This document shows, one piece after another, positions 1 through 29,000 of a DNA stretch of 29,000 nucleotides. Both the position numbers and the translations under genes were made by a program. The notes beneath the pieces are model-generated. The model saw only the letters and a program-made list of their open reading frames with translations, had not been told where the DNA came from and ran no database searches. The DNA comes from Candidatus Bathyarchaeia archaeon (lineage in GTDB: Archaea > Thermoproteota > Bathyarchaeia > Bathyarchaeales > Bathycorpusculaceae). The DNA lies in contig DATEAU010000193.1 in the NCBI GenBank assembly GCA_035288165.1, positions 1 through 29,000 on the forward strand, read 5' to 3'. Positions within the stretch are counted from its first letter, which is position 1. Each line of letters begins with the position of its first letter.

Positions 1-119
1 TCATCAAGTCTTAGAATGACGAACTGCCCAGCTTGAGCCTTGGCAGCTATTTCAGGGGCTTCAATCTCGAGCAGTTTAATCTTGGGAGCAAGCTCTTTCT
101 TGGTTATTATCTTATGCAT
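1..119 (-). CDS. sudB: Sulfide dehydrogenase / NADH-dependent ferredoxin:NADP+ oxidoreductase small subunit (SudB/NfnA family), N-terminal fragment running off the window edge
   Basis: Not in the ORF track. Hand translation from ATG at 119 gives MHKIITKKELAPKIKLLEIEAPEIAAKAQAGQFVILRLD, which matches the typical SudB/NfnA N-terminus (…APxIAxKAxPGQFVIxRL). An alternative in-frame ATG lies at 170. Confidence 0.8.
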   Translation of the reverse strand, partial: MHKIITKKELAPKIKLLEIEAPEIAAKAQAGQFVILRLD

Positions 120-240
120 TTTTCTCTTGCCTCTGTCCAAATCAGCTTCAGCGGAAATCTCTAATTTCATTGGAATCATCCAATGCTGCATGCATCTTAA
201 AGATGTTGGAATGGTTTTTGGACGATATAATCCTTTCTCT

Positions 241-1173
241 CTATTTCCGATAGTATGGTCGTCTAATGTACCCGTAGGCTTCGAGTGCTGCTGTGATGCC
301 TTGACCAACCGCTGTTCCAACCTGCTTGACGGGTTGATTCGTGACGTCGCCTGCAGCGTAAACGCCTTGAATGTTTGTCCGTTGGAAAAGGTCGGTTTTT
401 ATGTATCCGTGTTCGTCGATTTCCACGCCTGAATCCTTGGCAACTTGGGAGTTTGGGGCTTCGCCGACCTGGACGAAAACGGCGGTTACGGATATTTCTT
501 TTGTTTCTCCAGTTTTGCTGTCGAAAACGGTGACTTTTTCGACGATTTTTTCGCCTTTAATTTCTTTTATTTCGGCGTTCCAGAGGATTTGCACGTTCTG
601 TTTAGATTGAATGTCTTTCGTCAAGGCTTCCTCACATCGAAACGCTTCTTTACGGTGGACAACCGTGACATTTGCCGCTAAACCTGAAAGATAGAGCGTG
701 GTTATTGCGGCGCTGTTTCCACCGCCAACGACCATAACGTTTTTGCCCTTGAAAAGTGGACCGTCGCAAACGCCACAGTAGCTTACGCCTTTGCCGTGAA
801 ACTTTTTTTCGCCTTGGACTCCGATTTCTCGGTAGTGTGAGCCTGTGGCGATGATGATTGCATTGGCTTCGTATTCTGTGCGTGTTGTTTTGACGGTCTT
901 CTTTTCGCCTTGTAGATTTAAGGCTGTGACGGTTTCGAGTTCGTTGATGGTTACGCCTGTTTTTCTGCAGTGGGTTGTCATTTTCTCGGCGAGTTCTGCT
1001 CCGCTGATTTGTGCGTATCCAGGATAGTTCTCCACGGTTGGCGCGTCACCGGTTGTTCCGCCTGCTAGTTTTTCCTCGATTATGAGGGTTTTGAGTCCGC
1101 TTCTTGCGGCGTAGATTCCTGCGGATAATCCTGCTGCGCCTGCGCCGATGATTATGAGTTCGTAGGTTTCCAT
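241..1173 (-). CDS. trxB: Thioredoxin-disulfide reductase
   Basis: 310 aa. FAD motif GAGAAG, redox-active CGVC within GVSYCGVCDG, NADPH motif GGGNSA, and C-terminal TNIQGVYAAGD. Confidence 0.93.
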   Translation of the reverse strand: METYELIIIGAGAAGLSAGIYAARSGLKTLIIEEKLAGGTTGDAPTVENYPGYAQISGAELAEKMTTHCRKTGVTINELETVTALNLQGEKKTVKTTRTEYEANAIIIATGSHYREIGVQGEKKFHGKGVSYCGVCDGPLFKGKNVMVVGGGNSAAITTLYLSGLAANVTVVHRKEAFRCEEALTKDIQSKQNVQILWNAEIKEIKGEKIVEKVTVFDSKTGETKEISVTAVFVQVGEAPNSQVAKDSGVEIDEHGYIKTDLFQRTNIQGVYAAGDVTNQPVKQVGTAVGQGITAALEAYGYIRRPYYRK

Positions 1174-1231
1174 GATTAATCCTTCTCGTATGGAATAGTT
1201 TGCTGGGATGGTTTATGAATTATTCGGCTGG

Positions 1232-1816
1232 CTAAAAAATGCTGATTTCGAATACGCCGCTGAGGATTGAGATTGCGCCTAGAATAATGAAGAGAACTGA
1301 GGTGCCGATTTTCAGCCATTTCATTGGGAGACGTGACAGGAGTTTTGTGCCGATGAGGACTGCTGCGCTTGTTAGGAGTGTGAAAGCCAGAAGCATTCCC
1401 GCTAACACAAAGAGCGGAGCTGTTTGTGCGGCTAACGTGATGGTTAATATTTGGGTTTTGTCGCCAAGCTCCATCAGGGACACGAGGGAAAACGAGGCTA
1501 ACAATGGCATGGCACTGTTTTTCTTTTCGACGATAACCTCCTGTTTCTTTTCTCTACGTAGAAGCGGAACGATGCCGAAGATGATGAAGACGATGCCTGA
1601 AACAACTTGGATGTAACGGATTGGCACCAGCGCCAAAAGTGTTCCTCCAACAGCAAGGCTGATTCCGTCAACCGCCAAAAAAGCCAGCATCGCACCAGCG
1701 AACACGTGCTTCCACCTGTAGTTTGAGGACAGTGAGATTATTGACAGCTGAGTCTTGTCGCCTAGTTCAGCAACGAGTATGAGGAGGAACGTAGAAATGA
1801 TCGGCAACAGGTCCAT
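1232..1816 (-). CDS. TMEM165/GDT1 (UPF0016) family Mn2+/Ca2+ antiporter
   Basis: Two ExGDKT signatures (AELGDKTQL, MELGDKTQI) and about six hydrophobic segments. ATG at 1816 (MDLLPII) is preferred over the upstream start in the ORF track. Confidence 0.9.
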   Translation of the reverse strand: MDLLPIISTFLLILVAELGDKTQLSIISLSSNYRWKHVFAGAMLAFLAVDGISLAVGGTLLALVPIRYIQVVSGIVFIIFGIVPLLRREKKQEVIVEKKNSAMPLLASFSLVSLMELGDKTQILTITLAAQTAPLFVLAGMLLAFTLLTSAAVLIGTKLLSRLPMKWLKIGTSVLFIILGAISILSGVFEISIF

Positions 1817-1973
1817 ATGAGCATATTCCTCGGTTTCGGTTCTTAAAAAGTGTTCTCTGGTGCTTCGAAAGACTATAGTCCCCTCGTCCAAACAGTGTGG
1901 TTAGAAGGTAAAGCTTAAGAATTAAGCTGAGTTAGAATCGGGCAATGTTTGAGGGTTGTTGAAGCTGGGCAAA

Positions 1974-2780
1974 ATGAAAGTTTGTGTGATTGGTCTTGGG
2001 CAGGTCGGTTTTCCGGTGGCGCAGTATGCAGATGCGAAGGGGCTTGAGGTTTGGGGTTACGACATAAACTCGAGCACTGTTGAAAGTGCTGGCAAAGCGG
2101 GAGAGTTCAGGGTTACATGTTCTTGGGAAAACGTGCCGCAGGTTGACGTTTACATAGTTTGTGTGACCACGAGCCAACGCGACGGGTCTCCTGACTTGTC
2201 GCCCGTTTTCGACGTGTGCAAGAAGATTTCGGAAAAAGCCAAGCCATCAGCACTCGTGTCTATTGAAAGCACGATAACGCCTGGCACTTGCAAAAAAATC
2301 TTTGAAAACATTTTCAAAAGCAAAATTAACCTCGTTCATGCTCCTCACAGATATTGGGCTAGCGAACCCGTGAAACACGGCGTGAACCAGATAAGAGTAA
2401 TTGGCGCAGTAAACTCGGAAAGCCTAAACGCTGGAGTCAAGTTCTATAAAGACACGCTTGGAATCCCAATGCACGTAGTCTCGTCCGTTGAAGTTGCTGA
2501 GATGTGCAAGATAACCGAGAACTCGCACCGTTACCTGCAAATTGCTTTTTCAGAAGAGTTGAAGATGATTTGCGCGAAAATCGGGTTAAACTTTGACGAA
2601 TTACGAGAAGCCATGAACACGAAATGGAACGTGGACATGCCAGAAGCCAGAGACGGCATCGGCGGGCATTGCTTGCCCAAGGACATAAGATACGTAACTT
2701 CGCTGGCGCCAAGCCAAATGCTGGAAAGCGCAATCGACGTTGACAAGAAATACCGAGAATGGCTAACAAAACAAAAATAG
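1974..2780 (+). CDS. Nucleotide-sugar 6-dehydrogenase family protein (UDP-Glc/GDP-Man/UDP-ManNAc dehydrogenase-like) lacking the C-terminal domain
   Basis: MKVCVIGLGQVG Rossmann motif, GYDIN, IESTITPGT, catalytic-Lys helix KITENSHR and catalytic Cys in GGHCLPKD. Only 268 aa from the ATG at 1974. Confidence 0.85.
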   Translation: MKVCVIGLGQVGFPVAQYADAKGLEVWGYDINSSTVESAGKAGEFRVTCSWENVPQVDVYIVCVTTSQRDGSPDLSPVFDVCKKISEKAKPSALVSIESTITPGTCKKIFENIFKSKINLVHAPHRYWASEPVKHGVNQIRVIGAVNSESLNAGVKFYKDTLGIPMHVVSSVEVAEMCKITENSHRYLQIAFSEELKMICAKIGLNFDELREAMNTKWNVDMPEARDGIGGHCLPKDIRYVTSLAPSQMLESAIDVDKKYREWLTKQK

Positions 2781-2924
2781 GAAAGCATTCAATCAGAAGC
2801 TCAACTTTTATGCTCAGAGAGACTATCCCCTCCCTTACTCAAAGGCTAAAATCTTGGTCTAACTTCCAGTTCACTTTTTGTGCAGTGGAGCTTTGCGGAG
2901 AGGACCCTCTGGATGAAGAATTGC

Positions 2925-2938
2925 GGATAAACTTATAA
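2925..2938 (+). promoter_or_regulatory. Candidate archaeal BRE/TATA promoter of the DUF354 gene
   Basis: GGATAAAC followed by TTATAA (2933-2938), 33 nt upstream of the ATG at 2971. Confidence 0.45.
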
Positions 2939-2970
2939 CAACGAGCATTCCCCTTCCTAAATGAGAAGAC

Positions 2971-4008
2971 ATGCCTGACATCTGGTTAGACACGGTTACA
3001 CCTAAAATCAGCATAGCCATCCACAGCCTACTCCCCGCCCTGCACGCGAAAGGCTACACGACGCTCGTCACCGCCAAAAAACAGACCCAAACCACCGACA
3101 TGCTGGACGCCCTTAAGGTGCCCTACCGCAAGATAGGCGATTATGGCGAAACGCTCAAGGAAAAACTCGCCGTCGAACAGAAAAGGACACTGGAATTCCT
3201 CGACCTCTTCGACGAAGTCGGCTACCCCAAAGTGCTCTGGACGCACGGCGACGTAAGCGCGATCCGCACCGCTTTCGGACTAAATATTCCAATCGTTTAC
3301 GCTAACGACACTGTGTTCGCTTACCATGTGGCAAAGCTCGCGGCGCCTCTGGTTAACTGGCTTATCGCGCCCGTGAGTTTTGGAAAGTCATGGAGCAAAT
3401 TCGGAATCCCCAAATCAAGAATCATACATTACGACGGGGTGGAAGAGGTTTCGTGGCTAAAAGGCACAGAATTCGAGAAACCAAAGTTTCTCCAAGAACT
3501 CTCAGGCAAGAGACCTGTGGTTCTTTTCAGGGATGCGGAATACAACGCCAGCTACTGCAAAAACGTGAAAATCGACTCACAACATCTCCTGAAAGAACTC
3601 GCCAAACTAGCTACAGTCGTTTGCCTGCCGCGATACGAGGACGAGAAAGAAAAACTCAAAGGCATACCCAACATATGGGTGCCGCCGAAACCAGTTCTAA
3701 CTGCCCAGCTTATTCCCTACGTGGATTTAATGGTTGGTAGCGGGGGCACCGCTTGCCGAGAAACCGCTCTCATGGGAATACCGACAATAAACTTCCACTT
3801 CTGGGACGTACAAGCACGCTACCTGCACAAGAAGGGATTCCCCATCCAAATCAGCCGAAGCACAGACAGAATCATGGCGGCTGCCAAAAAGATTCTCGCG
3901 GAACCAGAGAGGCACCGCATGAGCACGGAGAATGCACTCAAGAAACTCGAGTCGCCTATCTCCATGTGGACCAAATACATAGAGCTGTGCCTAAAACAGA
4001 GAGAGTAA
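2971..4008 (+). CDS. DUF354 family protein (predicted GT-B fold, glycosyltransferase/UDP-GlcNAc 2-epimerase-like)
   Basis: 345 aa. IWLDTVTPK start, IGDYG, PIVYANDT, YDGVEE, and GSGGTACRETALMGIPTI, all typical of the DUF354 family. Confidence 0.8.
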   Translation: MPDIWLDTVTPKISIAIHSLLPALHAKGYTTLVTAKKQTQTTDMLDALKVPYRKIGDYGETLKEKLAVEQKRTLEFLDLFDEVGYPKVLWTHGDVSAIRTAFGLNIPIVYANDTVFAYHVAKLAAPLVNWLIAPVSFGKSWSKFGIPKSRIIHYDGVEEVSWLKGTEFEKPKFLQELSGKRPVVLFRDAEYNASYCKNVKIDSQHLLKELAKLATVVCLPRYEDEKEKLKGIPNIWVPPKPVLTAQLIPYVDLMVGSGGTACRETALMGIPTINFHFWDVQARYLHKKGFPIQISRSTDRIMAAAKKILAEPERHRMSTENALKKLESPISMWTKYIELCLKQRE

Positions 4009-4487
4009 ACAGGAAAAGGTAAAAAAAGTGTCCCGAATAAGCTGCATGTTAACGGGGCTGGAAGCAACTTTTTCCGTTTGACCATCGTTATGGCAAAGCC
4101 GAGAGCGCAAGCAGGAGAACAGAATCAAAGCTTTGAATTCAAGCGTACCTTAGCAGGTATGCTGATGTTTACTTCGAGGGTGAAGTGTAGCTGTTTGGCT
4201 GTCGAAATGGTCAGAAAAACCCAGAAGAACCCGCTTTACTCGTTTAGAAGCTGACGAAACCCGAAACTGTTAGCATTGAAGAATCATTAATAATTCAGCA
4301 GTCTTGATATTTCTTCATCAAACCCCATTCAAGCCGAGAATGTGTTGCGTCTGCCAAATGATTATTGTTGAGGCTCCTGATAACTATCGCTCGAGAACGC
4401 CTTGTTCTGCTAAAGGAACAGCGGAACCTGAGCCAAGTGGCATCCCTTTCACCGGCAAAAACGGAAAAAAGGGCAATTAGCAGGGCT

Positions 4488-5375
4488 CTAGCCGCATTTG
4501 CCAGATTCCAGGTAGCCCTTCAGGTAGTAGAGTCTTATAAGCGGATGAATGTACGCTATCGTAGCTTCTCGAGTCTTGTAAGCCACAAACAGCCCCGTGA
4601 AAGGTGAAGTAAAGAATCGAACCATAATGCTAGAACGCGTGATCGGCGGTGGCTTGCTTGTCTCTTTCTCAATTCTACCCCAAATCTCGGGAAGCTGCGT
4701 AGCGTACCAATATTGATGTTTAAGCTCCTGCCTCAAACCTTTGCGCATGTGAACTGACTGCACGTTATAATCAACAATCCAATAATACCCTGCCTGCTGA
4801 ATACGGTAAGCCAGAGTGGTGTCAACCCCAGCGTTCACCTTAATCTTCGGAAAACCACCAATCGACCTCACAACCTTTGTAGAGTAAATCGTGTTATCCA
4901 AAGTTTTGCCCAATGTAAAAGCGGCCATCTGTCTTGGTCTAAGCCAAGAAGAAAGATATGCTTCCCCTCGATATTTTTTTGCCACGTATTGCTGCAATTT
5001 CCTAACCCCGCGGGGTTTGTCAGCAAACCGCATACCTGAAGCAGCGCCAACGTGAGGTTTCTCAAGAAGTGGAGGTATTTTTAACCACCAGTCTTTAGAC
5101 AGTAACAGATCTTGTTCAAAACTCACAAAGAAATCAGAAGTGACTCTTTTCAGGGCGGTGTTTGCGCCGTCGCTTATTCCAGTGCCTTCATTGAAAACGA
5201 CGGTCCATCCAAAAGACTCCGCAATTTCTCGAGTATTGTCAGTGCTGCGATCATCCGCTATGACGCGATTATTAACGAACTCTTCAGGTATCACTTCGCT
5301 TATTCGTTTAAGAACTAGCGGTAGAGTCGCGGCGCCATTCTTGGTCCACATAACAAGATCAGTTTTCGCAATCAC
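4488..5375 (-). CDS. Glycosyltransferase family 2 (GT-A fold)
   Basis: 295 aa. LVMWTKNGAATL, IADDRSTDNT and GISDGANTAL. The DxD position reads EQD. GTG start with GGAGG upstream. Confidence 0.85.
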   Translation of the reverse strand: MIAKTDLVMWTKNGAATLPLVLKRISEVIPEEFVNNRVIADDRSTDNTREIAESFGWTVVFNEGTGISDGANTALKRVTSDFFVSFEQDLLLSKDWWLKIPPLLEKPHVGAASGMRFADKPRGVRKLQQYVAKKYRGEAYLSSWLRPRQMAAFTLGKTLDNTIYSTKVVRSIGGFPKIKVNAGVDTTLAYRIQQAGYYWIVDYNVQSVHMRKGLRQELKHQYWYATQLPEIWGRIEKETSKPPPITRSSIMVRFFTSPFTGLFVAYKTREATIAYIHPLIRLYYLKGYLESGKCG

Positions 5376-5580
5376 CAGTTTATCCTCCAGATTTGTTAAA
5401 TATGAACTGTATTCTGTTACCCCTAATCTCCCTGTACGAATATATTAGCATCTTGCTCTTGTATATCACTAAATGTAAAATTACTCCTGTCCTTAACAGT
5501 TCAAAGCAAAACCGAATTTGGGACGGAATCACATTGAAGGAATACAAGAACACCGAGAAGAAAATCAGAGAGGAAGAGTA

Positions 5581-6867
5581 ATGAAGGACAAAACGTTTTC
5601 AGGCAAAGCCGTTGATGCTCTCAGAATTCTCAGGCAAAACGGGGTTAAGTCGCTTGCGGACCCTTTGGCGACTTTTCGCGAATACATAGAAGAAACAAGA
5701 TATAGAAACACAATAGCCTCGATTAGAAAAGTAGACTGCTCAGATCTCGACCTCGCAGAAAACAGAGAACTAATGTCACGTTTCGACAAGATGAAAAATC
5801 TTAATTTGAAAACGATCAATTGGTTCGTCCCATGCTTCAACCATCCATACGGAGGAATCTACACCATCCTCCGCTTTGCAAATTACTTCAGTGAAACAAA
5901 GGGCGTAAGGAACAACCTAATCATCTGCGGGGATCCACGTCAATTATCCACAAACCCATCGGTCCAAGTAGACAAGGTTTTTCCCAAGCTTTCAGAAGGA
6001 CTAATCATTTTGGGAAACAATAACGTCGAGAGTTTGCCAGAATCCGACGTTTGCATCGCCACTGATTGGACTTCGGCATATTACGCGCTGAAATACAATA
6101 AGACCAAAGGAAAATTCTATTTTATACAGGACTATGAACCCCTGTTCTTTCCTGCAGGCTCCATGTTTGCGTTGGCCGAAGCCACGTACCGTTTCGGTTT
6201 CCGTGGAATCACAAATACTCCTAGCTTGTACAATATATATGTTCATGATTATTCTGGAATTGCAGAGTATTTCGTCCCAAGTGTCGATCCGAAAGTCTTT
6301 TTCCCATCACAAAGAAAGCCACATAAACCATCTGTCGAAAATCCATTCAATGTATTCTTTTATGCAAGACCTTCAGTACCTCGAAACGGGTTCGAACTCG
6401 GAGCGTTAGCTCTAGACGCAATTAAGAAAAGATATGGAAACACAATAAAAATATACGCAGCAGGAGCTAACTGGAACCCGCGAACATACAAACTCGAAAA
6501 AACAATCACCAACCTAGGAGTTTTGCCTTATGAAAGAACGGGAGAACTCTATCGTAATTGTGATCTTGGATTGGTTTTTATGTTCACAAAACACCCGTCA
6601 TATTTACCATTTGAATTAATGGCATGCAGCTGCCCCGTCCTGACAAATTTCAATCCAGCAACTACCTGGTTTCTGAAAGACAGAACTAATTGTGTGCTAA
6701 CAGAACCTACACCGACTAGCATTTGTCAGAAGATCGAATCACTTATGAATGATTTGGAGCTCCGCAAAGATTTGATATCAAATGGCCTCATTGAAATACA
6801 GAAGGGAAACTGGGAAAAAGAAATAGAGAAGATATATGCGTTTGTCTGCAACTCTTCAAAGATATGA
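5581..6867 (+). CDS. GT-B glycosyltransferase, WsaF-like putative rhamnosyltransferase
   Basis: INWFVP…GGIYTILRFA, IATDWTSAY, YFIQDYEPLF, FFYARP..PRNGFELG and HPSYLPFELMACSCPV resemble the WsaF rhamnosyltransferase family. Lies upstream of rml genes. Confidence 0.75.
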   Translation: MKDKTFSGKAVDALRILRQNGVKSLADPLATFREYIEETRYRNTIASIRKVDCSDLDLAENRELMSRFDKMKNLNLKTINWFVPCFNHPYGGIYTILRFANYFSETKGVRNNLIICGDPRQLSTNPSVQVDKVFPKLSEGLIILGNNNVESLPESDVCIATDWTSAYYALKYNKTKGKFYFIQDYEPLFFPAGSMFALAEATYRFGFRGITNTPSLYNIYVHDYSGIAEYFVPSVDPKVFFPSQRKPHKPSVENPFNVFFYARPSVPRNGFELGALALDAIKKRYGNTIKIYAAGANWNPRTYKLEKTITNLGVLPYERTGELYRNCDLGLVFMFTKHPSYLPFELMACSCPVLTNFNPATTWFLKDRTNCVLTEPTPTSICQKIESLMNDLELRKDLISNGLIEIQKGNWEKEIEKIYAFVCNSSKI

Positions 6868-7882
6868 GGAGGCAGAAAAACTGCAATGTAGAATCTGCGG
6901 AAACAACACAGGAAACCAGGTTTTCATCGCTAAAGAAATGATGTTTGGCACCCGAGACGGATTTGAGTATTTCGAGTGTGCGCAATGTGAATGCCTTCAA
7001 ATATCTAGCCCTCCCGAAGAAATATCTAGATACTATCCCTCGGACTACTACTTGCCTGAAACTGCGTCAGCGCACAGAATGAGCAAGAAAGATAGAGCAT
7101 TGGCACTAATTTTAAAGAACCGTTTAGTTGCTAATAGTACAATCCCCATCAGTTTAGTTGGTCTCTTACATCCAAATTTCAATTTGTTCAAGTCGCTGAA
7201 AAAGGCACGCGTGTCTCTTAGGTCAAAAATTCTGGAGGTAGGATGTGGACAGGGTATCCTGCTGTTTGCTCTAAGAAGCTGGGGATTTAGAGATGTCACA
7301 GGAGTGGATCCCTATTGCCACAGCAAAATCGACCCAGAGTTGGTCATTCTCAACACTAACATCGATGAGCTCCCAGAAGACAGAAAATTTGACCTCATAA
7401 TCTTCGATCACTCGTTCGAGCACATGTTCAATCAACAGGCAACAATTGAGAAGATTTCGAGACTTCTGTCAAGCAACGGTGTCTGTCTCTTGAGGATTCC
7501 CGTGAAGTCTGCCTACATTTGGCAGCGATATAAGGTTGATTGGGTACAGTTGGATGCGCCTCGTCATTTCTTTCTCCACACGATAAAGAGTCTTGGTCTC
7601 CTAGCGGAAAAATCGGGTCTGCAAATAGAAGATTTCGTTTTTGACTCAACAGAGTTTCAATTCTGGGGAAGCGAACAGTACAAGAGAAATATTCCGCTAA
7701 GGGCGCAGAATTCATATTACGTAAATCCTAGAGAAAGTATCTTCACTACAAGAGAACTGATTGGATTTAGGAAACTCGCAATCGAATTGAACAAAACCTG
7801 TCGAGGAGATCAAGCAGAATTCTATCTTAGAAGATGCAACAATGAGAATCTGAAGTATCGTCAGAAAACTACGCCCCGCTAA
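6836..7882 (+). CDS. Class I SAM-dependent methyltransferase with N-terminal Zn-binding cysteines (glycan-locus type)
   Basis: CRIC…CAQC zinc motif, SAM motif ILEVGCGQG, FDLIIFDHSFEH and LDAPRHFFLH. The start is either ATG 6836 or CTG 6881, which follows GAGGAGG. Confidence 0.85.
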   Translation: MRLSATLQRYEEAEKLQCRICGNNTGNQVFIAKEMMFGTRDGFEYFECAQCECLQISSPPEEISRYYPSDYYLPETASAHRMSKKDRALALILKNRLVANSTIPISLVGLLHPNFNLFKSLKKARVSLRSKILEVGCGQGILLFALRSWGFRDVTGVDPYCHSKIDPELVILNTNIDELPEDRKFDLIIFDHSFEHMFNQQATIEKISRLLSSNGVCLLRIPVKSAYIWQRYKVDWVQLDAPRHFFLHTIKSLGLLAEKSGLQIEDFVFDSTEFQFWGSEQYKRNIPLRAQNSYYVNPRESIFTTRELIGFRKLAIELNKTCRGDQAEFYLRRCNNENLKYRQKTTPR

Positions 7883-8037
7883 TCTGAGGAGCTCGGGGAA
7901 AGTTGCGATAATCACACCCCGCACTATTAATAACTGGATAGCCAATATGAAATGACCTTGGGGATTCTGATTGCTCGGAACATCCAATCTTAAGTTGAGG
8001 TAGAGGAAGAAAAACTGAAAACTTTGGTGAAGATAAC

Positions 8038-9435
8038 ACGAGAGTAGCTTTAGTGGTTCCACCCTCACAGTTGCCTTTAAGTGACATGTGTGCTCCATTA
8101 AATTTGGGTTTTTTGGCAAGTTACATCAGGAAAAAGAACCCTTCCGTTGATGTAAAGATTTTCGACGGCATTGCTAAACAAAATATAAAAGGCCTTCTTT
8201 TGGAATTCAAACCTGACATAATCGGAGTTACGGCCACAACCCCTCAAGCCCCAGACGCTTTCCTACTTCTTGACTGGGCTAAAATTCACCTTCCCGCGTG
8301 TTTTCTGGTTATGGGCGGGATTCATCCTAGCGTATTGCCTGGTGAAGCAGCGGAACACGCTGACTGTGTGGTCATAGGAGAAGGTGAAATAGCACTAAGC
8401 GAAATAATCGAAAAACGAAGGAAAGGCCAGTCGGTCCCAAAAATAGTCGAAGGAACACCCGTAGAACAGCTGGACGAGATACCAAGTCCCGCCTACGATC
8501 TAATAGAAATGGAGAAATACATACAAAACGCTCCATCTTTTCCCGGCATTAAAACACCCATATTAACGCTCGTCGCATCAAGAGGGTGCCCCCACAGATG
8601 CCCTTTCTGTTGGAACAGTTCGCGAACTGCAAAAGTAAGATACTTCAGCGCCCAAAGGATAGTTGATGAAATTCTGTTTGCCAAGAAAAAATACGGCATA
8701 AACAGCGCCTGGTTTGCTGACGACGAATTCTTAATTAACAAAAAACGCATAAACGAATTGTGTTTCTTGTTTAAGAAGTACCGGATATCAGATTGGCTAA
8801 CGTGGGGATGCCAGGCAAGAGCCAAGAGCATAGATCTAGCCACTTTGAAAACAATTAAAAGCATGGGATGTTTGGTTGTCAGCGTTGGCTTCGAAAGCGC
8901 CAGCCCACGGATATTAAACTTTTTGAAATGTGGGACAACGACAGTCTCTGATTATGAACGCGCCCTAAGCCTAGCAAAAAAAGCTGGCTTAACAATGGGG
9001 GGCAGTTTCATTTTCGGCACACCGGGAGAATCTTTGGCTGAAATGAGGGCAACGCTCAACTGGTGCGAAAATGAGGCTAATCTGAAGTTTTTCGCCTTCA
9101 ACACACTAATCCCATATCCAGGAACCGCCGTATGGAAATTATGCCGATGGAAAAAGCTCTTGCCAGAGAATGTTGACTACACTCGACTAATTCCCACAGG
9201 AACACCAAAAAAGACCTACATCGTGAACAAGGGCGTTTGTCCCGAAGTGTTTAATGCTCTTGTGGTGGATGCTGGCCGCATTGCTTGGATTTACAGCGAG
9301 ACCAGACAGAACAAGAGTTTAAAGAATTTCTGCCATTTAAGCGCTCACCCAACTTGGTGGTGGCTATGGCTATATCATCCACTGAAAATGCTTAGGATTT
9401 TCAGTAGAATGGCAATAATGAAGCACGATGTTTAA
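8038..9435 (+). CDS. Cobalamin-binding radical SAM protein (class B methyltransferase-like)
   Basis: N-terminal B12-binding domain (PLNLGFLASY, PDIIGVT, MGGIHPS), SRGCPHRCPFC CxxxCxxC motif, FADDEF, GFESAS and FIFGTPGES. The ORF track starts at GTG 8053; ACG 8038 is proposed here (see findings). Confidence 0.9.
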   Translation, partial: TRVALVVPPSQLPLSDMCAPLNLGFLASYIRKKNPSVDVKIFDGIAKQNIKGLLLEFKPDIIGVTATTPQAPDAFLLLDWAKIHLPACFLVMGGIHPSVLPGEAAEHADCVVIGEGEIALSEIIEKRRKGQSVPKIVEGTPVEQLDEIPSPAYDLIEMEKYIQNAPSFPGIKTPILTLVASRGCPHRCPFCWNSSRTAKVRYFSAQRIVDEILFAKKKYGINSAWFADDEFLINKKRINELCFLFKKYRISDWLTWGCQARAKSIDLATLKTIKSMGCLVVSVGFESASPRILNFLKCGTTTVSDYERALSLAKKAGLTMGGSFIFGTPGESLAEMRATLNWCENEANLKFFAFNTLIPYPGTAVWKLCRWKKLLPENVDYTRLIPTGTPKKTYIVNKGVCPEVFNALVVDAGRIAWIYSETRQNKSLKNFCHLSAHPTWWWLWLYHPLKMLRIFSRMAIMKHDV

Positions 9436-9728
9436 CTGACAATAGCCGTCTTCTGAAGTTGTTTGCAAGAGACCCGCAGTCGTTTTCTAATTCGACGAAT
9501 TGCGCAGAATTGATGGGCGACCTCCTTTTGGATGTGCGTGAAGATATGGATAAGAGCCTGCAAGGGATAAAGAAAACTGAGACCTTTAACATTTGTTTTG
9601 TTTTAACAGAGGTCTTTTGAGATAGAGACACGGAACACGTTAGTTTTATATAGGTAGTTTTATCTTTACGAAAAACGGTCTCTTAAGATATTGACTTCCA
9701 CAATACATCTGAACATGAAGGTGTTTAC

Positions 9729-10787
9729 ATGAAAGCTCTTGTACTTAGCGGTGGCAAAGGCACTAGATTGCGACCTTTAACAGTTACCTGCGCTAAACAG
9801 CTTATTCCAGTAGCGAACAAGCCAATCCTGGGTTATGTTCTCGACCAAGTGGCTGAGACACCAATAAAAGAAGTGGGCATCATCATCGCACCCGAAACGG
9901 GCACCTACGTCAAAGAATACGTGGAAGACGGCGCAAAATGGAAATTCAAGGTTACTTACATTCCTCAGGAGCCTCTTGGCTTAGCGCACGCGGTTAAAAC
10001 CGCCAAGAGTTTTCTCGGCAACGACTCTTTCATAATGTGCCTCGGCGACAACGTGACGGGCCAAGGCGTAAAAAAGCTGGTGCAAAAGTTTGAGGAAGAA
10101 AAACTTGATGGCTTAATCGTGCTTAAAGAAGTTGAGGATCCCTCTCGGTTCGGCATTGCCCAACTGGACAAGAAGGGAAACATTGTCAAGCTGGTTGAAA
10201 AACCGAAAACCCCGATGGGAAACCTCGCCATAATTGGCACATACCTATTTTCAAATAGGGTCCACAAAGCCGTTGAGCGGATAAAACCTTCGTGGCGGGA
10301 AGAACTTGAAATTACCGATGCTATTCAAGAAATGGTGAACATGGGCTTCAAAGTTAAGGCGGAAATCCTTGATTCATGGTGGCTGGACACGGGGAAAAAG
10401 GACGACATTCTCTCAGCTAACGCCAAGATTCTGGACGAGTATGTTAAGAGAGACATCAAGGGAACCGCCACCAACAGCACAATAGAGGGAAGAGTCAAGG
10501 TGGAGGCTGAAGCGAGAATAATCAACAGCACAGTCAGGGGACCGTGCATAATAGGGAAAAACGCAACCGTGGAAAACTCGTTTGTGGGACCTTACACAAG
10601 CATAGGAGACAACTCGCAGGTAACAAACAGTCATCTCGAGTATTGCGTCCTGCTGGAAAACGTAGTGGTCACGGATGTTGAACGCATCGAAGAAAGCCTC
10701 ATCGGCAAAAACGCGAGAGTGACGAAAAACACCAAGCGCAGCATCATCAGGCTTCACATAGGAGACTTCTCGGAAGTAGAAGTTTAA
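9729..10787 (+). CDS. rmlA: Glucose-1-phosphate thymidylyltransferase, long form
   Basis: GGKGTRLRPLT…KQLIPVANKP, QEPLGLAHAV, LGDN, LVEKP, WLDTG and a C-terminal left-handed beta-helix-like region. First gene of the rml set. Confidence 0.93.
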   Translation: MKALVLSGGKGTRLRPLTVTCAKQLIPVANKPILGYVLDQVAETPIKEVGIIIAPETGTYVKEYVEDGAKWKFKVTYIPQEPLGLAHAVKTAKSFLGNDSFIMCLGDNVTGQGVKKLVQKFEEEKLDGLIVLKEVEDPSRFGIAQLDKKGNIVKLVEKPKTPMGNLAIIGTYLFSNRVHKAVERIKPSWREELEITDAIQEMVNMGFKVKAEILDSWWLDTGKKDDILSANAKILDEYVKRDIKGTATNSTIEGRVKVEAEARIINSTVRGPCIIGKNATVENSFVGPYTSIGDNSQVTNSHLEYCVLLENVVVTDVERIEESLIGKNARVTKNTKRSIIRLHIGDFSEVEV

Positions 10788-10856
10788 ATACTAACAACTT
10801 TAAAAGTGAACACGAACTAACGAAACAGGTTGAAACGCTTGAAGGGCTGAATCGAT

Positions 10857-11363
10857 ATGTTGACAGGAATAGTAATTAAGCCGTTGAAACGTTTACCCGA
10901 TGAGCGAGGCTTCTTCACAGAAATATTTAGGAAAGACTGGACTGACCTTTTTGCGGAAAAAGACGAGATTGTCCAATCTAACCTTTCAATAACTTATCCA
11001 AGCATTATCCGAGCTTGGCACAAACATGAAAGAGGACAGACCGACTACTTTGTGGCAGTAAAAGGTGCCTTGAAAATATGCGCCTACGATGAAGCAACTA
11101 GAGAGCTTGATGAAATTGTATCTTCAGGCGAAAACCTGCAAGTCGTCAGGGTCCCCGGGCATTACTGGCACGGATTTAAAGCCTTAGGAAACAAACCAGC
11201 AATGCTGGTCTACTTCACAACGCGGCTGTACAACCCAACACACCCTGACGAAATACGGAGATCATGGGATGACAAAACGCTGATCCCAGCAATAATAAAC
11301 GGCAAGAAAGACGACCCGCGAGTTGGCAAAACTTGGAACTGGGATTATCCACCACACAAGTGA
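10857..11363 (+). CDS. rmlC: dTDP-4-dehydrorhamnose 3,5-epimerase (cupin)
   Basis: DERGFFTE, IIRAWHKH and VRVPGHYWHGF. Located between rmlA and rmlB. Confidence 0.88.
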   Translation: MLTGIVIKPLKRLPDERGFFTEIFRKDWTDLFAEKDEIVQSNLSITYPSIIRAWHKHERGQTDYFVAVKGALKICAYDEATRELDEIVSSGENLQVVRVPGHYWHGFKALGNKPAMLVYFTTRLYNPTHPDEIRRSWDDKTLIPAIINGKKDDPRVGKTWNWDYPPHK

Positions 11364-11370
11364 GGTCACC

Positions 11371-12378
11371 ATGAAACTTCTCGTAACAGGCGGACTCGGC
11401 TTCATCGGAAGCAACTTCTGCAGACTAATCCTAACAGACCACCAAGATTATGAATTGGTAAACATCGACAAAGTCGGAGTGGGCGCTAACCCGGCAAACC
11501 TCCGCGACCTAGAAAACGAGAAAAGATACACTTTCATAAAAGGCGACATCGGCAACACACAAATCTTGAACAAAGCAATCAAACACGCGGATGCCGTGGT
11601 CAACATAGCCGCGGAAACCCACGTGGACAGGAGCATATCCGACCCTTTTTCTTTCCTTCAAAACAACACGCTTGGAACATACACAATTCTGGAGGCACTA
11701 AGGAAACATAATGACCAAGCCAAGCTTGTTCAAGTATCCACTGACGAAGTCTACGGCGAAATCCCTGAAGGCTCATTCACAGAAAATGATGCAGTTAAAC
11801 CATCCAACCCGTATTCGGCTTCCAAAGCCTCGGCAGACATGTTTGTTCAAGCTTACCACAAAACATACGGCTTAAATGCAGTTATTACCCGATGTACAAA
11901 CAATTTCGGACCATACCAATTCCCAGAAAAACTGATACCAAAAACAATTATACGTGCCCTAAAAGACTTACCCATCCCAATCTATGGCTCAGGGAAAAAT
12001 GTTCGCGAGTGGATTCATGCAATAGACCATTGTGAAGCTATAATCGCAGTTCTGAAGAAGGGAAAGCCTGGTGAAGTGTACAATGTTTCTTCAGGGAGCG
12101 AACTCTCGAACCTTGAATTAGTCAAGAAAATCCTCGCTCTTCTCCATAAACCCGAGAATCTAATAACATTTGTCGAAGACCGCCCAGGCCACGACTTAAG
12201 ATACTGCCTTGATTCGTCAAAAATCCAAACTGAACTAGGGTGGAAACCAAAGTTCTCTTTCAACCAAGCTTTAGAATCCACAGTCAAATGGTATGTTGAC
12301 AATGAGCAATGGTGGCGACTATTGGCAACTGAAAGTGTTCTCAGCCCTACGCCATGGAAGACAAGTGGTCACGGTTGA
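11371..12378 (+). CDS. rmlB: dTDP-glucose 4,6-dehydratase
   Basis: TGGLGFIGSNF, AAETHVDRSI, VSTDEVYG, YSASK, RCTNNFGPYQFPEKLIP and DRPGHDLRY. ATG 11371 follows a GAGGT RBS. Confidence 0.95.
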   Translation: MKLLVTGGLGFIGSNFCRLILTDHQDYELVNIDKVGVGANPANLRDLENEKRYTFIKGDIGNTQILNKAIKHADAVVNIAAETHVDRSISDPFSFLQNNTLGTYTILEALRKHNDQAKLVQVSTDEVYGEIPEGSFTENDAVKPSNPYSASKASADMFVQAYHKTYGLNAVITRCTNNFGPYQFPEKLIPKTIIRALKDLPIPIYGSGKNVREWIHAIDHCEAIIAVLKKGKPGEVYNVSSGSELSNLELVKKILALLHKPENLITFVEDRPGHDLRYCLDSSKIQTELGWKPKFSFNQALESTVKWYVDNEQWWRLLATESVLSPTPWKTSGHG

Positions 12379-13262
12379 GAATCCTCATTACAGGAGCCAG
12401 CGGATTATACGGCTCAAAACTGGCTAATTTAGCCGAAAAAAAGGGGCATCAAGTCTTTTCCGCATACAACCAGCATCAGGCAGCTTTTGGAAAACCTGTT
12501 CGAATTGAAATTTCAGACAAAGATCGGGTTGAAAAAATTTTCAGAGAATTGGCACCCGAAATCGTGGTACACGCAGCGACTTTGACTGATGTGGACAAAT
12601 GTGAGCTGAACAAAGAGTTGGCTTGGAAAATAAACGTGGAAGGAACCGAAAACATAACGCGGGCAGCGAAAACAAGCAATACTTTCCTTTTGTACATTTC
12701 AACTGACTATGTTTTCAACGGCGAAACAGGGCAATATGAGGAGACGGATTTGCCTGACCCCATAAACTATTATGGATTAACTAAATTGAAGGCTGAGGAG
12801 CAAGTGAAAACCATCACAAACGATTACTGCATTGCCCGCGCAAGCGTAATTTACGGGGCCACGCCTGCGGCTGGAAAAGTTAACTTCGCCCTTTGGATAC
12901 ACAATACTCTCAAGAAAGGCGAAAAAGCAAAAGCCCTCGTTGACCAGTGGAACTCGCCAACGTTGAACACTAACTTAGCCAGAATGTCTATTGAAATAAT
13001 AGAAAAAAGGCTAAGAGGAACTTTCCATCTTTCGGGAGCCACACGTATAAGCCGCTACGATTTTGCTCAGATGGTAGCGCAAACCTTCAACTTAGACGCG
13101 AGTTTGATAGTTCCGACTTTGACGAGGGATTTTTCATGGACCGCAAAGCGGCCTCGAGACTCGTCGCTTAATTCTGCGAAGGCTCAACAAATATTAGAAA
13201 ACAAGCCACTTACGATTGAACATGCGCTGCAAGAAATGAAACAAGAGCTGACCATACTGTAA
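12375..13262 (+). CDS. rmlD: dTDP-4-dehydrorhamnose reductase
   Basis: ILITGASGLYG, HAATLTDVDKCE, ISTDYVF, YGLTK, DQWNSPT and KRPRDSSL. The TTG start overlaps the rmlB stop (TTGA). Confidence 0.93.
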   Translation: MRILITGASGLYGSKLANLAEKKGHQVFSAYNQHQAAFGKPVRIEISDKDRVEKIFRELAPEIVVHAATLTDVDKCELNKELAWKINVEGTENITRAAKTSNTFLLYISTDYVFNGETGQYEETDLPDPINYYGLTKLKAEEQVKTITNDYCIARASVIYGATPAAGKVNFALWIHNTLKKGEKAKALVDQWNSPTLNTNLARMSIEIIEKRLRGTFHLSGATRISRYDFAQMVAQTFNLDASLIVPTLTRDFSWTAKRPRDSSLNSAKAQQILENKPLTIEHALQEMKQELTIL

Positions 13263-13335
13263 AACAACAGTAATTGCAGGGTCAAATGTTATTTACGTCA
13301 AGAAAACTCAGTTTCTATGCAAACTTAGCAGAGGA

Positions 13336-13342
13336 TTTATAA
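13336..13342 (+). promoter_or_regulatory. Candidate TATA box upstream of the deacetylase/GNAT fusion and flippase genes
   Basis: TTTATAA 45 nt upstream of the ATG at 13387, preceded by a purine-rich segment. Confidence 0.4.
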
Positions 13343-13386
13343 TTCATAACAGAACCTTCTCTATGTAAAGAGCAAGCAGAGAAACA

Positions 13387-14862
13387 ATGATAAAACTCAG
13401 ATTAGACGTTGACTACGCATATCCTTCGAGAATTAAAAGCTTCCTCTATACAGCTCTGAACAGAAAAACAGACAAGAACTACCTGAAAAATTCAAAAATA
13501 ATCGCCAAAATGATTAATGAGTCGCCACGGGAAGTCAAAGCCTTCTGGTTCTTCACCCCGTATACGACGCCGGACAAGGAATTGCTTGAATTGCTAACTT
13601 CCGATAAACACGAAGTTGCCCTTCACGTAGCAAATGACCCTTATGGGGAACTCGAAAAACTGGAGCAGGCGACAAACCGGAAAGTCGAGTTTTACACTGT
13701 TCATGGAACTGCCCGTTTGCTTGCTCGGTTAATGTGGAGACGAAAACTTTGGGAAGCCAGAGCGTCAATTCCCGACGGTTTCCCGCTGCAGTCATTCTAC
13801 GAGTTTCCCACGTTGGGCTTCGATTTAGCTTGCCACAATAACCCACCAGCGCAAGCCGTCGAAATCGCTGAGGCAAGCATAGCTAAAGGAGAAGTATTGC
13901 ATATTCATCCTGAATGGCTTTTCCAGCGAGGGACATACAACCATAGAGGACCATTCTACGAGCCGCTGAAAAAGATACTTCAAGTAGACACGGAGCTCGC
14001 AACCCTGGTTGTCCAAAAAAGAGGGTTTGCCAAGTTAGCCCGGTATGTTGAAACCAAAGAGTACGAACGAGACTTCATTCCAACCGCGAGGCTCCTCGAA
14101 AAACTCTCGGAGAGGGGACTAGATATCTTTACTTTCTTGGAAAGGAAGTGGTGTTGCCCAATCGCCAACCCGTCAGAGACATGGCGCAGGACGGAAGACA
14201 ACATTGCACTTCTCAACGTGGCAACTTATAGCGATTGGCTGGAGCGGGTTGGCAAGAAAACGCGGAACATGGTTCGCAAAGCTGAAAAAAGCGGCGTGAA
14301 AACCGAGGTTGTTGAGAACAATGATAGGTTTGCTGGAGGCGTCTGGAAAGTCTATAATGAGACGCCTATACGGCAAGGGAGAGCGTTCCCCCATTATGGC
14401 AAATCACTGCAAACCGTGAAGGCGATAGTCAATTTAGGTACAAATTTCACGTACATCGGGGCGTTCTTCCAAGATGAGATGGTTGGGTTTTTGCAGCTTG
14501 TCATTGGCGACAAAATTGCTATAATCTCTCAGATTCTTTCTCTACAGAAGCATTCTGACAAAGCGGTGAACAACGCGCTTGTAGCAAAGGCAGTGGAAGT
14601 ATGTGCGGAGAAACAGTGCAGGTGGATTATGTACGGAAGAATGGGAAATCACCCTTCCCTTGACAACTTCAAGCAGAACAACGCCTTCACCAAGTTCTCC
14701 CTCACGCGATATTATGTTCCAACCACTGGGAAAGGGCGAATCGCCATGCGATTAGGATTGCACAAACAAGTAAAAGATGTCGTTCCCCAGCCAATAAAAG
14801 GCTCTCTGATTCCGGTTTACAATTGGGTTAGCCGAAACAAAACGCGAATGAGATTCCATTAA
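13387..14862 (+). CDS. Two-domain protein: N-terminal polysaccharide deacetylase-like (NodB/WbmS-like) domain fused to a C-terminal FemAB/GNAT-like acyltransferase domain
   Basis: N-terminal LRLDVD, EVALH, TVHG and LHIHP resemble CE4-like metal motifs. C-terminal KKTRNMVRKAEKSGV, YIGAFFQDEMVG, NNALVAKAVE and SLDNFKQNNAF resemble Fem/GNAT folds. Confidence 0.65.
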   Translation: MIKLRLDVDYAYPSRIKSFLYTALNRKTDKNYLKNSKIIAKMINESPREVKAFWFFTPYTTPDKELLELLTSDKHEVALHVANDPYGELEKLEQATNRKVEFYTVHGTARLLARLMWRRKLWEARASIPDGFPLQSFYEFPTLGFDLACHNNPPAQAVEIAEASIAKGEVLHIHPEWLFQRGTYNHRGPFYEPLKKILQVDTELATLVVQKRGFAKLARYVETKEYERDFIPTARLLEKLSERGLDIFTFLERKWCCPIANPSETWRRTEDNIALLNVATYSDWLERVGKKTRNMVRKAEKSGVKTEVVENNDRFAGGVWKVYNETPIRQGRAFPHYGKSLQTVKAIVNLGTNFTYIGAFFQDEMVGFLQLVIGDKIAIISQILSLQKHSDKAVNNALVAKAVEVCAEKQCRWIMYGRMGNHPSLDNFKQNNAFTKFSLTRYYVPTTGKGRIAMRLGLHKQVKDVVPQPIKGSLIPVYNWVSRNKTRMRFH

Positions 14863-14967
14863 TTTTCAGGCCGAGCCACTGCCGTCAGGCAAAATGAATA
14901 GCAGTTGTCCAAACAAGATTTAATACGGACATGGACACTATGCAATGAAAACATCCAAGGTGTCACA

Positions 14968-16485
14968 GTGGCAGGAAAGGAGATTCGCCTCCAGTACACA
15001 GGCTACGTCTTATTCGCAGCAAAAATAATCGGCGTAGCGACTGGCCTGATTTTTCAGTTCATGCTGGCGCGTTCAATTCCAAACGACAGCCCAGAATACG
15101 GGATATGGGGCAACATCAATTACGTTCTCCCGTACTTCACATTGCTGGCCGGAGTCGTACCATTCTGGGTTATGCGATGCGTCGCAAGAGGGCAAAAAGG
15201 AGCAACCAAAACAGGACTTGGAATAAACCTGCTCTTTTCATTAATAAGCACAGCCGCTTACCTCATCATTATTCCAATTATCCTGCCGTCACTTCTTTCT
15301 GAAGCAGGAATCGCTAATCCCATAGCCTATCTGCCCTTCTACCTAATTGTTTCAATTCAGATAATCGAAACGTACCTGATCGGACTTTTTGAACCATGCC
15401 TTCAAGCTTCCACGCCACAATCGGTAGGCTACGGATTGATATTGCAACAAGTGTCCAGAGTCATACTGGGCTACGTAATTATCATCCAGCTGGGTCAGCC
15501 ACTACTGGGAGCAATTGTAAGCGGTATCATCGCATTCGCCGTACAAACGGTCTATTATTTAAAACTCGCGAGGAATGAATTGAAAGAACATGTGCAATGG
15601 GGATACGTGAAAGAGTGGCTCAAAGGCTCTGCTCTAAACGTATATTTGGTTGTGGGAGGCCAGATTGCGGCGTTTATTTTCATTATGCTCTTCTATTACG
15701 GTGGAGCGATAAGCATGGAACTATATTATGTAGCCCTTCAGATGGCGAATGTCATCACATATGCTAGCTTCTTATCGTTCGCACTTTATCCGAAACTCTT
15801 GGCAGAAAGACGCGAGGAGGACGTAACGGCTTCGATGAAAACTGTTTTGATGTTCGCCCTTCCCATGACAGTTGGAGCGATAGCATTATCCAGTTCTTAC
15901 ATGGTGCTTCTGAGAGTTAAAACGCTGGAAAATTACCCAGGAGCAGAATGGATCCTCGTAGTGTTAGCTTTGGACGCTTTCGTAACTGTGGTTTCGAGTA
16001 TTTACGCCTCCGTTCTGACAGGGGTTGAAACGGTCGATCAGGAACGAATGTCGTTCAAATCGTTGATTAAAAGCAAACTATTCAGGTACTTCACTTTGTC
16101 CTATTTGCATTCTGCCATAACTATCCCAATTGCGTTTTACGTTTTAACAACTTTCGCTTTCCAACAGCCATTGCTGGCAGCGATTTCCGTGGTTGCCATT
16201 AACTCCGTTGTGCGCTTTGCCATGTTCATAGTCCTGATCGTGATGGTTCGCAAAATATTCAAGGTTGTTGTCCCGTGGAGGAGCATAGGGAAGTATCTTT
16301 TGGCTTCCGCCGCAATGGGTATAGTGCTTGTTCTCTTACCTTACTCAGCTGATATATTCCTAATTTTAGTGTGGACCGCTATTGGCGGCGCAGTCTATTT
16401 GGCACTGTTAATGCTAATTGACAAAGAGGCGCGGGCTCTTCCCATGAATATCCTGCATGAGTTGAGGCGCAAGAAAAAAGATTGA
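14968..16485 (+). CDS. Polysaccharide/oligosaccharide flippase (MOP/Wzx-like membrane transporter)
   Basis: About 505 aa with roughly 12-14 hydrophobic segments. It is the last gene of the glycan locus. GTG 14968 follows AGGTG; an alternative TTG lies at 14905. Confidence 0.8.
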   Translation: MAGKEIRLQYTGYVLFAAKIIGVATGLIFQFMLARSIPNDSPEYGIWGNINYVLPYFTLLAGVVPFWVMRCVARGQKGATKTGLGINLLFSLISTAAYLIIIPIILPSLLSEAGIANPIAYLPFYLIVSIQIIETYLIGLFEPCLQASTPQSVGYGLILQQVSRVILGYVIIIQLGQPLLGAIVSGIIAFAVQTVYYLKLARNELKEHVQWGYVKEWLKGSALNVYLVVGGQIAAFIFIMLFYYGGAISMELYYVALQMANVITYASFLSFALYPKLLAERREEDVTASMKTVLMFALPMTVGAIALSSSYMVLLRVKTLENYPGAEWILVVLALDAFVTVVSSIYASVLTGVETVDQERMSFKSLIKSKLFRYFTLSYLHSAITIPIAFYVLTTFAFQQPLLAAISVVAINSVVRFAMFIVLIVMVRKIFKVVVPWRSIGKYLLASAAMGIVLVLLPYSADIFLILVWTAIGGAVYLALLMLIDKEARALPMNILHELRRKKKD

Positions 16486-16504
16486 TTAAGGGCGATTGCT
16501 GTTG

Positions 16505-16774
16505 CTAAAGCAGGAGGGACGCGAGAAGTTTGTACAGTTCTTCTTTGGTTTTGATGCTTCTGAAGATGGCTTTGCCGCTCGTGTAAACTCGGAAGGAAAC
16601 GTCTTTGAAGCTCATTTCAAGAATTATGCCGGCTATGGTGTTCTTGAGCTCTGCTTTCTTGCGAATATTCGCTATCGCCTCGTCTTTCTTGTCGTACTTG
16701 AAGACGACGATTATGTCTTTTTCTTCGCCGCAGGTTCCTTCGATTCTTGCCACGTAATCGTCAACGGTGGGCAT
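16505..16774 (-). CDS. Small hypothetical protein with a single Cys; resembles the stand-alone C-terminal domain of archaeal MoeB/ThiF proteins
   Basis: 89 aa. Its ATG overlaps the sufS stop (TAATG). It contains GTCG near the N-terminus and RVYTSGKAIF…KEELYKLL near the C-terminus. Confidence 0.75.
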   Translation of the reverse strand: MPTVDDYVARIEGTCGEEKDIIVVFKYDKKDEAIANIRKKAELKNTIAGIILEMSFKDVSFRVYTSGKAIFRSIKTKEELYKLLASLLL

Positions 16775-18009
16775 TAGAGCTTTTCAATCTCCTTTAGGAC
16801 TTCGATGAAGCGGTCGATTTCTTCGCGTGTGTTGTAGATGTAGAAGCTTGCTCTGGCGGAAGACTGCAGTTTGAAGACTTGGTGCAGAGGCTGTGCGCAG
16901 TGGAAGCCGCTGCGTATCATTATGCCATAGTTGTCGCAGAACAGCGCGACGTCGTGTGACGATAGGCCTTGGACGCTGAACGGGATGATTCCGCACTTCA
17001 ACGCGGTGTCTGTGGGTCCGTGAAGTGTGACTTTGCTGCATTCTTGCATTCGCTTAATCGCGTAGTTGGTCAGGAAGCATTCGTGTCCTTGGACCTGGTC
17101 CATTCCGATTCTTTGCAGGTACTTTACAGCTTCGCTTAAGGCGATGGCGCCGCAGATGTTTGGCGTTCCAGCCTCAAACTTCCAGGGAGGATCGTTAAGG
17201 CTTATGTCGCATTGCTCTTTTGCACCGCTGAAGGAGACTTCTTTTATCATTTCTCCGCCGCCCTGGAACGGGTCCATCTTTTCGAGGAGCGTTTTCTTGG
17301 CGTAGAGTACGCCTATGCCGGTTGGTCCGAGCATTTTGTGTCCAGAGAAAGCTAGAAAATCCGCGTCCAAGTCTCTTACATCTATGGGCATGTGCGGGAC
17401 TGATTGTGCGCCATCCACGAGCATCAATGCGTCGTGTTCGTGGGCTACTTTGGCGATACGTTTGACGCTGTTGATTACGCCGCTGACGTTTGAAACATGG
17501 CTTAGGCAGGCGATTTTTGTTTTGTTTGTGAATTTGCCCTCAAAGTCTTCGTAGTTGAGGGTGCCGTCGGGGTTTACTTTCGCGTATTTTATGGTGAAGC
17601 CGTTTATTTTTGAAATGATTTCCCAGGGGACGATGTTGCTATGGTGCTCCATCAGTGAGACTAGGACTTCGTCGCCCCGTTTGAGGTTGCGGAGTCCCCA
17701 TGAGTAGGCTACGAGGTTTATGGCTTCTGTGGTGCTTCTGACGAAAATGATTTCGGCTGAGTCTTTGGCGTTTATGAATTTGGCGATTCTTTCTCTGGCG
17801 GTTTCGTACATGTCTGTGGCTTCAAGCGACAGCGTGTGCACTGCCCGGTGGATATTGGCGTTGTGGTTTTCGTAAAACTCGCTTATGGCTTCGATGACTT
17901 GTCTGGGTTTCTGGGTAGTGGCTGCGTTATCAAAGTAGATTAACGGGTTGTCGTTTATTTTTCGTTTAAAGATGGGGAAGTCTTCGCGAATCCTGCGGGG
18001 ATCTAGGAT
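16774..18009 (-). CDS. sufS: Group II cysteine desulfurase SufS
   Basis: IREDFPIF…LIYFDNAATTQKP (hand-translated upstream of the ORF-track start), MEHHSNIVPW, DGAQS, FSGHKMLGP, EAGTP, RSGFHCAQP and ARASF. About 411 aa if translation starts at ATC 18009. Confidence 0.93.
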   Translation of the reverse strand: MLDPRRIREDFPIFKRKINDNPLIYFDNAATTQKPRQVIEAISEFYENHNANIHRAVHTLSLEATDMYETARERIAKFINAKDSAEIIFVRSTTEAINLVAYSWGLRNLKRGDEVLVSLMEHHSNIVPWEIISKINGFTIKYAKVNPDGTLNYEDFEGKFTNKTKIACLSHVSNVSGVINSVKRIAKVAHEHDALMLVDGAQSVPHMPIDVRDLDADFLAFSGHKMLGPTGIGVLYAKKTLLEKMDPFQGGGEMIKEVSFSGAKEQCDISLNDPPWKFEAGTPNICGAIALSEAVKYLQRIGMDQVQGHECFLTNYAIKRMQECSKVTLHGPTDTALKCGIIPFSVQGLSSHDVALFCDNYGIMIRSGFHCAQPLHQVFKLQSSARASFYIYNTREEIDRFIEVLKEIEKL

Positions 18010-18512
18010 TGTTTTTCCTCCGCTCCCTTCAGCCTTTTAGATAGGGTTTTGGCTAGTTCTTCCTCTTCTATCGCCTGCTTTTCTTCGAAAGTCAGTTCTT
18101 TGGGAATCCAGTCTGGAGTGTTGCCTCGGTCTGTGAAGTATTTTCTGATTGCTCGTTTTACGGCGCCTACGGCGAGGATGCCGCAGTGGAATTTGACGCT
18201 GGGTAAGCCGCCGACTTCTTCGGTTACTTTTTTCCAGGTTACGTCTTTCCAGGCGGTTTCGAGGCTTAAGCCTTTGATCATTTCGGTGACGATGCTGGCT
18301 GTGGCTATGTTAGCGGCGCATCCGTAGCTTTCGAAGGTGGCTTTCTCGATGATTTGTTGGTCGGTGATTTTCATGTAGAAGGTTATCATGTCTCCGCAGG
18401 CGGGGTTTCCTGCTACTGCCACTACGCTTGCGTCTTCCATTTTTCCCTGGTTTTTCGGGTTTCTGAATAGGTCTAGGACTTTTTGGGTGTAGGGTAAGGG
18501 TACTCGTGACAT
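18003..18512 (-). CDS. iscU: IscU/NifU-type Fe-S scaffold protein
   Basis: Three conserved Cys in ACGDM, GCAA and KFHC (the KxHC motif is IscU-like rather than SufU-like). N-terminal YTQKVLDLFRNPKN and a charged C-terminal tail. Confidence 0.9.
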   Translation of the reverse strand: MSRVPLPYTQKVLDLFRNPKNQGKMEDASVVAVAGNPACGDMITFYMKITDQQIIEKATFESYGCAANIATASIVTEMIKGLSLETAWKDVTWKKVTEEVGGLPSVKFHCGILAVGAVKRAIRKYFTDRGNTPDWIPKELTFEEKQAIEEEELAKTLSKRLKGAEEKQS

Positions 18513-18514
18513 TT

Positions 18515-19738
18515 TTAATCAACTCCTGTTGAGCCGACTATTCCTCTTATTCGGTTCACTGCTTTAGGAAGCACTCCTAAGACATAAGTTATATCCTCTT
18601 CTGTCATGAAGCGGGTGGTTTTCATGAGGATGCTACCGTGGGCTTCGCTGAATTTTCTGCCGATGGCGACGAGGACGTGGCTGGGTTGGAGGAGTCTTCG
18701 GCTGCAGGCGCTGCCGCTGGACACGTATATTCCGCTGAGGCTGAGTTCGATGGTTAAGGCTTCGCCTTCAGCGCGGAGGAAGCTTATGTTAGCGTTGTCT
18801 GGCGAGCGTTTTTCGCCAGTTGCACCGTTGAGTTTTACGTCTATGAGCCCTTTGAATATGCCGCCCACGAGCTTGTCTCGCAGGGAGCGCATGCGGTTCG
18901 CGTTCGCCTCGAAGTCTTGGAATGCCATTTCGGAGGCTTTTGTGAAGCCGACGATGAGCGGCGTGTTCTCGACGCCTGGCCACAGCTTTTGCGTGCCAAT
19001 TTGCCCTTCAAGGATTTTCTCGACGTTTACGCCTTCCCTGATGTAGAGGGCTCCGATTCCGCGGGGACCGAGAATTTTGAAGCTGCTCACGGTCGCCATG
19101 TCCACTTTTAAGTCTTGAACGTTAACGGGGATTCTGCCGTATGCGTCTGAAGCGTCCGTGTGAAAAATGACGCTGGGGTTTTTGTCTTTGACGATGTCTA
19201 CTGCTTCCTTGATGGGTTGGATTGTTCCGAGTTCGTTGTTTACGATTTGCACGCTCACAAGAACTGTCTGTGTGTCGACAGCTTCCTTGAGCTTCTCTAA
19301 GTCGATTGTGCCTTCCGTGTTCACGGGAACTTTGGTTGTCGTGAAACCGTATTTTTGTAGCAGTTCCGCGACATGTAGCACGTTGATGGGTTCGATTTCT
19401 GAAATTACGATTTTGTTGCCTTTCGATTTGTTCGCAAATGCTGCACCCATGAGCGCGAGGTTGTTGGCTTCAGTTTCTCCAGGCGTGAACGTCAGTTCTT
19501 CAAGGATTTTGGCGCCCATGAACTTGCTGATTTTCTGGAACGACCCCATTATGACCTCGAACGCTTCCCACCCGGGCTTATGCGTCAACGTCGGGTTGCC
19601 GTAAGCTTTCTTGCTGAAGTAAGGCAGCATGGCGTCGACGACTTCTTGGGGAACCATGGTGCTGTTTTCGTTGTCGAGGTAGACTTCGTGGGTTATGCCT
19701 TCGTGGGCTTTGAGGAGTTCTTTTACGTTTTCAACCAA
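18515..19738 (-). CDS. IscS/NifS-like (group I) PLP-fold protein with a degenerate active site
   Basis: YLDN, GNP, TEANNLA, VNNELGTIQP, FHTDA, K-ILGPRGIGAL and VSSGSACS are present. The conserved His, Gln, His, Thr and Arg positions are substituted. Start is TTG 19738 or GTG 19828. Confidence 0.88.
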   Translation of the reverse strand: MVENVKELLKAHEGITHEVYLDNENSTMVPQEVVDAMLPYFSKKAYGNPTLTHKPGWEAFEVIMGSFQKISKFMGAKILEELTFTPGETEANNLALMGAAFANKSKGNKIVISEIEPINVLHVAELLQKYGFTTTKVPVNTEGTIDLEKLKEAVDTQTVLVSVQIVNNELGTIQPIKEAVDIVKDKNPSVIFHTDASDAYGRIPVNVQDLKVDMATVSSFKILGPRGIGALYIREGVNVEKILEGQIGTQKLWPGVENTPLIVGFTKASEMAFQDFEANANRMRSLRDKLVGGIFKGLIDVKLNGATGEKRSPDNANISFLRAEGEALTIELSLSGIYVSSGSACSRRLLQPSHVLVAIGRKFSEAHGSILMKTTRFMTEEDITYVLGVLPKAVNRIRGIVGSTGVD

Positions 19739-19877
19739 ACAAACCACAACCTTTCTATGAGGAATAGATAACTCGTCTGCAGCTAGTATTGCAACTTCGG
19801 GTAGAAAAACGTAACCATAGAAATCCACTGTTACTCATTTTGATAAGCTATACGCTAAGGTCTATTTTTGTAGATCA

Positions 19878-20060
19878 TCAGAGAAAGATAATGCTGTGGG
19901 TCATTAAGATTGAAATGAGAATTCCCAGCACTGTCGTTGCTATTGGAATTACAGCTTCGTAAAGACCCAATTTACGACGCACTAACTCCCGCCGCACCAA
20001 ACAATCTAACATCAAAAACCAGCAATCAACGCGATTAACACTATAAGTCAGCGTTCTCAT
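19878..20060 (-). CDS. Possible small membrane protein upstream of the Fe-S operon
   Basis: 60 aa ORF filling an otherwise empty gap. A basic segment is followed by one hydrophobic helix (AVIPIATTVLGILISILM). No family recognised. Confidence 0.3.
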   Translation of the reverse strand: MRTLTYSVNRVDCWFLMLDCLVRRELVRRKLGLYEAVIPIATTVLGILISILMTHSIIFL

Positions 20061-20066
20061 AATGAT

Positions 20067-20084
20067 TTTTCAGATAGCTGAAAA
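20067..20084. promoter_or_regulatory. Perfect inverted repeat TTTTCAG-ATAG-CTGAAAA upstream of hel308
   Basis: 7-bp arms with a 4-nt spacer, ending 12 nt before the GTG at 20097 and downstream of a TATAA at about 20042. Confidence 0.35.
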
Positions 20085-20096
20085 GACGGGTTTCGA

Positions 20097-22334
20097 GTGA
20101 AAGTAACCGATTTACCAATTCCTGAACAACTCAAAGAAGTCACATTACGAAGTGGCATCGCTGAGTTGTATCCTCCTCAGGAAGAAGCCGTGAACGCTGG
20201 TGTTCTCGACTGCAAAAATCTTGTCTTAGCCAGCCCAACCGCGTCAGGGAAAACCCTCATCGCCGAACTCGCAGGACTTAAACATGTTCTGGAACGCAAC
20301 GGCAAAGTCATCTACCTCACACCGTTAAGAGCGTTGGCGAACGAGAAATTCGACGAATTCAAAAAATACACCTCAATCAGGAAAAAAGACGGCAGACGCG
20401 TCACAGTCGGCATCAGTACAGGCGACTTCGACAGCAACGACCCATGGCTCCAACGAAACGACATCATAGTCACCACCAACGAGAAAGCCGATTCGCTACT
20501 TAGGCACAGAGCCAAATGGATGGAAGAAATCACCCTCGTAGTCGCTGACGAAGTCCACCTACTAAACGAAGCCGAAAGAGGACCCACACTCGAAGTCGTT
20601 TTAGCAAGACTCATGCAAGTCAGCCCAGAAACCCAAATCCTCGCATTAAGCGCCACCATAAACAACGTCGACGAAATCGCAGACTGGCTCAAAGCACAAT
20701 ACGTAGTCACAGAATGGCGACCAGTCGCGCTGAAAGAAGGCGTACTCCTCAACGACGAAATCCAGTACAAAGACGGCGACGCGAGAAAAATCGAGAAAAA
20801 AACGCGACACCCAGCCGTAAACCTTGTCCTAAACACCATCAAAAACGGCGGACAAGCACTAGTTTTCGCCTCAACACGGAAAAACTCCGCCCGCGCAGCC
20901 AAACAAATAGCCGAACACACAAGCGAAGTCCTCTCCAGACCCATAAAACGCACTTTGGAACACGAAGCCGAACGCATCCTCTCCACAGGCGAAAGAACAC
21001 GCATCAGCGAAAACCTAGCCGACCTCGTCAAATGCGGAACAGCATTCCACCACGCAGGACTAGCAGGCGCACACCGAAAACTAATCGAAGACCTCTTCAA
21101 ACAAGGAAAACTTAAAGTCCTCGCCGCCACACCCACACTTGCCTTCGGCGTCAACCTCCCAGCACGCACCGTCGTCATCCAAGACTACAGACGCTTTGAA
21201 GCAGGATACGGATACTACCCCATACCAGTCTTAGACTACAAGCAAATGGCAGGAAGAGCAGGAAGACCAAAATACGACAAAACAGGCGAAGCCATCCTCA
21301 TCACCAAAACCAGCGACGAAGCAGACTACCTCATGGACAGCTACATCCTCGCCAAACCCGAACGCATCTGGTCACGCCTAGCCGTAGAAAAAATAATCAG
21401 AGGACACGTACTCGCAACCGTAGCCTCAGACTTCGCCAAAACAGAAAACGGCGTCATGGAATTCTTCAGCAAAACCTTCTACGCCCACCAATACGACATC
21501 AAAGCCATCCGAAGCCTCATAGCAAAAATCCTCAAATACCTCTACGACGAAAAAATGCTCTGCATCGATGGACAGAATATTCTCGCCACCAAATTCGGCA
21601 AAAGAGTAAGCGAACTCTACATCGACCCAGCCTCAGCCGTCACAATCCGCGACGCCCTCCAAAACAAACCCATCACACTCACAAACCTAAGCATACTCCA
21701 CATGATCGCGCACACTCCAGACATGGGACCCATAATGCGACCCTACGCACAAGAACTGAACGAAATGGCGATAGCCATGGAAGAACACCGCGAAGAATTC
21801 TACATCGAAGTTCCAAACGAATGGGGTGACCGCATTGGCTACGAAGAATTCCTGGGCGAAGTCAAAACCGCACTTGTACTTAACAGCTGGATCGAAGAAA
21901 CAACCGAAGACAAACTTATCGAACGGTTCAGAGTTCAGCCTGGCGACTTGTTCAGAGTTATAGAGAACGCGAAGTGGCTGCTCCACGCAACCCACGAGTT
22001 AGCAAAGCTCCTCAGAAACAAGGAGATTCTGCCCTTAACAACCGAGTTGATTAAACGAGTGTCGAAGGGAATCAAGAAGGAACTTCTGCCTATCGTGAAA
22101 CTGGAAGGAATCGGCAGAGCCAGGGGACGCATAATTTTCAACGCAGGATACAAAACCATCGAAGACATTAGGCATGCAACGCTTGAGGAGCTGACGAACC
22201 TACCGCTGTTCGGACCAAGAGTTGCAAAGAAAATTAAGGAGCAAGTCGGAGGATTCGTAAAGAAAGACGAATGGGACAAACTGGAAAAAGTCCACGAATG
22301 GAAACAGAAGGCGCTCACGGAATTCGAAGGCTAA
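20097..22334 (+). CDS. hel308: ATP-dependent DNA helicase Hel308/Hjm (Ski2-like SF2)
   Basis: 745 aa. SPTASGKT, DEVH, LSAT, FHHAGL, ATPTLAFGVNLP, QMAGRAGRP, winged-helix/ratchet region and C-terminal HhH (LEGIGRARGR). Confidence 0.95.
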   Translation: MKVTDLPIPEQLKEVTLRSGIAELYPPQEEAVNAGVLDCKNLVLASPTASGKTLIAELAGLKHVLERNGKVIYLTPLRALANEKFDEFKKYTSIRKKDGRRVTVGISTGDFDSNDPWLQRNDIIVTTNEKADSLLRHRAKWMEEITLVVADEVHLLNEAERGPTLEVVLARLMQVSPETQILALSATINNVDEIADWLKAQYVVTEWRPVALKEGVLLNDEIQYKDGDARKIEKKTRHPAVNLVLNTIKNGGQALVFASTRKNSARAAKQIAEHTSEVLSRPIKRTLEHEAERILSTGERTRISENLADLVKCGTAFHHAGLAGAHRKLIEDLFKQGKLKVLAATPTLAFGVNLPARTVVIQDYRRFEAGYGYYPIPVLDYKQMAGRAGRPKYDKTGEAILITKTSDEADYLMDSYILAKPERIWSRLAVEKIIRGHVLATVASDFAKTENGVMEFFSKTFYAHQYDIKAIRSLIAKILKYLYDEKMLCIDGQNILATKFGKRVSELYIDPASAVTIRDALQNKPITLTNLSILHMIAHTPDMGPIMRPYAQELNEMAIAMEEHREEFYIEVPNEWGDRIGYEEFLGEVKTALVLNSWIEETTEDKLIERFRVQPGDLFRVIENAKWLLHATHELAKLLRNKEILPLTTELIKRVSKGIKKELLPIVKLEGIGRARGRIIFNAGYKTIEDIRHATLEELTNLPLFGPRVAKKIKEQVGGFVKKDEWDKLEKVHEWKQKALTEFEG

Positions 22335-23665
22335 TCCTGCGCGAACAACTCCGCCTGCTTAACAGCCGTGCCAAGATAATTCTTCGGGTCTAAAGCAGAA
22401 TCAATCTCTTTCTCGCTAAGTTTAGAGGAAACCAGCTTGTCTTGCAAGAGGATTTCTCTGAAATTTCGTTTTCCAACTTCACTTTTTATCGTCAACTTCC
22501 TGAGCAATTCATGCGCTTCTTGACGGTTAACGCCTTTCTTTACCAGAGCCATCATTACGGCTTCGGACATGGCACGACCCTGAGTGAGATTAGTGTTCTG
22601 CAGCATCTTCTGCTCGTCAACCCGCAAGTTGCACAAGATGTTAGTCATCAACTCTAGCAAGTAGTCAACGAGAATACATGCTTCTGGAAAGATGAAACGC
22701 TCAGCCGAAGACTGAGTTAAATCCCTCTCGTGCCAAGTCACAACGTTCTCTAATGCTGGAACAGCCAAGCTTCGAACAATGCGCGATAGACCGCAAACGC
22801 GTTCACACGTTTCAGGGTTTCGTTTATGAGGCATGGTGGAGCTGCCAACCTGCTTCTCAGCCTCAAAAGACTCGGAAAGCTCCCCAATCTCTGGACGCTG
22901 CAACTCACGAATTTCCGTAGCAAAATTCTCCAGCGAACTTGAAATCAAAGCGAATAGGCAGATTAGCTCGGCGTAACGGTCGCGCTGCACGATTTGCGTG
23001 CTAATCTCCGCTGCACGAAGGTCAAGCCGCTTCATAACCAGCTCTTGGATGCACATTGCGTGCTCGCCCAAGCCAGCCTGAGTACCAACTGCCCCGCTAA
23101 CCTTCCCAACCAGAACTCGTTCCTTGCAATCGCGCAGCCTCTGGATATGACGAGAAATTTCACAGGCCCAAACCGCAAACTTGAAACCCAAGGTAATCGG
23201 CAACGCGTGTTGACCATGAGTTCGCCCCATCATAACTGTGCCCTTGTACTTTCCAGTTTTCTCCTGTAGAACGCGTCTTAGACAGGCTAGTTTTTTTTCG
23301 ATAATTTCCACGGCATCCTTCAACTGCAACGCGTTAGCCGTGTCAACGATATCGTAGCTCGTGGCACCCAGATGCACGTAAGCACCGCTTGACCCGCACG
23401 CGTCGGATAAAGCGCGCACCAAGGCTGCAACGTCGTGTTTGATTTCTTTTTCGATTGCTTTCACTCGGGCTATTTTCACGTATCTCAAGGAGGACATGCG
23501 CACGATTTTTTCAGCGTCCTTTCGTGGTATATTGCCCACTTCGGCGTGTGCCCACGCTAATGCGGCTTCAACGTCAAGCATCTTCTGAAGGCGTGTTTCT
23601 TCCTCGAAGACTTCAAGCATCGCATCTGTCCCGTATCTTCCTGTGTCTATGGGTAGAATCGGCAA
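22331..23665 (-). CDS. purB: Adenylosuccinate lyase
   Basis: 444 aa. KHDVAA, HLGATSYD, GRTHGQHA, GAVGT and signature SSTMPHKRNP. TTG start. The stop overlaps the hel308 stop. Confidence 0.95.
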   Translation of the reverse strand: MPILPIDTGRYGTDAMLEVFEEETRLQKMLDVEAALAWAHAEVGNIPRKDAEKIVRMSSLRYVKIARVKAIEKEIKHDVAALVRALSDACGSSGAYVHLGATSYDIVDTANALQLKDAVEIIEKKLACLRRVLQEKTGKYKGTVMMGRTHGQHALPITLGFKFAVWACEISRHIQRLRDCKERVLVGKVSGAVGTQAGLGEHAMCIQELVMKRLDLRAAEISTQIVQRDRYAELICLFALISSSLENFATEIRELQRPEIGELSESFEAEKQVGSSTMPHKRNPETCERVCGLSRIVRSLAVPALENVVTWHERDLTQSSAERFIFPEACILVDYLLELMTNILCNLRVDEQKMLQNTNLTQGRAMSEAVMMALVKKGVNRQEAHELLRKLTIKSEVGKRNFREILLQDKLVSSKLSEKEIDSALDPKNYLGTAVKQAELFAQD

Positions 23666-23753
23666 TTCGTTAACCTCGACAGAAGGTTAGGCAGATTAAA
23701 GATTAATGTTTTGCCAATGCAATACCAATAGATATGATGCAAGGAGCTCTGAA

Positions 23754-25202
23754 ATGAGAATCACAATTGCAGTGTTGGACAAAAAAGGCGACGAAGCACC
23801 AAAAGCAGCCCTGGCAGCGCTCAAGTTGTTGCAGGTGGAGAAAGCGGGGTGTTTCGGCATAGCATCACCATCAATATTCATGATGGAAAAGGACGTTTCT
23901 CGCTTACAGAACAAAGATATGCACTCGCCAGTAACCATCGCCAGTGTTTTCTCAGAACCGCCCCTACAGGATTCAATTCAATTAATGAAGAATGAACACG
24001 TAGCGTTTGCTTTTGAAGGAAGAATATACTCACCGAACGCACGAACACTATTTGCTGAGAACATATCCAAGAAACCCCAAATAGAGCGCGAGAAAGCGAT
24101 TGAATCGTTGCTTGAGAAAGCTGAAGGCGATTTTTCCCTTGTGATAGCCGAACCTGACCGAATCCTAGCCGCAAGAGACCCAGTGGGCGTTCAACCACTT
24201 TACTACGGAGAGAACGATGTTCACGCGGCGCTTGGCTCTAACCGGAAAATCCTTTGGAAACTCGGAATCGAAAAACCATGTTCATTCCCGCCAGGGCATA
24301 TTGCCGTGGTTAGTAGAGAAGGATTCAAATTTAGACCCGTCAAAACTCTTGCTTACGAAAAGCCGAAGCCAACAACGATGGAGGACGCTGCCGAGACTCT
24401 GCAAGGGTTACTGGAACGCTCGGTTCGCTTGCGTGTTCGGGACGTGAAGGAAGCCGCGGTGGCGTTCTCTGGAGGATTAGATAGCAGTTTGGTTGCGTTT
24501 CTAGCGAATAAATGCCGAGTAAATGTTCATCTTGTCCATGTGAGCTTGACGAACCAGGCTGAAACTGAAGAGGCTAAGAGGGCAGCTGAGGAACTGAAAT
24601 TGCCTTTGAGTGTGCATCTGTTCAACGAAGAAGATGTGGCGAAAGTTGTCGCCGAAGTTGTTGAGCTGATTGAGGAGCCTGACCCTGTCAAGGTAGCCGT
24701 TGGCATACCGTTTTACTGGACGGCGGAGAAAACGGCGGAAGCAGGCTTCAGAGTGCTTTTGGCGGGGCAGGGCGCTGACGAACTTTTCGGTGGTTACCAA
24801 CGCTACCTTAATGAATACTGCTTGTCTGGTGAGGAAAAAACGAGAAGGACCATGTTTGCCGATGTCACGAGCATTCACGAAAGCAATATCGAGAGGGACA
24901 AGAAGATCTGCGGTTTTCATGGCGTGGAACTGCGTTTGCCTTTCGCATCTTACCAAGTTGCAGACTACGCTGAGAGCTTACCCTTGGAGTTGAAGATTGA
25001 CAGAGAATTGACTTCGCTTCGAAAACTTGTTTTGAGAAAAGTCGCTGAGAACATGGGGTTACCGGCCTCGATTGTGATGAAGCGTAAGAAAGCTGTTCAA
25101 TATTCGACAGGAGTAAATGACGCTCTAAAGAAACTGGCTAAGAAGCGAAAGATTTCCGTAAAGGATTACATGAAACAAAACGAAATCCATGAAAAGGAAT
25201 GA
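23754..25202 (+). CDS. asnB: Asparagine synthetase B-like amidotransferase with a degenerate glutaminase domain
   Basis: ARDPVGVQPLYY, AFSGGLDSS, GQGADELFGGY, VELRLPF and KKAVQY are present. There is no N-terminal catalytic Cys. Confidence 0.82.
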   Translation: MRITIAVLDKKGDEAPKAALAALKLLQVEKAGCFGIASPSIFMMEKDVSRLQNKDMHSPVTIASVFSEPPLQDSIQLMKNEHVAFAFEGRIYSPNARTLFAENISKKPQIEREKAIESLLEKAEGDFSLVIAEPDRILAARDPVGVQPLYYGENDVHAALGSNRKILWKLGIEKPCSFPPGHIAVVSREGFKFRPVKTLAYEKPKPTTMEDAAETLQGLLERSVRLRVRDVKEAAVAFSGGLDSSLVAFLANKCRVNVHLVHVSLTNQAETEEAKRAAEELKLPLSVHLFNEEDVAKVVAEVVELIEEPDPVKVAVGIPFYWTAEKTAEAGFRVLLAGQGADELFGGYQRYLNEYCLSGEEKTRRTMFADVTSIHESNIERDKKICGFHGVELRLPFASYQVADYAESLPLELKIDRELTSLRKLVLRKVAENMGLPASIVMKRKKAVQYSTGVNDALKKLAKKRKISVKDYMKQNEIHEKE

Positions 25203-25284
25203 AAGAAGGAAAAAAATCCAAAGATACTTCTCTTGAGAAGAACGCGCAAGCTGCGATTAAATCAATAACTTACGAAGCGGAATC

Positions 25285-25467
25285 TTACTCAATGACTTGG
25301 ATTGCGCCTGTGGGACATTGGCATTCGCATGCTCTGCAGACGAGACATTCTTCAACTTTGGCTGCTGAAGATTTTCCGCTTTTAACTTCGTAGACGCCTA
25401 CTGGACATGTGTTTACGCAGGTTTCGCATCCGTTGCATTTTTCGGTATCCACTACAATTTTTATCAT
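25285..25467 (-). CDS. 2x[4Fe-4S] ferredoxin
   Basis: 60 aa with two CxxCxxCxxxCP motifs (CNGCETCVNTCP and CLVCRACECQCP). Confidence 0.93.
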   Translation of the reverse strand: MIKIVVDTEKCNGCETCVNTCPVGVYEVKSGKSSAAKVEECLVCRACECQCPTGAIQVIE

Positions 25468-25485
25468 GTTTATTCCTCTATTATT

Positions 25486-25502
25486 TTTGATTGAGAATCA
25501 AA
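25486..25502. promoter_or_regulatory. Perfect inverted repeat TTTGATT-GAG-AATCAAA upstream of the ferredoxin gene
   Basis: 7-bp arms with a 3-nt spacer, 19-35 nt upstream of the ferredoxin ATG at 25467. Confidence 0.4.
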
Positions 25503-25528
25503 TAGTAAAATAAAAGCGTTTAGGTTAG

Positions 25529-27268
25529 CTAACGAATTTCCTCACGTAGTCTCAGAAGGATACCGTTGATTGCGGATTCAGCTTTTTCTTTTCGTTTGCG
25601 GAGGTCGTCCAAAGTTTGCTTGTACTCTTCAAGAGGAATTTCACCTGTTCTATGGCGAGCTTCGGCGTTTCTTATGTTTGCTTCGATCTTGTTGAGTTCG
25701 GTTTCTGTAGCATCAAGTTGCTTAACGAGGTTTGCGTAATTGCCGCCGGCGTTGCGGAAAGCGGCCTTCAATTCATTTATTTGCCTGGATAGGGAGTCGA
25801 AGCGAAGCTCTAATGCTCTGCGCTGCACTTTGTACTGGCGTCTCGGGATCTTGCCTTTCTGAGCTCTGGCCACCAAGGACTTTAATTCTTGAGATATTTT
25901 GCTTCTTTCCTCGTAAGCTTCGACGAAAGCTCTAACATGATCTCGGCTGAAACTCGCGGATAACTTAGGCACTTGCATCTTCGGCGGCGCATGAGGCTTG
26001 GGTCTCCGCAAGAAAGCACCAACCACGATTCCCACAGCAGCAAGAGCCCAAACCCATAGGGTGGGACGAAGAGAAAGCCATAGGGGGTTATAGTCGTAGG
26101 CGAACTGTAGAACGTTCTCGATGGGAACATCGCGGTCTATGTAGCTTACGCCTTCCCGATTAATTCTCAAGGTTTCTTGAAAGAGTTCCCTGTCCAAACT
26201 TGAATAAGGGTCTGCCGAGGAGAGCGAAGGCATCACGATGTGGGCGCCTTCAGGAGGAACGATGCTGACGGAAGCGATGTATACATAGTAGCTTAAATAA
26301 GGAAAAAGTTCAAGTTCCGAAGCAAAACGCGTCTGTTCAGGAGGCAAAATCGGGAAGCTGTAATCGATCTCGATAGTCCCAGATTGACCGCCGCGCAATG
26401 CCCCCAACAATGTCACGTTAACTGGCACAACTATGGGGTTGCGGCTATCCGAAAGAATTTGCACTGCCAGCGCTCTGCCAAAATCGTCTTTTCCAGCAAT
26501 GTTGAAAGCGTTAGCTGGTACATCTAGCTTAAGCGAGCCGATTTCGTCGGTTGAGTTATTGACGATGCGGTAACTGTCTGAAACAGCTATTTCGCCAGCA
26601 GGACCCAAAGTTACAACTCGGTTGAGCGAAGTGATGGCTATTTGCCGAACTAAAGCGGCAGGGATGTTAAGGTTCGCAGTTGCAGGGAAATAAGCTAAAG
26701 CTGGCAAGTTTTCTTTTACAAAAGTTATCTTTGAAACGACGCCATCGTTTTTCGTGACGTTGAAAAGCGTGGAACCCTCAGGCAAGATCAGGGTTACGTT
26801 GGAGCGGGAAGCTGCCTGCGCCAGACTGGGGTACGCTGGGAAGTCAAGGCTGAAGCCTTCGGCGGTTTTGGTTAAAAGGTTGTTTGCAAGGATGAAAACG
26901 ACTGTGAAGACTTGTGGGGAGCCTTCTGGGAAGGTAACTTCGGTGCCGTAGAAGCCGCTTTGGTCGCCAAGTCGTACTCCCAAGTTCATCGGATAAACCT
27001 GGTCTGTACTGAATGCCACGGCTTTGAGAAGGTAAGCGCCGTACTTGTAGGGAAAACCAATTAGGAAACCTCCGGTTATTTGACCACTCACGGTAAAGGT
27101 GTCACGTATTACGACGTTTCCCGAGTACATGATTTCGATTTGATGTTCAACGTTCTGTATCGTATAGCCAGCTGCCTGAGCGGAAGCGGTTTTGATTCCG
27201 AAGGAAACGGATGAGAGAACAGCTAGTAATAGAACGGCGAGAATGAGGATGGAAGTGACCTTTTTCAA
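25529..27268 (-). CDS. Ribophorin I (RPN1/OST1)-like type I membrane glycoprotein
   Basis: 579 aa: signal peptide, duplicated beta-rich extracellular region, one TM helix (LWVWALAAVGIVVGAFL) and a cytoplasmic coiled-coil domain. ITSLNRVV..GEIAV, VPANA…KDDFG, LRGGQ…Y, PPEGA and YDYN..L…P line up with ribophorin I motifs. Confidence 0.7.
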   Translation of the reverse strand: MKKVTSILILAVLLLAVLSSVSFGIKTASAQAAGYTIQNVEHQIEIMYSGNVVIRDTFTVSGQITGGFLIGFPYKYGAYLLKAVAFSTDQVYPMNLGVRLGDQSGFYGTEVTFPEGSPQVFTVVFILANNLLTKTAEGFSLDFPAYPSLAQAASRSNVTLILPEGSTLFNVTKNDGVVSKITFVKENLPALAYFPATANLNIPAALVRQIAITSLNRVVTLGPAGEIAVSDSYRIVNNSTDEIGSLKLDVPANAFNIAGKDDFGRALAVQILSDSRNPIVVPVNVTLLGALRGGQSGTIEIDYSFPILPPEQTRFASELELFPYLSYYVYIASVSIVPPEGAHIVMPSLSSADPYSSLDRELFQETLRINREGVSYIDRDVPIENVLQFAYDYNPLWLSLRPTLWVWALAAVGIVVGAFLRRPKPHAPPKMQVPKLSASFSRDHVRAFVEAYEERSKISQELKSLVARAQKGKIPRRQYKVQRRALELRFDSLSRQINELKAAFRNAGGNYANLVKQLDATETELNKIEANIRNAEARHRTGEIPLEEYKQTLDDLRKRKEKAESAINGILLRLREEIR

Positions 27269-27413
27269 CCGAATCCCTCGGATTTCAAGTTTCTCTAGTT
27301 AATATCTGACTTATTTATTTACTTTTGGAATAAGACAATTTTTAATTACTTCACACTTATTTATCGTTTAGCCAGAAAAATAAAGTCTTTTTTACGACGA
27401 AGCGGGAAGTTTT

Positions 27414-27752
27414 TCAGTAGCCACCTTGCTTGAAATAGTAGTTGTCTTCTTTCTTTGGACCGAAGCTTCTCACGCCTTTCTTCTTCAGCTGCGTTCTAAG
27501 CTGTACGGCTCGCTTCGGAGTTATTTCGCATCTTTTCTCCATGAAAGCGATTATAGTTTCCGCTTGCTCTTCCGTGTCGCATCGGCGAATAAAGTCTACA
27601 ACGGTAGGATTGAAATTGTGAAGTTTATCGCAAAACGTTTTTCCAGCCGTTTCAGAATTGATTCGGACAGCGTCAATCTTGACTTTGTTTTCTTCGCCCT
27701 CAAGCTCTTTGGATAAGTTTGGGAACATTTTCTTGAAAGATTTCTTTTCCAT
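27414..27752 (-). CDS. DUF2095 family archaeal protein
   Basis: FKKMFPNLSKELE…PTVVDFIRRCDTEEQA…GVRSFGPKKE is the typical DUF2095 pattern. ATG 27752 is preferred; an alternative lies at 27782. Confidence 0.8.
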   Translation of the reverse strand: MEKKSFKKMFPNLSKELEGEENKVKIDAVRINSETAGKTFCDKLHNFNPTVVDFIRRCDTEEQAETIIAFMEKRCEITPKRAVQLRTQLKKKGVRSFGPKKEDNYYFKQGGY

Positions 27753-27851
27753 CGCCGTGTCCGTATTAATCTTGGAATTCATCCTTAAGTGCTTTTTTCC
27801 CCTAAGAATTAAGAAATACGTTGAATGAGAAGTGAAAACGATTTAGAGTGC

Positions 27852-28469
27852 TTAATCGGGTATGAACTTTCGCACAGGGTTTTCGGCAAGGACTTTGGCT
27901 AGTTCTTGAATGTTGAGTCCTTTGATTTCATCTCCGAAAACCTCGCATTTCCTTTTTCTGTTTGCCTCCTCTGAGGTGCGCACTACGATTTCAACTGTGT
28001 GCTTGTCAGGTGTTATGACGGTAATGTGAAAGCTAGTTTCAGTTTTTCCATGTTTAGTCACCGTAGCCCACTCGGTCTTGGAAGCTTTAAAACCATGTGC
28101 CGCCAGAAGGGCTGGGATTTCCTCGGGCAAACCGTGATAGATGGCTACATCGATATCGCTTCCTCTTCGAATTGTTCCCCTCCATACGCTTCCAATCAGC
28201 AGCGGACAATAAGCCTTGAGAAAAGTCATAATTCTTAGGGCTTCTCTGCGCATCTGAACGAGACGTTCTTTTCGGGCTATGCCTTCGTTTTCTTCGGCAA
28301 TCCTATCGAGTTCGAGAGCGATTTCGCGGTTTGATGGGAGAAAGTGGACGCCGAAGGTTCTTGCAGCTTTCAGTTTAGCTTGCTTATACTCTCTTTCGGC
28401 ACCATAATAAAGAAGGGTGGCGGCTTCTGTTGCCACTCTACACTTAAGTTCATTAGGAGAGGTTTTCAA
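27852..28469 (-). CDS. Nucleotidyltransferase domain-containing protein (Pol beta superfamily) with an N-terminal helical domain
   Basis: IGSVWRG…SDIDV (GS + DxD motif) and N-terminal EAATLLY…KQAKLKAA…LPSNREI. TTG start after a GGTGA RBS. Confidence 0.8.
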   Translation of the reverse strand: MKTSPNELKCRVATEAATLLYYGAEREYKQAKLKAARTFGVHFLPSNREIALELDRIAEENEGIARKERLVQMRREALRIMTFLKAYCPLLIGSVWRGTIRRGSDIDVAIYHGLPEEIPALLAAHGFKASKTEWATVTKHGKTETSFHITVITPDKHTVEIVVRTSEEANRKRKCEVFGDEIKGLNIQELAKVLAENPVRKFIPD

Positions 28470-28493
28470 CTGTTCACCATACGCTGACGATAA

Positions 28494-29000
28494 TCAGCGC
28501 TTTAACATTTGTTCGTAAAGCACAAGTGTTTTCTCGGCGATTTTGCTCCACGTAAATTCTTGGAGAACTCTTTTTCTGCCGTTCTTTCCCAGCCATTTCC
28601 GTTTTTCAGGGCTTTCCAAAGCGCTCATTATACCCCATGCAATATCGGAGGGATTATTTGGATCTATGTGGTAACCGCATTGTTCTTCGCTGCAGCAGAT
28701 GACTATTTCGCGCATGCCGCTGACGCCTGCTGCTCCGACGACTACTGGTTTTTCCATGCTCATTGCTTCTAGAGCTACGATGCCGAAGGGTTCGTAAAAG
28801 CTCGGGAAGCACGCGATGTCGCAGGCTGCGTAGTGTTGAATTCGTTCTTCTTCTGGGATAAAGTCGAAGCGGAAACGCACGTAATCGTCCAGCCGCATGG
28901 TACGTGTTAGGTTCGTCAGGTATTCTTGGAGGTCTCCGACGCCGACGATGACTAGTTTTGCCTTTGGGTATTTGCTTAGTACGTGGGGCATTGACATGAT
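28494..29000 (-). CDS. Glycosyltransferase family 4 (GT-B), C-terminal part; the start lies beyond the window
   Basis: KLVIVGVG, DIACFPSFYEPFGIVALEAM (ExxxxxxxE motif) and FTWSKIAEKT. Confidence 0.9.
   Translation of the reverse strand: MMSMPHVLSKYPKAKLVIVGVGDLQEYLTNLTRTMRLDDYVRFRFDFIPEEERIQHYAACDIACFPSFYEPFGIVALEAMSMEKPVVVGAAGVSGMREIVICCSEEQCGYHIDPNNPSDIAWGIMSALESPEKRKWLGKNGRKRVLQEFTWSKIAEKTLVLYEQMLKR

Follow-up and report, generated by a model that had tools for sequence, protein, structure and literature searches.

A NodB-fold barrel joined to a Fem-type transferase at the end of a bathyarchaeial glycan gene island, and its possible role in tRNA-dependent glycan modification

Introduction

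Enzymes of the Fem type divert aminoacyl-tRNA from translation to the chemistry of the cell envelope, and to our knowledge this diversion has so far been shown for bacterial peptidoglycan, for membrane lipids and for a few antibiotics. Polysaccharide loci frequently carry Fem-like genes as well (HfsK of the holdfast, the PEP-CTERM loci and the Wzy-type loci described below), and we know of none among these genes with an assigned reaction. A gene at the edge of the sugar-coat gene cluster of a soil archaeon raises the question as to whether chemistry of this kind is also applied to archaeal glycans. The archaeon belongs to the Bathyarchaeia, a very abundant lineage of sediment and soil on whose envelope chemistry we found nothing in the literature searched, and the gene lies in a window of 29,000 nucleotides, which is the whole stretch of DNA that was analysed. 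The original prediction, made from this sequence, was that a single polypeptide combines a deacetylase-like domain with a FemAB/GNAT domain and may strip the acyl group from an amino sugar and re-acylate it, possibly with an amino acid from tRNA, before export of the glycan.

Results

The fusion gene and its neighbors

The gene occupies positions 13387 to 14862 on the forward strand and is, as predicted, a single ORF, with an ATG start and a 491-residue product (P0001 in our protein set). The motifs on which the prediction drew are all present (DVD at residues 7-9, H75, H80, HG at 106-107, HIHP at 172-175 and KKTRNMVRKAEKSGV at 290-304), and they are not chance features, since residues within them fall in columns of the homologue alignments that are invariant or nearly so. 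No transmembrane segment or signal peptide is predicted, and the fusion protein is therefore expected to be soluble; its peak 19-residue Kyte-Doolittle hydropathy mean is 1.63 and is located in the GNAT core. The AF2 model of the full-length protein has a pLDDT of 79.3 and a pTM of 0.72.

Upstream lie rmlA, rmlC, rmlB and rmlD (9729 to 13262, forward strand), assigned to the dTDP-rhamnose pathway by Pfam matches and synteny, which form the last block of a variable glycan island, with the fusion gene as its closing member. The immediate upstream neighbor is RmlD (Pfam RmlD_sub_bind, E 1.7e-71), from which the fusion gene is separated by a spacer of 124 nt (13263 to 13386, forward strand). Some 45 nt ahead of the start codon, at about 13336-13343, the spacer contains TTTATAAT, which may be an archaeal TATA-type promoter belonging to the fusion gene itself. 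The downstream ORF (14905 to 16485, forward strand) encodes a 526-residue membrane protein with 12 hydrophobic segments. We find no sequence match for it in Pfam, NCBIfam or PDB, and its nearest ESM-Atlas clusters (scores 0.98-0.99, with an Atlas record that begins at residue 22) carry Polysacc_synt, Polysacc_synt_3 or MurJ, so that it is probably a Wzx/MurJ-like flippase of the MOP superfamily. The proposed placement between rmlD and a flippase is thus secure on the upstream side, whereas the identity of the flippase is best treated as a well-founded lead. A conserved Fe-S operon (IscS/IscU/SufS) also adjoins the fusion gene, on the opposite strand.

Linkage of the two modules

More than 3000 homologues were found, of which the 120 best are 60-87% identical over their full length and mostly bathyarchaeial; about 180 species genomes contain a relative, and almost all of these are Bathyarchaeia. 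In a comparison of 41 relatives the gene is present in 17. Among the best 80 loci the two parts are fused in frame in 72, split in five and represented by the N-terminal part alone in three. The split loci (L066, L076, L084, L097 and L101) have the two parts in different frames, and in three of them (L066, L084 and L097) both genes are whole and the stop codon of the first overlaps the start codon of the second; the N-terminal part of L101 contains an interruption of its own, and the contig of L076 stops ahead of the C-terminal part. The linkage of N-terminal to C-terminal module, in that order, is obligate, be it within one fusion or across split genes that overlap. Three observations confirm a boundary near residue 200: the split genes, stand-alone N-terminal proteins of about 200 residues and stand-alone C-terminal proteins of about 300 residues. 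Other architectures also occur: P0222 combines the C-terminal module with a GT4 glycosyltransferase, and P0138 combines the N-terminal module with a methyltransferase.

More distant relatives of the C-terminal module were sought in metagenomes with a 10-sequence alignment. None of 80 such loci has an N-type barrel beside the stand-alone C-module homologue, and a canonical CE4 gene lies within 6 kb in only eight, never adjacent. Because the barrel is absent from all 80, its pairing with the C-terminal module is specific to the Bathyarchaeia and not a property of the wider family. In two annotated loci (L188 and L222) distant stand-alone homologues are situated among GT2 and Wzy-like genes, accompanied by a GT4 gene and an AsnB-like gene in L188 and by a methyltransferase gene in L222. 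A tblastn search of PLSDB plasmids with the C-terminal module gave no match.

A Fem-type module with a shortened first lobe

The C-terminal part of the protein, all encoded on the forward strand, comprises a shortened first GNAT-like lobe (residues 201-277, positions 13987 to 14217) with four strands and two helices in the model, a complete second lobe (residues 278-460, 14218 to 14766) and a conserved, basic tail (residues 461-491, 14767 to 14862) in which P467, P476 and W480 are invariant and which is modelled as a low-confidence helix (pLDDT 37-57). Structure comparison of residues 201-460 yields FemX_Sa (Z 18.7), Sba18/Sbb17 (18.1), FemX_Wv (17.2), FemA (16.6) and MprF (15.5), and these alignments cover both lobes (222-250 residues, rmsd 3.3-4.5); the acetyl-CoA tandem GNATs VipF, MshD and 3tt2 reach Z 13.9-15.4, but with an rmsd of 5.6-7.2. 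Alignment of the C-domain family (62 sequences) with five canonical FemAB proteins by hhalign gives a probability of 96.9% (E 1.4e-10, 194 columns). These canonical proteins are the Thermoproteota proteins above the PF02388 cut-off, which occur in 5 of 201 Thermoproteota genomes, and the Fem link is reached through them as intermediates, not by direct search of PDB sequences.

Three Fem signatures are conserved: the KKTRNxVRKAEKxGV helix, a (R/S)DKxxNN loop and the pair F428-K429. The helix (residues 290-304, KKTRNMVRKAEKSGV; 14254 to 14298, forward strand) is basic, stands at the start of the second lobe and provides the most amphipathic 18-residue window of the protein. Its aligned counterparts are GKTRNMVRKAMKKGV in one of the canonical archaeal FemAB proteins and the corresponding helices of FemX_Wv and Sbb17. 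In 31 full-length homologues K290, K291, T292, R293, N294, R297 and K298 are invariant, as are F428 and K429. The basic helix on lobe 2 of Fem-family enzymes has been proposed to bind the tRNA acceptor stem (PMC12945691), and judging from the alignments KKTRNMVRKAEKSGV is the counterpart of this putative acceptor-stem helix. The loop reads H389-S-D-K-A-V-N-N396 and, like F428-K429, belongs to the second lobe. The pair is nearly invariant in the wider 62-sequence family and aligns with F-K of the canonical FemAB proteins and, through L135, with F304-K305 of FemX_Wv, the conserved Fem-type Phe-Lys pair, which in DhpH-C is F328-K329. Two lobes, a positively charged helix on lobe 2 and a Phe-Lys pair place the module in the Fem group in the superfamily sense, that of FemX, MurM, VlmA, PacB, DhpH and Orf11.

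The likeness to the FemABX proteins proper (FemX_Wv, 1NE9/4II9; S. aureus FemX, 6SNR; FemA, 1LRZ; PF02388) extends to the two-lobe GNAT fold (Z 16.6-18.7), the basic helix opening lobe 2, the RD-x-x-P-N-type loop and the F-K pair (K429 corresponding to K305), but the archaeal protein has no coiled-coil insertion, is joined to a NodB-fold barrel, falls below the PF02388 threshold and has a first lobe without roughly half of its elements. That lobe is only about 75 residues long and aligns to FemX and Sbb17 from residue about 37-44 onward, leaving the first ∼40 residues of a Fem lobe with no counterpart, and the hhalign match to FemAB begins only at about residue 242. PF02388 does not match the fusion protein, nor any protein of the genome at E<=0.01, and in the homologue P0134 it reaches just E 0.0019, over the helix region. 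The protein is likewise below threshold for PF13480, the LPG_synthase_C signal in homologues is faint (E 0.03), and among NCBIfam models TIGR03019 alone gives a match, at 26.1 bits (E 3.9e-6, residues 281-443), far below its 260-bit equivalog cut-off. The truncated first lobe and these sub-threshold scores count against a Fem assignment. The module that had been described as Fem-like therefore stands as such in the alignment of both lobes, in its FemAB profile match and in having the catalytic Lys of Fem enzymes in place of the GNAT Tyr, and is not a plain single acetyl-CoA GNAT, but the Fem duplication is incomplete.

An alternative explanation is that the architecture and the glycan role are as proposed and that the donor is an acyl-CoA rather than an aminoacyl-tRNA, such that N-acetyl is exchanged for another acyl group, after the logic of NodB/NodA or LpxC/LpxD, or the amine is re-acetylated. 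The C-family profile does find classical GNATs among PDB sequences (PaiA 5.4e-6, 3d8p 2.6e-5, VipF 1.4e-4), with no Fem chain appearing at E<=10; Acetyltransf_1 (PF00583) matches weakly, at 16.9-18.4 bits against a cut-off of 20.7; some homologues bear the name 'GNAT family N-acetyltransferase'; and for HfsK, the Fem-like enzyme of the holdfast, a donor is likewise not established (PMC5362036). The same profile alignments, however, depart from classical GNATs at both diagnostic positions. F428-K429 falls on the motif-B 'FY', so that the general-acid Tyr (also in the alignment to PaiA) is opposite an invariant Lys, as in Fem enzymes, and the pyrophosphate loop of PaiA, Q-K-H-G-L-G, is opposite S-D-K-A-V-N, which fits the Fem RD-x-x-P-N and not Q/R-x-x-G-x-G/A. 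The arrangement of the lobes, moreover, fits Fem and MprF at rmsd 3.3-3.8, as compared with 5.6-7.2 for the CoA-using tandem GNATs, and CoA binding offers no role for the invariant basic helix. We consider an acyl-CoA donor unlikely, and prefer an aminoacyl-tRNA donor. The window contains neither a tRNA gene nor an aminoacyl-tRNA synthetase paralogue, an absence that stands on the other side from this preference and that says little either way about the donor.

A divergent NodB-fold barrel

The N-terminal domain (residues 1-200, positions 13387 to 13986, forward strand) is a very divergent beta/alpha barrel of the NodB/CE4 fold. Modelled alone it has a pLDDT of 91.5, and in a search of 48,161 representative chains its top 25 structural matches are CE4 proteins without exception (Z 9-10.8; rmsd 2.9-5.2 over 139-177 of 204 residues), as the postulated NodB-like fold requires; a Foldseek search is in weak agreement, with E about 1e-3 to CE4, ArnD, WbmS and PuuE. 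Sequence searches give noise only: there is no Pfam match above threshold for the single protein or for any of 39 family members (the best PF01522 score, in one member, is E 0.12), the domain profile finds nothing better than PARP15 (E 0.33) among PDB sequences, and NCBIfam gives no more. The sole PF01522 match of the genome is elsewhere, on contig C73, the fusion protein itself being below threshold. Alignment of the domain family with 20 canonical CE4 domains of related genomes by hhalign has a probability of 33%, a similarity confined to motif 2 that is suggestive and no proof of homology.

The canonical CE4 enzymes carry an Asp-His-His metal triad and an Asp/His catalytic pair in the motifs TFDD, H(S/T)xxH, RxPY, DxxD(W/Y) and LxH. 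In this low-confidence alignment, H80 falls opposite the leading His of HxxxH in CE4, DVD takes the place of DD, and H174 suits the LxH position. The second His of HxxxH is missing, position 84 being variable, which bears out the earlier observation that the motif is incomplete, and 'YTVHG' occupies the place of RPPYG, such that the Arg of RPPY (MT3) is absent. Across 39 sequences, down to 42% identity, D9, H80, H106-G107 and H174-P175 are invariant and D7 nearly so. The conserved polar residues are D7, D9, R15, H80, E88, H106, D146, H174 and R187, of which D7, D9, H80, H106, D146 and H174 are located in the model at the C-terminal ends of the barrel strands, all invariant or nearly so in the alignment.

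Comparison with CE4/NodB polysaccharide deacetylases (PF01522; SpPgdA, 2C1I; acetylxylan esterase, 7FBW) shows the same distorted beta/alpha barrel (Z 9.4-10.8) and suggests two further parallels, an Asp ending strand 1 and, in H174, a probable L-x-H-type His of the last conserved strand. The N-terminal module differs from them in having no significant sequence match, DVD for DD, no second metal His or motif-3 Arg, new invariant residues (R15, E88, H106, D146 and R187) and a length of only about 200 residues. Nearest by identity (20%) is WbmS (3HFT, PF22537), a protein of O-antigen loci, and ArnD (8T0J) is another divergent relative. These data define the module as a NodB-fold family without a Pfam model and with an altered set of catalytic motifs.

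The altered motifs raise the question as to whether the barrel is an enzyme at all. If it is catalytically dead, it could be an acceptor-binding module that stands in for what the first Fem lobe has lost, and the acceptor amine would already be free, for example as the aminotransferase product of a 4-keto-6-deoxy intermediate of the rml pathway. The missing second His and MT3 Arg point in this direction, together with the presence among the best structural matches of BA3943, a CE4-fold pseudoenzyme; the weak similarity to CE4 profiles counts against the deacetylase reading. The first Fem lobe, which in FemX helps to bind the acceptor, is truncated exactly where the barrel attaches, and the rml genes yield dTDP-4-keto-6-deoxyglucose, a common precursor of amino-deoxy sugars. 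Set against this, near-invariance of the D7/H174 pair and of the possible ligands D9, H80 and H106 to 42% identity would be unusual for a binding module, no sugar aminotransferase of the DegT family is found among the genes of the window, and in many species the rml genes are absent upstream. We hold a dead barrel to be improbable; the conserved residues weaken the suggestion of a possibly inactive first domain, although they do not disprove it.

Invariable location at glycan-island ends

In all of the 80 best loci a variable glycan island ends with the gene. The variable block upstream consists of rmlABCD or of UGDH/DUF354/GT2/GT4 genes, and in many species the fusion gene follows UGDH/DUF354/GT2 blocks in which rml genes are lacking. 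A MOP-like relative comes after it in eight of ten relatives' loci; for the 80 species loci the figure is about 30, counted only where more than half of the query aligned at E<1e-8.

It could nonetheless be argued that the glycan genes are incidental and that the product is a small aminoacyl-aminosugar metabolite, made in the manner of mycothiol or bacillithiol (deacetylation of GlcNAc-X and addition of an amino acid) or by a streptothricin-type pathway. The closest characterized chemistry is indeed that of a natural-product enzyme: Orf11 of the BD-12 pathway is Fem-like and transfers Gly from Gly-tRNA(Gly) to the amino sugar of streptothrisamine (PMC12945691), the same combination of amino-sugar acceptor and aminoacyl-tRNA donor that we propose here. 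The Sba18/Sbb17 structures (9WQW, 9WQX and 9WQY), which are streptothrisamine-bound deposits of aminoacyl-tRNA-dependent enzymes, are among the top structural matches and the best Foldseek matches (E 4e-11, TM 0.57-0.59 by target length) and are compact, at ∼290 residues, like the C-terminal module. Orf11, Sba18 and Sbb17 differ from it in being actinobacterial enzymes with a small-molecule acceptor, no fused deacetylase-like domain and 12-14% identity in the structural alignments. MshD, a tandem GNAT of mycothiol synthesis, is a further structural match (Z 13.9), and 60-87% identity next to glycan genes that vary is typical of a housekeeping function, as the adjoining Fe-S operon might also suggest. 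That operon, however, is on the opposite strand, whereas the fusion gene is always on the glycan-island side in 80 species, with a MOP-like transporter frequently following, and GT4 fusions as well as homologues in Wzy/GT loci exist. We regard a small-metabolite product as very unlikely, and a glycan or lipid-linked sugar as the better candidate for the acceptor.

Discussion

The concept of stripping and re-acylating a glycan is less new than was originally implied, because bacteria provide precedents in the form of separate genes. In the Caulobacter holdfast a CE4 deacetylase, HfsH, and a Fem-like GNAT, HfsK, act on one polysaccharide, and in PEP-CTERM/exosortase loci a TIGR03006 deacetylase and a TIGR03019 FemAB-like protein presumably occur together, as we understand the TIGRFAM descriptions. 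In both cases the two are separate proteins with a canonical CE4 partner, whereas the archaeal modules share one chain or are coupled in translation, and the family of the deacetylase-like part is an undescribed one. The C-terminal domain of MprF (DUF2156; 4V34-36, 7DUW) is a further relative, with a tandem GNAT fold (Z 13.7-15.5) and tRNA-dependent aminoacyl transfer to a membrane-lipid-linked acceptor that is coupled to a flippase; it differs in that the acceptor is a lipid hydroxyl, giving an ester, and in that the flippase is within the same polypeptide. Since the host has no peptidoglycan, the acceptor of the fusion protein must differ from that of the FemABX proteins.

The reading that we favor, and to which we give slightly less than an even chance, is that of a cytoplasmic enzyme which takes off an N-acetyl group before attaching an amino acid drawn from aminoacyl-tRNA. 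The gene product would be a soluble, two-module glycan-tailoring enzyme whose first module (residues 1-200) would bind an N-acetylated amino sugar on a nucleotide or lipid carrier and probably strip the N-acetyl group by metal-assisted hydrolysis, with D7 as candidate base, H174 as candidate acid and D9, H80 and H106 as possible metal ligands. The second module (residues 201-460) would act as a double-GNAT transferase of the Fem type, its first lobe shortened: an aminoacyl-tRNA would dock by its acceptor stem on the basic helix 290-304, and with K429 as the likely equivalent of FemX Lys305 the amino acid would pass to the unmasked amine of the sugar and yield an N-aminoacyl amino sugar. Once complete, the lipid-linked unit may cross the membrane by way of the MOP-like protein encoded next door, in which case both steps would precede flipping; which amino acid and which sugar take part is left general in this proposal. 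The fuller claim, that Bathyarchaeia place a tRNA-derived amino acid on a surface-glycan or lipid-linked sugar by means of one enzyme made up of a new NodB-fold deacetylase family and a Fem-type transferase, is tentative, and we offer it as a possibility on the doubtful side.

The archaeal fusion physically ties a Fem-like module to a deacetylase-like barrel, which suggests that an amino sugar is first N-deacetylated and then N-aminoacylated. The natural split versions are ready-made single-domain proteins for assays of the two activities. If the proposal is true, the Archaea would have their first demonstrated tRNA-dependent modification of a glycan, and the widespread uncharacterized Fem-like genes of polysaccharide loci would gain a biochemical assignment.

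The gene and its surroundings

The gene at window:13387-14862 (+) is a single open reading frame of 491 codons with an ATG start, and its translation contains every motif listed in the original prediction: DVD at residues 7-9, the histidines H75 and H80, H106-G107, H172-I-H174-P175, and KKTRNMVRKAEKSGV at residues 290-304. No segment of the protein reaches transmembrane hydrophobicity (Kyte-Doolittle, 19-residue window; the maximum average, 1.63, falls within the GNAT core), and its N-terminus does not resemble a signal; a cytoplasmic location is therefore expected. Database names for its homologues are 'hypothetical protein' or 'GNAT family N-acetyltransferase', a literature search found no paper on it, and what we say of its function is inferred from its sequence, its predicted structure and the genes around it.

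Pfam annotation places the gene in a glycan island on the + strand, comprising in order a short UDP-sugar dehydrogenase-like gene, DUF354, a WsaF-like GT4, a SAM methyltransferase, a B12-radical-SAM enzyme, rmlA, rmlC, rmlB, rmlD, the gene itself and a 526-aa membrane protein, with a GT2 gene inside the island on the - strand. A conserved housekeeping block follows: an Fe-S operon (- strand), Hel308, adenylosuccinate lyase and an AsnB-like gene. The 124 nt spacer behind rmlD contains TTTATAAT about 45 nt upstream of the ATG, a possible sign that the gene has a promoter of its own.

Several island members have features of their own. The dehydrogenase-like ORF (window:1956-2780, +) is only 274 aa: it has N-terminal and central domains, but the C-terminal UDP-binding domain is missing from the stretch up to the next gene, which begins at 2971; because short dehydrogenase-like matches recur beside DUF354 in many other Bathyarchaeia loci, it may be a conserved short form rather than a broken gene. 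The WsaF-like rhamnosyltransferase, SAM methyltransferase and B12-binding radical SAM enzyme lie consecutively upstream of the rml genes (window:5518-9435, +), and this trio, whole or partial, is seen again in a few related loci (L031, L068). The 168-aa RmlC (window:10857-11363, +), a cupin matching dTDP_sugar_isom at E 9.5e-14, also matches Polysacc_synt_C, a membrane-domain family, above cut-off (E 7.8e-12, 45.7 bits), which looks like an oddity of the Pfam model and no real domain.

The 526-aa protein (window:14905-16485, +) had been called a flippase. It has 12 hydrophobic segments, and its closest Atlas clusters (0.98-0.99) bear Polysacc_synt, Polysacc_synt_3 or MurJ; it has no Pfam, NCBIfam or PDB sequence match, and a MOP-type flippase is thus a good lead rather than an assignment. 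Its listed TTG start (window:14905-14967, +) is probably too far upstream, because the Atlas record starts at residue 22, and a later start would widen the gap behind the preceding gene from 42 to about 105 nt.

The C-terminal module

In a Foldseek search with the C-terminal module, Sbb17 and Sba18, both aminoacyl-tRNA-dependent synthases, rank highest (E 4e-11), ahead of VipF, MprF, FemX and further tandem GNATs. Re-alignment gives Z scores of 18.7 for FemX of S. aureus, 18.1 for Sba18/Sbb17, 17.2 for FemX of Weissella viridescens, 16.6 for FemA and 15.5 for MprF; all of these alignments cover 222-250 residues across model residues 201-460 at rmsd 3.3-4.5. Acetyl-CoA tandem GNATs reach Z 13.9-15.4, but at rmsd 5.6-7.2, and single GNATs align only to residues 271/300-440. 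A second lobe in a Fem-like arrangement is therefore present, and the original proposal of a Fem-like module rather than a plain single GNAT is supported. This additional lobe comprises only residues 201-277, with four strands and two helices, and nothing in it corresponds to the first ∼40 residues of the Fem lobe.

At the sequence level the whole protein is below the thresholds of PF02388, PF13480, TIGR03019 and PF01522; on the C module Acetyltransf_1 and Acetyltransf_6 are both sub-threshold, and TIGR03019 (PEP-CTERM FemAB) scores E 3.9e-6, far under its cut-off. As a bridge we used canonical FemAB proteins scoring above the PF02388 cut-off, found in 5 of 201 Thermoproteota genomes (L135:805-1869, L136:77-1102, L137:820-1836, L138:1375-2403 on the - strand, and L139:820-1848; 339-355 aa). 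Haloferax volcanii and Methanosarcina acetivorans, used as control genomes, also give FemAB-family matches at a looser threshold. The archaea with these FemAB proteins have no peptidoglycan.

Profile-profile alignment (hhalign) joins the C family to canonical FemAB with 96.9% probability (E 1.4e-10, 194 columns), and three motifs align: the basic helix (GKKTRNMVRKAEKSGV in the target, GKTRNMVRKAMKKGV in L135, SKTKSKIKRPFRDGV in W. viridescens FemX), the beta4-alpha3 loop (H-S-D-K-A-V-N-N, family consensus HRDKxPNN; YRDVAPND in L135, FRDFLPN in S. aureus FemX), and the catalytic pair (LDNFKQNNAF; IAVFKMGF in L135, LYVFKHV in W. viridescens FemX). The L135 protein itself matches Sbb17 (7e-14) and W. 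viridescens FemX (1e-5), and its F309-K310 aligns with F304-K305 of the latter, from which K429 of the target is the predicted counterpart of Lys305. The basic helix, on lobe 2 of Fem enzymes, has been proposed as the place where the tRNA acceptor stem docks (PMC12945691). By fold, profile-profile homology and catalytic motifs the protein belongs to the Fem-type superfamily.

The donor could instead be an acyl-CoA, as might be expected from the 62-member C-family profile, which in the PDB finds ordinary GNATs (PaiA, 5.4e-6) and no Fem chain. In the PaiA alignment, however, K429 stands in place of the GNAT motif-B Tyr and S-D-K-A-V-N in place of the CoA pyrophosphate loop Q-x-x-G-x-G, and we consider this alternative rather unlikely; the features of the modelled module favour an aminoacyl-tRNA donor.

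The N-terminal barrel

The N-terminal domain is patchy in the full-length model, but folded alone with an alignment of 38 stand-alone homologues it gives an alternating strand-helix barrel (pLDDT 91.5, pTM 0.89). Foldseek returns weak, one-sided matches (E ∼1e-3) to a CE4 pseudoenzyme, acetylxylan esterase, HP0310, ArnD, WbmS, PuuE and GH57. An independent structure search over 48,161 representative chains places CE4/NodB-fold proteins at ranks 1-25 (Z 8.9-10.8, rmsd 2.9-5.2, 139-177 of 204 residues aligned), with the single exception of rank 21, and GH57, LamB/YcsF and other members of the same superfold next (Z ∼8), in agreement with the NodB-like domain originally suggested. An Atlas feature search gives leads in the same direction (NodB, WbmS-like, DUF2334). 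The exception (8qpg_TC, Z 9.3) is the turret protein of Haloferax tailed virus 1, which may contain a virion-borne deacetylase-like domain.

None of the 39 N-family members has a Pfam family, a PDB sequence search with the domain gave no match, and hhalign with 20 canonical CE4 domains of related genomes as targets reaches only 33% probability; the modelled domain is a member of the NodB superfold by structure only. In that low-confidence alignment E76 and H80 fall on an 'E-I-x-x-H' leading into the CE4 HxxxH motif, 'YTVHG' on 'RPPYG', and the second HxxxH histidine on the variable position 84. This last point, together with the CE4 pseudoenzyme among the Foldseek matches, would fit a dead barrel that serves as a non-catalytic sugar-binding module. 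Yet D7, D9, Y10, R15, W54, H80, E88, H106-G107, W117, D146, H174-P175, W177 and R187 are invariant or nearly so throughout the N family, and the conserved acidic residues and histidines lie at the C-terminal ends of the modelled strands, where beta/alpha barrels have their active sites. A binding-only barrel thus seems improbable, and the domain is probably an active, strongly remodelled NodB-type hydrolase.

Distribution and gene order

A word-index search finds more than 3000 homologues, the best 120 of which are all full length (∼490-510 aa, about 60-87% identity), mostly from Bathyarchaeia MAGs. In an exhaustive profile search over 50%-identity representatives full-length clusters are very few, stand-alone C proteins are numerous (∼290-330 aa, with starts at about profile position 200-245), and there is a set of stand-alone N proteins of ∼200-220 aa, which a region search confirmed. 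N-domain relatives are encoded on 180 stretches of GTDB species genomes, nearly all of which carry a Bathyarchaeia or Bathyarchaeota label; in the few exceptions noticed (L030, L095) the contig is no longer than 15 kb. Among relatives of the window's genome a match is present in 17 of 41, and in 14 of 24 of its own family.

In 72 of the 80 best loci both parts share one frame without a stop. They are in different frames in five: L066, L084 and L097 have two intact genes (203-247 and 296-297 codons) with an 8-20 nt overlap between the end of one and the beginning of the next, the N part of L101 is itself interrupted, and the L076 contig stops before the C part is complete. Only the N part is found in three, with the sequence of L074 and L095 ending shortly past the match. 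The third, L027:6968-7621 (Bathyarchaeota MAG SKW112, 248-kb contig), has the barrel gene alone (217 codons), the C module absent and ∼400 nt without a long ORF before the Fe-S operon, and could serve as a naturally occurring control with module 1 only. The N-then-C order is never broken in the loci surveyed, the classical signature of two cooperating activities.

Wherever the sequence extends far enough, the gene stands at the end of a variable glycan block, containing rmlABCD (in either gene order), UGDH/DUF354/GT2/GT4, or both, and is followed by the Fe-S operon directly or by the MOP-like protein first (8 of 10 relatives' loci; ∼30 of 80 species loci when coverage is filtered strictly). 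The gene (N domain 55-76% identical) is far better conserved than the preceding glycan genes, which suggests that its target is a shared part of the glycan or its carrier and not the variable sugars.

A proposed two-step glycan modification

We propose that the barrel would bind an N-acetylated amino sugar on a nucleotide or lipid carrier and probably remove its acetyl group; the Fem-type module would then dock an aminoacyl-tRNA on its basic helix and transfer the amino acid, assisted by K429, to the freed amine, and the neighbouring MOP-like protein would export the lipid-linked unit. A precedent for the aminoacyl-tRNA-dependent acylation of an amino sugar is Orf11, which transfers glycine from Gly-tRNA onto the amino sugar of streptothrisamine (PMC12945691). 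That the product is a small molecule appears very unlikely; this and the other likelihoods are rough, and the alternatives partly overlap with the reading proposed here. Pairing a deacetylase with a Fem-like enzyme to make a polysaccharide is an older idea: Caulobacter HfsH (a CE4 deacetylase) and HfsK (Fem-like) have similar mutant phenotypes, and one pathway has been proposed for them (PMC5362036). The novelty lies in the union of both modules in a single polypeptide, in the shortening of the first Fem lobe and in a barrel family not described before.

The modules also occur in other combinations. Two metagenome proteins join a GT4 glycosyltransferase to the Fem-like C module (P0222, 513 aa) and a NodB-like N module to a SAM methyltransferase (P0138, 345 aa). 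Stand-alone C-module homologues, ∼30-35% identical to the target, are found in soil and peat metagenomes, and in the two annotated loci they lie amid GT2, Wzy-like, GT4 and AsnB-like genes (L188) or GT2, Wzy-like and methyltransferase genes (L222). Among 80 metagenome loci none has an N-type barrel adjoining the C-module gene, and only eight have a canonical CE4 within 6 kb. From these neighbours we infer that the glycan role is a trait of the C-module family, and that its coupling to the N-type barrel is a Bathyarchaeia-specific innovation.

Follow-up and report, generated by a model that had tools for sequence, protein, structure and literature searches.

A conserved four-gene operon of Bathyarchaeia joining a probably non-catalytic IscS, IscU, SufS and a TBP-fold cysteine protein: a putative sulfur relay for Fe-S cluster assembly

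Four genes lying side by side on the minus strand of the window (the whole 29,000-nucleotide stretch of DNA analysed here) encode an IscS-like protein lacking catalytic residues, hereafter IscS*, a canonical IscU, an intact SufS and a small cysteine protein with a TBP-like fold. The recurrence of these four parts together in many related archaea points to an undescribed sulfur feed into Fe-S cluster assembly. We lean, with reserve, towards a four-part assembly machine derived from the minimal archaeal iron-sulfur system (MIS), in which SufS would pass sulfur to the TBP-fold carrier and the latter to IscS*-IscU, these roles being inferred from sequence and gene context. The division-of-labour Fe-S module proposed in the preliminary description of this DNA is supported by the conservation of the gene order, the residues of IscS*, the intact SufS and the invariant cysteine of the small protein. 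Gene identities, residue states, fold, conservation and linkage could be established; every biochemical role in the module is inferred.

Results

Gene junctions and the start of sufS

All four ORFs were found where they had been placed, between 16505 and 19738 (Table 1), and two of the junctions reported between them stood as described. A 2-nt gap separates the iscS* stop (TAA 18517-18515) from the iscU ATG (18512), and a TAATG is formed by the sufS stop (TAA 16776-16774) and the ATG of the small gene, which begins at 16774. The third junction, given as a 7-nt overlap between iscU and sufS, holds only if sufS starts at a non-canonical ATC (18009-18007), and not otherwise.

Table 1. Features of the four-gene operon.
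Feature	Coordinates	Strand	Remarks
iscS* (MisS-like, type I desulfurase fold, probably non-catalytic)	18515..19738	-	407 aa, TTG start
iscU (MisU) scaffold (putative)	18003..18512	-	169 aa; conserved acidic C-terminal tail of ~40 aa
sufS, intact type II cysteine desulfurase	16774..18009	-	411 aa counted from ATC 18009
sufS translation start region	18007..18021	-	GGAGG 18021-18017, 7-nt spacer, ATC 18009-18007 overlapping the iscU stop codon
Small single-repeat TBP-fold protein, one invariant Cys	16505..16774	-	89 aa; Cys15, motif E-G-T-C-G-E

Since no ATG, GTG or TTG is present in the sufS frame between the in-frame TAA at 18039-18037 and GTG 17841, and yet the 56 codons upstream of GTG 17841 encode the conserved SufS N-terminus, it would appear that sufS lacks a canonical start and that its translation can only begin at ATC 18009, the sole possible start. 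Of 30 loci compared, window included, 15 have ATG and 12 have ATC at the homologous codon, and the remaining 3 have a TTG placed one codon further on. In two other soil metagenome runs, moreover, contigs spanning the iscU-sufS junction showed no mismatch. An assembly error at the ATC is ruled out by its presence in relatives and by these independent contigs. An in-frame stop, selenocysteine or pyrrolysine was also discarded, the correct frame being open from 18036. A -1 frameshift joining IscU to SufS is unlikely, no slippery heptamer of the X XXY YYZ type being found at GAGGAAAAAC, and it is further disfavoured by the plain ATG at the homologous codon in 15 relatives' loci; it is not excluded experimentally. 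SufS would be translated from this ATC, which follows a strong Shine-Dalgarno sequence, with an output that is presumably low and coupled to the translation of iscU. The TTG start of iscS* at 19738 is supported by relatives, in which that codon is ATG (14) or TTG (6) and is often closely preceded by stops. The locus comes from soil metagenomes, and a search of sequencing runs found no RNA runs containing it.

IscS*, IscU and SufS

IscS* has an Aminotran_5 domain (E=2.8e-57) and stays under the NCBIfam cut-offs for NifS/IscS (376 vs 531 bits). With E. coli IscS as the reference for numbering and comparison, it carries the substitutions H104P, Q183D, H205F, T243V and R354L, the latter at the substrate-binding arginine, and retains T76, N155, D180, S203, the PLP lysine K206 and C328 of the Cys328 loop. 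This pattern was repeated in 20 orthologues, and Lys206 is present in all orthologues. Phylum-wide, Q183D and R354L were found in every IscU-linked IscS examined, H104 and H205 being still present in more distant members of the clade. The unlinked NifS/IscS of the same genome retains all the residues missing from IscS*. The five substitutions, with Cys328 present, back the earlier designation of IscS* as a dead IscS-like protein, a status that is an inference only, since the PLP lysine is still there. Residual or altered activity is not excluded, because the PLP lysine, Asp180 and the catalytic cysteine are all present.

Some of the best PDB matches of IscS* came from the Archaeoglobus fulgidus IscS2-IscU complex (4EB5, 4HVK, 4R5F; E=5.6e-87). 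A. fulgidus IscS is experimentally inactive (PMC8918507); it has been proposed to give a cysteine ligand to the IscU cluster, and sulfide is the hypothesised sulfur source (PMC8918507, PMC13066941). IscS* shares with it the type I fold paired with IscU, R354L, the loss of Gln183 and the cysteine of the Cys328 loop, and so conforms to the A. fulgidus type in its lost substrate-binding residues, its loop and its pairing with IscU. It departs from this type in the PLP lysine, which is replaced in A. fulgidus (Asp199), where His104 is present, whereas Lys206 is found in IscS* and its orthologues and both His104 and His205 are gone from the window protein. Unlike the window, A. fulgidus has no SufS or TBP-fold partner mentioned in the literature consulted (PMC8918507, PMC13066941).

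IscU (NifU_N, E=7.7e-38) is encoded by the sole NifU_N gene in the genome. Every full-length orthologue has C37, D39, C63, H105 and C106, and the window protein scores under the SufU cut-off (67 vs 92.5 bits). With His105 present and such a score, the window protein is, judging from its sequence, an intact and canonical IscU of the IscU type. SufS had been described as intact, and it indeed passes the NCBIfam sufS cut-off (TIGR01979, 577 bits vs 475), as expected for a SufS-family type II desulfurase of the SUF system. The motifs HHSN, DGAQSVPH, SGHK and HCAQP are all present, and among PDB entries the SufS of B. subtilis matches best (5XT5, E=8.5e-136).

Other Fe-S machinery in the genome

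The absence of sufBCD, sufE and sufU from the window was borne out, and extends to the whole 81%-complete genome. In that genome no SUFBD_core, no SufC over the cut-off and no SufE were found; of the SUF system, neither the SufB/SufD-SufC scaffold nor a SufE/SufU acceptor was identified. No A-type carrier was found in it either. The genome search for sufBC and other desulfurases, advised as a check, yielded no sufBC, and a canonical NifS/IscS. SUFBD_core was found in only 11 of the 36 family genomes and is absent from many whose completeness is 97% or more, and SufB is absent from most near-complete family genomes. The scarcity of SUFBD_core speaks for the four-part machine proposed here.

MIS (MisS-MisU), the minimal archaeal iron-sulfur system, reportedly goes back to Garcia et al. 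2022. Summaries of that work (PMC13066941, PMC12442378) present it as bipartite, its desulfurase being functional, with "no additional components". The window resembles it in having adjacent archaeal genes of IscS type and IscU type without chaperones (HscAB), ferredoxin or A-type carrier. It differs in that its MisS is devoid of catalytic residues and that SufS and the TBP-fold cysteine protein are added to the unit; a functional PLP-dependent MisS is lacking by sequence only, activity itself being inferred. The operon, labelled "hybrid ISC/SUF" earlier, is better called MIS-derived (MisS/MisU type) than a hybrid of bacterial ISC and SUF.

The small TBP-fold protein and the E1 tails

According to its AF2 model (pLDDT 90.2, the Cys loop lying in the lowest-confidence block, 69), the small protein has a single copy of the TBP-like half fold. 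Its profile matches archaeal TBP (E=1.9e-5). Against the TBP Pfam family PF00352 it reached only 15.8 bits, for a gathering cut-off of 22.9, with a single repeat instead of two in tandem. A fold search of the PDB gave only weak matches (best E=0.096), most of them TBP and the RNase HIII N-terminal domain, and no functional analogue. Cys15 is invariant in 21 orthologues. Twelve homologues from the phylum but outside the class, read over their full length, all have it, and so do those distant cluster representatives that were inspected.

The small protein is homologous to the C-terminal tail of the Bathyarchaeial ThiF/MoeB E1 (hhalign probability 95%, E=4e-8). The E1 tail has a conserved cysteine near its start, collinear with Cys15. 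That the two cysteines correspond is inferred from this collinearity, because the hhalign alignment spans only residues 37-89, leaving Cys15 outside. With its tail homology and its cysteine near the N-terminus, the small protein has both marks of the TBP-like Cys domain of long ThiF/MoeB E1 enzymes (NCBIfam NF009123; Makarova & Koonin 2010, PMC2948915; Brindefalk et al. 2013, PMC3597702), and differs in being free-standing within an Fe-S assembly operon, not carried on an E1. The E1 encoded in this genome matches NF009123 over the whole length. SufS also meets E1 elsewhere: a SufS paralogue lies directly beside a long-tail E1 in one genome, an E1-linked SufS copy was found in genome G011, and a SufS paralogue was found in an operon of E1, sulfur-carrier and PALP genes.

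The function of the TBP-like tail of E1 is unknown and the roles of free-standing single TBP domains are undescribed (PMC2948915, PMC3597702), one such monopartite protein being YP_184404 of T. kodakarensis (PMC3597702). No paper linking cysteine desulfurases with TBP-like proteins was found in the literature search, which covered the searchable library only. From accession-number arithmetic alone, YP_184404 may be TK1991, which would adjoin the SufS-type desulfurase TK1990; the search returned no relevant paper on TK1991.

Known SufS-SufU (B. subtilis, 5XT5) and SufS-SufE (E. coli) pairs resemble the window in the association of a type II SufS with a small protein having one key cysteine and in the placement of sufS beside a gene of the IscU family. 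They differ in that the window's small partner is TBP-like and unrelated to SufE or SufU, that its IscU is of the IscU type, and that no SufBC(D) scaffold was found in the genome or in most relatives.

Gene orders among relatives

The gene-neighbourhood comparison that had been suggested was carried out and came out strongly in favour of the module. IscU, SufS and the small protein were adjacent in all 30 loci examined first, and the order iscS*-iscU-sufS-small was found in 19 of 20 longer loci; with such figures, the arrangement is not due to chance. The small protein, IscS* and a SufS orthologue were present in each of the 36 sampled family genomes, with all four genes linked, and the four-gene order is conserved throughout that family. 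Phylum-wide, at least six gene orders (that of the window and five others) combine these four parts, and SufS genes of two separate clades, both supported at 100/100, are linked to the IscS*-IscU module. A divergent layout, IscS*-IscU facing away from SufS-small, was found in families f58, f72 and f76, and in family f64 the SufS-small pair stands alone, without adjoining IscS* or IscU.

The membership of the small cysteine protein in the module is supported by its invariant cysteine and by its place directly after SufS in three independent layouts, one of which is the lone SufS-small pair. For clade-2 SufS loci (9 of 17 rows read directly), layouts A, D and E all have the small gene immediately after sufS, the exceptions being a contig with sufS upstream (L063) and the E1-linked copy in G011. 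In three families (f7, f18, f43) and two public contigs, the small gene follows iscU and no SufS is nearby. Lineages without the small protein have TusA and DsrE at IscS*-IscU instead, upstream of IscS-IscU in families f11, f14, f24 and f27 of the same class. These operons share with the window the R354L/Q183D IscS clade, IscU and small sulfur carriers, and differ by the absence of SufS and of the TBP-fold protein, and by an IscS that has His104 and His205. Either TusA/DsrE or the TBP-fold protein accompanied IscS*-IscU in every lineage examined.

Distant SufS-like genes in four genomes (G042, G044, G050, G058) had no Fe-S partners; their neighbour has an N-terminal CxxC..GEG and resembles a uracil-DNA glycosylase, by eye only, and these genes shed no light on the module.

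Discussion

In the mechanism that we propose, persulfide sulfur would be made from cysteine by the intact SufS, and accepted by Cys15 of the small protein, on a flexible hairpin loop, for delivery to the IscS*-IscU complex, a role held elsewhere by SufE, SufU or TusA. IscU would be the scaffold. IscS* would no longer break down cysteine and would serve as a structural partner of IscU; through its Cys328 loop it could also offer a ligand for the cluster or for sulfur, which has been proposed for A. fulgidus IscS. This four-part machine is favoured by the residue losses of IscS*, the intact SufS and the canonical IscU, as well as by the conserved four-gene order, the five other layouts and the two linked SufS clades. 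That the TBP-fold protein is probably a persulfide carrier, as far as sequence can tell, is favoured by its invariant cysteine, its homology to E1 tails, the adjacency of SufS and E1 in one genome, and its alternation with TusA and DsrE.

The primary partner of the small protein could nevertheless be IscS*/IscU, as it follows iscU without a nearby SufS in some lineages. It would then be an accessory of IscS*-IscU, either a regulator or adaptor of the frataxin/CyaY or IscX kind or a cysteine cluster ligand or carrier, with SufS delivering directly to IscS* or IscU. It co-occurs with IscS* at least as tightly as with SufS, and the closest solved SufS is of the SufU-dependent B. subtilis type, which makes an IscU-like acceptor plausible. 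Such a role fits poorly, however, with the lone SufS-small pair, with the small gene lying directly downstream of clade-2 sufS (L063 and G011 excepted), with the fusion of its homologues to E1 sulfur-transfer enzymes and with its alternation with TusA/DsrE sulfur carriers, and we regard it as unlikely, without dismissing it. We find it improbable that IscS* has stayed enzymatically active, as a desulfurase whose cofactor contacts have changed or which acts on another substrate, and forms with IscU an ordinary MIS pair, while SufS and the small protein would be a separate delivery pair (for tRNA thiolation or cofactors), merely co-transcribed. The presence of K206, D180, T76, S203 and C328, the H104 and H205 of distant clade members, the existence of SufS-small without IscS*-IscU, and the SufS paralogue in the E1, sulfur-carrier and PALP operon all speak for it. 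On the other hand, R354, which binds the substrate carboxylate, is Leu in every member examined, as also in the inactive A. fulgidus IscS (PMC8918507), two different SufS clades were recruited beside IscS*-IscU, in different positions, and the 2-nt gap and the overlaps, as signs of translational coupling, point to a single stoichiometric unit.

We give very little credence to a feeding of IscS*-IscU by free sulfide, a route hypothesised for A. fulgidus and demonstrated for SMS systems; SufS and the small protein would then be no more than a back-up or detoxifying route. Use of sulfide by minimal archaeal systems is treated in the literature (PMC13066941, PMC8918507) and variants without nearby SufS exist; but linkage of SufS is seen in most lineages and, without exception, in the sampled genomes of the window's family, sulfide is not necessarily abundant in the soils from which the metagenomes came, and the TusA/DsrE or TBP-fold carriers seen in every lineage examined would be unnecessary for free sulfide. 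Also to be set against the four-part machine as a whole are these points: the canonical NifS/IscS of the genome could supply the sulfur, and direct use of sulfide has been proposed for other archaeal minimal systems.

How sulfur is supplied to archaeal minimal Fe-S systems is an open question, and so is how a non-desulfurating IscS, such as that of A. fulgidus, supports cluster assembly (PMC8918507, PMC13066941). The four-part machine offers an answer that can be tested, a recruited SufS and a new kind of small cysteine carrier, and directly so in vitro, the four proteins being small and soluble. It provides, in addition, a way to approach the function of the TBP-like tail of E1-like enzymes and that of single TBP domains that stand free. 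More tentatively, and here we stop just short of an even judgement, the TBP-fold protein may represent a third, structurally unrelated class of SufS persulfide acceptor, beside SufE/CsdE and SufU, feeding a non-catalytic IscS-IscU, and the ThiF/MoeB tail may be a built-in sulfur-receiving domain replacing the rhodanese domain. On this same tentative footing, the machine may be the main de novo Fe-S route of many Bathyarchaeia and other Thermoproteota, and in lineages without SufBC the only one. The answer would apply to a large and abundant group of uncultured archaea of soils and sediments.

Organisation of the operon

Four genes, encoding an IscS-like protein (IscS*), IscU, SufS and a small protein of the TBP fold with a single cysteine, lie head-to-tail on the minus strand, and opposite-strand genes flank the unit on both sides.

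Coordinates of the four-gene unit and of its flanking genes
Feature	Positions	Strand	Remark
iscS* (IscS-like gene)	18515-19738	minus	ORF
iscU	18003-18512	minus	ORF
sufS	16774-18009	minus	ORF, counted from ATC
small gene, 89 codons	16505-16774	minus	ORF
predicted membrane-protein ORF, 526 aa	ends 16485	opposite to operon	flanking gene
helicase-like gene, 745 aa	starts 20097	opposite to operon	flanking gene

As the preliminary description had it, the iscU ATG comes two bases after the iscS* stop, and the sufS stop and the small-gene ATG share a TAATG. The 7-nt overlap also claimed between iscU and sufS stands if sufS begins at an ATC (18009-18007), but no canonical start gives it. No ATG, GTG or TTG is present from the in-frame TAA at 18039-18037 to the GTG at 17841, and the 56 codons upstream of this GTG encode the conserved SufS N-terminus. 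This ATC, located 7 nt after a GGAGG (18021-18017) and overlapping the iscU stop by 7 nt, is, judging from the sequence, the only workable start. Across 30 loci of relatives (window included; junctions L009-L038), the codon homologous to this ATC was ATG in 15 cases and ATC in 12, and 3 loci had TTG one codon later; the ATC loci take in every member of the window's genus that this comparison included. Contigs of two other soil metagenome runs cross the junction without a mismatch. Given the ATG or ATC found at the homologous codon of relatives, together with these independent contigs, the ATC is most simply read as real, and as a putative lineage-conserved non-canonical start, which presumably tunes the SufS level below that of IscU. 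The TTG start of iscS* at 19738 was confirmed by the ATG (14) or TTG (6) present at the same codon in relatives, where stops are often found just upstream.

Two isolated observations concern these genes. One soil-metagenome contig lacks 192 bases at window positions 16594-16787, a gap that removes the sufS stop along with most of the small gene. In the 9-contig assembly of G001, a relative, the sufS orthologue (L021, C6:968131-969364) falls in two frames that overlap (residues 1-147 and 143-411), so that it is either a pseudogene with a frameshift or the product of an indel error.

A probably non-catalytic IscS next to an intact SufS

IscS* has a type I desulfurase fold, and scores well below the NCBIfam NifS/IscS cut-offs. 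Compared to E. coli IscS, it carries H104P, Q183D, H205F, T243V and R354L, and retains T76, N155, D180, S203, K206 and C328. The same pattern was found in 20/20 orthologues, and the HMMER alignment to PDB chains is consistent with it. Arg354 of IscS is the residue that binds the substrate carboxylate, and its His104 stacks on PLP; without them, cysteine desulfuration by IscS* is unlikely, an inference drawn from sequence. All IscU-linked IscS proteins examined in the phylum share Q183D, R354L and T243V/I/L, and a subset, window included, has H104P together with H205Y/F/N.

The preliminary description left to a genome search whether other desulfurases exist, and one does: the window's own genome (G000, 81% complete) encodes an unlinked NifS/IscS which retains every residue replaced in IscS*, meaning that the substitutions are specific to the IscU-linked copy. 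Judged by eye alone, one neighbour of this canonical gene (C2, L002:1447-2631), which has all catalytic residues, resembles a sulfide:quinone reductase ORF, and another a diphthamide-synthase-like PP-loop ATPase gene.

SufS passes the NCBIfam sufS cut-off (577 vs 475 bits) and carries active type II desulfurase motifs, its closest solved structure being B. subtilis SufS. IscU is of the IscU rather than the SufU type by NCBIfam comparison, and all five cluster-site residues are present in every full-length orthologue. Unlike E. coli IscU, it bears a conserved acidic C-terminal extension of ~40 aa (window 18003-18130 and orthologues; E-L-T-F-E-E-K-Q-A-I-E-E-E-E-L...), which may be a docking element.

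Conservation and variants of the module

The small protein, IscS* and SufS orthologues were each found in 36/36 sampled genomes of the family Bathycorpusculaceae, and in parts of the order too. The hybrid operon singled out in the preliminary description proved to be a conserved neighbourhood: IscU-SufS-small adjacency was seen in 30/30 loci examined first, and the complete four-gene order in 19 of the 20 longer loci. The small protein occurs in 58/251 genomes of the class and in 57/351 genomes of the phylum, about 28 of the latter being out-of-class.

The same parts come in at least six layouts: IscS*-IscU-SufS-small (A), SufS-IscS*-IscU-small (B), IscS*-IscU-small with a convergent SufS (C), IscS*-IscU and SufS-small divergently transcribed (D), SufS-small alone (E), and IscS*-IscU-small with no SufS nearby (F). 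The SufS tree splits into two clades, both supported at 100/100. One contains the upstream and convergent types, plus module-unlinked SufS-like genes of two genomes (G042, G044); in the other, layouts A, D and E have the small gene directly after sufS, with the exception of an upstream-sufS contig (L063) and of an E1-linked copy in genome G011. By this tree, two different SufS lineages have joined the IscS*-IscU-small module, which is difficult to account for unless there is a functional link.

In four other families of the class (f11, f14, f24, f27), which have this IscS clade and no small protein, IscS*-IscU is immediately preceded by genes for a DsrE-family protein and TusA. In these operons (L081-L086), a sister variant of the window's module, IscS* has R354L and Q183D with His104 kept, and neither SufS nor the TBP-fold protein is present. 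All lineages examined combine the pseudo-IscS/IscU pair with dedicated sulfur-handling partners of either kind. The only TusA homologue of G000 (C212:4807-5010, L106:1453-1716; CPYP motif) sits, by eye, between sulfite reductase-like and cysteine synthase-like ORFs.

The small TBP-fold cysteine protein

No curated family covers the small protein, which gave a sub-threshold TBP match and no NCBIfam match. An AlphaFold model from an alignment of 21 orthologues was confident (pLDDT 90.2) and predicts a half-TBP fold, beta-beta-alpha-beta4-alpha, in which the cysteine would sit in the hairpin loop joining strands 1 and 2, the model's least confident block. Its profile matched archaeal TBP at E=1.9e-5; PDB fold matches were weak, mostly to TBP or the RNase HIII N-terminal domain. 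Cys15 is invariant in the 21 orthologues, and is retained in 12/12 fully read out-of-class phylum homologues and in the distant cluster representatives inspected. It belongs to a narrow family, with 96 clusters at E<=0.001 in a search of 1.84 billion representatives, and the family members, from Bathyarchaeota/Bathyarchaeia MAGs, are labelled hypothetical protein, 'RNase HIII' or 'TBP'.

The profile also matches the C-terminal ~95 residues of Bathyarchaeial ThiF/MoeB-type adenylyltransferases (E1), one in G000 included. Profile-profile comparison with the tails gave 95% probability (E=4e-8) over residues 37-89 of the small protein, and these tails have a conserved cysteine at the collinear N-terminal position. 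This TBP-like tail is known on many archaeal and bacterial E1-like enzymes, its function being stated as unknown (PMC2948915, PMC3597702). The G000 enzyme (C75:2671-3717, L068), which aligns over its whole length with the long-form MoeB/ThiF model NF009123, has an L-C-G motif in its ~95-aa homologous tail; no SufS or Ubl gene adjoins it. In G011, a relative, a second SufS copy directly adjoins a tailed E1, in an operon (L079, C51:73200-82500) with a ThrC-like PALP enzyme and a ThiS-PALP fusion, which resembles a sulfur-carrier-dependent Cys/homocysteine pathway with SufS as its supplier. Together, the tail homology and this SufS-E1 operon place the TBP-fold cysteine domain in sulfur-transfer contexts beside SufS.

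Interpretation

The division of labour proposed in the preliminary description remains the best supported reading, in a refined form, with no step having biochemical support. The machine would derive from MIS, the minimal archaeal MisS-MisU system, its IscS-type partner being now non-catalytic and keeping a scaffold and cysteine-ligand role, for which A. fulgidus IscS is a precedent (PMC8918507), while a recruited SufS would take over sulfur mobilisation. The TBP-fold protein is most likely a persulfide acceptor or relay, again without biochemical support, and its role is the main uncertainty. As the small gene comes after IscU in loci where SufS lies elsewhere or is missing, its product could act mainly for the IscS*-IscU complex. 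It is also possible that IscS* has some residual activity, or that sulfide is used directly.

MIS, inactive archaeal IscS, SufS with SufE or SufU, and the TBP-like E1 tail are already described. The literature searched contained no conserved association in which SufS and a TBP-fold cysteine protein join a pseudo-IscS/IscU pair, nor an alternation of the SufS/TBP-fold set with TusA/DsrE. That the small protein represents a new class of sulfur carrier is a realistic possibility.

The absence of sufBC, noted earlier for the window, extended to the available G000 sequence, where a search gave no hit for the SufB/D core, SufE or an A-type carrier, and none above the cut-off for SufC; one Mrp/ApbC-type carrier is present. 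SUFBD_core was detected in 11/36 genomes of the family, and not in many that are >=97% complete. Absence from draft genomes is no proof, but on these counts most of these organisms would have, beside this operon, no other recognisable scaffold system for making Fe-S clusters de novo.

Follow-up and report, generated by a model that had tools for sequence, protein, structure and literature searches.

Four tightly packed genes on the minus strand make up the locus described here, which lies in the window, i.e. the whole 29,000-nucleotide stretch of Bathyarchaeia DNA that was analysed. The gene at 18515..19738 (minus strand) encodes IscS*, a 407-aa protein of the IscS/NifS fold with an eroded PLP and substrate site and a TTG start. 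It is followed on the same strand by the gene of the IscU scaffold (18003..18512, 169 aa; PF01592, NifU_N, E = 7.7e-38), by that of the type II cysteine desulfurase SufS (16774..18009; Aminotran_5 by Pfam) and by the gene of an 89-aa protein with an invariant Cys15-Gly16 and, in its AF2 model, a TBP-like half fold (16505..16774). The host genome is a MAG of 1.55 Mb that is 81% complete, and loci related to the window are nearly all labelled Bathyarchaeota or Bathyarchaeia. In the public annotation, IscS* carries the name 'cysteine desulfurase', a label that is probably wrong.

As the sequence-only reading of this DNA had already seen, the frame of IscS* is intact (0 frameshifts, 0 internal stops) and 2 nt lie between its TAA stop codon (18515-18517) and the ATG of IscU at 18512; in orthologs, this gap measures 0-4 nt. 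The TTG at 19738 can be taken as the correct start because 70 of the 79 orthologs have an ATG at this position. The gene order IscS*-IscU-SufS-89aa is kept in about 75 of 80 species loci, and other families of the core clade described below carry the same genes reordered, e.g. as SufS-IscS*-IscU-89aa. Both the operon in the window and its syntenic copies consist of IscS*, IscU, SufS and the 89-aa gene only, with no further Fe-S accessory gene in either. On the RNA side, 5% of the words of the IscS* gene were matched in the sediment metatranscriptome X25, through short contigs only, which are 85-95% alike, cover IscS* and SufS, come from relatives and are no sign that this gene itself is transcribed. 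Among the RNA datasets listed, none covered the whole operon.

IscS* matches PF00266 (Aminotran_5; E = 2.8e-57) in Pfam, and its closest NCBIfam models are those of NifS (TIGR03402; 375.8 bits, under the equivalog cut-off of 530.75) and then IscS (TIGR02006; 302.5 bits, under the equivalog cut-off of 643.2). Its AF2 model has a pLDDT of 94.2, with low values at residues 346-348 as expected of a mobile Cys loop, and Foldseek returns the class V aminotransferase fold, with TM values of 0.87-0.90 against structures of IscS, NFS1 and NifS. The best structure match is Archaeoglobus fulgidus IscS as solved in complex with IscU (4eb5_B; TM 0.89/0.96), which is also the second-best PDB sequence match (E about 1e-86). 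Residues 1-14 (19697..19738, minus strand) form a clade-specific N-terminal helix that is absent in canonical IscS: the region is a gap in 82-94% of canonical relatives, whereas E3, V5, L8, L9, K10 and H12 are conserved in both the core and the sister subclades of IscS*, and the AF2 model shows a helix at 2-10. Compared with canonical IscS/NifS proteins (E. coli IscS, 1P3W/3LVL; the 406-aa 9WEP; MisS), with which it shares 35-45% full-length identity, the fold, the Cys loop motif and the predicted IscU-docking face, IscS* has ten conserved active-site or neighbouring residues replaced, in addition to the extra helix and the sub-cut-off scores. IscS* is thus a type I IscS/NifS-fold protein without the catalytic hallmarks of IscS/NifS.

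Replaced and retained residues in the IscS* active site

IscS* was aligned with E. coli K-12 IscS (L089:3318-4532:-), whose residue numbers are used below (Ec), and with 150 representatives of 50%-identity clusters; a second comparison set it against 94 fully canonical relatives. The five substitutions called by the sequence-only reading—H104P, Q183D, H205F, T243V and R354L—were all confirmed by the alignment to E. coli IscS, as was the retention of K206, D180, N155 and the Cys328 loop, and each of the motifs it had quoted (IEPINV, DASDA, SSFK, WPGV, SILMK and SSGSAC) was found. Because the five columns are mostly canonical among the 150 representatives (H104 in 140, Q183 in 125, H205 in 126, T243 in 133 and R354 in 134), chance does not account for these substitutions.

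More active-site residues are replaced than had been listed before. A11N, T12S, E236T and R240W fall in columns that are at least 96% conserved in the 94 canonical relatives (R240 100%, E236 96%), and A75E in the phosphate loop is additional as well. The columns of H104P, Q183D, H205F/Y, T243V/I, R354L, R240W, E236T and A11N are 84-100% conserved in relatives. The retained set comprises K206 (K221 in IscS*), D180 (D195), N155 (168), S203 (218), T76 and C328 (C345).

From the N-terminus onwards, E24-N25-S26 (19661..19669, minus strand, as for all that follow) stands for the canonical S/A-A-T of the substrate-pocket loop at Ec 10-12, E88 (19475..19477) for Ec A75 in the phosphate-binding G-A-T loop and P117 (19388..19390) for the PLP-stacking, acid-base His104. 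The segment 19145..19156 holds both D195, which is Ec D180 kept, and D198, by which Ec Q183 is replaced; at 19076..19081, F220 replaces Ec H205 directly beside K221, the Schiff-base Lys206 of E. coli IscS. T249...W253-P-G-V256 (18971..18994) corresponds to E236...R240-x-G-T243, C345 (18704..18706) to C328 in the SSGSAC mobile loop and L371 (18626..18628) to the substrate-carboxylate Arg354.

In E. coli IscS, the carboxylate of the substrate is bound by Arg354 and the thiol is positioned by His104, which also stacks on PLP; the H104Q, D180G, Q183E, K206A and C328 variants are inactive, and R354K is active (PMC9978102). Since H104Q or Q183E alone abolishes the activity of the E. coli enzyme, we strongly infer from the residues present that IscS* of the core clade lacks cysteine desulfurase activity. 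Pro, Asp and Leu at key sites, the loss of both phosphate ligands and a Glu in the phosphate loop argue for such inactivity and suggest that the protein is probably without PLP, too.

The derived state is fixed across the clade. For this comparison, 79 full-length orthologs were taken, each from a separate Bathyarchaeia species genome. All 79 have P104, D183, L354 and W240 together with E10, N11 and S12, and all 79 likewise have K206, D180 and C328, with S203 and T76 invariant or nearly so. Variation is limited at the remaining sites: position 205 is Tyr in 71 and Phe in 8 orthologs, position 243 is Val or Ile in 78/79 and position 75 is Glu in 77/79 (Gly or Ala in the sister subclade). In total, 137 of the 407 columns are invariant. 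The codons of the derived residues nevertheless vary synonymously—Pro is encoded in four ways, Leu in six and S26 by TCN as well as AGC—and the median pairwise dN/dS (Nei-Gojobori) is 0.06 for IscS*, next to 0.07 for IscU, 0.08 for SufS and 0.11 for the 89-aa ORF. The combination of low dN/dS with fixed derived residues in varied codons places the derived state of IscS* under strong purifying selection.

These data also bear on a more trivial explanation, namely that IscS* is a decaying paralog or pseudogene left behind after a takeover by SufS. Although the many missing catalytic residues would fit such decay, the frame is intact, the dN/dS value is the lowest of the four operon genes, and the derived residues are shared by 79 species and differently encoded in them, with a third or so of the protein invariant as given above; fixation, dN/dS and codon variety together refute this reading, to which we assign a negligible probability. 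The sequence-only reading had proposed examining conservation and selection across homologs, and had named close homologs that keep H/Q/H/T/R, alongside relaxed selection on this copy, as the picture that would speak against it. The comparison returned the opposite, with P104, D183 and L354 in every ortholog and strong constraint on the gene.

Phylogeny of IscS* and its gene linkage

In a library of 50%-identity clusters, IscS* has above 45% identity only its own cluster, one sister cluster (P0124, 55%) and fragments. Surveying 200 Bathyarchaeia genomes revealed three tiers of identity, with the family of the window at 68-83% (27/27 genomes), several more families at 60-69% and others at about 50%. 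In a tree that included 20 loci fetched from this survey, the IscS* clade is monophyletic. Its core clade carries the signature E-N-E-P-x-D-D-Y/F-K-V/I-C-L at Ec 10, 11, 75, 104, 155, 180, 183, 205, 206, 243, 328 and 354, and a sister subclade reads E-N-G/A-H-H-D-D-H-K-V-C-L at the same positions (support for core plus sister 0.994); additional degenerate lineages lie below the two (support 0.998). In the sister subclade, Q183, T243, R240 and R354 are already gone, but H104 and H205 are kept. Because these two His residues are still present there, the active site looks to have eroded stepwise, along a path that, judged from the sequences, is independent of the Lys-less route described below. 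P0129, a distant degenerate relative, has a Pro at position 104 as well; neither IscU nor SufS was found near it on its only contig.

Gene linkage changes along the same path. At the sister subclade locus, IscS* and IscU stand alone without an adjacent SufS gene, whereas the core clade is marked by the addition of H104P, H205Y/F and A75E and by linkage to SufS and the 89-aa gene, meaning that the three substitutions coincide with this linkage. SufS linkage is confined to the core clade. In the sister-subclade genomes G056 (98% complete) and G058 (94% complete), no other gene of the IscS/SufS family was found. An IscS*-IscU pair in a genome without another desulfurase-family gene is reminiscent of A. 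fulgidus, for which dependence on sulfide has been proposed. That SufS replaced IscS catalysis throughout the degenerate clade was therefore rejected as a general account: a neighbouring SufS gene is missing in the sister subclade, and no second desulfurase was found in G056 and G058.

The closest functional precedent is A. fulgidus IscS (IscS2; 4HVK, 4EB5, 4EB7, 4R5F), an inactive protein whose loop Cys ligates the [2Fe-2S] cluster on IscU (PMC8918507). It shares with IscS* the type I fold, the IscU-adjacent gene and the loop Cys. However, the two differ in what was lost: the A. fulgidus protein lacks the Schiff-base Lys (D199), keeps the stacking His and Thr243 and binds PMP, while IscS* keeps the Lys and lacks H104, Q183, H205, T243, R240 and R354. 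They also differ in context, since A. fulgidus is proposed to use sulfide and IscS* shares an operon with SufS. In the tree, A. fulgidus-type proteins (K206->D, H205->N, Q183->A; L108-L112, P0133) form a clade separate from IscS*, and some Bathyarchaeia, including members of the family of the window, carry A. fulgidus-type IscS-IscU pairs (L108-L112) as separate second loci. With separate clades and distinct second pairs, the earlier proposal of a route different from that of A. fulgidus holds, and IscS*, by analogy, may work like A. fulgidus IscS while standing outside its lineage. Methanosarcina acetivorans IscS1, for which a role like that of A. fulgidus IscS has been suggested (PMC7585200), is likewise an archaeal IscS paralog without PLP-binding residues; unlike IscS*, this uncharacterised protein has no Lys, and its cluster does not include SufS. 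Reviews give just two inactive IscS forms, A. fulgidus IscS and M. acetivorans IscS1 (PMC8918507, PMC7585200). Our literature search returned no publication linking Bathyarchaeia with IscS and IscU, and a search on cysteine desulfurases as pseudoenzymes returned an unrelated survey and nothing relevant.

SufS, the 89-aa protein and IscU

The SufS encoded in the operon scores 482.1 bits against TIGR01979, above the cut-off of 475.1, which even the truncated 355-aa ORF passes. Its open frame runs upstream of this ORF; because there is no ATG, GTG or TTG before the conserved N-terminus, the start is uncertain, with an ATC at 18009 as a candidate. A type II SufS should need a dedicated persulfide acceptor. 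SufE was found neither in the host genome (81% complete) nor in five relatives of the same family that are 97-100% complete, and SufBD, not found in the host genome either at this completeness, was detected in just 6 of 19 high-quality relatives. SufS is not the only possible sulfur donor of the host, as a fully canonical NifS-like gene lies next to a Dph6 gene elsewhere in its genome, on a different contig; most relatives within the family are without such an extra copy.

The 89-aa protein has no Pfam or NCBIfam match. Its AF2 model (pLDDT 92.2) is similar in fold to ThiF/MoeB-family proteins in their C-terminal domain (TM 0.63), and Foldseek found nothing at E<=0.001 in the PDB, where weak TBP-like rows were all that came up.

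In IscU, which is encoded by a single gene in the host genome, C39, D41, C65, H109 and C110 are invariant, so the three Cys, the Asp and the His are all intact. The protein scores 67.1 bits against the SufU model TIGR01994, below the cut-off of 92.5, and its best models are NifU_clost and IscU; His109 and LPSVK, both kept, mark it as scaffold-type rather than SufU-type. It is extended at both ends in a clade-specific way, with a conserved tail of about 45 aa at the C-terminus. Both extensions are confined to IscU proteins paired with IscS* (core and sister), where they co-occur with the N-terminal helix of IscS*, and are absent from the IscU of A. fulgidus-type pairs.

The operon resembles SufS-SufU and SufS-SufE systems in having a type II SufS beside an IscU-fold protein, but differs from them in its scaffold-type IscU, in IscS* as a third partner and in that no SufE was found. 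With MIS, the minimal IscS-IscU type, it shares adjacent IscS-like and IscU-like genes without chaperones or A-type carriers; unlike in MIS, the IscS-like component would not be the desulfurase, to judge by its residues, and a SufS scoring above cut-off is present in the operon.

Modelling an IscS*-IscU complex, as the sequence-only reading had suggested, gave an ipSAE of 0.70 for two IscS* chains with one IscU, against 0.00 for the best of three controls; among solved complexes, 58 of 80 attain this mark, and among mismatched pairs, 2 of 110 do. Across the three runs, at least 79% of the contacts recur, and the partner has a pLDDT of at least 80. Since IscS-IscU complexes have been solved already, this pass attests to likeness and is not proof of binding, and it may reflect memory of the structures 3LVL and 4EB5. 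On the IscS* side, the predicted interface comprises residues 322-334, 343-345 (including Cys345), 362-367, the C-terminal helix at 400-405 and the N-terminal helix at 4-11; on the IscU side, it comprises 37-40 (Cys39), 61-69 (Cys65), 106-107 and the tail at 154-158. In the model, IscU would thus dock on the canonical IscS face with the Cys345 loop at its cluster site. Conservation is higher at the predicted interface (0.19 bits) than in randomly drawn residue sets (0.49 bits), of which 12 of 10000 gave a value as low. Synteny, complex model and interface conservation together lend in silico support to the role as an IscU partner that had been proposed from the first look at the sequence.

Possible roles of IscS* in cluster assembly

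The reading we favour, with a probability of roughly 0.6, is that a non-catalytic IscS* holds or ligates IscU and that SufS supplies the sulfur. In this reading, IscS* keeps the fold along with a dimer-type architecture, the face on which IscU docks and the mobile Cys loop, and no longer has the residues for stacking on PLP, for contacting its phenolate and phosphate groups or for binding the carboxylate of cysteine. Most likely, it would form an (IscS*-IscU)2-type complex that holds IscU, in which Cys345 could reach the assembly site of IscU, there to act as fourth ligand of the cluster and/or to relay persulfide. Sulfur would come from the canonical SufS of the same operon instead of IscS*, and could travel directly to IscU, via Cys345 or via Cys15 of the 89-aa protein. 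That the IscU face and the Cys loop are both kept, together with the A. fulgidus precedent, argues by analogy for a role as IscU holder or ligand. A non-catalytic IscS acting in cluster ligation or scaffolding was also what the sequence-only reading had proposed, and the fixed substitutions, read alongside the E. coli mutant data, support this account in silico; to it should likely be added the intact SufS of the same operon as the source of sulfur.

The main point against our favoured reading is the strict retention of K206 and D180, which a pure scaffold role does not explain; the A. fulgidus type, by comparison, has given up the Lys. A doubtful variant gives IscS* a more active part, with Cys345 as a SufE/SufU-like persulfide acceptor that takes sulfur from SufS and passes it to IscU, and with the acidic former PLP pocket (E24, E88, D195, D198, K221) binding a new ligand such as Fe2+. 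The retained residues might also mean that PLP or PMP is still bound, as K206, D180, S203 and T76 are invariant or nearly so. IscS* would then be neofunctionalised instead of dead, holding PLP or PMP through K221 and D195 for an altered chemistry, for example on an amine thiol, on a cysteine within a protein or on another substrate without a free alpha-carboxylate. The invariance of the replacements E24, N25, E88, P117, D198, W253 and L371 suggests a defined new pocket, a sister protein that keeps H104 and H205 is the sole IscS/SufS-family member in G056 and G058, and PMP binding is known from A. fulgidus IscS although the Lys is missing there (PMC8918507). Yet IscS* has replacements at the stacking His, the phenolate Gln, the carboxylate Arg and both phosphate ligands (H205 and T243), its phosphate loop has gained a Glu, a lone H104Q or Q183E already kills E. 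coli IscS (PMC9978102), and the core clade always has a canonical SufS adjacent, which makes retained PLP or PMP chemistry distinctly unlikely.

That the former PLP pocket, with E24, E88, D195 and D198 beside K221, has been reused as an Fe2+ site feeding IscU in a frataxin-like manner seems very unlikely to us. Three new acidic residues have appeared and basic or His residues have been lost at PLP-pocket positions (pocket list: PMC9978102), and an iron donor of this kind would suit an operon that, in the window as in its syntenic copies, has no further Fe-S accessory gene. On the other hand, the basis for this proposal is residue chemistry, it has no known precedent in the fold, and the acidic residues could merely neutralise an unliganded Lys or mimic phosphate.

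Inactive IscS paralogs have so far comprised one solved case, that of A. fulgidus, and one inferred case, IscS1 of M. acetivorans. Bathyarchaeia would add a second, independent route to an inactive IscS, on which the Lys is kept and the ligands of substrate and cofactor are lost, and which includes a natural intermediate stage, co-evolved IscU extensions and the recruitment of SufS into the operon. As neither SufBD nor SufE was found in several near-complete relatives, Bathyarchaeia abundant in soil and peat may rely chiefly on this hybrid ISC/SUF operon for their Fe-S clusters. If Cys345 and the former PLP pocket do take the more active part outlined above, the pseudo-desulfurase would actively relay sulfur and/or iron in what is maybe the only Fe-S assembly system of many Bathyarchaeia. 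On the favoured reading, the 'sulfur donor' and 'IscU partner' roles of IscS would have been separated in nature, making this operon a tractable system for asking what IscS adds to cluster assembly besides sulfur.

Partner genes of IscS* within the operon

In the minus-strand operon of the window, IscS* (18515-19738), an IscS/NifS-fold protein with an eroded PLP/substrate site, is followed by an IscU (18003-18512) that is extended at both ends. The N-terminal extension, MSRxPLP, is encoded at 18492-18512; at the C-terminal end, 18003-18140 encodes a tail of ~45 residues that is charged and conserved (both minus strand). Both are restricted to IscU proteins paired with IscS*, be it of the core clade (P104 and Y/F205, E. 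coli IscS numbering) or of the sister subclade, whereas the IscU of pairs of the Archaeoglobus fulgidus type, whose IscS lacks the Schiff-base Lys, has neither.

The last gene of the operon (16505-16774, minus strand) overlaps the SufS stop and encodes an 89-aa protein in which Cys15-Gly16 is invariant across 42 orthologs. It is linked to IscS* in the core clade but not in the sister subclade. In its AF2 model (pLDDT 92), this protein adopts a TBP-like half fold that resembles the C-terminal domain found in ThiF/MoeB-family proteins (TM 0.63). Those of its structural neighbours that lack a family name are clusters from Bathyarchaeota only.

A four-gene operon of the Bathyarchaeia type, with 85% identity at the protein level, was also found in a record titled Candidatus Sulfotelmatobacter (Acidobacteriota; L010, DATGZD010000055.1), a contig that is probably mis-binned or mislabelled.

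The IscU/SufS junction and the start of SufS

Between the upstream in-frame TAA and the conserved SufS N-terminus (17841-18045, minus strand), the SufS gene of the window contains no ATG, GTG or TTG, and SufS likewise lacks such a start in most of the ~80 Bathyarchaeia operon loci (L009-L087). SufS lies in the -1 frame with respect to IscU, and its frame overlaps the 3′ end of the IscU gene, where the stop frequently lies in an A-TAA or A-TAG context, creating an ATA codon preceded by a GGAGG motif and an A-run; in the window, an ATC is located 7 nt past GGAGG. In three loci (L011, L014 and L054), IscU and SufS share one frame with a single stop between them. The junction sequence is borne out by independent DNA contigs. 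The lack of a standard start may reflect coupled translation of SufS from a non-canonical AUH codon, or SufS may be made as a frameshift or read-through fusion.

Other IscS-family proteins in Bathyarchaeia

The window's own genome encodes a fully canonical NifS/IscS-type desulfurase on another contig (L002:1447-2631, contig C2; 502 bits against the NifS model) that has the full set of catalytic residues. This gene stands alone, adjoining diphthine-ammonia ligase (Dph6) and glutamine amidotransferase genes, with a sulfide:quinone reductase-like gene upstream. A search for a canonical cysteine desulfurase in two near-complete Bathyarchaeia genomes, G056 and G058 (locus L100), found none; their sole IscS/SufS-family protein is a partly eroded, sister-type IscS* carrying R354L, Q183D and T243V and retaining H104 and H205.

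Five loci (L108-L112) in Bathyarchaeia relatives (G183, G192, G216, G024 and G099) each contain a second IscS-IscU pair, this one of the A. fulgidus type, with IscS substitutions K206D, H205N, Q183A and R354M/L/V. The source genomes of L109, L110, L111 and L112 have the core IscS* operon as well, and some Bathyarchaeia therefore harbour two distinct degenerate IscS lineages.

Follow-up and report, generated by a model that had tools for sequence, protein, structure and literature searches.

Does an archaeon outside the Asgard group encode a complete ribophorin I, and if so, what might such a protein do beside the archaeal oligosaccharyltransferase (OST)? Both questions are raised by a gene in the window, a 29,000-nucleotide stretch of contig DATEAU010000193.1, for which the initial annotation had proposed a full-length ribophorin I (RPN1/OST1)-like protein in a non-Asgard host. 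Major papers on Asgard archaea still present Ost1/ribophorin I as a eukaryotic signature protein with prokaryotic homologs in Asgard archaea only (PMC10307638); a 2024 article in JBC, in one sentence, places OST1 and OST3/6 in both TACK and Asgard archaea (PMC11417166). The host, Candidatus Bathyarchaeia archaeon, belongs to a class that is TACK, not Asgard. Every named relative of the protein is from Bathyarchaeota/Bathyarchaeia, the housekeeping neighbors in the window show 85-91% identity and synteny with a 1.14 Mb Bathyarchaeota contig, and NCBI places Bathyarchaeia within Thermoproteati, all in line with the non-Asgard host originally proposed.

The gene and its parts are laid out as follows.

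25529..27268, minus strand: whole OST1/ribophorin I-like gene, with a TTG start, 579 codons and the stop codon at 25529-25531
27176..27268, minus strand: signal peptide and low-confidence linker, residues 1-31 (helix 2-19; pLDDT <50 at 20-31)
26654..27175, minus strand: first extracellular beta-sandwich domain, residues 32-205 (AF2 strands 35-201)
26549..26560, minus strand: double sequon NNST, residues 237-240 (present in 38 and 34 of 44 homologs)
26411..26419, minus strand: sequon NVT, residues 284-286 (present in 38 of 44 homologs)
26084..26653, minus strand: second, membrane-proximal beta-sandwich domain, residues 206-395 (AF2 model, VIA and profile alignment)
26003..26083, minus strand: juxtamembrane motif YNPLWLSLRPTLWVW and single transmembrane (TM) helix, residues 396-422 (AF2 helix 401-420)
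25946..26002, minus strand: basic, proline-rich cytosolic linker, residues 423-441 (pLDDT <50 at 421-439)
25823..25867, minus strand: basic loop RAQKGKIPRRQYKVQ between bundle helices 1 and 2, residues 468-482
25532..25945, minus strand: cytosolic four-helix bundle, residues 442-579 (AF2 helices and match to 8WHN)

The sequence and the AF2 model of the 579-aa protein (mean pLDDT 83.3) agree on a type I topology, with a signal peptide, an exoplasmic portion, one TM helix and a cytosolic C-terminus. The N-terminus reads MKK, a hydrophobic core and ASA|Q, and the signal peptide is probably cut after ASA, before Q31; at the other membrane face, RRPKP directly after the TM helix follows the positive-inside pattern. 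Foldseek and VIA both find two tandem beta-sandwich domains of the OST1 fold in the exoplasmic portion, the first being the counterpart of the Ost1 N-terminal lumenal domain. The signal peptide, two beta domains and single TM helix that had been read from the sequence are all present, whereas the supposed cytoplasmic coiled coil is modeled as a bundle of four helices (442-470, 476-507, 510-540 and 546-578). The N-X-S/T sequons also lie where they had been noticed (NVT at 157, 170 and 284; NNST at 237-240). Of 44 homologs, 34-38 retain N237, N238 and N284, whereas 28 retain N157 and 8 retain N170. In the family alignment W397 and W407, as well as R422 and P423, are invariant, and P402 is nearly so. 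Conservation in the family is highest in the bundle and its basic loop: RAQKGKIPRRQYKVQ is the best-conserved 15-mer of the protein (mean majority fraction 0.91) and supplied the pattern used for the family search, [IM]PRR[RQ]YKVQ, while the net charge of the bundle averages +7.9 across the family. The gene product is a predicted type I membrane glycoprotein of the long OST1 type known from metazoans, plants and Asgard archaea.

Searched singly, the sequence says little of this. The query alone gave no match to Pfam Ribophorin_I (PF04597), even at E 10, a PF04597 scan of the whole genome returned zero matches, and searches of Pfam, NCBIfam and the PDB returned nothing beyond coiled-coil noise and one REX1B match close to the cut-off, so family profiles were needed. 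The Pfam check proposed initially gave a mixed picture: PF04597 (gathering score 25 bits) misses the query but individually picks up 26 of its 44 close homologs, the best at E 3.2e-11, and 57 of the 71 members of the broader family, the best at E 2e-24. We built two family profiles, A1 and the broader A2. Against the PDB, A1 found RPN1 (E 2.6e-8) and 8WHN, the cytosolic domain of OST1 from MK-D1 (E 1.1e-6). With A2, the match to human RPN1 spans the whole protein at E 6.9e-29, and 8WHN and yeast Ost1 are found at E 2.5e-19 and 2.5e-13. The protein shares no more than 12-17% identity with eukaryotic OST1. The alignment of A2 to RPN1 is collinear (13-571 versus 8-605) from the signal peptide through both domains and the TM helix to the end of the bundle, which falls on RPN1 465-605; A1 puts the second beta-sandwich domain on RPN1 273-440, and both profiles put the TM segment on the RPN1 TM region. 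HMMER profile alignments also reproduced all six RPN1 motif pairings of the initial annotation, four in one alignment (ILPAAAQDVYYRDEIG, LFGGWKTHYIVGYNLP, IILPEGAKNI and VHYTFNKVLMLQEPLLVV) and two in another (DVPAYS and ITSMTRVIEVSHWGNIAV).

Fold comparison gave the same answer. The best eight Foldseek matches in the PDB are all OST1 (E 4e-27 to 8e-17, with the next fold at 2e-7), as are the best 15 models in the Swiss-Prot AFDB (OST subunit 1 throughout). With VIA, OST1 structures reach Z 22-26 with 365-371 residues aligned at ~5 A, the model aligning with yeast and human OST1 from residue 28/33 to 426/427. The bundle superimposes on 8WHN with Z 15.3 and an rmsd of 2.9 A over 141 of 142 residues, and both VIA and the profiles show that these four C-terminal helices are homologous to the cytosolic domain that binds ribosomes in long-type OST1. 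The window protein is a true, full-length, orthologue-grade homolog of ribophorin I/Ost1, as the initial annotation had claimed. A DNA repair REX1-B assignment (PF14966) for residues 444-524 was considered and rejected: the score is 24.1 bits against a 24-bit cut-off and only 5 of 44 homologs share the match, the segment belongs to the C-terminal domain of a membrane protein 579 aa long rather than forming a stand-alone small protein, and 8WHN fits the bundle better (Z 15.3 versus 13.1 for 8j0h). The bundle and Rex1B have a fold in common, which differs from family membership.

Among characterized proteins, human RPN1 (subunit 1 of OST-A and OST-B; 6S7O_E, 8PN9_E, 8B6L_O, 6S7T_E; P04843) is of the same length class (607 versus 579 aa) and has the identical order of signal peptide, two beta-sandwich domains, TM helix and four-helix bundle. 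The two structures agree closely (Foldseek E 4e-27; VIA Z 25.6-26.0) with only 13-16% identity; however, RPN1 resides in the ER and the window protein at the cytoplasmic membrane, and the basic loop of the Bathyarchaeia family, KGKIPRRxYKVQRR, is not conserved in RPN1. The OST1 of MK-D1 (the Lokiarchaeon Ca. Prometheoarchaeum syntrophicum; 8WHN) has the same four-helix bundle, with ~18% identity in the bundle, and both proteins carry a basic stretch and a Tyr between helices 1 and 2, which family profiles align with each other. MK-D1 is an Asgard archaeon, whereas the host here is a TACK archaeon, and the MK-D1 domain binds ribosomes in vitro (PMC11417166), whereas the Bathyarchaeia family is known from sequence and models. 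Yeast Ost1 (6EZN_A, 6C26_1, 7OCI_A, 8AGB_E) shares the fold of the ectodomain and TM helix (Z 22-25 over ~365 residues) but lacks the cytosolic four-helix bundle; it also pairs with Ost5, for which no counterpart was found in the genome of the window protein. One relative is already recorded by name in GenBank: KYH42048.1, [quoted passage not shown], a partial record from the same family and class with ~30% identity to the window protein. It falls in the 90% cluster of a protein (P0187) that phmmer reaches directly from the query; most other members from Bathyarchaeota MAGs are labelled "hypothetical protein" in GenBank.

As noted initially, no STT3/AglB gene lies within the window; the genome encodes its AglB/STT3 (762 aa, 139.5 bits) on another contig, C143. 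The same genome also encodes a 143-aa OSTC/DC2-like protein (33.6 bits to PF04756), with a profile E of 4.2e-13 to human OSTC and OSTC chains as its best four Foldseek matches. OST1 co-occurs here with an STT3-type catalytic subunit and with a second OST-type subunit. In the 81%-complete genome the search for further OST subunits, which covered Ost5/TMEM258, Ost4, DAD1/Ost2 and OST48/Wbp1, gave nothing above noise, and neither did the search for TRAP subunits, which covered TRAP-beta only; tiny TM proteins are hard to detect. Outside the class, an OSTC-like protein is present in 16 of 22 OST1-positive and 56 of 191 OST1-negative genomes, and the same large families lack both, a co-distribution that is only suggestive because related genomes are not independent. 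A complex prediction for AglB with OST1 205-440, uncontrolled and with the first beta domain and the bundle left out, scored 0.00 and has no bearing either way. In yeast, interfaces between OST subcomplexes are loose and mediated by lipid and Ost5 (PMC7226087). The multi-subunit OST suggested by the initial annotation is consistent with the presence of AglB and the OSTC/DC2-like protein, and is unproven. The ORF at 14905-16485 that had been taken for a flippase of a glycan locus had no Pfam match at E 0.1.

The protein is most likely an accessory subunit of AglB whose basic cytosolic bundle docks onto the ribosome, by analogy with characterized OST1 proteins. The best explanation, which we regard as somewhat probable, is that the OST1 homolog would be a non-catalytic partner of the STT3-type AglB of this genome at the cytoplasmic membrane, with its bundle contacting the ribosome. 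The ectodomain would sit beside the external domain of AglB and could handle the nascent or just-glycosylated chain, and the four-helix bundle would touch the translating ribosome through its basic loop. Together with the small OSTC/DC2-like protein, OST1 might hold AglB by SecYEG and so permit co-translational N-glycosylation, as in mammalian OST-A. Precedents come from the MK-D1 OST1 bundle, which pulls down ribosomes, and from RPN1, which is likewise ribosome-binding in OST-A (PMC11417166). The strong conservation of the bundle and its basic loop fits this reading, as does the pattern in more distant genome matches, which retain mainly residues 280-578. For Ost1, a glycopeptide-binding role has been described (PMC7226087). 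Counting against the reading are the low identity to eukaryotic OST1, the missing PF04597 match of the query itself, the lack of linkage to aglB or an OSTC-like gene, and the negative searches for Ost4, Ost2, Wbp1, TRAP-beta and Ost5, the last of which packs on the Ost1 TM helix in yeast (PMC7226087). Taken further, and only tentatively, Bathyarchaeia and several other TACK lineages might possess a machine resembling OST-A with three parts: AglB, a long OST1 gripping the ribosome with its four-helix bundle, and a docking subunit of the OSTC/DC2 kind.

A true OST1 homolog could also act apart from AglB, as a ribosome receptor, a translocon accessory or an extracellular holdase, with the bundle tethering translating ribosomes. 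Ribophorin I was named for ribosome binding, and the cytosolic domain of MK-D1 OST1 binds ribosomes alone. Genomic context also leaves room for such a role. None of 80 related loci has an aglB or OSTC-like gene closer than 6 kb to OST1, and a partnership thus gains no backing from operon structure. A parvulin-type PPIase is encoded immediately downstream in 39 of these loci, and 33 have a gene for a thioredoxin-domain protein close by. Both hint at a theme of protein folding, albeit in loci drawn from related genomes. (The order GT4-NTase-DUF2095-OST1-AsnB-PurB-Hel308 is confined to the closer 15-22 loci and seems to be ordinary local synteny.) Short forms of the protein point the same way, keeping the membrane-proximal domain, TM helix and bundle and dropping the first beta domain. 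We considered whether these were split genes and rejected the idea, as the ORF upstream encodes a hexapeptide-repeat transferase that does not resemble the missing domain. Against a role apart from AglB, OST1 is a stoichiometric OST subunit in all solved eukaryotic structures, an STT3-type AglB and an OSTC-like subunit co-occur in this genome, and the conserved sequons, together with the glycopeptide-binding role of Ost1, suit an OST context. We judge this alternative unlikely and continue to favor the AglB partner.

How long the gene has resided in Bathyarchaeia determines what it can say about the age of OST. Were it a recent horizontal acquisition from Asgard archaea or eukaryotes, it would be silent on that point, and its patchy occurrence elsewhere in the phylum (beyond the class, 22 of 213 genomes carry it, and several large families lack it, at 0/37 and 0/19) could be read in that way. 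Within the class, however, the family is present in 143 of 201 sampled genomes, in 90 of the 120 of high quality and in 73 of 88 sampled genera; it is nearly universal in Bathyarchaeia and a core gene of the class. Identity between members falls to 21-25% within the class, the gene has a G+C content (0.46-0.47) typical of the window, and local synteny is kept among relatives. In a quick tree of 71 representatives, named Bathyarchaeota members stand on both sides of the midpoint; since all named members are Bathyarchaeota and the tree holds no Asgard or eukaryotic OST1, it shows only deep divergence within the class. Class-wide presence, divergence, tree spread, G+C and synteny thus argue for long residence in Bathyarchaeia and make a recent transfer improbable.

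Finally, we think it very improbable that the protein is a structural, adhesive or envelope-anchoring surface glycoprotein that shares only an ancient architecture with OST1 and uses its bundle for another partner (e.g., Cdv/ESCRT-like or Rex1B-like): single beta domains do resemble ITIH and the N-domains of M1 aminopeptidase/LTA4H (Z ~12-13, E ~1e-6 to 1e-7; ~12.8 for the second domain by itself with VIA), the bundle resembles Rex1BD (8j0h, with PF14966 barely over its cut-off) and 17 of 44 members have weak CdvA-like coiled-coil matches, but OST1, with its domains in the same order, is matched over the whole length and much more strongly (E 4e-27 versus 2e-7, Z 26 versus 13), the profiles are collinear from signal peptide to bundle, and the CdvA and other coiled-coil matches all fall under the cut-off.

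The existence of OST1 outside Asgard archaea is already on record, and the novelty of the locus is modest. The initial annotation had allowed that a prior description in Bathyarchaeia would lower its novelty; the name of KYH42048.1 and the statement in PMC11417166 amount to such a description, and the novelty had been overestimated. What the window adds is a well-supported, full-length OST1 from Bathyarchaeia, with a bundle of the ribosome-binding type that is absent in yeast. If the three-part machine were real, ribosome- and translocon-coupled co-translational N-glycosylation and the two subunits that mediate it in mammals would be older than the split between Asgard and TACK archaea. They would then have originated in neither Asgard archaea nor eukaryotes, and Ost3/6 would go back to an ancestor of the DC2 type with three helices. 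As a core gene in 73 of 88 genera that carries a ribosome-binding-type bundle, the Bathyarchaeia OST1 supports the view that an OST of several subunits, perhaps coupled to the translocon, has an older origin that embraces TACK as well as Asgard archaea, and Bathyarchaeia offer abundant environmental lineages in which this older origin can be tested.

Residues 32 onward of the 579-aa product of the minus-strand ORF at 25529-27268 fold, in an AlphaFold2 model built with 44 homologs as input (mean pLDDT 83.3), into the domains of a ribophorin I (RPN1/Ost1) protein, preceded by a classical signal peptide made up of MKK, a hydrophobic core and ASA, with Q31 next.

25529-27268, minus strand: OST1-like ORF, TTG start, 579 aa
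residues ~32-205 (model): first all-beta domain
residues ~206-395 (model): second all-beta domain
residues 401-420 (model): single TM helix, then RRPKP
residues 442-470, 476-507, 510-540 and 546-578 (model): four long C-terminal helices
25532-25945, minus strand: cytosolic bundle, residues 442-579

The initial annotation had predicted a signal peptide, two beta domains and one TM helix, all of which stand, and a coiled coil, which the model replaces with a four-helix bundle. The N-X-S/T sequons it described are present in the sequence, with N237, N238 and N284 kept in 34-38 of the 44 homologs. Conservation in the Bathyarchaeia OST1 family is highest in the bundle, whose basic loop RAQKGKIPRRQYKVQ (residues 468-482) is the top-conservation 15-mer, and the basic stretch and Tyr of this loop also align with OST1 of the Lokiarchaeon Ca. 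Prometheoarchaeum syntrophicum MK-D1. Mean net charge of the bundle in the family is +7.9, while the ectodomain is acidic and contains no cysteines.

Queried alone, the protein matched neither PF04597, even at E 10, nor anything in PDB. It has many relatives, with 336 matches in a 90%-clustered collection (about half of those listed bear a precomputed PF04597 tag) and 193 representatives at 50% clustering. Of the 44 close homologs in the alignment, 26 matched PF04597 individually (best E 3.2e-11), and the profile of this alignment reached human RPN1 at E 2.6e-8 and 8WHN, the crystal structure of the MK-D1 OST1 cytosolic domain, at E 1.1e-6. A broader profile from 71 full-length representatives, every one reached by phmmer from the query, aligned collinearly with human RPN1 (13-571 against 8-605, E 6.9e-29) and also matched 8WHN (E 2.5e-19) and yeast Ost1 (E 2.5e-13); 57 of the 71 matched PF04597 (best E 2e-24). 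The HMMER alignments recovered each of the six motif matches to human RPN1 given in the initial annotation.

Fold comparison gave the same identity. In Foldseek searches, the best eight PDB chains were all OST1/RPN1 (E 4e-27 to 8e-17, with the following fold class at 2e-7), and the best 15 Swiss-Prot AlphaFold models were all OST subunit 1, long metazoan and plant forms foremost. VIA-align gave Z 22-26 for OST1 chains, and superposed residues 439-579 on 8WHN with Z 15.3 (141/142 residues, 2.9 A). A match confined to S-layer or aminopeptidase N-domains was excluded, as these are single-domain likenesses only (Z ~12-13). The profile and fold match to OST1 is far beyond chance, and together these data demonstrate homology, topology and domain structure. 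The protein has every structural hallmark of long-type OST1. The only threshold that its own sequence misses is that of Pfam, and its relatives clear it.

The bundle also scores 24.1 bits on PF14966 (DNA_repr_REX1B), a formal pass of the cut-off of 24, and can be overlaid on fission-yeast Rex1BD (8j0h_B) with Z 13.1. A common fold or origin may link the C-terminal domain of RPN1 with the Rex1B domain. Annotation pipelines could mislabel the protein.

Some Bathyarchaeia have only a short OST1 of 394-410 aa, comprising the membrane-proximal beta-sandwich, TM helix and four-helix bundle, and matching family profile columns 220-581 (hhalign E 7e-60). Examples at three loci are:

L118:1904-3136, minus strand: short OST1
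L119:1637-2821, plus strand: short OST1
L120:1661-2893, plus strand: short OST1

Interpretation as a split gene was rejected, since the unrelated upstream neighbour encodes a hexapeptide transferase. In M. jannaschii, the uncharacterised MJ1254 (Swiss-Prot Q58651, 469 aa) matches our model over that same half (Foldseek E 1.3e-11), a model-based hint that half-size relatives may occur in Euryarchaeota.

The initial annotation's interpretation of this gene is solid and correctly read. Its novelty is modest. Although the Asgard literature confines Ost1 among prokaryotes to Asgard archaea (PMC10307638, PMC8813620), OST1 and OST3/6 have been stated to be in TACK and Asgard archaea (PMC11417166), GenBank KYH42048.1 (Bathyarchaeota B26-1) is already named 'Ribophorin 1 superfamily protein', and UniProt/AFDB clusters hold prokaryotic entries with the automatic name 'Ribophorin I'; OST1-like proteins in TACK/Bathyarchaeia are therefore on record.

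The window contains no STT3/AglB gene, as had been noted, and none of 80 loci has an aglB or OST3/6-type gene within 6 kb of OST1. On the minus strand, the OST1-like gene comes after GT4, nucleotidyltransferase and DUF2095 genes, and it is convergent with an asparagine-synthase-like gene; among the 80 loci, just the closer 15-22 preserve this order.

28494-29000, minus strand: GT4 glycosyltransferase, truncated by the window end, upstream of nucleotidyltransferase-DUF2095-OST1
13387-14862, plus strand: 491-aa ORF at the end of the rmlACBD/glycosyltransferase locus; a weak GNAT match alone in Pfam
14905-16485, plus strand: 526-aa ORF at the end of the same locus, a putative flippase in the initial annotation; no Pfam match

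The GT4 is unusually conserved, at 81-91% identity across genomes where OST1 is only 45-57% identical. In 39 of the 80 loci the gene immediately downstream of OST1 encodes a parvulin-type PPIase (e.g. L066:8263-8784, plus strand), and in 33 a thioredoxin-domain protein is encoded ~3.5 kb away (e.g. L053:11349-12275, minus strand). These loci are not independent, as most belong to related Bathyarchaeia from peat and soil.

Potential partners are encoded elsewhere in the host MAG (1.55 Mb, 81% complete), which has one STT3-type AglB (762 aa, contig C143) and a small membrane protein:

L002:217-648, plus strand, on host contig C218: OSTC-like three-helix membrane protein, 143 aa

Pfam assigns the latter to OST3_OST6 (33.6 bits), whereas the profile of its family aligns with human OSTC/DC2 over the full length at E 4.2e-13, compared with E 0.25 for MAGT1, and a Foldseek search with its model, of modest quality (pLDDT 67), ranks four OSTC chains from OST-A structures at the top. 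Searches of this 81% complete genome for Ost5, Ost4, Ost2/DAD1, Wbp1/OST48 and TRAP-beta found none of them. Across the phylum, the OSTC-like protein occurs in 110/251 sampled genomes, including 38/38 of the host's class; beyond the class it is found in 16/22 OST1-positive versus 56/191 OST1-negative genomes, a co-distribution that is only suggestive of function since related genomes are not independent. In the literature searched, no paper treats DC2 jointly with Asgard OST. For the OST1-like protein, a role as ribosome receptor or folding helper independent of AglB is conceivable, though we consider it unlikely.

The expectation of a non-Asgard host was borne out: all named relatives are from Bathyarchaeota/Bathyarchaeia, which NCBI taxonomy places in Thermoproteati, i.e. 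TACK, and PurB, Hel308 and GT4 of the window show 85-91% identity and synteny with a 1.14 Mb Bathyarchaeota contig. At least 241 GTDB species genomes contain a member of the OST1-like family. Within the host's class it was found in 143/201 sampled genomes (90/120 of high quality) and 73/88 genera, and beyond it in 22/213 sampled genomes of the phylum, where distant members are probably undercounted given that the census profile was built from Bathyarchaeia. Some families outside the class are wholly positive (6/6), and big ones wholly negative (0/37, 0/19). Recent horizontal acquisition of the gene is improbable, since the spread within the class, the lowest identities inside the family (21-25%) and the placement of named Bathyarchaeota members on either side of a quick ML tree's midpoint fit a gene that has long resided in the lineage, not one recently transferred. 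Four records bearing the gene, DATGZD010000055.1 (L017), DATIXS010000035.1 (L054), DATHCJ010000053.1 (L072) and DATJPJ010000107.1 (L062), carry the MAG labels Sulfotelmatobacter, Acidoferrum, Limnocylindrales and Nanoarchaeia and are probably mis-binned or mislabelled; in L017, archaeal gene order is shared with the window, and PurB and Hel308 are each 80% identical.

Some other role at the cell surface is very improbable. We favor the idea that the OST1-like protein is an accessory subunit of AglB, drawing on the mammalian complexes, on the MK-D1 bundle, and on the conservation and charge of the bundle. Mammalian RPN1 is a constitutive OST subunit whose cytosolic four-helix bundle contacts the ribosome in OST-A, where DC2 docks STT3A onto Sec61 (PMC5674889, PMC11417166); the MK-D1 OST1 bundle binds ribosomes in vitro (PMC11417166). 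By analogy, the OST1-like and OSTC-like proteins would together keep AglB at the ribosome-SecYEG translocon, and N-glycosylation by AglB so placed would probably be co-translational.
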